The notes beneath the pieces were generated by a model, which saw nothing but the letters and a program-made list of their open reading frames with translations, was not told the DNA's origin and searched no databases. Made by a program: the position numbers and the translations under genes. Positions 1 to 64,000 of a stretch of DNA of 64,000 bases are shown in pieces (position 1 is the stretch's first letter; each line of letters opens with the position of its first letter). The stretch is from Iphione sp. A-MEVVRFRX5 (lineage: Eukaryota), in the NCBI GenBank assembly GCA_976226885.1, contig OZ320315.1, forward strand, positions 57,412,001-57,476,000, written 5' to 3'.

Positions 1-953
1 AAATCGGTCATTTTTGACTGGTTTCATTCAAGCCAGAGGGTTGATCTTTCTCGCCTTTCTTGCATTTTTTGCATAAAGAAAGATCATACTGTGAGCTACC
101 TATTGTTACTTTAACATTATGCAAAATGCATTGGATTACCCTGGAAAAGCAGTCACATGATCTATAACAATCTCAAAATTGAGCATGTTAATGTGTAAGT
201 TTGTAGACAAATTAATACAAGTATGTCTTAAAACTTCAAAAACATAAATTATCATTATATTATCACAATATTTCTGTGAGACACTAGAGGGATTATCAAT
301 ACAGCTTATCAGTTTTTTTTTCTATGAATCATTAATGGAAAGAATGCTAACTATATAACTCAGGATGTTCCATGACCTTCTATATTAAAGCATAAAATTA
401 TATACTGGTATGTAATAATTACATATTTTGTAGTTATAACATACAACCTTTGTGTAATTAAAACTGTCTTTTATCAGTTCTACCATGAAAATGATGAGGA
501 AATTTGTAGTTGGTTTTGTTAGGACTATTTTGATAGGACTCTTTTGTTAGTACTCTTTAACCAATTATGATTATGTCTATCCTCTAGATATCCCATGATG
601 CATCAAATTTGCACCAGTGATTTTGATGCATATAATGATGTGCTATTTCTACTCAACATGTATACTTACAGGTCATGACAAAATATGTTCCAGGAAACAC
701 ACAGAGACAAATTAGGTATCAGAGCTCTGGTCCAAATCACTTGCTGAACACTTTCTTCATTGGAAGAAGTTTCTTCTATGAGCAATATTTTTTTTCGTGT
801 TTGCCTCTAAGTAATGTAAACAAGGGTATATTATATGCAAATTTGTAAAATTGTATCTTGATTTCAGTCCTAGCTTGTTGCCATGGCAACCAAATATGTA
901 CAATGATACTGTTTTCAAAATAACATACAATCCAAGGGCTTTCATTTGATATG

Positions 954-1582
954 CAGTCGATACTTGAAAACCGAGCAATCACTGTCACAGGAAATTTCGT
1001 CTGGACTTTGGATATTTTGGATTTTGAATTATGGCCTTGTCATCAGGCAAAGTCATCCAAAAATTGGCAAAACTCAGGCAAAGTAATCCAAAAATTGGCA
1101 AAACTCAGGCAAAGTAATCCAAAAATCAGTGAAACTCAGGCAAATTCTCCCAAGATTCGGTAAAACTCAGCCAAATTTATCCGAAATTCAGCAAAGCTTT
1201 GCCAAATTTATCCAAAATTCGGTTGAAGGAAGTGGAGCGGCAGCAAACACCTGGAATAGGCATGAACCCTTCGATGGGTAGCTATCGCTTTGATACATAA
1301 TGAGCTAGTGGAAGGGAGTGGGACGGTGACTAAAACCTGCAGGAGTAGGCGGAAACTCTTCAATGGGTAGCTATCACTTTGATACATACTGAGCTGGTGG
1401 AAGGGCATGCGGTTTTTGAATATTTTTCAATGCATTTGTATGAAATAAGAGCATGCGGATCCAGAAATTGATTATTTTGGTTATTTGAGTACAATAATAG
1501 AAAAATACAGTTGGTTGCATTGAAATATGTTCGGATTTTGGAAAATTCGTTTTTTGAGTGTTCGGTTTTGGAGTATCCTCTG
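954..1582. mobile_element. Tc1/mariner-type non-autonomous element (MITE)
   Basis: Imperfect TIRs: CAGTCGATACTTGAAAACCGAGCA at 954 vs reverse complement of the right end CAGAGGATACTCCAAAACCGAACA. TA follows the right end; TG precedes the left end. Confidence 0.6.
1043..1222. repeat. ~31-bp tandem repeat (about 6 degenerating copies) inside the MITE
   Basis: Unit TCAGGCAAAGTAATCCAAAAATTGGCAAAAC repeated head-to-tail with progressive divergence. Confidence 0.85.
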
Positions 1583-1816
1583 TATATTACAAAGCATCTC
1601 CTGTATTAAACCTTGCTACTGCACGCTCGCATGCTAGTCACCTAATTGCCTGTTAATCAATGCCAAGAACTAAGTCCCATGGTATAAAAGTTGGTTTTAT
1701 GGGTCACCTTCAAACCAGCGTACTATGGAACTTATTGTCATGCACAACAACATCTGGTACCTGATATATTTTAAGGGAAATAACCTCCATTCTGTATTGT
1801 TATTCCAAATCATCAG

Positions 1817-1969
1817 AAACTATACCCGAGCTGGGTCGATGTGATTTTGAAAGAGGCCTGTGTGGTTGGAAGTACCCTAACAAAACCCTCACATTTACTC
1901 GTCACCGTGGTCAGACTCCGAATAAAGACACTGGTCCGTCCACCGATCACACCAAACACACGGAACGAG
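1817..1969 (+). CDS. MAM-domain exon (N-terminal CDFE..LCGW motif)
   Basis: catcag| acceptor and |gtaggc donor; 153 nt, phase 1 to 1; TIPELGRCDFERGLCGWKYPNKTLTFTRHRGQTPNKDTGPSTDHTKHTER. Confidence 0.9.
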
Positions 1970-4046
1970 GTAGGCCAACGATTTGAATCTCTACCTTATG
2001 GGAGCGTTGTTCTTATATGAACTTAATCACAGCAATGGGCGCGCGATGATTCTGCATTACACTAGATTCCATACTCTTCTGTTTATTGTTAAACGGAAGT
2101 GCTATTCTAGGCAAAATATCTCTTGATTTAAGCTGAACTTGTTTACAACCAACCTAAATACTCTCAATCCCCACGTTCCCCTCGAATGCGTTATGTTAGC
2201 ATGTATTGCACAAGGGATTTACAAAGTAAGTTAAAAATTAAAGCAAGAACGTTTCATTCTGACAATACTGCTGATCACATTGATATCGGCTTTTATTATA
2301 TAAATTATCTTCTAATACCCTATGTAATCATGCATGACACGAAAGATAGTATCCTAGCATTTGGCCATAACATTGTATTTTACGGGTATCTGACGCGGAC
2401 ATTTCTACCTTTTAGGACATTACTTATATACTGCCGCGCCCGAGTCTTCGACCTCGAAGCACTATTTCGACGAACACTACATTGAAACACCATTGTTGCC
2501 GCCACCTCCCGCTTCCACGTGGCACATAGACTCTCCGTTCTATCAATCCTGCAATGTAAGTAGGCAACAAGATTCTAAGCACTACACAATTAGGCCAAAA
2601 AATAGGTGTGTTTCTGGTTTCAATCAGCCAAAAACCTAGGTAGGGAGAGGGGCATCGTCTTTTTTTAGATTTTTCCCCACTTCTTTCCTCTGGTTTTCAA
2701 TAATAATAAAGATAATATGAAGAATTTTGACCAATTTACATGAGTTTCATAGTTCTTTACTGAATTTCCATGGATTTTTTTGTTTTTCTTCTAAATATAC
2801 CCAAAACATGCTGTGAAAAAATCTAAGGAAACTCAGCCTTAGAAACTCTTTGGGGCCAAAAGATTTTTCGATAGGGTGAGGTTTTACTAGGTAGGGGTGG
2901 TTGACCAGAAACACACCTATTTTTGGTGGGGGCTTTACCAGCTAGGCTAAACATAAAATGTTATCCACCATATTTTTTATTAAATGCCATTTAGCTGTAG
3001 AATGACTTACATGCTAACCTAGTTTTGAAACATCAGATTCTTACTTCAAAAAGATATGCAGGCATTGAAGTGTTATCGATTTCACGTAAATAATTTAAAA
3101 TGATGTTTTCCTTTGCGTATCTTCGTTCATTCGACCATTTTTGGTGACGGAGAAACAATATCCTGATTTACGTTTACCTGTAGGCCCAAAACTCATTAAT
3201 ATACTGACTGGTTTTCATTGTAGCTCCGCTTCTTCTATCACATGTGGGGCATACATATTATCTCCCTGAGCGTCTACATGATTCAGATGGGAAAGAACTG
3301 CCCCCATGATTGCGACAATATGTCGGCGCCAGGCTATCAAAAGTCGACGCTCTTCTCTATAGTCGTGCAGGGCCGCGGTGCCGACGAATGGCTGCGAAAG
3401 TCTCATCCTCTGCCGGAAATCAACCGCCAGTTAGTCACCTTTTCGAAGCAGTCGTGTATAGACACGACGATGTAGCAGCTTATTCATATTTCTCCGCGTT
3501 ACTCCAATGTTTTAAATTTACCAGGCCTACGTTTGAGCCCTACGTTAGTAATGTGCAGACACTGTGACTATATACATACATTCTGTAAAATACTAATGAT
3601 ATGTTCCACTTAGTTTGGATAGTTTCACCTCAGTCAATATATATCCATTGCCTTTCGTTTTGTTTTTCACTGTAGCTGGCTTACGTATTCTTGTGATAAA
3701 AGACATACGTGTTCTGACATGACGAATTTCCAATCATTTGCAGCTTCCGTTTGAGATTTTATGCGTTGCTTGGTCCAAGAAGGAAGACGAGTGACCTAGC
3801 TATAGATGATTTTTCACTTAGCCCTGAGTGCTTTGGACTTGGTAAGCATTTCGCTCTGTAAACTGCAACCAACAAATGTGTATAGTCTATTTTAAAGTGA
3901 ATTTTCGTCATGATGTTAGTTAATGAATCGTCGAATACTTGTTAATTTAAATCTCAGATTCTAAAAGCTCTTTCTCATTGGTGCAGGAATAGTCAACATG
4001 ACCGACAACGCAACGGAATATATCCTGGCGGCTTCGAAAGAGAGAG
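1817..4046 (+). CDS. ALK: Spliced host gene segment encoding an ALK/LTK-type MAM domain (exons 1817-1969, 2416-2555, 3224-3429, 3744-3841, 3987-4046)
   Basis: Five AG/GT-bounded exons with compatible phases (1-1, 1-0, 0-2, 2-1, 1-1) splice to ...LGRCDFERGLCGWKY...TGPSTDHTKHTERGHYLY...LLPPPPASTWHIDSPFYQSCNLRFFYHMWGIHIISLSVY...FRLRFYALLGPRRKTSDLAIDDFSLSPECFGLGIVNMT. The MAM call is secure. The PPPP..SP.Y.SC.RFFYH and DDFSLSPECFG segments resemble (from memory) the second MAM of invertebrate Alk. No kinase exons were seen, so the symbol is tentative. Confidence 0.6.
2416..2555 (+). CDS. MAM-domain exon
   Basis: ttttag| acceptor and |gtaagt donor; 140 nt, phase 1 to 0; GHYLYTAAPESSTSKHYFDEHYIETPLLPPPPASTWHIDSPFYQSCN. 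Confidence 0.9.
2593..2934. mobile_element. PIF/Harbinger-like MITE, family A copy 1
   Basis: TIR GGCCAAAAAATAGGTGTGTTTCTGGT ... ACCAGAAACACACCTATTTTT; TTA on both flanks; similar along its length to 6464-6807 and 42125-42464. Confidence 0.8.
3224..3429 (+). CDS. MAM-domain exon
   Basis: ttgtag| acceptor and |gttagt donor; 206 nt, phase 0 to 2; LRFFYHMWGIHIISLSVY...GRGADEWLRK. Confidence 0.85.
3744..3841 (+). CDS. MAM-domain exon (C-terminal D.AIDD motif)
   Basis: ttgcag| acceptor and |gtaagc donor; 98 nt, phase 2 to 1; FRLRFYALLGPRRKTSDLAIDDFSLSPECFGL. Confidence 0.9.
3987..4046 (+). CDS. Post-MAM linker exon
   Basis: gtgcag| acceptor and |gttagt donor; 60 nt, phase 1 to 1; GIVNMTDNATEYILAASKER. 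Confidence 0.7.
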
Positions 4047-4608
4047 GTTAGTCTTTCTTGTCACATAAATCAGTGTATATTTGTCTTTTTACAAATCTAA
4101 GATCACCGCTGAAAAAGAGGTCTGACAAGTGTCTCGTCATGGCAGCAGACCAGCGTGCAAAAGTCGTATGTCCTTCGGTAACCTGTCCGTAAAGTCAATT
4201 TGTGTCCCATAATTAAAGGCGGTCGGAACGAGCGAATTGCTGAAAGTTATACTCCTGCGAAGCTAACATGGTTATCAGGTTTCCAAAAGTTTTACTGACA
4301 AAGACATGATGGAACATCTACTAACAAAACTACAGACCACGTGGACACATGGCCTGAAGCATGAATAAGATGTCGTACCTCATCAGGAACAATATTTTCA
4401 TCCTAGAGTAATTAATTACTTTAGCCTTAGAATGACCCTGTTTTCATAAGCAAAACCTTCCTGAAATTCGTGTCCCTTCAATTATCGAGCAATAAATGTT
4501 AACATTTCCTTTTGGCACATAAACTTTCAGTTAATTTGAAGGTTAGGGTAATTAAACCCTTCAGGTGAGATTCTCCACGAAAGAGGACACCATACCTGTT
4601 CTTCCCAG

Positions 4609-4666
4609 AAAACGACGCCCGCTCTGTGAATAAGCATATCCACAGAATCGCGAACTGTACAGCGTA
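4609..4666 (+). CDS. Candidate next exon (possible start of an ALK TNF-like/glycine-rich region)
   Basis: ttcccag| acceptor and |gtgagt donor; phase 1 to 2, compatible with the previous exon; ENDARSVNKHIHRIANCTA is only weakly reminiscent of the ALK FTTCGA motif. Confidence 0.45.
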
Positions 4667-6463
4667 GTGAGTTGTTAATTCACACAGAGCAAGCAAGCCA
4701 AAGACGCCTCTTGTTAAAGGGAGGTTACAAAATGCATTTTACCTGTTGTATCCCATCAGCATTTCCCGGGGGTAAGTGGAGTATCTTATCCACATGATAA
4801 CTTTACGTCCCGCGTGACCCCAATACACACGGTATTTCACTGGCAACGTTGAGTTGTAAAAAATGGAAACAGTTACATAGGGGAGTTAATTCGAAAAATT
4901 CGTACTTTCTTTTTCTCAATGACAACATAACAGATTCGCTTTGATGAACCATTGACACATGCTAGAGTAATAACAAGAAATACCTTTCAAAAGGACTAGA
5001 TGAAAGGATTACCAGTATGGTATGAACATGACGACATGACCAGTGATATCGAGGTAGATGTCTGAAATCAGCTTTTGACAATATCTAATAAGACCTATAA
5101 AGCTTAGATGGATTTGATGAAATATCTCTATTGTCACCCAGACAACCTTATCTCCTGCTGTCATTATTTTTTTCTACAAACAATGGATTTGATAACATTG
5201 ATGATTAAAGACTGAACCTGACGATATATGGGAAGCCAAATGTATTTTCATCATCCAAATGCATCGTTGTTCATCCAATCTTTCATGTATCCTCTCATTC
5301 GGGTTATTTTTTATTTCAAAGAAAGAAACTTTAAAAGGATTTTTTTTTCATGTATGTCCAAAATCTGCACTTTAATCTGTTTATTGTTCATTGAGTTCAA
5401 ACCGAAAAAAATGTCCATGAAGAGAAATTGTTAACTCATTGAAAGAATTCGATGCAAACCAAATACAATTGACACGGTTTAACTAGATTAGCAATTGAAC
5501 AGTGAACGCTCGAAAAACCTAAAACATGATATTGTCAGAACATTGATTCCCAGGGTTTTCCTATCTATCCACACAAATTTAAATGTGCGCCATTGATCAC
5601 ACGTTATTTAACTTTTGGGTTTTCAAACAGATTCAGGATAGGCAATATTGTGCAATCAGTAACGAATGTTTTTGCAGAGGCTTTATTTGAACGTACCCTT
5701 GTCTTAATTCATTTTATAGATAGTATGCAATTCATTTTGTAGGGTTGTATTGAAATCCAACAGAGGCCCTTTCACCAATTTAACTCCTATGTTTGGTAGT
5801 GTTATATCATATCGATAGAGGTAGCCAATGTGTTACCCATTACATAAGATTAGCCTCTCACTGGTTTATTTGTATATCCTGAATTAATCAGTCTACTCTC
5901 TGCACTGGAACTATACGGGCTTCTTCACTGATCCTCCATGTTACTCCATATCAGTAGTCTTTAGTTTTTTTTACAGTGGCATGCGGGAGTTTCTATCGAA
6001 GTCGTTAGAAAAAAAAAACTTTATCTGGTTTCCACAGAATTGATGCTTTACTTTTCCACTGAAAACTTCATTATCCAAATGTGACGGACAAACTACCCAG
6101 AGGAAACAGGAAACCTGCATAAGAAATGAGCTGTATTGGGATTGCCCCCCTCGACAAAGGATGGTGTCCTATGCTTAATCAGAAATCATTTTGATCACAT
6201 TCCTGCGAAGCGACCTGTAGTATTATAGTCCTCAGATGAGAATTTGTCAAACGTAAATTTATCTAGAAAATCAACGAAATTCCCCCCATTTGTATGTTTG
6301 CTTCGGGGATCAAAGTCCATTTTGACATACCTGCCTTCCCAAAGGTTTGACCATCAGTTAGAAGGGCACATCATTCTTTATTTAACCTAGGCGCATGGTA
6401 GCCGTATGAAGCTCCACACTCATCTGTGATGGCTGCAAATTATCCCCCTATGTCAAGTCTATC

Positions 6464-6807
6464 GCCAAAGGAAAATAGGTGTGTTTCTGGTAACGACCAG
6501 CCAAAAAACTAGGGAGGGGAGTCATCTTTTTTTAAAAATTTTTCGCACTGTTTTCCTCTGGTTTTCAATAATGATAAAGATAATATGAAGAATTTGGATC
6601 AATTTGCATAAGTTTTACAGTTCTTTGCTGAGTTTCCATGGATTTTGTTGTTTTTCTACTGTATTTAACAAAAACATGTGTTGTGAAAACACATAATCAT
6701 GTAACCTTGGGAACTGTTTGGGGTCACAATTTTTTTAGGTTGTATCAGGTTATACTAGGTAGGGATGGGTGGCCAGAAACACGCCTATTTTTTTGAGGGG
6801 GGGGGCT
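6464..6807. mobile_element. PIF/Harbinger-like MITE, family A copy 2
   Basis: Same TIR core (AATAGGTGTGTTTCTGGT ... CCAGAAACACGCCTATTTTT) and internal sequence as copy 1; termini eroded. Confidence 0.75.
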
Positions 6808-7065
6808 AACAAAAATGCCAGAGTTAGAATTTTGCTTAGAAGGCAAGAAGAGAATATAATGATAACGATCAGGTAATGTAGTGCAAAAGAGGGTAGAGTA
6901 AGCAAGAGTGGATAGGCGAGTTCTTATTGTCATGTTTGAAACCATCAGAATGATTAACAGGATGGCATCCGGCTTCCGTTACAAAGCTAGGAGCACCTGT
7001 GGTCGATGTTCATTGGGCGGCCACATTTTAGGTGCACATCCAGGAGCTTATAATTATTTTACCAG

Positions 7066-7179
7066 TTTGACAGGCTAGCTTATCGGTGGGAACATCAAAT
7101 GTCGACAGTAGAGGGCCAAGAAAGCCTCTTGGATAAAACGGTTGCGGAAACCATCAGAGATGCCAAGAGTTCCTGCAAG
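7066..7179 (+). CDS. Candidate host exon, unknown product
   Basis: ttttaccag| acceptor and aag|gtaaac donor; 38 open codons FDRLAYRWEHQMSTVEGQESLLDKTVAETIRDAKSSCK; no homology recognised. Confidence 0.4.
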
Positions 7180-8244
7180 GTAAACGATTGAGCAGGACTG
7201 GGTTAAGGGGATATCTATGGATGACAAAACGTTTTCCTTACCCAGCTCTTTCTAATCACCCATATCTAAATAATGCCTTTGGACTACTGCCTCTAGAGAT
7301 ATTTATTCTTTTGTTATCTGACCGGCTAGTCTCCTACTTCTAACAACATATTCATTAGATTATAATTTCCATGGAAACCCGTTAGATGACCTGATAGGAT
7401 TTCGCTTATTTCCATCTTGCCACTTTGGCTCGGTGATGCTATCAGTAATCAATCTCAATCTGACTTCTCACAAAGCAGTTTTTTGTTTTGAATCTTACTT
7501 GAAAATTTTAATTTAACGTTTCTGGTAACATATAGCTTTTAAACTATTTTAATTTCTATAACTCATAAGTGAAGCAATGGTCCAAATTACCCTATGAAGG
7601 TAGGTTTATATATAGGCTGGTTCCTTATGGCAATTAGCAGCATAATTTTGCAGACAATGAGTATCAGAATTAGGTCACCGTTTTTACGTTTTCCTATATG
7701 CATTGTAAAAATCCCAGACATATCCCATAATATTTTAGGTTAAACTAAAAGGTTGGGATTTTGTCAGTGATATCCCCGTGGTAACCTGTAAGTATTCTGC
7801 ACTCCTACATTAATGATGCTAGTGATGGCAAACATAGGCTATTGTAGCATGAAACATGTGACCTTAAAGATAATGATGCCTTTTATATATCAGAACAATC
7901 CTGGTAGAAAAGCACAGCAAAAGACTTCCTCAAAACTTCTTTACTTTAACCTCTCTCTAAAAATAATTCTTATTGTTGTTTTTTAACAATTAGGAAATCT
8001 ACGCAATGTATCTTGTCCCTGAATAACTTCCCATGTTTAACTTCATACTGTTACCAACCCAGCCAACACAGAAACGTTATTAAAACGTTCTAAAAACGCT
8101 GTGGAAAAACATTCTTAAAACATTTTAGATGAAAGTTTTTATAATGTCCTCCTAACCAGACTAGAAAATGGTTTTAGAACGTTATTTAAAAACATTCAAA
8201 AAACATTTTTTAAAAATGTTTTTAGCACATTTTGGAAAAACATG

Positions 8245-8328
8245 TGAGAGGTCTGGGCAGGATTTGAACCTGTCACCATGCACCTTCCATGTTAAGGCTG
8301 ACACTCCTATCCACTGTGCCACAGAGGC
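8245..8328 (-). mobile_element. tRNA-derived SINE head captured inside the MITE
   Basis: Minus strand has an A-box TGGCACAGTGG and a B-box GGTTCAAATCC at tRNA-like spacing; no intact cloverleaf. Confidence 0.6.
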
Positions 8329-8330
8329 TT

Positions 8331-8582
8331 CACATTGTCAGGTCCTTCCCCAGCCGTGCCCCTCCTCCTGCACCTCCTAGAAACCCTGACACCTTGTCTG
8401 GTACTTCCTGGCCTTGCCCGTCCTCCTGCTGCTCCTAGAAGCCCATACACCTCGGCAGGTGCTCCACCTACCTTGGCCGTCCTCCTGTCACTCTCAGAGA
8501 TCCCTCACACCTTGTCAGGTGCTCCTCCAGCCTTTGTCATCCTCCTGTTGCACTCAAAGGTCCCTCACACCCCTTCAGGTTA
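8331..8582. repeat. ~59-bp tandem repeat, 4 copies plus a partial
   Basis: Unit CACACCTTGTCAGGTGCTCCTCCAGCC...CCTCCTG... restarts near 8331, 8388, 8448, 8506 and 8566. Confidence 0.75.
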
Positions 8583-8833
8583 GGAGAAAACATTTGTAAA
8601 ACGTTCGAAAATAGTTGCAAACGTTATAACCAAATAAAAACATTATAAAACATTTTTAGAACGTTGTGTGCTGGCAGGGAAGTTTACACATGAGAAAAGG
8701 GAAGCTATTAGAAATAGTCCATGGGCCAGACCACAAATTAGATCTCTGCCTTAGGTTAGCTTTGATACATATTTAGTCATTCCTTTGGTCATTCCTATTT
8801 ACAGAGGTATTTAAATTACACTAACTAAACTAA

Positions 8834-9438
8834 GGCCCAGTTTCCATACTTGTGTTGACATGTGTTGTCATGTGGGAGAGGTGTGCATGCATTTCCAGCA
8901 CATTTGTGTGCATTTTTGATTTCACACACTGTGATGCACAGGGTGTCCTTGTTCACTGTGCAGTAGAGTGTGGGAAACAACGGAAAATATTAAGAACAAG
9001 TACAGAAATAATGCTAAAAGCTGCCAAAATTGGGGAAAATGATGAAAAAGGACAAATATGATGCTAAAAGCTGCCAAAATCAGCAAAAATGATGGGAAAA
9101 TGATGAAAAAGTACAGATATGATGATAAAAGCTGCCAAACTGGCGAAAATGATGGGAAATAGTGCGGAAAAGGACTGATGTGTATGGCCATATGTAGACA
9201 TGCCAATAAATCATGTTGAAAGTGAAGAAATGTGAAGAAAAATGAAGAAATAGCAGTGGGTTTGTGTGCATTTGCGGCAAAATTACAGAAATGGGCAACA
9301 CATGGAAATGCATGCAAATGGACATGGACATCGCTGCATGTATGAAAACCATCTCACTGTTTTCTTATATACTGTTAATAACACATGGAAATGCATGGAA
9401 ATGCTCACAGACATTACCACATGTATGGAAACCAGGCC
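8834..9438. mobile_element. PIF/Harbinger-like MITE, family B, with internal ~30-bp repeats
   Basis: TIR GGCCCAGTTTCCATAC / GTATGGAAACCAGGCC; flanks TAA and TAG; internal ATGATGCTAAAAGCTGCCAAAA repeats at about 9005-9150. Confidence 0.7.
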
Positions 9439-9689
9439 TAGTTAGCCACTTTATGATACCTATATACCTGATTTTTAACAGGGTTGAATTGCCCCTGGGA
9501 AGTTCGAACCATTCTGTTATTAGCGAGGAGCTTAAAACTGATTTACATGTAGGAGGCATAGGTCTTAAGTATTGGAACATGTTAGGTGTGTATAAAAAAT
9601 TGTGAATTAGGGACGGTTGCTGCTACTACTGACTGACAACGATTGATAATGAGCAGGGTATGGTTGCTGCTTGAAACAAGTTTGATTGT

Positions 9690-10130
9690 TATTAATGCCT
9701 AGTTGCTGCTTGATTAATGTATGTTTGATAATTATTGATGACTGTTGCTGCTTTTCAGATGACTGTTGATCTTGGTTACTTCGTTGCATTAAGATCTTTG
9801 ATACTTGATCAATCTTTGATGCTTAATTGATGCATCAGCGTTACTTAATCTATTATTTATGCTCAATCAGTTGATACTTAATGATTAATGACACTTGATT
9901 AATGTTCGATTGATGACTGATTTTTTCTCGTTGGATGCTTGATTGATAATTATTGATGCTGAACTGATATTTGAGCAATACTCACCTAACAGATAATAAA
10001 TAGTTAAATAGATACTTGACTGGCATTATATGACTGTTGATGTTTGAATGATTGATGCTTGATGTTTTGTTGATGCTTAATCGATGTTTGATTGATACTT
10101 AATTGATGTTTGATTAATGAGTGATGTTTC
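9690..10130. repeat. Degenerate TTGATG/TTGATT low-complexity array
   Basis: Many short TTGAT(G/T/A) units with irregular spacing. Confidence 0.6.
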
Positions 10131-10326
10131 AATGTAGGAGGAGGTCTGACACTCGTAAAGGGTATGGATGGGGGTTTGTACCTCGCATGGGGTGTTGGAA
10201 GGGGGCCCAGGCTAATACGGTGTTTGCGAGGGGGTCTGACGCTTGTACAAGTGCCACCAGGTCAGTCCCTAGCACTGGTAGGGTGTGTGGGAGAAACAAT
10301 CAACAGGGCAGACTGTCGTAACAAAT

Positions 10327-10330
<4 letters not shown>

Positions 10331-10382
<52 letters not shown>
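10331..10382. repeat. (TC)n microsatellite
   Basis: Uninterrupted TC dinucleotide run. Confidence 0.98.
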
Positions 10383-10383
<1 letters not shown>

Positions 10384-10455
10384 ACTACACCTCCATCCCC
10401 GCATACTTAAAATTTGTCTTCTTATGACCGATATCGCATTCTGTTGTCATTTCAG

Positions 10456-10560
10456 ATGTGGAAAAAAATTGTTACCGCCTGGGAGACATTCTCAGAGACG
10501 TACGGAATCGGTTAACATCCGAAGACTTGTGCCTTTGGTCTGTGTCTGATCTTCTTCATG
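10456..10560 (+). CDS. Candidate host exon, unknown product
   Basis: catttcag| acceptor and catg|gtaaga donor; 105 nt, phase 1 to 1; the only frame open throughout: VEKNCYRLGDILRDVRNRLTSEDLCLWSVSDLLH. Confidence 0.45.
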
Positions 10561-12290
10561 GTAAGATGATTCACATGCATCGTTTGTAAAATTAGTATAA
10601 GAATTAAATGGAAATCCAAACCTTCATGTGGTGCGTAGATATGGAAATGGAAGATAGCTGCTTGAAACAACAGTCCCCAGCATTCTTTTCAAATTAAAAC
10701 CATACTTTGCAACCTAGTTATCTTCAACGTGCGCCTGATATGTTTTCTCATAAAGACAGGGAATTCAAGTTTGTACACTGTTGTACCATAGGAAGAAGTT
10801 TGTCGGTTGCAAATAAAACACCAAATCTATCAGTCATTGAAGTTTTAGAAGCCTGAGAAGGCAAGCAATCATTTCCTTAACAACACGCTTTGACCGATAT
10901 TCTAGAGTCTCGCCTGACAGTGGAACAAATGTACATGAGTAGTTTTCTCGTATGGAAATAATGCTACCCCAACAAATGTTGCTGTATCCTGGGTTATTTA
11001 ACGGGGTTTTCTAAGATGAGGTCCTACTGCTGTCAGTGCTATTTTAGAATGTAACTCTCAGAGAAGAGATATTAAGGAAGGAAAGAAAAAAAGGGAAAAA
11101 AACTTGGTGGGTCTGAAAGTCCACCAGTCTGTGAGTACCTCATTTGTATTTAGACAAGTCAACTAAGCATGACCGTCTAGACCCAGTAATTGAGTAACAA
11201 AGGGACAGAGGTAAAGCTTCATTGCAGCATACTTGTGAGCAGTTGTTACCGATTGCAGTGATAACAATAGGGCCTTACACCTCGTGAATCCCCCGGATTG
11301 TTATTTCTTGGCAGCGGAGAGCACTTCCTTTGTCTTCCTCCTGATAACGTGAGCAAAGTAGTGCGGTAGCTTTTGAACAGCTGTGAAAACGTGGCTTGCA
11401 TGCCAGAACAATGCCAACCCTCTGTATCCTTAGCCTTGGATAGGATAAGCCTTGGGCAAACCTTCAAAGTATCAGCGTTGGTTGATAGCCCCCCTCCCAC
11501 AATCCGATAGTTGTCTGAACATTATACATGTAGTGGTAAGCCTTAAAAACTACTTTTAAAGATATGTTGTGCGAATCATATCAGGCCAGCAAGGATGGCA
11601 GCAGTTGAGGCAATTCTGACATGTAACCCAGATAGCATGAGTAGGGAACGCAGAAACCTTACAGTCGCATTGATGACGGGCGCAAGACAATCTTATATGG
11701 TGGTCAACTTTCTGTGGGCGAGGTTCGAGCTATGGCCTACATAGAAGTGTGTGTGTGTGTCTGTCTGTGGAGATTAAAGTATATCTGTGGAAACTGTGTG
11801 GCTTTATGCAAATGATGTGCAAATTAGAAGTACTTCACATCATCTAACATGTTAGTTTTCAGTCTGGGCTTGAGAAAAACTGCCAGTCTCATGCTGCTAA
11901 TGTGTCCAGAGTCCAGAAACCTTTATGTACATTGCTTATTTTCGGACCATGGACATCTTAAGTGCACAGAGCACGGAGCATGAAGCCCAGCTCCTGATGC
12001 ATGGAAACAGCCCTATTCATTGTCAAAGGAGCATCGTTTTCCAGACCCATGCATGCATTGGTATGAAGAAAATAGCAGGACGCATGGAAAGGGAGCCTAA
12101 CACTTTCTTTTCTTTGGCAACATGCGCAACCTTCCCCTAGGAAATACCTTGTAACACCAAAGAGTACCCCACACCAGTAGGTTCGATCACAGCCTTTATT
12201 CGTCTTCACAGCATACAGCACAGCAGAGTTCAGCAAGTGGCAAATCTAATGAGACTGTGGGAGTGACTCTCTATATATACTCAAACCTTA

Positions 12291-15200
12291 TTTCAGATTT
12301 CAGATTTCAGATTGCCTTTATTCATCATGTCTGTATACAGAGCTTTTCCGTGATAAAATGCGGTGGTTTGATCAAAATTTAAAAAACAATATCACAAATA
12401 TATGTAAAAAGTTAAGTATGGGTTAAGTTTCACAGAATGCTTAGGCTTGGTCAAAGTCATTACATGCAACGCAGTGCTATCACAGGAAATAAATCACAGT
12501 ATAGGTATTATTTGAGCATAGCACTGTCATAGCATGGCTCCTACTAGCAATTTTAAGGTACATCGTTCATTTGACAACATGAGTTCATCAGACAGCTTCA
12601 AGGCATCATCTAGTACAATGCACGAGTTGTCCTCATAATCTTAGCAGTGCCAGTTATAAACTGAATTCTCACCCCACATTCAATCAAACAGAACTGGCTC
12701 ATGCCTGCACACAAGCATACTATACAAGCATACATACTTCACAGTTGTAGCAATACAGATATTACCCTAGTACATACATCCAACATCAATCTATATCTAA
12801 GTAAATAGTCCCAGCTCCTACACATGATGCACACTCACAGTTATTCTAACCCAATTCACACATACAATATCTGCACAATCAGAGAGCAGCACTTTAACAA
12901 CCTTCCACATTAGCTATTTTCTTACACAACCCTGTGACATCATCCAGTCAGACATTGCCCATATACTCCCCAGGCATCCAGTTGACACTGCGCTCTCACT
13001 ACCCCACCCACAATTCCCATTTTGGGATCTTACTGTGCACTTTGAGGGGCTCGGGGAGATTATTCCACATAACTAATCCCCTATAGATCAAAGATCTTGC
13101 AAATAATGTTGTCTTTGGCTGGTCCAAGGCAATTCATATCCCTCCCCCTCTCCGTTTCCCATTGGTTGTGTCTAGCTTCAGTAGACCCAGTCTCTGTTAC
13201 CCATGAATTGCCATAATGCCAGTGTGTTCAACCATCTACTCCATCCTCTCTACCCCCAGCCTGTGATGTAGTGTCACAGCCAAGAGGAAGTCACTGGACT
13301 GCAGCACTGTTTTGTAGCACCTGTTAAAGTGCACCTGCAACCTGACTAGGTCAGATTTCAACAGGGCATACCACAGCATCGTATGATAGTGTATCTGTGG
13401 CAGGATTAGTGTCTGATCAGTGTCTGTAGTCTTGCCCTAAAGGGCAGAATACACTTCAACCATGAGAGTCAGTGAACAGTGGCTCATGTGGCCCCCATTG
13501 TCCTATTGATGCTGTCCTTCATATGTAGCTTGGTGTCCAAGGTATACCCAAGCAGTTTAGTAACCCACTCCATTCGCAAGGTATTTTCATCCAGACTGAG
13601 ATCCATGGGGAAGTCTGCTGCCAGACCTAGGGGAGAGTAGGCACATTTTTTCTTGCTGACAACCAGTCCAGTGGTAGAACACCATTTACTGACTGCATTT
13701 AGGGTTCTCTGTATGACTGACCACAGCCTCAATAGGTCCCATACCCACACTAGGGTGGAGAGGTCATCTGCATACAGTACTCCATATGCCTTGGCTGGCA
13801 GGACTCTGGGCATGGTCTCCACGACCAGTGTAAAGGCCGTTGGACCAAACATAGAGCCATGAGGGACACCTTGCTTTAGTTTCAAGATGGATGAGTTCCT
13901 CCCCCCAAAGCTGACAAACTGTTCTCTTTGGCCAAGGTAGGAAGCAATCATGGCTCGAAGACCTGGTCCAGCTCCCAAGGAGCCCAACCTGTCTAAAATA
14001 ACACGGTGTGGAACTACATTAAATGCTTTGGTAAAGTCAAAGATGAGCAAGACTGAGTAGGCCTTTTTGTTTAATAGCTGATGTGTCTTCTTTAGGACCA
14101 ACACTACTGCAGTCTCTGTGCTCTTCCCTGTACCAAAGCCATGTTGGATGTCACTATGTAGGCCCCTCTCATCCAGAACTCCCATCAGAGCTGGAATGAA
14201 CCAGCTTTTACAAAACTTGACTGGAAGTGGCAAGATAGAGACTGGTTGGTTGATACTGTAGTCATTGGCATCTCCTCTTTTGTGGGTTGGAGTTACCCTA
14301 GCCCTTTTCCAATGGCTAGGGTACAAACCTGTCTCGTAGATCTTATGTATCATCCACCAGAGGAAGTCCCCTACGGGTACCAACAGCAGCTTAAGCACTC
14401 TAGTTGGCACCGCCTCTATTCCAGAGGATTTGTTTACCTTTAAAACAAGGGTTCTAGTTAAGAAGATGAAGGGGGTTTGAGTTCAAAGCCAGCTAGCCTT
14501 TCTTCCGTTGCACTGCTGGAACAGCTCTCTGCTGTGTTGACAGTATTGGATTTAACCACAAGCTGCTCCATGCCTCAGACAAAGGGGCGTTTGAAGGCCT
14601 CTGCAACAGTCCCATCTCCTCTCCTTTCCATGACTTCTGCATCAGTTAGAGTGGAGTTTCCAATAATTTTGCCTGATGGGGAGTTGAGGACTTCCCCAAT
14701 CCTCTGTGCATTATTGCCAGCTTGACTTCCCAGGTTGCTTTTCTTCTTTGATCCATGGTACGCCTAACTCTCTTGTTTAGGAATTTTAAAATCCTAAGGC
14801 TGTGTTTGCAGCCTGTCCATCTCCAATTCCTGTAGAAGTGGTGTTATCGGGTACTAGTTCTCGCATGTCCTTGTCCAACTCTGTCCCATCTTCTTCTTTC
14901 CTCCTCTTGACAGTCTTGACCGGGCACCTCGTTTCCAGCTCAGTTCGAAGCTTGTCCACAAAATACTCCCATGATTGCTCATGTTCTCCGGCCAAGTGAA
15001 TCCTGTCCTGTCAGAGGGCAGTATGCACCTCATTTACATCTAACTTGCTCTAATCCCTCCTCATCACAAAGGATGGCTTGACTTTCTTCACATCTTCCTT
15101 GATGACCACCACTATGGGAAAATAATCCCTCAAGAACCATTCAGGACAGTTAGTGGACAGCTGCACACTACTCTGGATCCATAGATGATCCAGGCAGTGG

Positions 15201-15640
15201 TTGTTGCCCAACATGATTGGAATTTCCATGACCTGAATGTAGCCTTTCCCTGAAATCAGCCTGGCCATACCCATGCCATAGCTAGACATTTACAGAAAGT
15301 CATAGTTAAAGTCTGCCAAAATTATTTTCTGGCTTCTTCCTGCGCAGGCAGCTCCCACCAGAATCCTTTCCAGATCTCGGAGCATTTCAGCCATGTGAGT
15401 TTCGGTACCATCCTGGACTAAGCACTTTTTGACAGCATAACCCTCTTTGTAATAGATGACTCTCCCCCCTCCTGCTGCCAAAGTCAGAAGGTCTGCCTGC
15501 TCTGACAAAGTTATACCCACAAATTCCCAACTCTCTATCTGTGTGATTGCAAGTCAGCCAACTTTCAGTGACACAGCAGATGTCCGTATCCCTAACACAC
15601 ATACAGTCTGTCAGGTCCCTAACCTTTTGGCAAGGATTTG
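12291..15640 (-). mobile_element. CR1/L2-group LINE remnant (APE endonuclease plus RT, 3' tail)
   Basis: APE motifs DICCVTESWL, GGGRVIYYK, IILADFN and LDHLW (15050-15600). RT ORF 13484-14410 has WKRARVTPTHK, QHGF, DFTKAF, GVPHGS and YADD. The 3' end reads AATAAA then (TCTGAAA)x3 on the minus strand at 12291-12322. Multiple stops and frameshifts. Confidence 0.9.
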
Positions 15641-16152
15641 GATATTAGTAGTATATACGTTGATTCTACACCGCTCCGAATTACTATGAAATAAAGAGGA
15701 ATTTCGAAATTTAGTGTTTGAATCAACGTATATACTACTAATATTGTAACTATGTCATAGATACTACCTCACACAAACTTGTCCCACCTAGATAGCCTCT
15801 AGCCAAATACATCAGTTCAGCGACAGTGTCTGTATACAATGAAACGCTATAGTTATAAGACTTAAACAGCCGGTGTCAAAGGGGCGACACTCCCCCACAG
15901 CAACTATGTATGTAATTCAACGCACACATGAAAAATATTGTACATATCTATAGTACAAGGCATAGCCAGATCAACCTGCTTTAAGCGGAAACTATGAAAT
16001 ATATATATGGACATAGATAGGATATCTATGAGAGTGTATGATTTGTTGATCACCCTGGATACTACTTCACTTGGCAACATGTTCCTTAGAATGTATGACG
16101 TTACAACAGTCTCTCAAGTCAATTTTAAGCTTATGGACGGTCATTTCGCAGG

Positions 16153-17013
16153 ATGGGGAAATACTGCAAAAAATGTAAGGTAAATCACCCCCCACCTGTG
16201 GGAAACAACTGCCAGGAAGGTGCTATGATGCCGGATGAGCCCGAGGGAGCAGGGAAAGCGGATTTAGGCAAGGCCAACGACTTTGACGCTCGTCTATCTC
16301 GGATGGAGTCGCTGATCGAGATGATGGTTGCGGGATCCGGAGCTGGCAATGGCAAGAAGGATAAGCCTCGTGATATTGTTGGGTCTTCAAGCTCATCTGA
16401 CGAGGACAAAGAAAAAAGTTCAAGTGATTCTGATGAGGAAGACAAGGAAGTCTTGAAACGCAGGAACAAAAAGGCCAAGAAAAGGGACGGTAAGCGGTTA
16501 CGCAAGTTTGATATCGTCAAGTATACTGACGAAGATAGTATAATGACGTATGAACAATTAATGGTGGGATCACTAGGATTGATGCGCAAATTCATAAGGA
16601 AAGGCAAAGATGTGTCACCGTACGTTGAACATTTGTCTTTTTTATCTGCAAAAGCCGCAACCAAAGTCTATAATGTTCGTAGCCTTATCAGCTATGACGC
16701 AGAAATGCGTCGTAAGGCGAGCAAGAAGGGTTTGGATGTATTTTGTTACGGAGACACGGAGTGTATACACAAATACCTTGGTGTAGATGCTACTAGCGGA
16801 GTGTCAAAAATTAAGAGCGCCAAGAAGACGAGGAAGACAGACAGGATTTGTTTCAAATATAATTCAAGTGACTGTACCGATGCGTCATGCCAGTACCGTC
16901 ATGCCTGCCTCAATTGTTCTGTGACGGGCCACAAGGTGGCCGACTGCTTCGCAAGTAAAGCAACAGATGGCGACAGTGGGAAGAAGATTAAAGGCGCCAC
17001 AAAAGCACAGTGA
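16153..17013 (+). CDS. DIRS/Ngaro-like retrotransposon ORF1 (Gag-like), intact 286 aa
   Basis: N-terminal CKKC..H, acidic/basic linker, Y...MR..A helical core and C-terminal CFKYNSSDCTDASCQYRHACLNCSVTGHKVADC cluster typical of tyrosine-recombinase retrotransposon ORF1 proteins. Confidence 0.75.
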   Translation: MGKYCKKCKVNHPPPVGNNCQEGAMMPDEPEGAGKADLGKANDFDARLSRMESLIEMMVAGSGAGNGKKDKPRDIVGSSSSSDEDKEKSSSDSDEEDKEVLKRRNKKAKKRDGKRLRKFDIVKYTDEDSIMTYEQLMVGSLGLMRKFIRKGKDVSPYVEHLSFLSAKAATKVYNVRSLISYDAEMRRKASKKGLDVFCYGDTECIHKYLGVDATSGVSKIKSAKKTRKTDRICFKYNSSDCTDASCQYRHACLNCSVTGHKVADCFASKATDGDSGKKIKGATKAQ

Positions 17014-17259
17014 CGGTGTAGAGGCACAGCTGACAAGCCAACCTCAAGAGTAAGTGATGTGTCAGTCGTTGAATTAGAGGACAGATACATTCTTTCTAGT
17101 GATATGACCAGCGAGGTAGGCATGAATGATGCTGTTCCTAAAGGCAAGAGTCTGGTCGATTCCTGTGATGTCTCTCAAGACCAGTGCGGTGAAGAGGGTC
17201 AAGTCTACAAGCTGATTGAACTCAGGGATCAAGTGTTGTCATCATCCTTGGGTAAATAG
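17014..17259 (+). pseudogene. Truncated start of DIRS-like ORF2, in frame with ORF1
   Basis: Open frame continues after the ORF1 TGA and ends KLIELRDQVLSSSLGK*, resembling the L..L...V.SSG.PN segment ahead of DIRS RT. RT, RNase H and recombinase are absent. Confidence 0.5.
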
Positions 17260-17607
17260 TCAGGTAAGAAACTCTAACCAGCTGTGTACCTTACTCATAA
17301 TGGCAAATTACTGCAATTACTAGAAATTTATGGTAAACACCTCAGATTCTTAGATCTTGCATATGACAATAGAAACTTATGGTAAACACAGATATATCAA
17401 ACATGCACTGTCAATCATATTCATATGAAAATTCAACGCACATAGTAAAATAAAAACAGTTAGCTAGACAGTGAAACATCCTAAGGGTATATAATAGAGC
17501 AGAAAACATGTCAATTAATACTCTCGTGCTAGTCGAGCAAAATGGCGAGCCCTCTCCTCCACCAAGTGTTTAGTTATAATGGATCGATGCAGAAAACACA
17601 GACGGCC

Positions 17608-18291
17608 TTATATTTGCAGAAAGGTACGAAGGAAGTTCACACGTGAGTCCGACCAATCTTTCCTAGCCTCACTTGTGGGTTTAAAACCCCCTTCCTTGAG
17701 GTAGTCTCCGTTTGGACTTAGTGCCCCGTCAGTACAGACAGTGATGGGGAAATCAAGTCTTGGGGGCATCAGTCCATACCTTGCTGCCGTATATTCACAT
17801 AGCCTGTTGTACATGACACCAGAGGGGTCTAATAGAATCTGTGCTCTGTCCTCCTCAATATCAAGCTCCACCTGCTTCAAGTTAACGGTTGAGACCGTCA
17901 AACACACAAATTTTAGGTCATGTCCATCACGACCCCTGATGAGGAGCGCTAGTCGGTCTATCAATTTAATCAAGCACAACAGGTATGCCCAGGCACTTCT
18001 TCTCCTTACTGCCCGCTGGATGTTCTCCTTATAAACAAGATCAAGTGATCGAATCGCAAATAAGACCAACTTATAGGTCCACCAGTCGGCAAATAGTCTG
18101 TGCCTCAGCAAATTATGGTAATTTCCCCGTCGAACAAGCTGAATATGTATTACAATTGGCAGTAAAATATCCAATCGCACCTTTACAACAGCGGTGAAAG
18201 AGCGTTTGTCACACACTATCATGATACTTGTCCGATGCTCATCATTTATCCCTGGCCTATTGCACATGCAGAACTCTGCAGCAACAAACAA
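17608..18291 (-). CDS. Unidentified ORF (227 aa from a TTG start)
   Basis: Long open frame with protein-like composition in its C-terminal half; no family recognised. Confidence 0.3.
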   Translation of the reverse strand: MFVAAEFCMCNRPGINDEHRTSIMIVCDKRSFTAVVKVRLDILLPIVIHIQLVRRGNYHNLLRHRLFADWWTYKLVLFAIRSLDLVYKENIQRAVRRRSAWAYLLCLIKLIDRLALLIRGRDGHDLKFVCLTVSTVNLKQVELDIEEDRAQILLDPSGVMYNRLCEYTAARYGLMPPRLDFPITVCTDGALSPNGDYLKEGGFKPTSEARKDWSDSRVNFLRTFLQI

Positions 18292-18959
18292 ACGCTATAT
18301 CACAATCTGGGAGACTGAACATGTCATTATTACTGCAAAGAACCTATAAAATGCATTAAAACCTTCCCTAATAATGTTACTACCAGCCTGCATATACCTA
18401 CTTGCCCTCTTCGAGTACATAGTGCACCCACTGCCAAAGTATATGTCATGATCTGCGTAAAATCAGTCGCAATTCAAGTACTACCTCTTGATTGCTGACC
18501 CATCTCTCTGTATCTCTTGTTTAGCCGTGACTTCAAATCATATGTGCCTCAAAACCATAAGCCCCTTCAGTTTTGGCACTGTGCGAGAATCACCAGAGGG
18601 ACGCGCTCTCCATATCTGGTATGCAGTTTCAACGGATTTACAACAGGTATGACCAAAGACAGAGAGAATTCCAGGGGAGAAAGACCTAATGCATTATTGC
18701 TAAAAACATATACTTCTCCCATCACAAGCATGGGGTGGGTTAGAGGCACGGCATCTTCAGAGATGTTATGTGCATTGAACAGAGAATAATAATATATGCA
18801 AGTCAATGTAAAAGTCATGACAAAAACTGCGATCCACAAAGTAGCTTGAAAAATAGTTGTCAATTGTTTTATACAGTGTGACATCACAGCACTAAGTATC
18901 CAGGGTACCAACGGTACCTAAGATGAAGAAAATAAGAGCTACTTTGTTCATATACAACA

Positions 18960-19850
18960 TGACACTACGAAACAATTCTTTCCATAGGAGCTGTTTCCAC
19001 TGAGAATCTGATTGTAAGAGCACGAGTACTTTGGTGAAAATATTTGTTACAACCTGCTAGCAAGGTCAAGACGGGTAGTTTGGTCATTGTCCGCATATTG
19101 TTAAGAATGGGTTAGCGTCCTTCCTGGTCAACCCAATGAGCTTGTGACGTCTTTGTAGAGGCATGCACTTCCAATATCTCTTCTCGCATGAGACCCTTGA
19201 AGCCATCAGGGTTCTCATGGAGGTTTGATTACCCCCTGTTCAAGCGTTCCAACCATCGCATCATGTACAGCCCATTTTGTTTGGCGGTTTGTGGTATTTC
19301 AGTTCCAGTGTGATAGAAACTTAAAGGATTGACACATGTCTCAACAGGACCCTCTAGATAGAGTGATTGACCTGGCTTCTCCGATTGGGCATTGCAACCA
19401 GTGCCACAGCGCGCATGGTCTCTGCCAGCTACAACCTCATGGTGCATGGTCCCAATGCGTAAACAGAATTATCCTCACTGTAACGTATTCCCAAAATACA
19501 TGAGCTCATACCACAGCCGCTTCGACAGTGTGATTTGGCGATGTCACGAGCTGGTCATATTGCAAATTATCTAGGATCTGATACAGTACAGGCACATACA
19601 TGCCTAGGGACATACCATCTTACCTGAACCTGCACTACTAATCCCCCCTTATCCAGCTGCACCTTGCGACCGGTATCATTACGGTGACTTTTTAAGAGCC
19701 TCCCCGGTCGAGTTTCAATCTCTAACACACATCTCCCTGTTACTGTTAATAGTTGACCATCGGTCTCTCTCAGCACTCTTCCGCACGGATACAAGATGAG
19801 CACTAACAAAGGCACCCATCCCCCCCCCCCGATATCCACCATTTTACTAG
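18960..19850 (-). mobile_element. Highly decayed Ty3/gypsy pol remnant
   Basis: Protease-like MVDIG...LRETDGQLLTVTGRCVLEIE, RNase H-like MMRWLERL..LHENPDG and integrase-like REEILEVH...APMERI occur in gypsy order; many stops. Confidence 0.35.
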
Positions 19851-21149
19851 CATCCAGGTGACGCCAAGATGAAGGTCATCTACTGACATAAGGCTTCAGG
19901 CGGCCTTCGACAGCTTCAGCAATCTACTTGGTCTGGTTTGTCATATTAAATCGTGACGTCCATAGGTCGTATACACCTCCAACAAAACATAGATGTATGG
20001 TTCCCTCCCATAGAAGATGTTCATCCTAAACACACAATCTAAAAGCAACACAGAAATAGAACGCCTATCTGGACAAGGAATATTATGAAGGAGGGCACTA
20101 CTTTCAGACACCCAGCACATGACAGTCCAACGGATTGTGAGATGTAGTAGAGTTGTATTGCTCTTACCCGTATTGCTCTTTATCCATAGCACTATGGGGT
20201 CACCTGTTTTGTCAGCAATATCATTATAGTGAGACTACTACGTTGTGATTGGTGGTTAATTTCTAGACCATAGAATCGTAGTTGCTGAGGTTACAATTAA
20301 TGCTTCCCCCTGTTCATTGGCTCAAAACATTAAAAGAGTTTGTGTCTTGATTGGCTAATGATACTTTGGTTATCTGTTCCACCCATTTATATTGTAACAT
20401 GACCGTGATTCTGAAGACTAATGTGCCAGGTTTCAGGAGTAGCTTTGAAATAAAGAATGTCCATACTGGAAAAGACTGCAGAACTCTGTTGGGTGTCTTT
20501 CACAAAGTGCAGGGAAAGAGTGCCTATTTATTCACCAAAAACAGCAGCCGTTTATACAGTGATGGTTTCATAACAATGATTAAACCACCCTTACCACTTT
20601 CTCTCTTTCTTCCTATCATCCCCCCGAGTACATTGTATTGCATATTTGTGTTGTTGTCTGTACATTATTGGCATTATTTCAGACTCTTATTCTGTATCTG
20701 TCTTTCACTGTTGTGGTGTCGGTTGGGATTCTCTCCAACGAAGTTCAGTTCAAATTCCAGTGTTCTTATCCACTGTGCCATTAAGGCTTTTCTATATTAG
20801 TTCATTGATTTCTACTTTCAGTAGTGGTATATGAATGTCTAATGATTCCTTTTGGACTATACAAATAGGTGAACGATTTTTCTGTTTTTGCTTTTATTTT
20901 TATGGGATTTCCATTGTGTCTGTTCCACTTCCACATGTTTAACAATTAACGTTTGAATATATCAGGAAGAGTTATACATATTGTACTTTGTTGTTTTTCG
21001 GCTCGTGTCTGTCTGGTGTTTACACCCACATCTTCCTTTTGCCTAGTTTTTTCTGCATATTTTTCAGTATTCCCTTCATTGTCTTCTCCTGATATATGCA
21101 AGCCTAATTCGAATGTAGCATTCTGTTTCTCACTCTGTTCTGGCTGCTT

Positions 21150-21550
21150 GGATGGATACAATTGCTCGGTGGGTGAGGGTGGCTGTAACAGATTACCAAC
21201 ATGGTGTTGAATTTCAACTGATTCTCGTTTGTAATTACGGATTGCGTTAGATCTATGACCACTTTGTATCGCAATAGCTTGCCCGTCCACTCCCTTCTCA
21301 TATAATCTAGCATATACGTTAGATATGCTCTGTTTTCTTTATCTAAGTCAAAACTATATTGGGAAGCTTTTAAATTTGGATGTTCATCTCGAGCTCTAAA
21401 CCAAAGATTTTGCAAATATAAAAATAGACCCCATTGAAAGGCCTTTCGCTGTGCTTGTGTTAATGATACCGCTGTCCCATAATTGTCTCTCATGTTGTTC
21501 TGATATAATATCGGGTCTTTTTGGGTGTGTGCCCACGCCTGTGGCAATTG
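21150..21550 (-). mobile_element. Internally deleted Crypton-type (DUF3504-like) tyrosine recombinase remnant
   Basis: LFLYLQNLWFRARDEHPNLKASQYSFDLDKENRAYLTY, then after a deletion/frameshift GVDGQAIAIQSGHRSNAIRNYKRES..Q..VGNLLQPP. First Arg and the GH..Y box are present; the HxxR box is missing. Confidence 0.75.
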
Positions 21551-21960
21551 ATTTTTAGTTTCTTACCATTCAGATATAGGTCTAAGTCTTGGTTTCCAGC
21601 TTTCCCAGAGCCTGCATAAACCGTTTTGTTTTCATTGATAGATAGTACATTCTTCATTGCCCACCCACCCAAGTCTATTAGTCCTGCCTGAAGCTTTAAC
21701 CTCAACACAAATAAGTTGGATGCACTGGTCTATAATCGGACATCATTTGCATATACCACGATATCTACAATCCTCAACTTGTTCGAGATGTCGTTCACCA
21801 TAATGGCAAACATTATTATTTCCTTTATTTTCACTGGTTTGAAACATACATCTTATGAGTATTTGTTACCAGCTAAAATTACAGTCACCTCTATAACTTC
21901 TTTGGAACAATAGTTAGTAACGGATGAGTACTTCAACCATCAACAATAGCTATTATGAGT
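21550..21960 (-). mobile_element. LINE RT fragment
   Basis: FAIMVNDISNKL..VVYANDV (degenerate YADD), then WAMKNVLSINENKT..LYLNGKKLK. Confidence 0.6.
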
Positions 21961-24900
21961 TCATAGTGCTGCCGGCCTACTTACAGTTATATAATATAAC
22001 CAAGTTATATAATTAATCAGTTAATATAGCCATGATTTCACCTACTTCAGCTGTTTCTAATAATGCTGGGTGTAATAGTATGTCATTGTAGGGCCAAGCC
22101 CATCCCCCATTGTAATTTATATTCTTCATTATATAGTGGAACCACATCCTTCATCCATCCTCAATTGTCAATCATATATTATTTCACAAAATAATGAAGG
22201 AATATTTCCTATCCATGCATTATACCAAAAGGTTGTTAGTGTACAACTATTCTGGACCACGTTCCACTCCATCTGATATAATCCTCTATCTATTCCTAAT
22301 CAAGAATCATATCCCACTCCATCAGGTAGACTATATTTAGTCCCGTATAACTATGAACAACTATGTCTCATATAGGAGCACATTCTTTCATAATTTTAAT
22401 ACTATTATTTAAGGAACATTTCCATTCCAATTACTTCTGTTAGGATCACATCCCATTCCATCAAATGACCATTTTTCATATAGGAACACCTGAGTTTACA
22501 CACAACGTATCTACAATGTTGTAGTTTGGTTAGGTTAGAAAAAGACCTTTGCACAACATTGTATAAACATGAAATCACAACCTTCAGGTAACATTACATA
22601 ATGTGATGCATGTGTCTACAACATTGAAGTTTGGTTAGGTTAGAAAAAGCTTTTAATAAACCATATAAATGTTAATTGGCTTAAGTCCCCAAGGATCTCC
22701 TGACCAACAACCTCAGCCAAATCCAGAAGAGCCTATCAACCAGCAGCTCCAACCGATTCTGCAACCAATCCTAATAGATGTGAATGTGGAGGACGACCAA
22801 GGTGGGGAAGATGAGAACGACGTGGAAGACAAGTTGGAGGACAAGGTGGAGGTTATCAAAGAGTCAAAAGACCCTGTCCCTGTGCCTGGACAGCTGCAGA
22901 ATTCAGCAGTACACGAGCATGGCAAGGACCCTGTTGATGTCAATGTCAACAAGACACCTCCCATCAATTGGCAACTACCAGGGACACCCCCTGTCAAGAT
23001 TCAGAACAGGAGCAAATGTCATCGATTGAGGACCTGCCGAGTCGAGCAAGAAGAAGAGTCACACAACTCTGGTGAAACTGACAAGGAGTCTGGCAATGAC
23101 TCCCTGACAGGAGGTATAGAGAAGCTGGGACACAAACAGAAATTGAAGATGAAATACTCATCATCACAGAAGCCTGCAATGACTGATGTACCAAAACGAC
23201 CCTCACGTATTACACTTCACAAGCCGGAATGATACGATGGCAAAGCAGATTGGGAGGGATGGCACTCACAATTCGAGGAGTGTGCCTGAGTGAGCAATTG
23301 GGATTTACAGATGAAGATGAGCATGTTGGCATTGTCCTTAACAGGTGCAGGCCACTCTTTCTTCAGCGACCTGACATTGGCGGAAACGTCTATATACCAG
23401 AAACTGGTGACCACACTGGAAGACCGTTTTGGCCAAGGCCCAGAGAAGGTCTGCATGGTACAGGAACTTACTACGCTAAGAAGGGAAAAGGACCAAACAG
23501 TTAAGGAACTAGCTGATGCAGGCCGTCATCTTTAGAGAAGAGATTATCCTGAAGTAAATAAAGAAAGGAGAGATTCCTTCTTGGTGGCATTCGTTCAAAG
23601 GGCCCTTGGAGACAAGCTCAAGCTCAAGTGTATGTGAGCTGATGTGAAAACATTGGAAGAAGCAAGCCATATTGTAGAAATGGAAAAGATGTTCAAGATG
23701 TGGTCAAGCTCAGTCCTTGTAGGCTACTGAGTAGTGTGTCTGAAGCCAGCTGACTCCACTTTCTTTATATGCACCTATGTTTGGTTGCCATGGGAGCCTT
23801 AAGGTCCCACTATGCTGATTAAAATTGTGTGTGGAAAAAAAGGGGGCTAATATTGATCACTGGTTCCTCCGGTTTCAACTGGATAGTCTCATCAGGCCTG
23901 TATTCTTCAGGTAGGTGGTAGAGAACAAAGGTTGTGGTGAAATACATTTAATGTAAGTTATTTGAAAGGAATGGAAAAGATGTACACTAAAAAGAAGAAA
24001 GTCCGCACCATCGTGACTGAGGATTTGCTGAAGGAATAAATCCAGAAGCTTAAAGAGGAAATCCAGCCTAGACCAGTAGCAGCTGTGAAGCCAATAGTGG
24101 TAAAAACAACGGTGCCAGCTCAATCTAAAGTGAATCCATGACAGGAGAGAGCTAAAGTCAAGAGTACCAGATGGAATGCACAGGGCAAATTTGTTTGCTG
24201 GAATTGTTTCTTGGAAGATCATTTCAAGCAAGATTACCAAAAATGGAAATCCATCTCAGACACTGAAGTTTCCAAAAAGAAGGGAAACACAGAAGTGCCA
24301 CTGTCCAGGAACAGTGAATAGGTGCGGTGACAGGCAGAGGTCTGTACTTACCAGCTGAGATTAAAGGAGAATCTGTGGACTGTCTCATAGATACGGGAGC
24401 AGAAGTTACTCTAGCTCAAGAAAAGTATTGTTCTGAGCAACAGAAGAGTACTGAAGAAGAGCAGAAATTAGTACAGTAGATGTTGGATGCAGGTATAATC
24501 CAGGAAAGCAAGAGTCCATGGGCCAGTCCAATAGTCATGGTAAAGAAGAAAGGTGGATCTACCAGATTCTATGTGGACTATAGAAGACTGAATAAGGTGA
24601 CACAAAAGGATGCTTATCCCTTACCAGGGATCGACAATTTGTTGAATGCTGTACTAGGATCTCATTAGTTTTACTCACTGGATTTAGCAAGTGGTTATTG
24701 GCAAGGTGAAATGGAACAAGAGGATATCCCTAAAATGGCATTTGTGACTTCACAAGGATTATTTGAATTTATTATGATGCCATTTGGACTTGTGAATGCT
24801 CCTGCAACTTTTGAAAGACTTATAGATGAAGTAATTCATGGATTAACATGGACAGAATGTCTAGTCTATCGTGATGACATTCTAATCTTTGGAAGAGATT

Positions 24901-25499
24901 TTGAAGAAGTCACCCTACAGTTATGCCATGTCATCCAATGCTAAACAATAGCAGGATTGAAGATGAAGCTGAAAAAGTATGAGTTATTTCTACAAGAAAT
25001 TACTTTTCTTGGTCATGTAGTGACATACGAGGGGATATCCACGGATCCACAGAAAATTGCAGCTATTCAGAATTTGGATTCACCAACAAATTTGACTCAG
25101 GTCCGCACCTTTCCAGGCATGTGTTCTCATTATTGGGTGTATGTACAAGAATTTTCTAGGCAGTCCGTGCCACTCAGGAAGCTGACAAAGAAGAATATTC
25201 CATTCGAGTGGGGACCTGAACAACAATGAGCATTTAAAGATTTAAAGTTTGTGTTAACATCTAGTCCTGTATTGGGATATCCATTGCCAAAAACTCATTA
25301 TTATTTGGATACTGATGCTAGTGGAACCAGAATTGGAGCTGTACTCTCCCAAATACAGGATGGGAGAGAACAAGTAATTCAATATTACAGTCTAGCTCTC
25401 ACAAATGCAGAGATGAAGTATTGTACAACAAAAAGAGAATTATTGGCCATTGTGGCAGCAGTTAAGGAGATGCATTATTAATCTGTACTGACAACACTG

Positions 25500-25872
25500 C
25501 CGTAAGTTGGTTCCATCATTTAAACCATTAAGGTCAGCAGATTTAGGTGTATTGTTTCTCCTCAAGGTGAGGGTATAGCACAATAATGTCCACAGAAACC
25601 TGGGGTATATCAAAAATATGAACATTAATCATCTTTTTATTAATCTTTCTAGAAAGAAACATATTTCATTCTATATTCCTTTAAAAATATACTTGGGATT
25701 CAACACAGAAGACAATTGTTAATGTCATACTCTGACTTGTTATGGTAAGAATGATGGTTAAAATGATATTTTAGATAATGCCTTAAGACATTATCCCTCC
25801 TAGCCTGGGAATGCCTTAAGGTATTATCCGTCCTAGCCTGGGAATGCCTTAAGGCATTATCCGTCTTTATAG
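25500..25872. repeat. AT-rich insertion in gypsy RNase H containing a 33-bp tandem repeat
   Basis: RNase H reads ...ICTD before 25500 and resumes ...HGQVARWK after about 25875. Unit GGGAATGCCTTAAGGCATTATCCGTCCTAGCCT about 3 times at 25775-25870. Confidence 0.65.
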
Positions 25873-28157
25873 GGAAAAAGGAGACACATGGTCAGGTTGC
25901 AAGGTGGAAGCATCTGTGAAAGTCGTCACCAGATCACAATTGGGAACTGGTAGGGACTCAGATTTCACTGAGAAACATAGAAAACAACTATTGGATGAAT
26001 CTATTATACCAATTTCAAAGTTAAAAGAGAAATCTTCTGAATAACCGGAATGGATTCAGATTAGTCATCTGCCAGAAGAAGCCAAGACTTTGTGTAAACA
26101 ATGGGGTCTAAATTTGGTTTGAGTTCGATGCTCAGTCTACTTGTCTACAAGAAATCATACCTTAAGAAGACCGAAAAAGGATAATCCAGGAGGTACATTC
26201 TGGACCAGCAGAAGCACATTTTCGAATAAATAGAACTGTCTCATACATCGGACTATCTTATTATTGGCCAATATGTTAGAAGATGTAAAAACATTTATTT
26301 CCAAGTGTTTGTGTTCTCAACTTCTGAAGAAAAGCAGTGTTCTCTCTGAGCCTCTTCATCAGTACGTCATCGGTGAACCCATGGAGCGGTGGGTGATGGA
26401 TGTAGCTGGTCCGTTTCCTCTTATGGATCAAGGTAATCAATATATTCTTATGGTAGGTGACTATTTAACTTAATGGCTAGAAGCTTTTTGTATACTGGAT
26501 CAGCAAGCTACTACTATTGCACGAATACTAGCTAAAGAAATTATATGCCATCATGGATCATTTAGAGAATTACATTCCATATTTCTAAAACTGGAACTAC
26601 ACCATTACATCCTCAAAGTGTTGGATTCATTGAAAGGAGTTTTCAAAAATTGAATAGATTGCTTAAGGCAGCTGTGGAAGAACAAGATAAACCATGGGAT
26701 GAAATCTTACCATTTATTCTATCAATGTATTGGGCTATGCCCCAACAATCTACAGGAAAGTCACTGAATATGCTTGTCTATGGAAGAGAGATAAGGTAAC
26801 CTTTAGAATTTTTAACTAATTTGCCAGAGCAAAAACAAACGACATTAACGTTAACAGAATACAGTGAGAATCTGCATCAGAGATTGCAGATGGCTTTCTC
26901 TTTGGTTCGTCAAAAACTGCAGGCTGCAGCTGAAATACAAAAAAAAAACATATGAGAAAGGGATGAAATGGAGACCTGAAATAACTGAAAACACACCAGT
27001 ATAGTTATATGATCCGCAATTTTAATGAGTAAAGAAAGTAAAATTAAGCTTTCCCTGGAGGGGACCATATCTACATGTGAAACAGTTAGATCTTGGAAGA
27101 CATATTTTACAGAAAACCAAATCCAGACAGAAAATATTAGTGCACAGAAATCAGATTTATGAGTATAGAGGTGAAATGCTACCATGCTGGATGAAGAAAT
27201 TGATCAAGGAGAAGGAAAAGAGGACCGATCACCCTCTGTAAACTCACCATTTTCAATCTGAAGGAAGCGAAAATGGCTCAGTGATCTGTTTCCTCAGGTG
27301 GATCATCACTGTTGTCAATGGTAGCAGGAGGAGAAGAGCCAAACATTTCCACCTTGGGCAATATTGCCAGGGAACATCGAGGATGGCTGGAGGTAATGGT
27401 GGAGTAATGTTGGCCACCATCAAGAGGACATTGTATGCCTCAGGCCTATCCAGATGAACTTGATCAACAACATCTTGAGGCAACATTAATTGCATGTTTG
27501 CAATTTTTTCCTCTCCAATGGCCCCAGGCTGGGATTCTGGAGCATCAAGGGGAAGCACAGTGAAAACAGTGTTTTCATTGGGAAGGGGGAGTGCAATCAT
27601 TTCCCTCCCCAATGTGTGCATTTGAATGGTTGGGCCCCAGTAACAAACAATGATCCCTGAATCAGTCAGGGTTCCTATCAGACTAAGGAGTTGTGAAGCC
27701 ATGCCAAGAAATGAAGAATAAATGAACAAGGATCCACTGAAAATTGAAAAACTATTGGAAATCTGTTAAAATAACATTTAGTGTGCACCTGAAAAAGAAA
27801 CATTTCAGTAAAAGGAAGGATAGTCCCTTATAGGAACAGCAGCAGTGATCTGGATCAAAGTTTCTTCTCGAAACAGCACAAAAACAGCGGCAGCAGTTCC
27901 TCTGGCAATGGGTGAATGAATTCTGATGAGATGTGATCCACAAACCCTTATATACAAAGTTTGGATCCAAAATGAATATCAAAATCTGGCATGATGACAG
28001 GGTTACGCCAGGTTGCATAATGTTATCTGGTGCGCTGGGTGTGGCAGCAAAGTTTGAATAGCCTGCCGCCAGGCCACCTCGCATGATCCGTCCTATTGTG
28101 CATTGAGCCAGAACGTCTTCTCGTAGATTGTGTCTTTACAGATCATCTGACAACATC

Positions 28158-28406
28158 ATGGTCATGGTGAAGTACCTAACTTGTGACATCTGTCAAGCCT
28201 CGATTAAAGGCCAGAGTGGGCTGAATAAACATCATGCGAATGTACACGGGATCACCGCCAGTGGACAACTCCTTAAGAGGATCTGCCCATGGTACCCCGA
28301 CAAGAGGTGTACACACGAGTCCAAGTCCTGGATGGATCACATCAAGAGCCAGCATGCCAGTCACACCCACTATGTAGTGAAGAAGTATTACCATCTTTCA
28401 CTCTAA
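28158..28406 (+). pseudogene. Tandem C2H2 zinc-finger accessory ORF (ORF3) of the old gypsy
   Basis: CDICQASIKGQSGLNKHHANVH...ICPWYPDKRC...SWMDHIKSQH; preceded by TTGTGTCTTTACAG| (acceptor ending 28141); frameshifted charged tail to about 29017. Confidence 0.7.
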
Positions 28407-29589
28407 ATAACTTCAGATGGGAAATTATCTGCACCCACTGTGGAGGCCCGCAATTAGTGTTCACCTGGAGACAAAGACTTGGGGAAATTATCACCTTACG
28501 TGGGAAATCCATTGTTGCTGAGGCTGAAGATGAACCCTCAACTGCTAGTGCCGAGAAACCTACAATGTCCTTGAAACAGACCTGTGAGACCCGGTCAGAA
28601 GCTACCAAGTTGCTGACCTGCAAATCAGTAAACTAAAGGAAAAGGAAGACGAAACCGAACCAGACTCTCCAACAGGGAAATTAGATATCAGTGATATCAG
28701 CCTTATCTCAACTACCCCGTCCATGGAGGCTGATATAGAGCAGGCAGGGCAAACTCTACTAAGTTTGTTAGACCCTGTTGATATCGCAGATGATGAAGAA
28801 AGAACAGACAATGCCAGGCATTGGAGAAGAAGAGACAACTGAAGATAGAAAGAGCAAACAGAAACAAGAAAAAGGGCAAGAACAGAAGGAGGACCAGCAA
28901 AAACAAGAAGAACAAAAGTCGGGTGAAAACCTACAGACAAAAGAAACAGAAGAAAAAGAAGAGGATGAAAAAAGATATAACATATTACTGTTAAATTGCC
29001 TAAATCATAATATTTAAATAATATTAGGAGACATGCCTAGAATATTGTACTTTGGTTAATTATGTTTCTAGATTATAGTTTGAATACATTTCAAATGAAG
29101 ATAAGGATTTTTAACAACAGTTTAAAAGAAGTTAAAATAGCTCAGTGGGTAAGGTGGTAGAATTAGGATTTGAGAAAGGGGTTCAAATCCTGTGTTGGGC
29201 AGTGACAGCTTTTAGTTTTGTCCTGGTGTCAGGAAAGTGTTTTTCCGACGTTGTACACACATTTAAAAAACCTGACCTTTTTTCATTGCTACAGTGTTAT
29301 ACAATAACCTTACTACAACCAAAACACAACAATGCCACAACATTGTGGCAACATTACATTGTTTGCTGGGACATCCTTTCATTAGTATGACACCTATCAA
29401 GAGTCTGATTTATCCTTATTCATAACTATAAACACTCATTAATCATTAGGGAACTTACTAATAGTGCTACACTAATATCCCCTTTTTAAGGCACATAATA
29501 GTTTGAACTGACTCTTTTATTTATTCCCCACCTTTTATACAATGCTCTCATCTGTAAGTAACTGTAATTAGTCTCCTGCTTTAAATAAT

Positions 29590-30560
29590 GATGTGACGTG
29601 TTGTCCTCGCTGCGGATCAAGGTCCCAAAGCCAAAGAGCCATAGGTTTGTGAAGAGCCTACGATATGGCACTTGTACAGCTTGGAACAACCTGCCAAGTG
29701 ATGTTAAGGTGAGGTCGAAGTCACTGCCATGACTGGGTGGCAGGTAGAGGTGCTCACATTGGCTAGCCACAATATTGGCCGAGCAGCAAGGGCATGCCAG
29801 GCACTCACCCCTTGATCCGTGCACCTGGGTGGACGGAGATGTTGGTCTGCTACCTGTCTGAGGAGGATATGTTTGGGTTGCGGAGAATAGGTCTTCACAG
29901 GTCGTCGGGTGTGACTTAATTTCACCACAGGCTCTAACTTGGGAGGGAGTTCACCTTCTTCTTGGGTAACGATCGATAGGGGGTTGCTGGGTAGGGTGAA
30001 TAGGAAATGTACATAGTCTATAGAGGGTATGGATACAAGATGGACTATGTCGGGGAAAGGGTGAATCTTCTGCGGCAAGAGCATCAAACACACCTGATCT
30101 CACCTCTCGGGTACGGTGCTGGGTGGATGGGGAGCTGATGGTAAACTGGCGAAGCTGGGAAAGTAAGCAGTAGTGAAGGGTCAAGCAGAAACAAGGTCGA
30201 GCAGCAAGACACAGTCGGTTTCTTGTATAACTCCCAGCGACATAGTTTGAGTCGAAGAGTACATATGTTGACGACTGGTGTTAAACACACCACTGTGTTG
30301 TACATATCCGTTGTGAGTTTATTATCCTGTGATGTGATTGTGGTCATCTGTCCTGTCAATTACTTACTGTACTAAGTCACTGTGTTGTCTATGAATTGTC
30401 ATCCCATTTGTCTGTGTTCGTGTCTCCAAGTATCTGTACATGTTCTCTTCGTTGTGTGTATATGTTTTCGTCTATGTTTATGCTACATATCTTTCATCGA
30501 CCAAGGAGAGCTTTGTAACTGTATGAAGATTTGGTTGATTAATAAATTCAAATTCAAATC
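29590..30560 (+). mobile_element. CR1/L2-group LINE 3' end, interrupted by an unclassified ~650-bp insert
   Basis: RIKVPKPKSHRFVKSLRY...AWNNLPSDVK C-terminal motif; AATAAATTCAAATTCAAA tail at about 30541-30558; AAGTCACTG direct repeats at 29718 and 30374 flank the insert. Confidence 0.55.
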
Positions 30561-30654
30561 TGATATGTCATGTGATCACTTTTCATTCTGAGGACTTGGT
30601 CCATTACAAAATATGTATAGGGACCAACTCGACAAATACATTTTTTCATTTCAT

Positions 30655-30978
30655 TGTGTCTTTTACCAAGAACTAGATATTCACCTATCATATGACAGGG
30701 CTCTTTTATATCCTACTGGGGTAGCATCCTACCATCTATTATTGAAAATTCAGGGACCACCCAGAGTTACCCCTACTCTTATTTTGAATAGTTTCTGGGA
30801 TCCTCTTGTGTATAGGGGACAGAATCTTATACACCCATGGCCTTTTTATAAGTTGGGGACCACAGTGGGTTGGGGCTACAGTAAGTCTGTCTGGTCTTGA
30901 TCAAGAGTCCCAAGCCCGGGATTGAACCTGCAACCTCTCAATCAGTGGACTAGTGCTCTACCACTGAGCTAACTCCCC
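30655..30978 (-). mobile_element. tRNA-derived SINE with a Nin/Deu-like central domain
   Basis: Minus strand head GGGGAGTTAGCTCAGTGGTAGAGC...GGTTCAATCCC (A and B boxes); core GGATCCCAGAAACTATTCAAAATAAGAGTAGGGGTAACTC resembles the Deu/Nin SINE domain (from memory). Confidence 0.7.
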
Positions 30979-31029
30979 ATCCACAAATACAACTAAATAG
31001 ATTTTACCTGCCTATCCCCTAGTCCCATT

Positions 31030-32540
31030 GTAACTAATTTGTGTGTTAAGACAGAATGATTAATGATATCAAAAGCTTTGATAAGTCTACTAGTACACTC
31101 CCGAAGTACTTGTTGTCATTGTCATTGTCTTGTAAACGCTTATCAGTAGGACTGCTGTTGCAGTGTCCAGTGCCTTCCAATTACTAAGCCCATGTTGTTT
31201 TTGTGATATCAGATCTTTTAACTGTAAGAAAGCAACTGATCATAAACAGACACTACAGAATTTTTCCTATAATCCGTAATATTGCCACAGCTTTGTAATT
31301 CTTCTTATCGAAATGTGATCCAGCTTTAGAGATTGGTAAGATCCCAGCTAACTTGCACTCCTTTGGGAATGACCCAGTCATTATACATTGATTAAACATC
31401 TCAAATCACGTCAGTTAGTATTAATAGACTATCCTTTACAAGTTTCATTGGGATGCCCTCAAGCCCTGAAGGTTTATGTATAGGCAACTTCATGACTATT
31501 TTCCAAAACTCTATGCTGGTAACACAGGTGAAACAGCCCCTATCACTCGCTTCCATTAGTAGTTCCTTCTTTCCCAGTTGCTGCAATCTGCTGAACTGAA
31601 GATAGAAACAAACATTTAAGGTTTCTGTTACATCATTCTTGTCAACCCACTGCTCTCCCTCCTTCAGCTTTATGTAATACATCTTTTTACCCCTCCCAAG
31701 GGCATTGTTGATGATATTCCAATAGTCCGTTTTTATAAAATAATTTCGGTTCCTTATGTTTTCCCTTATTTCACTCGTCATCCACGATTGACTTCTCGTT
31801 GTAGTGACCTGCCTACACGGACACAGATCCAATGCTGCCCTTTGCATCCCATTTTCAATTTTATTCCACGTGTCATTCACATCAACACACAATTCTGCTT
31901 TAGTGTGTGTCAGGTGCTCAAAAAAATCTTATATCCACTGGATTATACTTCCCCCGTGACCTCTTAAATTATCCCAGTGTTTTTCATTCACCTGTCTGCT
32001 CTAACCTTCTAATGTGATATACATGTATATTGGCAAATGATCACTTATTTAGTTGGCTAGGGTGCCCGATGATACCACTTTAGGTATATTTTAGAATTAT
32101 ACGTCTATTGTTGACCTGGAAGTCGGGTGAATAAAGGTTATTTTAGTGATATATTGATGTGCCATATAGATGCCAAATAAGTTTTCAACTTCTTTTTTCT
32201 CTTGTCAGTCTCTGTCCCAATTAATATTAAAATCCCTCCTACCAATATAAACATCCTGTATAAATTCTAATGCGACTTAGTGATGTTCACTCAATACTTT
32301 ACTCAAAAAATTGATAGAAGTTACCATCTGGTGGCCTATATATTGTCACCAAGATAATTGGTTTCTGACTGGGTCTTGTTATCTTTATCCATACGCTTTC
32401 TACACAAATGGTATTTAAACTTAACTCTGATAGTTCCTTTGTCTGAATTTCAATCGAAACATATATTAATATACCACCCAAGATTTTGTATTCGTATTGG
32501 ATCTGTCTTGTCGAATGATTTCATAACCCTTCCGAACTAG
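31030..32540 (-). mobile_element. CR1/L2-group LINE remnant (APE plus RT start)
   Basis: GGILIYV, VESVWIKI and VTIYRPP (APE); KPSGLEGIP, GSFPKECKLA.ILPI.K and LDLSKAFD (RT); disrupted. Confidence 0.85.
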
Positions 32541-33869
32541 TAAACTCGATTGAATATTTTCATTTAGCCAGTTTTCTGTTATTGAAATTTCATTTTTTTT
32601 ATAGTTTCATTTCATACAATTGGAAATATTCATTTACCAGATCCGGTAGCACTGGATACCACATGTCGCCGATTAGGATCAATCGGCTTGGGCATGTTTC
32701 CTGATGTTTCTTCTTTCATCGTTCATAGTTGTTGTTCTGTTGAAAAGAAAAAAATAATTCAGACAAGATTCATGCGCAGCACACGATAGTAGTTATACTC
32801 ATCTCATTTCTTCAATACTATTTTACTTTTTCAAGGTTTTATATTTCCAAGTGCAAATTATCTATTTACCAGAACCAGCTGCAGCGGAAACAACACGTTG
32901 ACACTTTGGTGCCAAAGGTTTTTCACTTGTTCCTCCATGCACTGTTCGAAGATGTTACCAATTGCCCCCCCCCCCCCAAAAAAAAAAAGAAAATTGTTTT
33001 TACCTGGTGTAGCTTCCGGGGGAAATAATTCAAGTAGGTTATAGAGACATTTTTATTTTTTCTATTTTGATGTATGAATGATTTCCTGTTACCAATTGCC
33101 CCCCTCCCCCCCCAAAAAAAAGAAAATTGTTTTTTCCTGGTGTAGAAATAATTCAAGTAGGTTATGGAGGGAGTCGGTCAGTAGTAGGGCTTCTCAGGGC
33201 TGGATCTTTTTCCTTGAGAGCAGCAAATGATGAAGACGTATCTTGAGGTCCCTCCTGGCACAATATCTCAAAATGTTCTTCCTTCTCTTTTGCCTCTTCA
33301 TCTTGAAACATCTCTGGTGGTACTTCGTTCTGGGACAAAGTAATCCCGTCCAGTGACAAATTCATTGAATTGTCAGCCATGGTGAATAGTTGTATGAAGA
33401 ATTTGTGAATGGAGCAATGTACAGGTCGTCAGATACACATAAAGTGCACTATAGATTACATTTTCAAGCCTTTTATAATGCCCAGGTCCTACCCCGACAC
33501 GTCGACAAATGATAATTGCACTGCAATGTCCAGACAACAGAGCGCCAACAAGTACTCTTATGACCACTTCAGACATGTCAATCACCCGAGATAATCACCT
33601 GATACAATTGCGATTTAAGGGTCTTGAACCCCCTTACATACTGCACGACCCAACCCCAATCTCCCATTTACAATATAAAATATGAAATATCGCTCCCCAA
33701 ACCTTCTATACTAATCCTGCATTGCTCCCGAACCTTCTAGACTTTTCCTATATCATTCACAAACCTTCTAGACTAATCCTACTTAGTATGAAAGCCATCT
33801 CATCTATTGACTAGGTTGACCAATGTCTCTTGACTTGATCAGCACATCGTACAGTTGTTGAGAGGGGTG

Positions 33870-35990
33870 AGTTTAAAAGAGATAATATCCTAGGACATGA
33901 ACATTACGGCCTCTATAATGTCCTTGTACACTGGGACATTATGGCCCTTAATGTCCAGTCCTTGTATATTATCTACCATATAATGTTTATATATTTTTAT
34001 CAGTTCATTCCACGGTTTAGGTAATAGGTCAGCATCATGCTGTCTGGTTGCTTGGGGTGGTTGTCTTGGCAGCAAATTTAATAATTCAGATTATAAACAA
34101 TGTTCACAGTAAACGTTTTCCGTCTTTGTTCCACAGATATTAGGTTGAACATTATCATCACTTGGTAATATTATCATCACTTGGTAATATTCATTTTGTT
34201 TTGTAATACTCTTTTGTAGTGGTGTATATGATTGAACATGCCCTATTGTGTACTCTGTTAAGTTTTCCCGGGTCAATTCAATTATAACAATTTAACATTA
34301 CCATTGAATAATCAACCAGTCTATTCTTACTGCACCAATCAGATACTTGCTGTATTACCACCTGAGATTTCTTAGCTAATACCTCAGTATTTTTATGACC
34401 TATAAGTATCATTATGTCATCAGCAGATAAGGTTGTGTCAGCTTCTCTTGAGTACGGGAAGTCATTAATATACAAAGAGAACAATAGGGGCTCTAGCATT
34501 GACCCTTGAGGAACTCCAATGTTAATTTCACATAATTATGAGCACCTTCCATTTACTACACAGTATTGTTTTCTATCAGATCGGTAGTTTTCAAACCATT
34601 CTAAGCTCAGAAGCTTAGACCTTGCAACCTTGCATTGCATTTAAGTTTATCAAGAAGTACCCTATTACTGATGGTATTGAATGCTTTTCTAAGGTCAACA
34701 CATACTGCATTGGTGCTTTGTTGATTGTAAATATTAGCATAGATTTTATTTTCCACACAGAAAATAGCCTCTTTTATACATTTATGCTATCTAAAACCAA
34801 ACTGTTCCCTAACAAGCAAATTTCCATTCTCAAGAAATATGTACAGCTGTGTGAAAACAAGTTTTTCAAGAACCTTTGCTGGCACTGGCAATTGAGATAT
34901 GGGTCTATTATTATCTAGAATTGTACTGCTGCCTTTTTCGATTAGAGGAATTACTGTGGCTATCTTCCATCCATTGGGGAAGTTGCCACTTAACTTAGAC
35001 ATATTCACTAGATGGGTGAATTAAGTAATACAGGTCACAATACAATGCAAGAACAGCTTTGTCAGTATATTTTCAATGTTGCAACTTTTCTCTTTGCCTA
35101 TCTTATTGATTACATCAATTACATTATCTACACCGAACGTCTCAACTGTGAAAGCAGGGCAATCAGGATTGCCATGTTGACTACTGTCAGTTACATCAAT
35201 TAATACATGTGAGAGATTCGAGATGATGAAGCTATATTGGTAAATTGGTCATTGAAGTAATCAGGAAGATCAATATCATGCACTTCTTGATCATTTAGTA
35301 CAAAAGCTAAGTTTTTTCTGGATTTTCCAGCTTGTCCAGTTTCTCTTTCAAGACAGCCCCAATATTCGGCGCTGTTCTTTCTTATCTCAGACAGCTTTTC
35401 TATCGTAAAAACCTTTGTGTATTTTTACACATTTATTTACTTGATTTCTTAAGTAGCATGCAATTCTTTTAGTATCAACATCCTTACATTCTTTCACTTT
35501 TCATCTATAGCTGGTTTTTAGTCTTACTGATTAAATTAGTTCTTTGCTGATCCAGGGTGAGTTGTTTTTGTCTGGTACTTTATACTTCACTGGAAGTGTT
35601 ATTTTGTTGATAGTATCCAAAATATTGCCATGGAGAACTGACCAGGCGATGTTGACATCATTGGTGTGACATAGGCGATACCAGTTGGTACATTTGAGGT
35701 TATTAGAGATCAACTTTCCGATAGCTGATATATTTCATGTTGTTAGATTTGTGTTTATCTCTAGTGATTTTCTTACAGAGCCATGTTAAATGATAATCTG
35801 ATAGACCTATGTCTCTCACACCAGAGTCATTAATGCCTTTACTTTCGCTTCCTGTAATATCAATAGATGTGACTGACTTCAGACCAATTCTAGCGGGGCT
35901 TTTTATGAGATTGGGTAAATAATGCCCATTAAGTAAATATTCTAATTTTCTTTTGTTGGGACAGTTGGTTTTCCTCATGTTACTATTTAC
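33870..35990 (-). mobile_element. CR1/L2-group LINE ORF2 remnant
   Basis: APE end (SIDI...GLSDYH); RT FPNGWKIATVIPLIEKG, RPISQLPV..KVLEK, QFGFR, GVPQGS.LEPLLFSLYIND and SADD. Confidence 0.85.
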
Positions 35991-37194
35991 GTCCCCAACA
36001 ACATATACCTCCCTATCATAATTTAATTTATTCAGGACCCTGTTAAGGTCAGATATGATGCACCTGATTGACCCAGATGGTGGCCTATAGATGATAAAAA
36101 TAATTGTTTTTTTTTTTCATTCTGTTTGGGGTGACTTATAGTAATTGTGCTTTGATATTACAGTTGGCCACATCATGTTTATTGTCATAGTTATTGCAGA
36201 AGTATTCATCTCTGGGTTATGTTACCAGACCACCTCCAACTTTGTTGCTGACTGGTATATCAGGGCAGCTACCACTTTCTATTCTGAGTTGATACCCTGG
36301 AATTTCTACAAGGTAATTAGGAATATTACAACACAACCGGGTCTCTTAACGAGCTAAATCGTCTATGTTCAATTCAGATATAATGAATTCTAAAGCAGGA
36401 TGCATGTTAATTAAGCTGCAGGTGTTTTATTGGGCTATTACTAGTCCTTATCGTGCACATGGACTTAGGGTGATCATTTTGGTGAAAGACCACTCTACGT
36501 AGATGACCAAATGCATTAATAATAAGTAATAAGAAAGGTTTTCGTACCTATTAGATTGCAATTAGCATTAAGGGAGGAGAGATGCAAACTCAGAATTTAG
36601 TACAATTGATATATGATAAGATAGTAGTAATAATCGGGTAAAACATATAAGCACTGATGAAAACAAATTAGTTGAGTGATCAACATTTTATAAACAGATA
36701 ATCACATTAAATATAATATACAACACGATGAGAACTTCAGTATGCAAATACAATAATACAAAAGATCATTTACGGTGCAAGAACAGTAATGCACAATGTA
36801 GCACTGTGACTATACCATGCTGTTATTGTAGGTTAGATATACATGCATAAGTAGAGTAGATCTACACATAAGTACAAAAAGTAAAGAAAGTTCTTTTAGC
36901 AGATGGAAACGTAAAGCTGTGACTAAAGTATATGGCTGTAGCATATCGCAAGTGAGGATCACATTTGATTATAAATTCTGAATTTAGCATATACATGTAT
37001 GTATACACGGCGGTTGATTGACCAACTGACTAAATACATCAATAAGATGTGTCAGTTTGATATTGATTGCATTTCTATTTTCTAATTTCCTAATTTTCTG
37101 TTTTATACCAATAGGGCGTTGAATGATCAACATAGTCTTTGAGATTATTAAGAGTTTCTATGAATAAATTTTAATATGGTATTTGCACAGTGAG

Positions 37195-37790
37195 TCTAAG
37201 GGTTGGATGCAGTCCATCATAGAGCTTTGCCATGAAGGTTCAGTAGAGTTTCTTTTGATATTTATGGACTGGAGCCTCGGTCCACAGGGTAGCACAATGA
37301 GATATTTGTTAGTTTTGACAATGAGATTGTTGATTCTACAAATGCTCTCAGTGAATTGGGAGTGTGCTGAGTGAGAGATGGTGATAGTTAACTGTGTAGG
37401 TAATTTGTGCCTGTTATACCTATTGAAATCTACAAAGCCCAAATGGCACCATATGAATTTAGTAGGCAAGGACATCTCCTCAATCATTCTAATGCAGGCA
37501 CCCATTAATGAGGAGAAATGCTGAAAGCTAGCAGCAGCACTCTCGAATTGGGGGTATGTGGGGTCATTCCTTGTTTTTTATACATGAGATCATTAACCCC
37601 AGCAAAAATTAAGACAATTTCATATGATTGGAGATCATCGTTGTGATACGGCATGTCCAGGACTTGATCTAACTTGTCCCCAGGTTGTGCATAAACATCA
37701 ATTCTGATGTTGTTAGGGGTGATGTTTGAATATTGAATATTCTTTTTAGTTTCAGCCCCCGAGAGTCACTGATTAGTAGGATCTTTCTGA
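37195..37790 (-). pseudogene. SGNH/GDSL esterase-like ORF remnant
   Basis: Block I LLISDSRG (~37770), block II AQPG, block III LIFAGVND (37590) and block V LYDGLHP (37201-37224) in the correct order; frameshifted. Confidence 0.75.
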
Positions 37791-38199
37791 CATCGAGTTC
37801 CTCATGAGCTGATAAATCAGATGTAGTCATATTTCAGATGAAATGTTGCTGAGAATATCACCTAATTTATGTTTTCCAGACCAGGTCAACTCTTTCAGTG
37901 GATTATCATTGATCAATGACCCAATGCCCCAGTGAGAGTCCTTAGCAGTTTATACAAAAAACTTTTCTTCCATTGTACCATGATGTTTTCTAACCTAGCA
38001 TTACAGTTAATTTTGTTAATGAGGATTTTTTTTCATCAACATACCTTCATCCATATCTTTTGGAAGTGAATCCCTGATTGTGTTAGATCTTTCTAAGTAT
38101 TTTAGAGTCAGTAGATTCCGAAATTTGTGGAATTAGGTCTGCTCTCTTTGCTGCCCACGCCAGGTCTAGTGTTAGTGCCTGGTCGACAGTTGCAACTAA

Positions 38200-39300
38200 A
38201 TGGACATTGTGTTTGAATGGCATTATATAATCACCCGCTAGGGGGCGACGTTTTTGTTCAAACACATAGTGACTGCTCAAAATAGAAGAATTTATATTTT
38301 CAATGGTAATGTCTTGGGTAAAAAATTGTTGAAAATTATATTGTTTGCCATCAATAATGATGTACAGCCCATACGAAATGGCTTTATGACCCTGAATGAC
38401 GGCAGGTTTTGCTTGCTTCTTTAGATCATGATAATTGTCTTGAGCACAGACAGGGACATCTTCATTGATCCAAACATTCAAATTGTCCTTGTTCTTACTT
38501 AGATTGGACCTATTTAAAAAAAATATCTCTGTCAGGTGTTTCAATGAACTCGATGACATACATGATTTCATTCGTTTGTGACGGTGAGACGATTGTTCTA
38601 ATGCTGCTCACCATATTGATACTATATTTTGGTGCGATATATTTGAGATATCTACCTACTGCATCAACATCACTCTCATTTTTTTTAATTTTGATCAAGC
38701 CCTTTAGCACAACACTTTTATGCCTTCCTTTCATTTCATTGATCATTCATTCTGCCTTCAGACTCTCCACCTCTTTTTAAGAGTGGCATTGCAGGCCCAT
38801 AGCCAGGAACATTTTTCGGGGGTATCGGAAGATACCCTCAATACTACAGAGGTGGAACTAATTTTTTTCCTCTCAATAGAGGCAAATAGGCATTAGTGGT
38901 TTGGGGGGATATCAGACGATACCCCCGATACGCCCTTTGCTACGGGCCTGCATTGTCTGCCAAAAGTGAGTCAATGGTCATTTTTGAATTTTTTATTTCA
39001 CTTCGTAGCATGGTGAGATCATTGCATAGTGTGTTTTGCTGATTTCCCTCTTCTTTGATGGTTGAGCTAAAACAGTTTACAGTGCTTTGCATGCTATTAA
39101 TCCGATCCGTTAAGTTATTCAGTCCAATAAGAAATTTTTCGAGATGGGGCAGACCTTTCTGTACCATCGAGATTTGTCCCCTACACAACCTGTAAAAATC
39201 CAGTTCAACAGGCTGACGTGAATTCTGAACTCGAGACCAAAGAGACGTGCGATTAGGATTCACTCTCTCCTCGGCACCTCTACCAGCACGCCCACAACGC
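38200..39300 (-). pseudogene. LINE ORF1 remnant (coiled coil plus L1-type RRM/CTD)
   Basis: Heptad-rich LTDRINSMQSTV..LRSEIK, then VVLKGL.....ES, VIEF, VWINEDV and IIIDGKQY; interrupted by the MITE at 38792-38950. Confidence 0.7.
38792..38950. mobile_element. 159-bp MITE with 5-bp TSD (CATTG)
   Basis: TIR CAGGCCCATAGC / GCTACGGGCCTG; CATTG directly on both flanks (38787-38791 and 38951-38955). Confidence 0.75.
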
Positions 39301-39902
39301 ACTCAAGTAAGCCTTTTCCCCATGCTAGACTGGAATCAGTAAGGGTCCTCATAAAGCCCCGATAGCTATGGGCACCCTATAAGCAAACGTGGTTGGTAGC
39401 ATCACATTTTAGGGGAATCTTAATGTAGTGTGAGTAAGGACTAAATAATTCTGCTGCCATTGAGCGAATTACATTACAAAATTAAAATGCCTTCTAACTT
39501 TGGGTGGGATCCCTTTGGAGATGAGATTCCTGGAGTAGGGGACGTGGCGTAGGGATCGACGAGTGAGCAGACCTGGCTATGATTACATGACCAATGAAGA
39601 ACACCAACGCTAGTTTTCTCATGATTAGTTTACATATTGTCTACGGTTACACCCACAACATATTTCCTACATAAATGGGTGAATACATTGTATGTATGCA
39701 AGTGATCATAGTTGACCTCAGGTGCAGCTTTCTTGGACAAGACACAGCTTTTACTTAACCAAATCAGGGTATCCTCGCTTGGCAAACATCAATGCTGGTG
39801 ATATATGATTATTAACAATTTGTAGGGAGATGAATTTGTCCAAATAAACGTCAGGTAAGAGGAAACCATAGGCGGGTGAGGGGTTCCAAATCCAGATGTT
39901 AT

Positions 39903-40444
39903 GGCCAGTTTCCATACCTGCGTTTTTGTCTGTGTGTTTTGGGCCTTTTGGGGTTTGTTTGGGTCCATTTCTATTGAAAGAGTGACATCTATTGTAAGGT
40001 ACCAATCGTGTCCATGTTTGTTGGTGTCCATGGTTCATTTACGGTCCCTGACCGATAATTTAAGGCAACAGACACTAGTATACAGCTGATATCCTTTGTA
40101 GGAGGCAATGATTGATATGATTACAGAACCTTACAGCACTTTTTCATACTTTTTCCAGTGACATTCGACAGTTTTTAGACTTTTTTCCAGTGACATTTAC
40201 CAGTTCTTATAATTTTTCCCGGTGACATTCCCCAGTCTTTATACTTTTTTTCTAGTGACATTCACCAGTTTTCATGTCCTTTTTCTGCTGCTCTCATGCA
40301 GCTCTCACAGAGCTCTCACGCATCCTCAACGCAGACTCAATAGGCACCCCAATCCGTGAGGCTGTGTGAGAGCTAAATGCATGTTAAGGCACACAGAAGA
40401 CAAACGCAGGTGAACGCACCTAAATGCATCTAGGGGAACTGGCC
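39903..40444. mobile_element. Harbinger-like MITE related to family B, with ~30-bp tandem repeats
   Basis: GGCCAGTTTCCATACCTGC at 39903 vs reverse complement of GCATCTAGGGGAACTGGCC; TTTTCCAGTGACATT repeats at 40145-40275; no clear TSD. Confidence 0.45.
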
Positions 40445-42124
40445 CTCACTCACGAGTTGCTGGTGGTTACGCAGTCCGATCAAATGCGGATGTAACTAAT
40501 TGTCTAATGATTTGACAGCCACCGTGTTATGTTTGCTGCTTTCAAGGGGGATGTCCAATAACACGAGTAGCAAATGCCGTTGCTGAGACAACCAAGACTT
40601 GATTAATCAGGTGCTATTAACACCATGTGGCATGATAAATGTCCATGTACGCGTTGTTACCTCACATTTAAGTGCGAGTTCACGTCCCCTCTTTCAAGAC
40701 TTTTGGAAGCCATATGAAAGAACCAAGGCTAAGTCGAGATGCAGATCACAGCGTGGTGGATTCTAGCAGAATGAATCCTGAAGAGTTTATTCCAACCTTA
40801 TATACAACACAACCAGACATGAAGTCATATGCGATGTCATCGTGACATCACCGTTTCCGAAAATAATTAACGAGCTCACGTCTGAGGCTCCAGAGCATAC
40901 ATTATATACACAAAGGAGAAACAAACCAACTGATCCACATAATGGAGTCAGAGTTTGTAAGAGAAATAAACTGACTGATCCACATAATGGAGTCAGAGTT
41001 TATTTATGGAGTAGAATAATAATATATTAAGCAATTAAGACAGAACAACAGTTAATGTTAAATAAGGGAAACCCCTTTACACTTAATGATCAGTCCCAAC
41101 GCTCCAGGAGTCCCCCTCCCATCAGGAGTAGTTGTTCCACTGATAATTAAGTCACAACAAAGTGAAAATCGAGGTCTTGTACCAGTAATCAGCTGGGAAC
41201 CATAACAGAGCATTCCAGAATGCTCTTATCAAACTCCAAAACGTCACATTCCTCCCCCTCAAAAAAGCTTTTGAGGATAAAAAGCCAGCATGCATGTTAT
41301 GCCTTAAGCTAGGTTACCCGTTAGTAAAGTTAGTGGCATTAGTTAGCGTGGCATACCCTCCCACATTGTTCATCCCTTTTTGGTTCAGCCTGATTACTTA
41401 CTTCGACACCAACCTCTTTAAATCAAACATTATAACAAAACCCAAGCAATGTTTGTTTAAATTTGATGTAACTCTGTCAACACATAAGTAAGTATTGCTA
41501 TTACTCACAGTCATAAATATAACACATCAGACACTTTCACCTTGATCACAGGCAAAACAAAGTAAGATACATTCAACAAATCTGACAATAATACCAAGTT
41601 CATAAGCATTCTTCTCAGTTACAAAATACCTCAAGACAATGACATTTACAGATATGAGTCTCTCCCAGTATTTTACTAGAAATACTTCTAATGTTTAGGG
41701 GGTGGTGGAGAAGAAATACCAGTTGTCAGTAGCAGAGTCCATCTCTCAGTCACAGAGAAGACACCAACTACCCATTCTGCAAAGACATCTCTTACGATGG
41801 GTCGATGAATCTGGAACTGTAGCCCACTGAAGATGTGGAGATCTGCGAACAACCTTTAACAAAGGCCTGGGTACTCCTACCGCAAATCGCTGTTGAACTC
41901 CTTGTCCCGACACAATCCATCATTCGAAAATATGTAGCCTGACATCTCGCTGGTCATAGCTACTCCTCCTATACAACTATATGCCATAGACTTACCAGTC
42001 TACACCAAACAACCAGCCTTTGGATCCTCCTGAAAAATTCCCCTAAACTGTTTGGAACATAGTCTCCTTTCTGCTTCTTCACCATCCTTAATTATATTTA
42101 TCCTGTGGTGACTCTTTTTACTTA

Positions 42125-42464
42125 GGCCAAAAAAACAAATAGGTGTGTTTCTGGTAACGGCCACCCAAAAACCTAGGTAGGGAGGAAGGGTATCTTTTTT
42201 TTGAAATTTCTTTCCACTTTCTTCCTCTGGTTTTTGATAAAATTAAAGATAATATGAAGAATTTTGATTAATTTTGAGTTTTTACTGAATTTCCATGGAT
42301 TTTATTGTTTTTCTACAGAATTTACCAAAAATATGTGCTGTGAAAACATGTATCTAAGAAAATTCAGCCTTCGAAACTCTTTAGGGCCAAAAACTTTTTA
42401 GGTAGGGTGAGGTATGACTAGGTAGGGGGGGAGGGGGTTACCAGAAACACCTATTTTTATGGCC
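42125..42464. mobile_element. PIF/Harbinger-like MITE, family A copy 3
   Basis: TTA|GGCC...GGCC|TTA with the family TIR; 3-bp TTA TSD; inserted in a decayed minus-strand LINE-like sequence. Confidence 0.85.
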
Positions 42465-43439
42465 TTAATCCTAACAGCCTTGATAGGAGCGCTTGCTGCT
42501 ATTACTAGATTTCTCAAGTATCCCACCCAACACTCCTAGTTCTTGCACACCCCAGTAAAATAACATTAGCTTTTCTCTGAACTCATTTTTATTATAGCTT
42601 CTGTAACTCCTACTGTAACATGGACATATGGAAACTGGCCTACTTCTGTTGTCGGCAGGATCATCGCAGGATCATCGCAGGATCGCCCTTGCAAACAGCA
42701 TCCATGACATAACAGAAATTTCCATGGCTGACTACCGCCTTGTGATTGGTTCTAGTGAGATCATCCCATACTCCTAATTTGATCACAACTTCCTCATTGG
42801 CTAGGTGAATTCACCCCACCTCTCCATATATGGAGAGTGGGCTCCTATTGGTCCAGATATATTCTAAAGGATATTATATTGTATCAGTTCACGGAGTTTC
42901 AATGCTGATGGAACATGAAAAACTGTAACAGATGGTGAAATTATACTCTGATTGGCTGCTTTACTAAACAGAGGTTCTGATTGGTGGAATACCCCTGGCA
43001 GGGGATATATAAGGTTGTACCTTTTGAGGAATAAACAGGACGGTCCTCGGCTTGGAAGGGAGCAGACGTGCTTTGAGAGGTAGGTGTCTAGTGTTAGTGT
43101 GAGTGGAACCCTATCCCTACTTGTGCACAATGTATAGGCAGGGCCATTGGTCTGACCAGCCTGTAACCCAAACTGAGTGGTGCCAGTCCTGAGGAAAGGG
43201 TGGTGTCCCTAACTCATGAACATTTACGTTTGTAGCACGTATAGTCCAGCACACCGGCAGGCTGCCCACCTGCTGTAACCCTGGTACTGGGGGGGTGAGT
43301 GATCTGACACTGCGCTGACACCTGTCAATCATTGTCATGTCTCTCTTGGCCAAGTTGGAGCCCGCCCGCCGTCGTTTTCCCCCGGCCCGACATTAAATAT
43401 AGATCCGGGGGGGCCCTGAGGACAACCGTTTTGTTGTGT

Positions 43440-44070
43440 GCAGGCTTCAGAAAGTGATAAGAACCCAGCAATCCTCGACTCTATGAGTGACCACCAACTA
43501 CTTCAAGTCCAACTTCGGTTGGCAAGACTACGCGCAGCACACCGGTGGGAATCCCAGCCCACTGTAACCCTGGCGAGATGGGGTGAGTGCACGTGCACTT
43601 CAGTACACTGCACATGCTGTTGCATTCTAGCATTGGGCTGCCTAATCGGCGAGGCCCCGACGTCATCACTACATCAACCAGTAACCGTAACCATAACTGA
43701 GGAATAAACAGTCCTCACTCTGGCAAAGCAGGTGTTCACATCTCTGTATTACAACTATGTTTACAGTAGTATAGGCCCAGACTACTAAATTAGTTCAGGG
43801 AAGCCCAGTTACAGGAAGAGGCTAGGTTTACGATGGATAGGCTAACTGAACAGGAGGTAGTAGGAGCGATACAGAAAACAAATAAGGATAGAAGTTCTGG
43901 AGATAGAGTACATTAGAAGTGATGTATATTTGGATGCCCTGTATGCACCTTGAGGGAATTTGAGGACCTACTACAGCTGATATTTGACAAAAACAAAATT
44001 CCGAAAGCATGGAAGAGGGCATACGTGACACCCATCTATAAGGGTAGAATTAAGACATGTCCATGCTTTC
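43440..44070 (+). mobile_element. LINE ORF2 fragment (APE end to RT start)
   Basis: SDHQLLQVQL (APE C-terminus); EQEVVGAIQK; IPKAWKRAYVTPIYKG. Confidence 0.5.
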
Positions 44071-46453
44071 GGGTCTTTGAGGAGGAGGATATTTAGATTT
44101 TGATAAATTAAACATTGAATGAACGCTGAGGTTCTGAGGGAAATCTTGAGCCATAGCATGGCTCCCTAGAGCCATTACGAAGGATTCTACAGCCATTTGA
44201 AGTTTTGCTGGGACTTGCGGTAAAATTTTACCATGGGTGTAAACAACATCATTTTACTGCAAAATGACGTTGTTTGGTAATCGGTCCATTTCAGAAGCTG
44301 GGTGTAGGGGAGCAGAGCCCTGTTACACAACCAATTAGTCTATAGAGTGCCCTCTTCACTATGCAATGAAGATTTGGGCTCCTATCAGAGTAAGGAGAGG
44401 AGAAGCACAACTCTCAGTGAGACGGGGTGGATCTGCTAGGATCCTAGCTGACAGATGGTGCAGCGAATCATATGCAAGTGTGATTGTAGCAGGCGGGATG
44501 GGTGAACTGATAATCTTTGAGGCACTGAAACGAGTTGAGCTGTCTGGAAGCTACTGTGTGGATAATACTTGACTTGGTATAGGTGAGGTATCTGTGAGTC
44601 AAGAGGGGTATGGTTGCATAGAATGCAAGGTCATTCATGTGGTATGAGTGAAGTTCTAGGGTGGTGTCCTGCTGAGCTTAGTTGTGTAGTTTGCTGGGAT
44701 GATGCTGCTAAACAACCTATTTAATGGGGGCTGGATTGACTGAGCCCAGCCAGACTCAGGATAAGTTGAGTAGGTGAATGAGTATTAGCATGAGCGGCAT
44801 GTACAAGCAATGAAATCCACGATGGCCAAGGCCAAGGGGGTGTTGGATATGTGGAGCGGATATGATGTGCATTAGAATTGGGAGTGAGAATTGATTGACA
44901 GTCCAAAGTATGCTTGCAATCAGAGATTATGGAGGGCAATAAGTATGGTTACGACGTAGTGTGTGTTAAAAAAAGGCTTGAACACTAATGTGTGTTCTGG
45001 ATGGATGAAGGGGCAAGAGACTTTCATGCAGCTAGCGTCTGAAAATAGGATGGTATGTGTCACATTAGGGTTATATGGGGGACTCATTATGGCATGAGTT
45101 CTTACCCGAATGTCAGACAGCATCTTGACTGTATATCGGTGGCTGTCATGTGAAGGAAGGATACCCATGGGATGGGAATGTGTTGGAGTGATGTCATACC
45201 ATTGCCTAGGTGGAGTATCAATGATAGTCTGTCTGCTGACCTCCTAAGAGACGTGTGGCCAAGGACGATTACATAGCAGCATTATGCAGTTGACTTAACT
45301 TACTGGGGGGTTGGGCAATGACCCGAAGGGTGCCCTGGCCTCTGCTGGTGAGACAGGCCTTAATCTTGCTTGGACTTCTGTCCCGATGTAGTTGGGGGGG
45401 AGGGGGGGTTTCCTCAGTTGTCAGTGCCGGCAAAGGACAGGAGGCGGGTGTCATCTTGGATTGCTGGAGTCGACTAATGTGCTATGATGTATTCATGCCA
45501 TGCAAGGTAGGGGCTGTGTACCTCTTATGTACATGCCATTTAAACATGCATGATGAGAGTCATGCCCCGAGTTTCCCCAGAACACCTCCAAGAGGCTATC
45601 GCAGTGAGGGGTCCTCAGGTGTTTTTTGACATCAGCTTCTCACAGCTGTTGATGATCCCCTGCATCCTGTACATGAGGCTAGCAGACAGGTGTAGTCTGG
45701 GTGGATTTTTGACTATCTGGGGCACTCGGTAGGCCTGGAAGTTGGGGCTGGCAGCGAGCTGGTGATCGTGGTGACTGGGAGGCAGTAGAGTCTGTCGGCT
45801 GGATAGTGATGAGCCAAGGGTCGGATGTTGCTCGTGATGGTGGTGGAGATCTTGGTGGTCCTGCTTGGGTTAGGATTGGCTGGCTTGTGTTGGTGGAGGC
45901 ACTGGTGATGCTGCCATGGAGAGGGTGGCTATGCTGCAGGGGGTGGGCTTGACTCTGTTCTTGTCTTGGTCCTGTCATGTAGTCTTTGGTCTTGGTCTTG
46001 GTTGTGTCCTGTTGTATTCTTGGCTCTTGTCTCTGTCCTGTAGGATGAGTAGCTGCTATTGGTCTTGGCAGGATCTGAAAAAGAAAAGATAGAGAGGGGG
46101 AGGGGGATATGTAGCAGCCATGCAGGGCTGTGCTGCATGGCCGGCGTAACTTTAGAGAGTGGCCTGACAAGGCCGTATGGAGATGGCCCAGGTTGACCTG
46201 ACTCTCCGATGAGCCCTGAGGGGGCCTTTGGATATAGTGAGCCTGTAATGCCACTTTCAGATTTGGCCTTATAAGGCCATGTACGAATGGTGTCCCCATG
46301 GGTTGGTGGTGGGTGTCTGCAGCGTCTTGGTGGGCCTATGTGGCCCTTTTGTGCAGATGGGAGGTGAGTTGGCTGATCCAGTTGGGGGTTGTGCTGCTAT
46401 TGTGTGGTAGTCGACAGGGGTGGTAGGGTGGTAGTTGTCTCATCCCACTCGTC

Positions 46454-49400
46454 TTAGGTTGGCGTAGTACCTGGAAGTAGAAGATGAGTAGAGGGAGTAG
46501 AGGAAAAGAGAAGAGGGCTGAGTGTGGGAGCAGAAGTGCCCCTGCACAAACCATCTATGAGATTTTTGTTGAACTCATAGAAGTTGGCTAGGGTGTACAG
46601 GCTATTCAGGCCCTCTTCCTGGGCACAATTGATGATGTGTAGCTCCAGGTCAGGGGCCGAGTAGTGAGCAAGACTCTCATCACTGGCAAAGCATGCTATG
46701 CCAGCATGCTCGAGCTCACTACAGTTGGTGAGGACATGGGGAGTGAGAAGATAGAACCACATATGCAGGGTTGGTACTCTGGTATGTCCACCAGTCTCTG
46801 GTACCCCAGTCTCAGCCTGGTGATGATGGTCTGGAGATTGCATTTCATGTGCACCATGGGTGGGGGGGCGTGACTTCATGAGGTGTCTGTGCCACTCCCA
46901 GCTCCTCAATGGAGACACCTTATCTAGACTGGCCCTCCACTTCTCCAGTACTGTTCTCCCCAGAGAGGAAAGTGTTTGCTAGAGTGAGGGGTTTGTCAGC
47001 ATAAGGACTGCTGGCCAGAGTGAGGCAAGTTTGGCAGCCTTGTCTGCCTACTTGTTTCTGGCTATCCCGATATGGGAGGGAATCTAGTGCAAGACTGTAT
47101 TCCTGGCAAGGGATGCATGGAAGCTTAGCAGTTCCTATATGTGCCTGGCTAGCACATGGGTGGTGTCTGTCTCCTGTATGGCAAGGATAGCATTGTAGGA
47201 GTCTGAGTGGATCACCACTGGCTCTCTACTGTGCTTGTCTAGTGCAAGGATGATGGCTGCTAGCTCTGTTGCGAGACTAGACATGCCATCACTGACCATG
47301 GTGCCATAGGCAATCCAGTTGTACAGGTAACCATCTATGTAAGTGCAGGCTATGCCTGCCCTGCAAGTGCGGGTCTGAGCTGCCATCAGTGAAGATGTGT
47401 GTACCTCCGGGAAGAAGTTCCCTTAGTCTCTTTTATCTCTGCGAGACCAATGGTCCGGAGAACCATGGGGCTGATCTCCTCCTTCTTGTATGGGGAGAGA
47501 TTGGCCACTACGGTGACCGGGGTTCCATTCCCAGGGAGTCAGTTGGAGGGGTTTAGGAGTGGGGATGAGGCATCCCCCTATCTCCTTGGCCCTCTCCACT
47601 GCTGCCTTCAGAGCGAGAGGTTTCCCTGGCTCATGTGAGCCCTCCAGTTCTTTTCTGACCTGCCTGGCATACTCAAGTTTGCTGGCAGTTCTTACTAGGA
47701 AGCAGGAGAAGACCTGGAGGATCTGGTCCCTGATAGGAGGAAACCCTGCCTCGGATCACAGGATTTCAATGCCTGTGCAAGGTGGCATGCATTATATTTT
47801 GTGCAGTGTGCAGTTCTGTACCTTATTCAGCTTCAGCAACAGTGAGTTGTGGCTACTGTTCAACTTCTTCTTTGCTCAGTCGGTTCTGACTGTGCCAAGC
47901 AGAAGGCTGAGATAGGGGGCCATGTAATCGATTACGGAGAGCACCACTTATACATAGTACTGGCGGAGCATACTTACACTTGCATCCCATGAGAAGCCAG
48001 ACAAGATGCCCATGATTCTGAGCCTAGCTTTGAGTCGGTCAACAATGTGGTTGACCACTGGCTTGAGGGTCAGATCCTTGTCTACCATGATCCCTAGGTA
48101 CTTGTAGCTGGGGACCCATTCATGGATTCACTGCAACTACAAGTTCTTGACCTGGGTTGTTCTCATACATGTGCATAGCCTTGGTCTTAGGTTGAGAGAC
48201 TTTCAGTCCCCGACAATGACACTTGTTAAGGACCACTGCTAGGGCATGGTTGGCCACCCTATGTGCATTCAGTTTGTCCATGCAAATGAGTGCCACATCA
48301 TCAGCATATGAAAGAATGGCTGTGCCCTGAATATAGGTGTTGACCAGCTGCTCCATCACATTGTTGAAAAGTAGGGTACTGAGTACCCCACCCTGTGGCA
48401 CCCCATTGTGCAGGTCATGGTAGGAGGAGGTTTCTCCCTGGAAGGACACCCTGGCCTTTTGCTCCCTTAGGTAGTCTGTGATGTAGGCAAAAAGTTTGCC
48501 TTGCACCCCAGTACGCACCAGGGAGCTGAGGATGACAGTGTGGTCCACCAGCTTGAAAGCCTTCTCCAGGTCTAGGAAAAGGACAACACATTTGTGTCTG
48601 ATCTGTCTGACAGATAGCACCTCCTTGAGGAGGGCCGCAACACAATGCACCTTCAAACAGCCTTTTTCAAAGCCATAAATGTGCTCCTGGGTCTTGTAAC
48701 CAGCGAGCTCCTGAGAATGCCGTACCCAGTTTAGCATAATCTTTTCCAGGACTTTTCCCATTGTCTGAAGTAGGGTGATTGGGCATTGTCCTCCTTCGGC
48801 TTTGGGAATGGGCATGATGTTACCCAGTTTCCAAGCTGGCCGGACTTCTCCTTTCTGAAAAACATTGTTCAGTACCTTGCATGTCCCTGTTTCTAGAGTT
48901 TAGTTTTGCCAGTTGTACTTTTGGGATGCGATCAGATCCAGTGGCTGTGTTATGGGCTCCGTGAAGTGCTCTTGCAATCTCCATAGAGATGATTATGCCA
49001 TCAAGACCATCTGGGCTCGGGTGCTCTGTAGCCTCTATGATACTTTTCTCCTTTTTGGGTGTCAGGTTGGCTAGTGCTTTCCTGTGGCCCTCTGGGAGGT
49101 TATCTAGGCTTGTGCACTGAGTGAACAGCATGGCCAGTTCTTCTGCTTTCTTGGCAGGGTGAGGATGGAGGGGTTTTCTGGGGGACTGTCCCCCTATGAT
49201 TCGGATCTTGTCCCAAAGAACCTTGGTGGTGGTGCATGCATTGAACGACTCTCACTACTTCTGCCAGGATTTTCATTTTTCCTCTGCATAGATCTTGGCC
49301 CACTTCTGTTCCAGCCGAAGGGCAGCCAGCAATGAAGGGGAGTGGGTTTTTGCGGTAGAGACCACTGATGCGGTTGACAGTGGAGGTGGCTCATCATCTG

Positions 49401-50032
49401 CACTGAGAGGTGTTGTACTACCACTGCCTACTATTTGGCCACCTGGTCTCAGGGATATGCTTGTCCATGGCAGTCTAGATCATCCCAGCTAAAGTTTCAG
49501 GATCCAGCACCTCTCTACCATCCTGCCCAACAAGGCTTTCAAGACACTTGTTGACTTTCTCCCAGTTTGCTTTAAGGTGGTTAAGTCACCAAGGGTGAGT
49601 GGGTATGTGTACTTTGGGCATTCCAATGCTGATCTTCGATCTGAAGTGGTCTGAGAAGAGCTCCAGAGTGACCTCCCATTGAGCTTTGTTAGCCAGCTGG
49701 TTGTTAACCAGTGCCAGATGATCCCAACTGATGGGTCAGTGACCCATCATTTAGGATCACCAATGTAGTATCATCAGTGAGTTCCTCCAGGAATCATTTT
49801 CCGGCACGGGAGTCTGGATTGCTTTGCCCCAAGCTGAGTGCTTGAGGTTGAAGTCACCAGCGATGAGCCAGTGAGCTCCATCCTCATGAGCATCATTACT
49901 CAAACAGTCTGTGAGGCGAACTGAGTCAAGCAGTGATGATAAAGGTTGACTACTTCCAACTTGCAACCTTCTTGCAGTCGGAGAGTAACCTTCACCAACC
50001 CAGTTTTGGGGTTGGGCTTTGCTGTTACCTGG
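46454..50032 (-). mobile_element. RNase H-containing (I-group-like) LINE, 3' part, decayed
   Basis: APE LEVVNLY, LIAGDFNLKHSAWG and SDH; RT KVLEK, YGF, FLDLEKAF, GVPQGGVLS and SYADD (48120-48815); RNase H ELAAI..AL and VIHSDS (47135-47386); C-terminal C..ES..HY remnant (~46650). Confidence 0.85.
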
Positions 50033-50329
50033 TGTTGGAGCCACTGCGTGGCTGCGGCACCGCGGCACGCCAGAGGTGCTGCGGCACAGTGGATCAGTTG
50101 GCGGGGTGCAGCGGCATGCCCCCGTGCGGCACTCGAAGGGGTGCTGCGGAGTTTGAGGGGACAGTACCCGGATGCCAAGAGACTGGGGGTGGGTATATAA
50201 GGGAGTTGGCCCACCTGGGCAGTTCAGATTATCTCTGGTGCTCATGTTGAAGCTTACTATTTGTGCCTTACTGAATAAACCTCTTTACCTTAACTGGAGT
50301 CATGTCTTACTTGCGGAGCGGGCGTTACA
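50033..50329 (+). repeat. 5' LTR
   Basis: TGTTGGAG...GCGTTACA; TATATAA at 50194-50200; AATAAA at 50274-50279. Confidence 0.97.
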
Positions 50330-50330
50330 T

Positions 50331-50348
50331 TGGTGGCAGCGGTGGGAT
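50331..50348 (+). promoter_or_regulatory. Primer-binding site, tRNA-Leu
   Basis: TGGTGGCAGCGGTGGGAT, 1 nt after the LTR, is complementary to the metazoan tRNA-Leu 3' end ...AUCCCACCGCUGCCACCA. Confidence 0.9.
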
Positions 50349-51747
50349 GGAGGAATTACCCACAGGGGCACCGCGGCCGCGAGGACGAGGGACGCGCTCT
50401 GCTCCTCGGGGAGGACGCGTAGGACGTACCGTTCCCCATGAGCGGTCCCCCGCGAGAGGAGACTCCAGCACTGAAGACGAGGAAGTGCGGATCGGGACGC
50501 ACCGCGTGCCGCGGGGCCGCAGCACCCCCCTGCGGCGCGGCACCCGGCCGTGCCGCAGCACCCCATCGTGCCGCAGCGGCACAGCACTGTCCGACGAGGA
50601 CCATTCGTCGAGCCGCAGCAGCAGTGAGGATTCTTCCGTGTCCAGCGGGGCTGGCTCACCCCGTGGGAGGAGCAGCGGCGACGCCACACCGGGGACCCCC
50701 GCCGGGGTGGGGGGGCATGCAGCCGGGGCGGCGAACCCCCGCGACCCCGCTACCCCGGCCCCCCCGCCGCCAGCGGCGCCGCCGGCCGGTCTTTCCCCGT
50801 CCAACCCGAGCCCGGGTGGGGGCGGGCACGGAAATGCCGTACAGCTGATGCGGGGACTGATGGATGAGATCCAGTCCGCTCTCCGGCCCACCCCCCCGGT
50901 GCCCCCGACTCGCCGGTTCCACGTCAAGCCGGAACCCTTCAGTGGAGGGGTCCCCCTTGCAGAGTACCTGCATCACTTCTCCCTGGTAGCCCGGGCCAAC
51001 CGTTGGGATGAAGCGGAGCAGGCGCTGCAACTCAGCGTGTGCCTCAGGGGCTCGGCGCAGTCTGCCCTCCGCTCTGCCAACGTGGATGTGTCAGCGGAGG
51101 GGGCGTTCGCGACCATTGTCGAAACCTTGCGACAGAGGTTCCAGTCGGAGGATCGAGCCCAGTATTATGAGCAGGAATTAAAACAGCGTCGCCAGAAGAA
51201 GGACGAGGACGTCCAGAAATTAGCCGAGGAGATCGAGAGGCTGGTACGGCAGGCCTACCCCGAGGCCGAAGGCTCCTGGCTGGATCGAATGTGCAAGGAC
51301 GCCTTCGTCTCGGCCCTCCGCGAAGAGCGTTGCCGGAGGTGGGTCGTGCAGGCTAAAGCTCGGTCCTTCCAGGCGGCCATCTCGGAGGCGCTTTTGGCCG
51401 AGTCGTACCACCGCGCCGAGAAGGAACGCAGTCCGGGGACTGGGGCGACGCGGGTCCATGCGGCACAGGCTGAATCTCAAGAGGTGGCGGCCGCCAGCCA
51501 TGACACCAAGACGACAACCGGATTGGAGCGCATTGAGCAACTCCTGGCAAAGCTACTAGAACAGCCCGCGGCCGCCGCCTCCCCCGTTAGGCGAGGCGGA
51601 AAGCGCGCGAGCAATGAAGGATGCTTTTACTGCAAGGAGCCCGGGCACTTCAAGCGGGACTGCCCGGCGCGGAAAGCGGCCGAGGGCGTCGCCGAAGCGG
51701 CCCCGTCGCAGCCGGAAAACGAGAAGCCGCCCGCCCCGGCTCAGTAG
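50347..51747 (+). CDS. gag: Gag (capsid plus CCHC nucleocapsid)
   Basis: KPEPFSGG...HFSLVARANRW...LRQRF capsid-like core and CFYCKEPGHFKRDC knuckle. The ORF is open from an ATG at 50302 in U5; 50347 (gggATGg) is the likely start. Confidence 0.93.
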   Translation: MEELPTGAPRPRGRGTRSAPRGGRVGRTVPHERSPARGDSSTEDEEVRIGTHRVPRGRSTPLRRGTRPCRSTPSCRSGTALSDEDHSSSRSSSEDSSVSSGAGSPRGRSSGDATPGTPAGVGGHAAGAANPRDPATPAPPPPAAPPAGLSPSNPSPGGGGHGNAVQLMRGLMDEIQSALRPTPPVPPTRRFHVKPEPFSGGVPLAEYLHHFSLVARANRWDEAEQALQLSVCLRGSAQSALRSANVDVSAEGAFATIVETLRQRFQSEDRAQYYEQELKQRRQKKDEDVQKLAEEIERLVRQAYPEAEGSWLDRMCKDAFVSALREERCRRWVVQAKARSFQAAISEALLAESYHRAEKERSPGTGATRVHAAQAESQEVAAASHDTKTTTGLERIEQLLAKLLEQPAAAASPVRRGGKRASNEGCFYCKEPGHFKRDCPARKAAEGVAEAAPSQPENEKPPAPAQ

Positions 51748-54700
51748 GGCGGGCGGCGTCCGATTCCGTACCCTCCGGCCTGGGCCCCCCCTTGGAGGCG
51801 ATGGTCGCCGCCGTCGAGGGGGAAACCAGGAGGGTACTGCAGGGAAGGAGGAGGACGGGGTGCCGGGGAGTACTGTTAGAAGGAGAAGTTGGCGGACAGG
51901 TGGTGGACTGGCTGGTGGACACGGGGGCCTCCGCTTCCCTCCTCTCGGCACGGTCCTACCGAGAATTACAGGGGGTGTCATTGGACCCGGCGGGGGCACA
52001 AGTCTTCGGGGTGGATGGCAGCGCCCTACAAGTGTTGGGGCTGGTGGATTGCGAAGTCCGGTTCGCAGGGGCCACTCTACGGGTGGTGGCTATCGTGGTA
52101 GAGATGGAGATACCGGGCCTACTTGGGTTGGACTGGCTGGATCGGTGGGCGGCCACAGTGGATACGAGGGAGGCCACCGTCACCGTTTGTCCCGGCCACC
52201 GCGAATGGGCAGCCACCCTGCGAGCCAGCGGCAGCCAAGAGATTCCTGCAGGAGGCATAGGCTGGGTGCAAGCGAAGGCGTGTCAAGGAGGGGTCGACTC
52301 TTTGGAAGGGTTGACAGAGGCTGACGCCCAGTTCGAGTCACGCTCGGGACTACGAGTGGCGCGCGCGCTGGTACGACCCCAGGAGGGGAGGGTGTGGGTT
52401 CCAGTGTGGAATCCCGGCCCCCAGGCGACACGAGTCTTCGAGGGAACCCGGCTGGCCGAGCTCAGCCGGGTCGCCGCGGTGTTGGGACCACCCGAGCCCC
52501 CCCGGGAGCAGGTAGAGGCAGAACAAGAGCAAGCGGTAGAATACTTGCTAGGGCAACTACCGGCAGAGACCACCGACCCAGAGCGGCAGCAGATAGCGGC
52601 CATGCTGCGGTGCCATCGCGAGGTCTTCCAGACAGCCAGTGGCCCGCTCGGGCGTACCCCGGAGGTCCGACATCGTATCGACACCCAGGGCCACCCACCC
52701 ATTCGTCAACGAGCAAGGCGCCTCCCCCCTCACAAGAGGGAGGCAGTTCGCGCGGAGGTAGACAAGATGGTGCGGAAGGGGGTGCTGGAGCCCTCCACAA
52801 GCCCGTGGGCATCCCCGCTGGTGCTCGTACAGAAGAAGGATGGGGGACTGCGGTTTTGCATCGACTATCGCAAACTCAACGCCGTCACCAAGAAAGATGC
52901 GTTCCCCCTCCCTCGGATAGACGACACCCTTGATGCTCTACAGGGCAGCCAGTACTTTTCCGCGATCGACCTGGCCAGTGGCTACTGGCAGGTCGAGATG
53001 GAGCCGGCGGATGCGGAAAAGACGGCGGTGTGCACCCCGAATGGCCTTTACCAGTTCCGGGTAATGCCGTTCGGCCTCTGCAACGCGCCCTCCACCTTTG
53101 AGCGGCTTATGGAGTCCGTGCTGCGGGGCCTCGTGGGCACCGAGTGCTTAGTGTATCTCGACGACGTGATCGTCCTGGGCCGCTCGGTGGAGGAGATGTG
53201 CACGCGACTAGGCACGGTATTCCAGAGGCTGGAGGAGGCTGGACTCCGCGTCAAAGCATCCAAGTGCCAGCTATTCCAGCGAGAGGTGGCATACTTGGGC
53301 CATCGGGTCTCGGCGGAGGGAGTGGGGGTCGACCCGGAGAAGGTCAGGGCCGTCGCGCGATGGCCCCGCCCCCGGTGCGTAGCAGAACTTCGAAGCTTTC
53401 TAGGACTCTGCTCGTACTACCGCAGCTTTGTGGAGGGGTTTGCCACCCTGGCGGCACCCCTGCACGCCCTGGCTGGAGCGGAGCAGGAGTTCCGGTGGGC
53501 CCCCGCCTGTCAAGAAGCCTTCGAGCAACTGAAGGCTCGGCTGTCCACTACCCCCATCTTGGGTTACCCGACACCTGTGGGACAGCTGCTACTGGACACC
53601 GATGCTTCGGACACCGGCATCGGTGCGGTGTTATCCCAGCTGCAGGAGGGGCGCGAGCGGGTGCTGGCCTACGCCAGTCGCACACTGACTCGCCCAGAAC
53701 GGAACTATTGCGTTACGAGGAAAGAACTCCTGGCGGTGGTGTTCGCCCTCCGGAAGTTTAGATGCTATGTGGGGGGAAGGGCCATTGACATCCGCACTGA
53801 CCACGATTCCTTGCGCTGGCTGTGCAACTTCCACGAACCACAGGGTCAGCTGGCCAGGTGGCTGGAAGAGATCTTCTGCCATGACCTTCGGATCACGCAC
53901 CGGCCAGGGAAGCGCCATGGTAACGCCGACGGACTATCACGACGAGAATGCAAGCAGTGCGGCCGTCGAGAGCTGGAGTCCGAGAGTGCGGCGGCGGTAG
54001 GCATCGCCGGAGTAGAGGGCGGCCCCGACGTGTGCCAGATGCAGAGGGCGGAACCGGCAACGGCCGAGCTCATCCAAGCGCTAGAAGGAGGGGAGCCTCC
54101 CCCTGGGCTGCGGGCTGGACTGACCTGGGAAGAAAGACAGCTCAGAGCGGAGGGCCCGAGACTCGAGCTCCGATCGGGAGCACTGGTGCGCCTCTGGGAA
54201 GAGGAAGACCGGCAGAGGCTCCCCCAGACCTACGTCCCCCGGGCCATACGGAAGAGCCTCTGGCAGGAGACCCATGCCGGCCCAGTGGGCGGCCACCTCG
54301 GTCCGGAGAAGACTGGAGCAGCGCTGCGCCGGCGCTGGTTCTGGCCCGGGATGTCGCGCGACGTTGCACGCTGGTCACAGTGCTGCCAGGCCTGCCAACA
54401 AAGGAAAGGGCCAGGAAGGCGACACCGGGCCCACCTGCAAGGACGCCCTGTGTCGGAGCCGTGGGAAGTGCTGGCGGCCGACATTTTGGGGCCACTGCCG
54501 GTGACGGAGAGAGGAAACAGGTATATCTTGGTAGTGGCCGACCACTTCTCGAAGTGGACCGAGGCGTTCCCTCTGGAGGAGGCCACTGCAGCGGCCACCG
54601 CCGACATCATCGTTAGGGAAGTGGTCTGCCGTTTCGGTCCCCCACGGGTACTCCATTCGGACCAGGGCCGTAACTTCGAGGCGGCTCTGTTCGTGGAGGT

Positions 54701-57700
54701 GCTGCGACTCCTCGGGATAGAGAAATCCCGAACCACCCCGTACCACCCTCAGAGTGATGGGGTGGTCGAGCGATTTAATCGCACCTTGGGGAACATGCTG
54801 GGCACGCTGGCCGAGGAGCGTCGGAAGGACTGGGACCAGGCCCTGCCGTTCGTGATGGCTGCCTACCGGGCCACCCCCCACAACGCTACGGGGGAGTCTC
54901 CGAACCAAACGCTGCTGCATCGGGAGGTGACACTGCCGGTGGAGCTACGCTATGGTGGCCCGGCCCCACCCCTGGTGGATCGCGGGGAGTACGCGAACCG
55001 GATGGCGGAAGAGGTCCGCCGAGCGCATGAGAAGGTGGCGGAGAAATTGAGTCGCGTGGCTGAACAGCAGAAGGACTGGTATAACCGAGGGGTGAGACAC
55101 CAACGGTATGCCGAGGGCGACCGAGTCTGGCTTTTCACCCCGGCTCGCAAGAAAGGGATCTCCCCGAAGCTGCAGAGCTGGTGGGAGGGGCCTTGGACCG
55201 TGGAAAAGGCGTTGTCCGAGGTGGTGTACCGAGTCAGTCGGGGACACCGACAGAGGGTAGTCCATGCCGATCGCCTGAAGATCGCCCACCTCGACCCCCA
55301 GGTGACGTGCGGCGTTCAAGAAGCCGCAGCGGCACAGGACGAGGTGCAGCGGGTTCGAGAAGAAGCCGCAGGGCCGCGCGACCTTACCCCGACGATAGGG
55401 GGCGCCGCAGCCGCATCTCTGCATATAAGAGGCAGCGCGCCGGGGCCCGTCCCGCCGGCCGCAGTACCGCGTGGTTCGACTGCTAGTCTCCAGGCGGCGC
55501 CAGGGGAGCCGCAGGAAGTTGCACCCGAGCGACACCACTCGATCCACAGCGTCGTAATCTACGCCACACGTGTCGAACGCCAGCCTGACGCACTTACACT
55601 CGCCAACCGGAAAATATCGCCCCAAGGCCGCTGCGACAAGGAGGAAGCCGCTGCCACTCAGCATCTGCGTTCAACGAGGGACTCGCCGCAGCAGCACGAG
55701 GTGAGGAATCCACCGTTGGTAGCCGCACATATGGGCGATAACCGGGGTAACGGGAGAAAGCCGCGTTGGGTGAGCGGCGAAGGTCGGGATGCACCCTTGT
55801 TTTTCGATGAAGTGTGTGATAAACCTGTCGCCGCTGCGGAGGGAACTACCTGGAACCGTTACTCTCATGGGTACCTTTCTTCCGCAGCTCGACTGGCGTG
55901 CCGCGCGGGGGTGGACTGTAGCCGCACCATTCCCCTCCGCCGCAGTGGCCGCAGGCTCGCCCGCTCCAGTGGGGTTGACGCGCCCCTGCCGCTGTGCGGC
56001 AAACTGACTGACGCAACGCCGCAGCTTGGGTGCCGGGACGCCGCCGCAGCATCACCGGGCAACGCCCAGCGACGAGAGGATCGCCGCAGTACCGCGCTTA
56101 GCCACCCACGCGGAGAGATCCACGACGCCGCAGAGGCCGACCTTGCCGCACCAGGGCCGATCCAGACCCGCAGTGCCGCTGCGGCCCTCGTTGTTCCACC
56201 ACTGAGCGGCCGTGCGGATTGCGCCTCGCCAGAGCCGCATCGCCGCAGCAACGACATGGCGGACTTGCCCGAGGACGTCCCCCCGCCCGGCGCAGAGAGC
56301 AGCGACTCGGAGTCCTCTGGCGAAGAGGAGCCGGCCGCCCCGGAAGAACGCCGTCACCGTTGCTCCCGCTGCAAGTCTACCTTCGCGCAGCCATCCAACT
56401 TACGCCGCCACCTGAAGGACGTGCATGCGCCGGAGGGGTTGGGCTGGTTGTGCCCCGACCCCGAGTGTGAACAGCAGGCCTTCCATCGGCGCACCGACTG
56501 GAAGCGACACCTGAACGGGGTGCACGAGCCCAACGATTGGGCCCTTACGGTGGACCTCCAGTACCTGCGGTTCTGGGGCCTCAACCCCACCTACGGGGAA
56601 CCGCGGCTCTGCCCGGCCGACAAGATGGAGATGTTGCAGCGAGCCCGGGCCCGGGAAAAGAAGAGCCGGGAGAAGGAGGTGCGTCGGGCAGCGGGCCGAC
56701 TCCCGACGCAGAGGGGGGCCTCCAAGCGGGGCGGTAAGAAAAGAGGGCGCTCCGCTACGCTAGAGGAGGGCAGCGATAGCCGAACCGAGGGACCGCCCGC
56801 GACGACTCCAGGGGCTGCAACCCAGCAGCAGCAGGAGCCCGACGCCGGTCCGTTGGCCGGGCAGCCGGAGGACCAAGCAGGGCCACCATCCGCGCAGCCG
56901 TCGACGTCCACGGGTACGTCGACCCCGTCGGGCCCCCGAGCCATCGGGGGGACGCGGAAGGCCCGGCGGCGACGGGGAGCGTCCACCCGTCAGAGGAGAG
57001 ACCCCCCTCCCAGTTCGTCGGAGGAAGGTGCTCTGCCGTCCGCTCGGGCGCCAGGAGTAGTATCCCGGACGGTGTCGTCGGGCCCGCCGGACGAGGAAGA
57101 GACCATGGCCAGGGATGACGACCAGAGTGGGAGTAGCTGCGCCGGACCCCCCCCACCGCCCGCAACCACCAGAGCGCCGGATCCGAGAGGAGGAGTACCG
57201 CCGCGCCCTCCGGGCGCTGAGGGCGCCACCGTTGCCCTGGAGGGACGAGGGACGGACCTCCCCACAGGTACCCCCCACCGGGGACCGCAAACTCCACCGG
57301 GCCCCCCGCCTAGCAGTAGTTCGGGCCGGGACTCCTCCACCGACGAGGCGCGGCGCTTGGTAAAGGAGTGGGCTGCCAGCGCCCGGCGTGGAGAAGGGGC
57401 TGACCGTCGCGCCCCGGGATCTCCAGCGTCAACTATGCCCGACCCTCCGCCAGACAGTGGGAGAGGAGGGTCCGATGTCTCCGGTCAGACCACGGACCGC
57501 GGCACGGGGACTCCCGACGAGGCGGACGATGTTGGCACTCCTTCCACGGCCGAGCCCTCGCCCCAGGAAGCATTAGGCCAGGGCACTGGCTCTGCGGGAG
57601 CCGCGACCGGAGACAGCCAGGGCAGTGGGGGTTCGGGACCACCACCCCGTCTGGACCAGCGGCTGGCGACTCGCACGTATGCGAGGTCGCACCGCCCTTT

Positions 57701-59846
57701 CCCCCAGGAAGAAGGAGGACGGGACGCCCCCCCACCACGACCAGAGGTAGCCACGCCCGACGATATAGACCTGCCTGCTGGGGCGTCGCACTACAAGGGA
57801 CGCAGGCTGTTCCTGGACTCGGCCAGCCAGACGTCAACGGACGAGCCTCCCCCGCAGCTGCGGGTGGTCCTCCCCCGGGCATCGGCTGTGGAGCCGAGGA
57901 GTGAGGGACCGCCCGGGCTCGCCGGTACGGCGGGGACTCGCCAGGTGGGAGTACGGGCGACGTTTCGGGCCTCTCCCACGGCTCGGCCGGCCGGATTGTC
58001 CCCCCCCTGTCGCCTCCCTGGCATGGGCAGGGGTGCCCCCAGCAGCCGCGGAGAGCCCAGGCCGGGAACCCCGATGGGAGCGCCATCATGGGAGGACGAG
58101 GAGAGTCGGCTGGACGAACGCCTGGGCGTAGGCTGGGAACGACCGGTAGAGAGTGACGTGGTGGACCTGGTAACACCACCCGGGTCCGTCACACCATCGC
58201 CAGCCAAAAGACCGAGACTAAAGGGGGCCGCGGGGGCCGACCCGGCCGGGGAGCCCTTGACCGCGGGCCCGGCCGGGGCACACGGGTCCTCAAGCGAGGG
58301 ACAGACCCTCGGCGACGACGGTGAGGAGGACCAGGAGCTGGCGACTCTCTTCGAAGAAGAGTCATCGGAGGAGGAGCCGGAACCCCCCCCCGTCGACGTG
58401 GCCTCGCGCCCGTGCGGCTCGCCTGTGCCCGACGCCGCTCCCAAGGGTCTCCAGCCGGCCATGCCCGCCGAACCGAGGGCTCCTCCCGGGCCCGACAGCG
58501 CAACCGTAGCCGAAACCGCAGCCAGATCCCCGAGGAGTCTGCCGCCAGAAGCGGCCCCGACGTCGGTGGCGCGAAGGGAGGCGGAGGCGGAGAAGGGTCC
58601 CGATGGCGGCGCGAGACCCGACCCTACTGCCGCCGAGGGGGTCGACCCGACGTCCGACCTCACGACCAGCTCAGCCGCCGAGCCAGCCATCGCAGAGACG
58701 CCAGCGGAGAGTCCGCGGGGCGGGCTTACCACCCTGGGGCAGGGGGGTGAAGAGGTGACACCGGGCCCAGGGGGGGCACACGAACCCAGCGAGCCGGTGG
58801 GGGACGAGGTCGCCACAACGGAAGAAGCTGAGTTAGCCACCAGCCCCGCCGCCAACCCCACCACGGACCCAACCCCCGGGGGATTACCGACTGAAGGGCG
58901 CCGAGAAGACACTACCGAGGGGATGACGGGTCCAGAGCAGCCGGGAGAGCCGAGGGACCTGACGGAGGGGGGGCCTCGGCCCCCTCCACTTCATCTCCAG
59001 CTATTACCCCAGCCCGCGCGGGGGAGAGGGAACTGGTCCACAGGGCGGGCGCGAGGTAGAAGCACGTCCCCGAGGCCAGGGACGACTCGACCGGAAGGGC
59101 CCCGACGGAAGCAAGGCGGAGCCGGCGTGCCTGTGACGGCTGGAGGGGGCACAGAGGGCCGCGGTCGAGGGCCCCTTTTTGCGTCCACCCCAGGAACCTC
59201 CGGAGGCGAGGGAAGAGCGAGCCCTCGCGGAGTGGCCCCCGTCCGGCCTTGGGAGGACCCGACTACAACAGCTGCGCCAGGAGGTCGTCCGCGCGGGCCG
59301 ACACCGGGCCCTGGCCGCGGAGCACGCCCCCCGTCGGGCCCCTCCCTGGCGCTGGGGCCGCCAGCGCTCCCCGGTCCGGAAGGGTGGGGGACACGGCCAC
59401 GCTTCCCCCCGGGCCCATCTGCTCCTCCCAGCGTGCCTTGGCCGGGCCGGCCGGCCCCCGGAACCGGGGCACCACTGCAGGATGTGTCGGGTTCGTCGGG
59501 AGCGGAAGAGGAGGTTCCGGCCGCCGTATACGTCTGGGCGGCAGCACGCTTGGTGTCGCCGGAGTCCACCCTACCACCCGGGTGGATGATTATCTCCAAT
59601 TCCTCGGCACTGGACGTGCAAGTGCTTACCGCCGGGCAAGTGAAGGTCGTCATCCGGCAGACCGTCACGTTCCGACGGCTCGGGGTGCCGATCCCAGGCA
59701 GCGAGCTGGCCACGTGGTATGCCAACTACGGGACGGTGCTAACGCGGGGCCGTCCAGTGCGGCTCCTGTCCACGTGGCGGGAGGAGCCCACCGCCGGGGG
59801 TAATGTAGAAGTCCACATTCGCGAATCATGGACAGTTTATCTCTGA
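51621..59846 (+). CDS. pol: Pol polyprotein PR-RT-RH-IN fused in frame to a zinc-finger accessory region (2741 aa open frame, -1 relative to gag)
   Basis: PR DTG 51918; RT YLDD 53154; RNase H DTDAS 53595; IN HHCC from 54273 and D/D(35)E at 54480/54660/54768; GPY/F-like WEGPW ~55185; C2H2 pair 56361-56525; stop only at 59844-59846. Confidence 0.95.
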   Translation: MLLLQGARALQAGLPGAESGRGRRRSGPVAAGKREAARPGSVGRAASDSVPSGLGPPLEAMVAAVEGETRRVLQGRRRTGCRGVLLEGEVGGQVVDWLVDTGASASLLSARSYRELQGVSLDPAGAQVFGVDGSALQVLGLVDCEVRFAGATLRVVAIVVEMEIPGLLGLDWLDRWAATVDTREATVTVCPGHREWAATLRASGSQEIPAGGIGWVQAKACQGGVDSLEGLTEADAQFESRSGLRVARALVRPQEGRVWVPVWNPGPQATRVFEGTRLAELSRVAAVLGPPEPPREQVEAEQEQAVEYLLGQLPAETTDPERQQIAAMLRCHREVFQTASGPLGRTPEVRHRIDTQGHPPIRQRARRLPPHKREAVRAEVDKMVRKGVLEPSTSPWASPLVLVQKKDGGLRFCIDYRKLNAVTKKDAFPLPRIDDTLDALQGSQYFSAIDLASGYWQVEMEPADAEKTAVCTPNGLYQFRVMPFGLCNAPSTFERLMESVLRGLVGTECLVYLDDVIVLGRSVEEMCTRLGTVFQRLEEAGLRVKASKCQLFQREVAYLGHRVSAEGVGVDPEKVRAVARWPRPRCVAELRSFLGLCSYYRSFVEGFATLAAPLHALAGAEQEFRWAPACQEAFEQLKARLSTTPILGYPTPVGQLLLDTDASDTGIGAVLSQLQEGRERVLAYASRTLTRPERNYCVTRKELLAVVFALRKFRCYVGGRAIDIRTDHDSLRWLCNFHEPQGQLARWLEEIFCHDLRITHRPGKRHGNADGLSRRECKQCGRRELESESAAAVGIAGVEGGPDVCQMQRAEPATAELIQALEGGEPPPGLRAGLTWEERQLRAEGPRLELRSGALVRLWEEEDRQRLPQTYVPRAIRKSLWQETHAGPVGGHLGPEKTGAALRRRWFWPGMSRDVARWSQCCQACQQRKGPGRRHRAHLQGRPVSEPWEVLAADILGPLPVTERGNRYILVVADHFSKWTEAFPLEEATAAATADIIVREVVCRFGPPRVLHSDQGRNFEAALFVEVLRLLGIEKSRTTPYHPQSDGVVERFNRTLGNMLGTLAEERRKDWDQALPFVMAAYRATPHNATGESPNQTLLHREVTLPVELRYGGPAPPLVDRGEYANRMAEEVRRAHEKVAEKLSRVAEQQKDWYNRGVRHQRYAEGDRVWLFTPARKKGISPKLQSWWEGPWTVEKALSEVVYRVSRGHRQRVVHADRLKIAHLDPQVTCGVQEAAAAQDEVQRVREEAAGPRDLTPTIGGAAAASLHIRGSAPGPVPPAAVPRGSTASLQAAPGEPQEVAPERHHSIHSVVIYATRVERQPDALTLANRKISPQGRCDKEEAAATQHLRSTRDSPQQHEVRNPPLVAAHMGDNRGNGRKPRWVSGEGRDAPLFFDEVCDKPVAAAEGTTWNRYSHGYLSSAARLACRAGVDCSRTIPLRRSGRRLARSSGVDAPLPLCGKLTDATPQLGCRDAAAASPGNAQRREDRRSTALSHPRGEIHDAAEADLAAPGPIQTRSAAAALVVPPLSGRADCASPEPHRRSNDMADLPEDVPPPGAESSDSESSGEEEPAAPEERRHRCSRCKSTFAQPSNLRRHLKDVHAPEGLGWLCPDPECEQQAFHRRTDWKRHLNGVHEPNDWALTVDLQYLRFWGLNPTYGEPRLCPADKMEMLQRARAREKKSREKEVRRAAGRLPTQRGASKRGGKKRGRSATLEEGSDSRTEGPPATTPGAATQQQQEPDAGPLAGQPEDQAGPPSAQPSTSTGTSTPSGPRAIGGTRKARRRRGASTRQRRDPPPSSSEEGALPSARAPGVVSRTVSSGPPDEEETMARDDDQSGSSCAGPPPPPATTRAPDPRGGVPPRPPGAEGATVALEGRGTDLPTGTPHRGPQTPPGPPPSSSSGRDSSTDEARRLVKEWAASARRGEGADRRAPGSPASTMPDPPPDSGRGGSDVSGQTTDRGTGTPDEADDVGTPSTAEPSPQEALGQGTGSAGAATGDSQGSGGSGPPPRLDQRLATRTYARSHRPFPQEEGGRDAPPPRPEVATPDDIDLPAGASHYKGRRLFLDSASQTSTDEPPPQLRVVLPRASAVEPRSEGPPGLAGTAGTRQVGVRATFRASPTARPAGLSPPCRLPGMGRGAPSSRGEPRPGTPMGAPSWEDEESRLDERLGVGWERPVESDVVDLVTPPGSVTPSPAKRPRLKGAAGADPAGEPLTAGPAGAHGSSSEGQTLGDDGEEDQELATLFEEESSEEEPEPPPVDVASRPCGSPVPDAAPKGLQPAMPAEPRAPPGPDSATVAETAARSPRSLPPEAAPTSVARREAEAEKGPDGGARPDPTAAEGVDPTSDLTTSSAAEPAIAETPAESPRGGLTTLGQGGEEVTPGPGGAHEPSEPVGDEVATTEEAELATSPAANPTTDPTPGGLPTEGRREDTTEGMTGPEQPGEPRDLTEGGPRPPPLHLQLLPQPARGRGNWSTGRARGRSTSPRPGTTRPEGPRRKQGGAGVPVTAGGGTEGRGRGPLFASTPGTSGGEGRASPRGVAPVRPWEDPTTTAAPGGRPRGPTPGPGRGARPPSGPSLALGPPALPGPEGWGTRPRFPPGPSAPPSVPWPGRPAPGTGAPLQDVSGSSGAEEEVPAAVYVWAAARLVSPESTLPPGWMIISNSSALDVQVLTAGQVKVVIRQTVTFRRLGVPIPGSELATWYANYGTVLTRGRPVRLLSTWREEPTAGGNVEVHIRESWTVYL
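51714..51757 (+). promoter_or_regulatory. Candidate -1 ribosomal frameshift signal
   Basis: G_GAA_AAC (51714-51720), 5-nt spacer, then a perfect 11-bp stem GCCGCCCGCCC (51726-51736) / GGGCGGGCGGC (51747-51757). Confidence 0.65.
56256..59846 (+). CDS. Putative separately expressed ORF3: tandem C2H2 zinc-finger protein, 1196 aa
   Basis: In-frame gacATGg at 56256; CSRC...HLKDVH and CPDPEC...WKRHLNGVH; basic KRGGKKRGR; long P/G/E/T-rich region; C-terminal hydrophobic/beta-like segment. Confidence 0.6.
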   Translation: MADLPEDVPPPGAESSDSESSGEEEPAAPEERRHRCSRCKSTFAQPSNLRRHLKDVHAPEGLGWLCPDPECEQQAFHRRTDWKRHLNGVHEPNDWALTVDLQYLRFWGLNPTYGEPRLCPADKMEMLQRARAREKKSREKEVRRAAGRLPTQRGASKRGGKKRGRSATLEEGSDSRTEGPPATTPGAATQQQQEPDAGPLAGQPEDQAGPPSAQPSTSTGTSTPSGPRAIGGTRKARRRRGASTRQRRDPPPSSSEEGALPSARAPGVVSRTVSSGPPDEEETMARDDDQSGSSCAGPPPPPATTRAPDPRGGVPPRPPGAEGATVALEGRGTDLPTGTPHRGPQTPPGPPPSSSSGRDSSTDEARRLVKEWAASARRGEGADRRAPGSPASTMPDPPPDSGRGGSDVSGQTTDRGTGTPDEADDVGTPSTAEPSPQEALGQGTGSAGAATGDSQGSGGSGPPPRLDQRLATRTYARSHRPFPQEEGGRDAPPPRPEVATPDDIDLPAGASHYKGRRLFLDSASQTSTDEPPPQLRVVLPRASAVEPRSEGPPGLAGTAGTRQVGVRATFRASPTARPAGLSPPCRLPGMGRGAPSSRGEPRPGTPMGAPSWEDEESRLDERLGVGWERPVESDVVDLVTPPGSVTPSPAKRPRLKGAAGADPAGEPLTAGPAGAHGSSSEGQTLGDDGEEDQELATLFEEESSEEEPEPPPVDVASRPCGSPVPDAAPKGLQPAMPAEPRAPPGPDSATVAETAARSPRSLPPEAAPTSVARREAEAEKGPDGGARPDPTAAEGVDPTSDLTTSSAAEPAIAETPAESPRGGLTTLGQGGEEVTPGPGGAHEPSEPVGDEVATTEEAELATSPAANPTTDPTPGGLPTEGRREDTTEGMTGPEQPGEPRDLTEGGPRPPPLHLQLLPQPARGRGNWSTGRARGRSTSPRPGTTRPEGPRRKQGGAGVPVTAGGGTEGRGRGPLFASTPGTSGGEGRASPRGVAPVRPWEDPTTTAAPGGRPRGPTPGPGRGARPPSGPSLALGPPALPGPEGWGTRPRFPPGPSAPPSVPWPGRPAPGTGAPLQDVSGSSGAEEEVPAAVYVWAAARLVSPESTLPPGWMIISNSSALDVQVLTAGQVKVVIRQTVTFRRLGVPIPGSELATWYANYGTVLTRGRPVRLLSTWREEPTAGGNVEVHIRESWTVYL

Positions 59847-59997
59847 TCCTGAGAAGTGGGCATTGCTGACGATTGGACTGCCCCTGGACTCGCGTGATTG
59901 TATCACCGGACTTGATCGCAGACCGCCCCCGGACTGAGCATGTTGTTAGTTACAAGTTACGGTTGGGGAGTGAGTTGCTTGGGGACAAGCAACCTCT

Positions 59998-60007
59998 AAG
60001 GGGAGGG
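59998..60007 (+). promoter_or_regulatory. Polypurine tract
   Basis: AAGGGGAGGG followed by TAA and the 3' LTR. Confidence 0.9.
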
Positions 60008-60010
60008 TAA

Positions 60011-60307
60011 TGTTGGAGCCACTGCGTGGCTGCGGCACCGCGGCACGCCAGAGGTGCTGCGGCACAGTGGATCAGTTGGCGGGGTGCAGCGGCATGCCCC
60101 CGTGCGGCACTCGAAGGGGTGCTGCGGAGTTTGAGGGGACAGTACCCGGATGCCAAGAGACTGGGGGTGGGTATATAAGGGAGTTGGCCCACCTGGGCAG
60201 TTCAGATTATCTCTGGTGCTCATGTTGAAGCTTACTATTTGTGCCTTACTGAATAAACCTCTTTACCTTAACTGGAGTCATGTCTTACTTGCGGAGCGGG
60301 CGTTACA
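60011..60307 (+). repeat. 3' LTR
   Basis: Direct repeat of 50033-50329, immediately after the PPT. Confidence 0.97.
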
Positions 60308-61100
60308 CTGGATTTCCTCACAGGCTATCGAGCGCCACACAAAAGATGCGACACCCTGCTTCCCTTGTCTGGCTGGGGACTTGAAGGTCCTGCAGCCATG
60401 AAGGGAGAGGCCAAGATGATGGCTAATCATCTCCTGGATCAGTAGGACATCTGGATCTTTCCTTCTGATGTAGTTCAGTAGAACATCGCAATGGCCGGAG
60501 AAGCCTCAGATGTTCCAGCTGACTACTGCAGTGCCTGGTCAGCATTGGTGAGAGACTCAGGCATTCTGCAGTTGCTGTGTCATGGGCTCCTACATAGAAT
60601 ACCTTCTGGGGTAGATGTAATAGTTGCCACTGGGGCAACATTCATCTGCCACCGGGAAGGGGTAGGTAGGGTTCTGTGGGTCATAAAATACTGCCATAGC
60701 CCTCCTGGGTGTTCTGCACTTGCGAGTCTTTTTGCGGACATTGATGAACCCATCCTCATTGTCTCCTTTTGGGGCCAACTGAGTCTGAGTCGACAGGTTG
60801 GTGGGGCCCTTGGGCTCGAGTTCCACCACTGAGTCGTTGATGGAGGACAGGGACGAGTCAAAGAAAAGCCTGGTCTGGCTGATCTGCGATGCACTTGAGG
60901 TGCCTGCTTTACCTGAGCAACTCACAATGGATGGGAGGGTGTTGCGGGCCGGCTGGAGGGTGTAAAAACAAAGTTTCAAAGGAATCAAGCAAGGTCATGT
61001 TGGTGAAGAAAATCACCAATAGCAGGAGAACGGTTAAAGATAGAAACTTGAGCTTTGTGGAAAATATGGGAGAGGGTTAGGGGAGTAAGTGTGTAAAATA
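60308..61100 (-). mobile_element. Same LINE, 5' part (ORF1 end and APE N-terminus)
   Basis: VVSWNI*G...PDVLLIQE (60430-60525) and GKQGVASFV (~60350). Removing the gypsy plus one CTGG restores the frame IACEEIQ|VTAKP. The 5' boundary is approximate. Confidence 0.8.
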
Positions 61101-61847
61101 TGAAAGGAATCCATTCAGTAGAAGTTGAGATATCATTGGTTTTGTTGTTGCATCATAAAGGTCATCGTAGCATCATAATTATTCATCGTAGAACATCGAG
61201 GATGAGTCCAATCGTCTGCAGGCCGGCACTTCTTTAAGATAAAAAAGAAATCTCAAAAAGTAAAAGTTAGTCGGTGGAAAAATGAGCTGGAAATGGAACT
61301 GGGGACGTCTCTTTCAGGCTTGAAGGGGTGTGTAGCTGCTGCTACTTCACCCCTAGTCATGACAGTCTTAGCTGGAAACTCCAGGGGAGTGCGTCAGCCT
61401 GTCGAGGTAGCACCTTGAGAGAAGCTCAAGGGGAGTTCATTCTGAAAACGAGTTATAGAGCAAACTGACATTTGGATTGTTTTTATGGGGCGATGAGTCT
61501 TCTCCCCTAAGGTTTGGTTATCTTGGCATGATGTTGGTTTCCTGTCATGTAGCTTCCTTCTGATCAGATTGTATGCTGTTGATCGTCATGATAAATTTTT
61601 TGTAGTCTGAAACTGTATATGCTGTTCTGTCATATTTGTATTCAATTGTTGTCTCTAACTATGCCACTGCACTTTGAACATTAATTTATTTTTGTTTCCA
61701 TAATTGTCCACTGAAAACTTTGTCTATGGTCGACAAAAAATGAAGCAATCAATCCAAAGATTGACTTCCTCCGGTGGGGAGTTACCTTAATAAATGATTA
61801 TGATTTATGATTTATCTTATACATCATTCCAATCATACCATTCATAG

Positions 61848-61957
61848 ATTCCTATTTGAGGTCCATACGTACACAATGGTACAGCAACAACAATGTATCT
61901 ATAGTTGTGAAGAGAGACGCCACCCGAGAACTGCATGTGTTGGCCTGCAAGATACCT
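61848..61957 (+). CDS. Candidate host exon, unknown product
   Basis: ttcatag| acceptor and cct|gtaagt donor; 110 nt, phase 1 to 0; SYLRSIRTQWYSNNNVSIVVKRDATRELHVLACKIP. Confidence 0.4.
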
Positions 61958-62968
61958 GTAAGTTCCATTTGTGTATGCAGAACATCACAGAAGTGAACAT
62001 CCGTGGGTCCCGGGTTAGCTGGCTCCATTTATGTAGAGGTTTCTTTCTTAAATGTCTCCCATTTCCAATCCAATTAAGGAATTAACAATAAAGGCATATT
62101 TCACAGATGTTTACACTACCTGTGCAAATTGTTGCCTGAAGGTAGATCTAACTCTCTGTAACGATAGAACTTCAAAACAAAAACACTGTGTAGGCAAAAT
62201 GGCAGGTCAACAGCACTGTATCAACAAGTTAAAGAGTGTCCATGGTCAGTATTGTCTCCCAACACCCTTCCTACCGTGTTTTGCATTCAGTCTTACACCT
62301 TGATGTAAAAAGGAAAAATTGCATTTCAGGGAACATTGGCCCAGTCAGAAGATGGTGACCATTTGAAGATAGCAACCCTCCGCATGATTCCATTGGTTCC
62401 ACTGTCTGGTATAATGCCTATGTTGTCCACATTATCTAAGAATATGATAAGATCATGTGCGAATTTTCAAAGGCACGTAGTGTCGGAAAGGATATATACT
62501 TTAGCTATGATCACAGGACGGCTAATGATATACGGGTACATTCCATTCAGTCATTAACCTTTTTCGTTCAATGAAAACTATGTAATAAATATAAATTGTT
62601 TTCTCATTCTAGCCCTCACTGAATTATAGGTGTCCATTTGATAAATCTTTGCCAGATTTAGGGACACGTTTGCGCTGCATTAATACAGTCGACGTTAACC
62701 AAACTCAAGTAAACACCCAAAAAGTAATGACACCAATAGGGCAGATTCTGATCAGGTTTTGCCTGATGTCTTTACATAATAATTCCAATGCCAATCCGTT
62801 TGTGGTAATAAATAGCAGTTACGCGACATATCCGACATAGAAAGACCCGAAATCCGTAGATAAACCATCAACATTTTCCAATCGTTTACCCCTGTGGTAG
62901 TTATCCAGAGTCAACTAGGTTATATACGAAGGCTTACATACAGGTACCGATATACTCCTACTTGAAAG

Positions 62969-63490
62969 TACGTCCTTCGGACAATATGCTCAAATGCTGT
63001 GTAATGATGGAAGGCATTTCATCCTCAAAGTGCAAATCGCACAAACAAATGGAGAACCGGATCCTCGTATGTGTGTTAGCTTTTTGGAGTAACAAACGTG
63101 TTGTTTACATAAATCTTGGAAACGTATTTCGCTGCATATCAACTTTGGCGCCACATGAATTACACCTTTCGTCAGAACCTGCTTCGAAGTTGATACCATA
63201 GAAGTTTCATTCCACATTAATTTGATACTGAGGTACCGATAATCTGAAGCCTTGTGACATCATGAGTGGATTGAGCTATCACATTTCCAAACAAAGTCAA
63301 CGGATAAACTAGCTCTCACCTTAAGGAAAAACATCTGTAACAACTGGCTGAATTCGAATAGTCAGGCCGCAAGTAGATTTGTGATACAAGTACAATTGTC
63401 TCTCCCCTAGCATATATAGAAATATATTTGTTTGGTACCGTTAAAATCTGGTCTTTGTTGCCGTCGTCTTCCCCGTGGTTTGGTCTTAAA
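62969..63490 (+). CDS. Two candidate host exons (62969-63066, 63411-63490), unknown product
   Basis: Donors |gtatgt and |gtgagt; acceptor tctcccctag|; phases join to TSFGQYAQMLCNDGRHFILKVQIAQTNGEPDPPYIEIYLFGTVKIWSLLPSSSPWFGLK. Confidence 0.35.
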
Positions 63491-64000
63491 GTGAGTGTCG
63501 ACTGTATAGTCACACCTCAGTTGTCTAGACCTCAGCATCAGGAATACCCCACTATTTTGATAGAATGCACAGCAAACAATCTTTTCCCTGTTCACCTCTG
63601 TTGACCTTATCTGGATTTGTTACCATCTGAAAGAACGGATACCGAGTGTATCGGGAAAATAAGGTTTGACTGGACATATGCAATTTGTATGAAGCTGGGG
63701 AAAGATGTGTATTTCTCACTAAATATTCTTCATAATTTAGTACTTGGTGAAATTTTCGAAACAAAAGAAAATGTTACAGCTACTAGACACTCTGAAGATA
63801 AATCCTTACTGGTACCCAAGCCAAGAACTGTTCTATTGAAAAAAATCATTATTTTGTTCTGCAATTCAATATTGGGACGATATGAATGTGATTTATAGAA
63901 ATAATAATGATTTATAACAGAGTTTGGAGTATTTTGTAGGTTTAATTCTGTGGAATATCACAGATATTGATTAAATGTCTTAGTTCTTGAGTTATTTCCA

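What the first reader, a model, noticed from the sequence alone, without database searches (positions are those of the whole stretch)
55290..59846. Young gypsy whose Pol runs in frame into a ~1200-aa C2H2 zinc-finger protein instead of stopping after integrase
Seen: integrase ends near 55290 (HADRLK) but the frame stays open to 59846. It passes a strong-context ATG (56256), two C2H2 fingers (56361-56525), a basic KRGGKKRGR patch, acidic tracts, about 900 disordered residues and a compact C-terminal segment. No transmembrane or signal segment is evident, so it is not env-like. Known: standard gypsy Pol C-terminal additions are GPY/F and chromodomains. Inference: this is a nuclear DNA-binding accessory protein (trans-activator, anti-silencing factor or integration-targeting tether) carried by an element that transposed very recently.
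Basis: partly seen in the sequence, partly recalled or inferred. Interest (0 to 1): 0.85.

Follow-up and report, generated by a model that had tools for sequence, protein, structure and literature searches.

The report
Retrotransposon carrying its own zinc-finger regulator
A large, recently active family of jumping genes keeps a zinc-finger protein joined in frame to the end of its replication enzymes, and that protein likely binds short repeats in the element's own promoters to switch it on, much as some complex retroviruses do.

Summary
Confirmed, and not a one-off. The element (50033-60307, identical 297-bp LTRs) has one 2742-codon frame: PR-RT-RH-IN, then a linker, two C2H2 fingers, ~925 disordered residues and a folded 123-aa C-terminal domain of no known family. 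Fingers and C-terminal domain are as constrained as RT (shared-variant dN/dS 0.04, 0.07, 0.07). A monophyletic clade in this genome, with finger domains only 45-57% identical, keeps Pol and fingers in one frame through linkers of very different lengths. The linker also looks like a second promoter: TATA, a conserved 3n+1 intron that removes every upstream ATG, and arrays of TGCGG, which is also the top motif in the LTR U3. Finger 2's invariant R/D/R helix would read GCG. Best reading: a self-encoded, LTR-binding transcription regulator made from an internal spliced mRNA and also carried as a Pol tail. Binding, transcripts and activation are untested; no RNA run was listed. Closest precedents: Cer1 CERV (architecture) and foamy-virus Tas (logic). 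10 of 120 outside long-Pol relatives also carry C2H2 fingers after integrase.

The parts
50033..50329 (+). 5' LTR (TG...CA); U3 with TGCGG array (50053, 50080, 50125, 50145), TATA 50194, AATAAA 50274
50331..50348 (+). Primer-binding site complementary to the 3' end of tRNA-Leu(AAG)
50347..51747 (+). gag with CCHC knuckle
51714..51757 (+). GGAAAAC heptamer plus GC stem, predicted -1 gag-pol frameshift; similar in 6 of 6 other subfamilies printed
   Evidence: mechanism inferred
51618..55280 (+). pol: protease, RT, RNase H, integrase (to HADRLK)
55281..56255 (+). Linker: open in the Pol frame; 24 TGCGG/CCGCA sites; predicted internal promoter and 5' leader
55397..55406 (+). RRRGGGCGCC motif (CTCF-like; consensus recalled), in linker A of 7 of 10 subfamily representatives, 0 in 28 kb of pol
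55424..55431 (+). Internal TATA box (predicted)
55701..55887 (+). Predicted 187-nt intron (GAG|GTGAGG ... TTTCTTCCGCAG|), length 3n+1, holding all 4 ATGs between the TATA and 56256
55731..55887 (+). In-frame ATG and conserved MGD...KPRWxxGxGR peptide inside the intron; codon-periodic conservation
56256..59846 (+). Zinc-finger ORF, 1196 aa from ATG 56256, in frame with pol
56361..56696 (+). Two C2H2 fingers (56361-56426, 56451-56525) plus conserved beta-hairpin and long basic helix
56703..59474 (+). Basic KRGGKKRGR patch (56724) and ~925-aa disordered acidic/Pro-rich region with short conserved islands
59475..59843 (+). Folded 123-aa alpha/beta C-terminal domain, no Pfam family
59998..60010 (+). 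Polypurine tract
60011..60307 (+). 3' LTR, identical to the 5' LTR

Best explanation
This gypsy clade keeps a two-C2H2-finger protein in frame with Pol, and that protein is likely a self-encoded transcription regulator that would bind the TGCGG repeats in the element's LTR and in a predicted internal promoter. Steps: (1) a TATA promoter in the IN-to-finger linker would start a short transcript; splicing of the 3n+1 intron removes all upstream ATGs so translation starts at 56256 (signals shown, transcript inferred). (2) The fingers would bind GCGG-containing sites in U3 and around the internal TATA; the acidic disordered region would recruit co-activators, giving a Tas-like feedback loop (inferred). 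(3) Unspliced genomic RNA, after a predicted -1 frameshift, gives Gag-Pol-finger. The frame is shown to be selected; this would package the regulator into particles and deliver it to the new DNA copy (purpose inferred).
For: Selection on the protein: shared-variant dN/dS ZF 0.04, CTD 0.07, RT 0.07, IN 0.03, disordered region 0.32-0.67; private variants 0.3-1.1 (window + 38 copies). Frame: 29 of 33 loci with both anchor motifs are open and in frame, while alternative frames hold 2-22 stops; 17 of 18 distinct IN-to-donor lengths (336-1221 nt) are multiples of 3; shared stop gains 0 of 70 in frame versus 13 of 173 in the other two frames. Splice signals: donor in 33 of 33 and intron length 3n+1 in 33 of 33; first ATG after the acceptor is in the ORF frame in 10 of 10 representatives. 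Outer families L090 and L095 show CCAAT-TATA, and in L089, L090, L094, L095 the next ATG is the finger ATG. Motif: TGCGG is the top 5-mer in U3 (40 vs 6.8 in shuffles) and in intron+linker B (93 vs 22.7), enriched in linker A (57 vs 17.9), not in pol (92 vs 79) or the disordered region (59 vs 61.5). Motif bases vary less than other linker bases (14/120 vs 248/855, p=2e-5). U3 strand is mostly TGCGG and linker mostly CCGCA, which suits double-stranded DNA. Three finger-less gypsy LTRs hold 0-3 per kb. Finger 2 R(-1)/D3/R6 and finger 1 N3/R6 are invariant in 15 of 15; the recalled C2H2 code reads these as GCG and GAN.
Against: No binding, transcript or protein was observed. The L088 family has the same finger-2 helix but 0 TGCGG and 11 TGCA in U3, with a degenerate finger 1. 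The base after TGCGG is C more often than A, against the GAN prediction. No TATA match in the L049, L052, L055 or L077 linkers; in L057 it lies inside the intron. L093 has an out-of-frame ATG after its TATA-like site, and outer families L089, L090, L095 show no clear splice pair. A host factor could bind the motif instead. The LTR control is only three families of lower GC. Subfamilies are related, so counts are not independent; L040-L059 were picked for long frames.
Confidence: 0.5

Rival explanations
1. Sequence-specific anti-silencing factor: it binds the same TGCGG arrays but acts by removing or blocking DNA methylation/heterochromatin on its own copies (VANC-like; VANC recalled, not read).
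For: Same motif evidence. The motif contains CpG, and CpGs in motifs vary less than other linker CpGs (5/24 vs 47/103). The element is 63-72% GC and CpG-rich in a ~40% GC background.
Against: No chromatin-enzyme or reader domain in Pfam. Motifs cluster at two TATA regions and are not spread over the element.
Confidence: 0.17
2. Integrase appendage: the fingers or the C-terminal domain stay on IN and hold it to the element's own cDNA ends, or tether it to chromatin, as a chromodomain does.
For: The fusion frame is selected even where the linker amino acids are not (linker A dN/dS 0.99). The first TGCGG lies within about 25 bp of the U3 end in most families. 10 of 120 outside relatives also carry fingers in frame after IN.
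Against: Insertion flanks of 20 copies show no motif enrichment (0.4-1.0 per kb vs 0.56 background) and AT-rich 4-bp target sites. A tether would not need a TATA, an ATG-clearing intron and a strong ATG just before finger 1.
Confidence: 0.15
3. Rev/CERV-like factor that binds the element's RNA and promotes export of unspliced genomic RNA or controls the linker intron.
For: The genomic RNA retains a strong donor/acceptor pair. Cer1's CERV sits at the same place in a single 2272-aa polyprotein frame, is made by splicing and is needed for gRNA export (PMC10309623).
Against: Fingers are classical C2H2 whose best structural matches are DNA-bound (CTCF, tramtrack-type). Motif orientation differs between U3 and linker. 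The linker RNA folds no better than shuffles (z 0.52).
Confidence: 0.12
4. A captured host fragment carried passively; the open frame is an accident of youth or high GC.
For: High GC lowers stop density; linker A amino acids evolve neutrally.
Against: dN/dS 0.04-0.07 in ZF and CTD; retained across subfamilies with 45-57% ZF identity; alternative frames full of stops.
Confidence: 0.02

Closest known systems
Cer1 CERV of Caenorhabditis elegans (PMC10309623; abstract, passages and section 6 read)
   Same: Gypsy/Ty3 element; non-env 3' ORF inside one long polyprotein frame with pol; expressed separately through splicing; nuclear; Cys-rich metal-binding part.
   Different: CERV joins gag exons to the 3' ORF, has a candidate C4 finger and exports gRNA. 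Here: two classical C2H2 fingers, a short intron inside the IN-to-ORF linker behind a predicted internal TATA, a repeated DNA motif shared with U3. Sequences not compared.
Foamy-virus Tas/Bel1 with internal promoter (PMC13220597 abstract; PMC4929722 and PMC8670036 listing and abstract starts)
   Same: Predicted logic: an internal promoter makes a DNA-binding protein that acts on the internal promoter and the LTR; spliced and unspliced products.
   Different: Tas belongs to enveloped retroviruses, lies after env and is not fused to Pol. Here no env, a C2H2 protein, in frame with Pol; activity untested.
Plant LTR-retrotransposon additional ORFs, e.g. Grande gene23, Retand (PMC7264820; parts 1-2 of 3 read)
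   Same: Conserved extra ORF between pol and 3' LTR; some nuclear and with their own promoter; a regulatory role has been proposed.
   Different: Those regulatory candidates are antisense, separate from pol and have no recognised DNA-binding domain.
Chromoviruses (chromodomain at the IN C-terminus)
   Same: Extra nuclear module in frame after integrase.
   Different: No chromodomain; the addition is ~1500 aa with its own predicted start; no targeting signal seen at insertion sites.

Membership tests
Ty3/gypsy LTR retrotransposon | Domain order PR-RT-RH-IN | tested here: met
Ty3/gypsy LTR retrotransposon | TG...CA LTRs, tRNA PBS, PPT, TSD | tested here: met
Classical C2H2 zinc finger | C-x2-4-C-x12/13-H-x3-5-H with beta-beta-alpha fold | tested here: met
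   Pfam score below curated cut-off
Classical C2H2 zinc finger | Sequence-specific DNA binding | not testable with these tools
   indirect only:
env-bearing gypsy (errantivirus-like) | Third ORF with signal/TM segments or Baculo_F homology | tested here: not met
   contrast L081 and L082, which match Baculo_F
Chromovirus | Chromodomain after integrase | tested here: not met
   no Chromo match at E<=1
Cer1 CERV | 3' ORF in the same frame as pol | tested here: met
Cer1 CERV | Made from a spliced mRNA | tested here: inconclusive
   conserved splice signals; no transcript seen
Cer1 CERV | Homology to CERV H/M/G domains | not tested
   CERV sequence not fetched
Cer1 CERV | Required for gRNA export | not testable with these tools
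   bench test
Foamy-virus Tas | Expressed from an internal promoter | tested here: inconclusive
   TATA/CCAAT and ATG-free leaders in most, not all, families
Foamy-virus Tas | Binds and activates internal promoter and LTR | not testable with these tools
   shared motif in both regions
Foamy-virus Tas | Lies between env and 3' LTR of a spumaretrovirus | tested here: not met
   no env; gypsy pol
Phage tail-terminator/completion fold (C-terminal domain) | Structural match clearly above background | tested here: inconclusive
   best Z 8.1, rmsd 3.6, 101 aligned; typical background best Z is 7-8

The most novel reading that the evidence does not exclude
A clade of env-less LTR retrotransposons has independently evolved a complex-retrovirus control circuit: it encodes its own C2H2 transcription factor with cognate sites in the LTR and an internal promoter, and packages that factor as a Pol tail so that each new insertion arrives with its activator. 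Related animal gypsy lineages carry other captured C2H2 modules in the same slot, so this may be a recurrent, unrecognised strategy.
Probability: 0.35. Interest if true: 0.9.

Novelty: new variant of a known kind. Interest (0 to 1): 0.78.

Why it matters
LTR retrotransposons are usually taken to rely on host transcription factors; element-encoded DNA-binding transactivators are known from complex retroviruses. The functions of 3' accessory ORFs are an open question (PMC7264820, PMC10309623). Here the protein, its predicted target motif, its promoter and its splice junction are all defined to the base, so the question is directly testable. A GCGG-binding factor made by a very abundant, active clade could also act on host promoters, and such elements are a plausible source or carrier of C2H2 modules.

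Tried and rejected
No RNA holder was listed for 55200-57000; this is no evidence on expression. Word-index searches with the finger region found nothing (weak evidence). The HMMER scan of 1.84 billion representatives with the finger profile listed only multi-finger proteins matching positions 2-71 in its best 150; no row covered the whole domain, but distant relatives could be crowded out. The C-terminal domain had no atlas hit, no Pfam family for 10 of 11 members, only a weak lipase match in PDB sequences, no Foldseek match at E<=0.001 in PDB or viral libraries; it was not searched against the large protein collections. C-terminal homodimer prediction gave no verdict. Linker RNA structure not unusual. 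Targeting of insertions to TGCGG not seen. No conserved upstream (gag) donor across subfamilies with a strict pattern. Shared stops at codons 1825 and 1858 sit at compensating 1-2-nt indel pairs and were treated as alignment artefacts. NMD avoidance as the reason for the open linker was considered and given low weight, because gag already stops ~8 kb before the 3' end (inference). Ten literature searches listed no title or abstract start describing a gypsy-encoded C2H2 LTR regulator; subscription journals and Repbase reports are not covered, and no supplements were read. PMC6338049, PMC13228809 and PMC7828637 (passages only) added nothing specific. The IQ-TREE run failed at display; FastTree was used.

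Full report
1. Observation. The window holds a complete gypsy element at 50033-60307: identical 297-bp LTRs, 4-bp target duplication, tRNA-Leu(AAG) primer site, gag 50347-51747 and one stop-free frame 51618-59846 of 2742 codons. Pfam finds PR, RT, RNase H and integrase to residue 1221 and a weak C2H2 match after ATG 56256. Pol is probably entered by -1 frameshift at GGAAAAC 51714 plus a GC stem, seen in 6 of 6 other subfamilies printed; 12 of 38 copies have a stop just upstream of it.

2. It is a large, young clade. A DNA search scored 40 of 71 candidates, all matching at 81-100%. Twenty copies dated by LTRs show 0-6 mismatches in ~310 bp, 6 of them none. Divergent subfamilies share 80-87% RT, 45-55% finger-domain and mostly 37-64% C-terminal identity with the window copy (one aligned at 17%) but only 11-28% in the linker. 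Of 20 loci taken from an integrase-family search, chosen partly for long frames, 16 carry the finger domain. All 14 finger-bearing local representatives form one clade in an RT-RNase H tree (FastTree support 1.0; 129 sequences).

3. The added protein is under selection. Among the window copy and 38 relatives (the identical twin left out), variants shared by 3 or more copies give dN/dS 0.04 for the fingers, 0.07 for the C-terminal domain, 0.32-0.67 for the disordered region, against 0.07 for RT and 0.03 for IN. Private variants give 0.3-1.1, as expected for decay after insertion. The fingers model as classical C2H2 units followed by a hairpin and a long basic helix (pLDDT 88); best structural matches are DNA-binding fingers (Z 4.4 and below). 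The C-terminal domain models confidently (pLDDT 87) but matches nothing above background.

4. The fusion frame is selected. Linker A (IN end to donor) has dN/dS 0.99, yet no stop in the linker is shared by 3 or more copies, while 6 private ones occur. Shared stop gains are 0 of 70 one-step chances in frame against 13 of 173 in the other frames. Of 41 sequences scanned, 33 had both anchor motifs (4 lacked the IN motif, 4 the finger motif); 29 of 33 are open and in frame, and the four others are broken each in its own way. Twenty of the 33 (the window copy and 19 loci) had long frames by selection; among the 13 not so picked, 9 are open. The IN-to-donor distance takes 18 values from 336 to 1221 nt, 17 of them multiples of 3. 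In 15 more distant loci 11 are open; the broken L083, L084 and L087 have intact sisters.

5. The linker also looks like a promoter and leader. In the window copy a TATA at 55424 is followed by a donor at 55701 and an acceptor at 55887; the acceptor's last 19 nt are unchanged in 35 of 37 aligned copies. All four ATGs between the TATA and 56256 lie in this 187-nt intron. All 33 loci have the donor and a 3n+1 intron, although intron length runs from 169 to 487 nt and the acceptor position differs between subfamilies. The first ATG after the acceptor is in the ORF frame in 10 of 10 representatives. The L088 group has a weaker pair with the same phases; the outer L089, L090 and L095 groups show no clear pair, but have a TATA (with CCAAT boxes in L090 and L095) whose next ATG is the finger ATG, except in L093. 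A CTCF-like motif (consensus recalled) lies in linker A of 7 of 10 representatives and never in 28 kb of pol. Against: four representatives have no TATA match in the linker. The intron itself is conserved codon-wise (third positions 0.21, first and second 0.03-0.06) and encodes MGD...KPRWxxGxGR in five subfamilies, so the unspliced form is likely translated too.

6. A candidate target. An unbiased 5-mer scan over ten representatives ranks TGCGG/CCGCA first in U3 (40 vs 6.8 in dinucleotide shuffles) and in intron+linker B (93 vs 22.7), with enrichment in linker A (57 vs 17.9) and none in pol or the disordered region. Motif bases in the linker vary less than their neighbours (14/120 vs 248/855). 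U3 of the outer L089 and L090 groups has 4-5 copies, L095 has five GCGG. Three finger-less gypsy LTRs have 0-3 per kb and insertion flanks are at background. Finger 2 has R(-1), D3, R6 in 15 of 15 and in the outer families printed; by the recalled C2H2 code this reads GCG. Counter-evidence: L088 has TGCA arrays instead, and the next base is more often C than the A predicted from finger 1. A host factor binding these sites is not excluded.

7. Outside this genome. No homologue of the full finger domain was listed. Among the 120 listed of 598 long Pol proteins related by integrase (at most 53% identical), 10 carry one to three C2H2 motifs after IN in the same frame; several have multiple full-length cluster members. 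They fall in at least two other parts of the tree and resemble this protein only as generic C2H2. Named neighbours are animal (fish, molluscs, arachnids). An earlier unchecked note of this scan (e1-7276517) describes a similar fusion in another genome and pointed to CERV; I read the paper, not that element.

8. Mechanism. Shown: frame, selection on protein and frame, conserved splice signals, ATG clearance, motif enrichment and conservation. Inferred: internal transcription, splicing, DNA binding, activation, packaging of the Pol-fused form. Best reading (0.5): a self-encoded regulator of the LTR and internal promoter, Tas-like in logic, CERV-like in layout. Rivals: anti-silencing through the same sites (0.17), integrase appendage (0.15), RNA export (0.12), passive cargo (0.02).

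9. Comparison and novelty. It is a Ty3/gypsy element, not env-bearing and not a chromovirus. It shares with Cer1 an accessory ORF inside the pol frame (PMC10309623: abstract, passages, section 6) and, by prediction, shares with foamy viruses an internal-promoter transactivator circuit (PMC13220597: abstract). Plant additional ORFs are proposed regulators without a known DNA-binding domain (PMC7264820: parts 1-2 of 3). Ten searches listed nothing describing a gypsy-encoded C2H2 LTR regulator; the library lacks most subscription journals and Repbase, and no supplements were read. Verdict: new variant of a known kind, interest 0.78.

Noticed in passing
window 48120-50032 and 60308 onward (- strand): The element sits inside the endonuclease domain of a decayed LINE (RT match at 48120-48899, Exo_endo_phos match just left of the 5' LTR).
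   Followed up: partly
L081:6642-9134, L082:6725-8845: Other gypsy families in this genome carry a separate Baculo_F-type env ORF; L081 also has a weak chromodomain match at the IN end. L080 has a broken downstream ORF with no clear family.
   Followed up: partly
P0038, P0048 (C-terminal ~55 aa): Outside gypsy polyproteins end in a finger pair resembling the hunchback/Ikaros dimerisation fingers (resemblance recalled; an atlas row named 'Protein hunchback family', rank 7, score 0.93).
   Followed up: partly
P0012, P0028, P0038, P0041, P0048, P0066, P0083, P0087, P0108: Each has a Met shortly before the finger, often after a Leu/Ser/Phe-rich stretch that could be a translated polypyrimidine tract; DNA not available.
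   Followed up: no
P0120 (Haliotis asinina gene model): Integrase core is joined directly to a two-finger segment, suggesting a gene model spliced onto a finger exon.
   Followed up: no
L051, L052, L055, L057, L077 linkers: The acceptor lies 2-11 nt before the finger ATG, and the donor-phase frame stops within 0-3 codons, overlapping that ATG: splicing full-length RNA would end Pol exactly where the finger ORF starts.
   Followed up: partly
window 50486-50613: A further cluster of six CCGCA/TGCGG sites, including an 18-nt tandem repeat, lies in the 5' part of gag.
   Followed up: no
L001 (G000:C1:74.82 Mb): A 99.9% identical copy on another contig with different flanks and target site: a separate, very recent insertion.
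   Followed up: yes
L089, L092-L094, L096, L099: These families have a ~1-kb AT-rich 3' untranslated region before the 3' LTR, unlike the ~160 nt in the window element.
   Followed up: no
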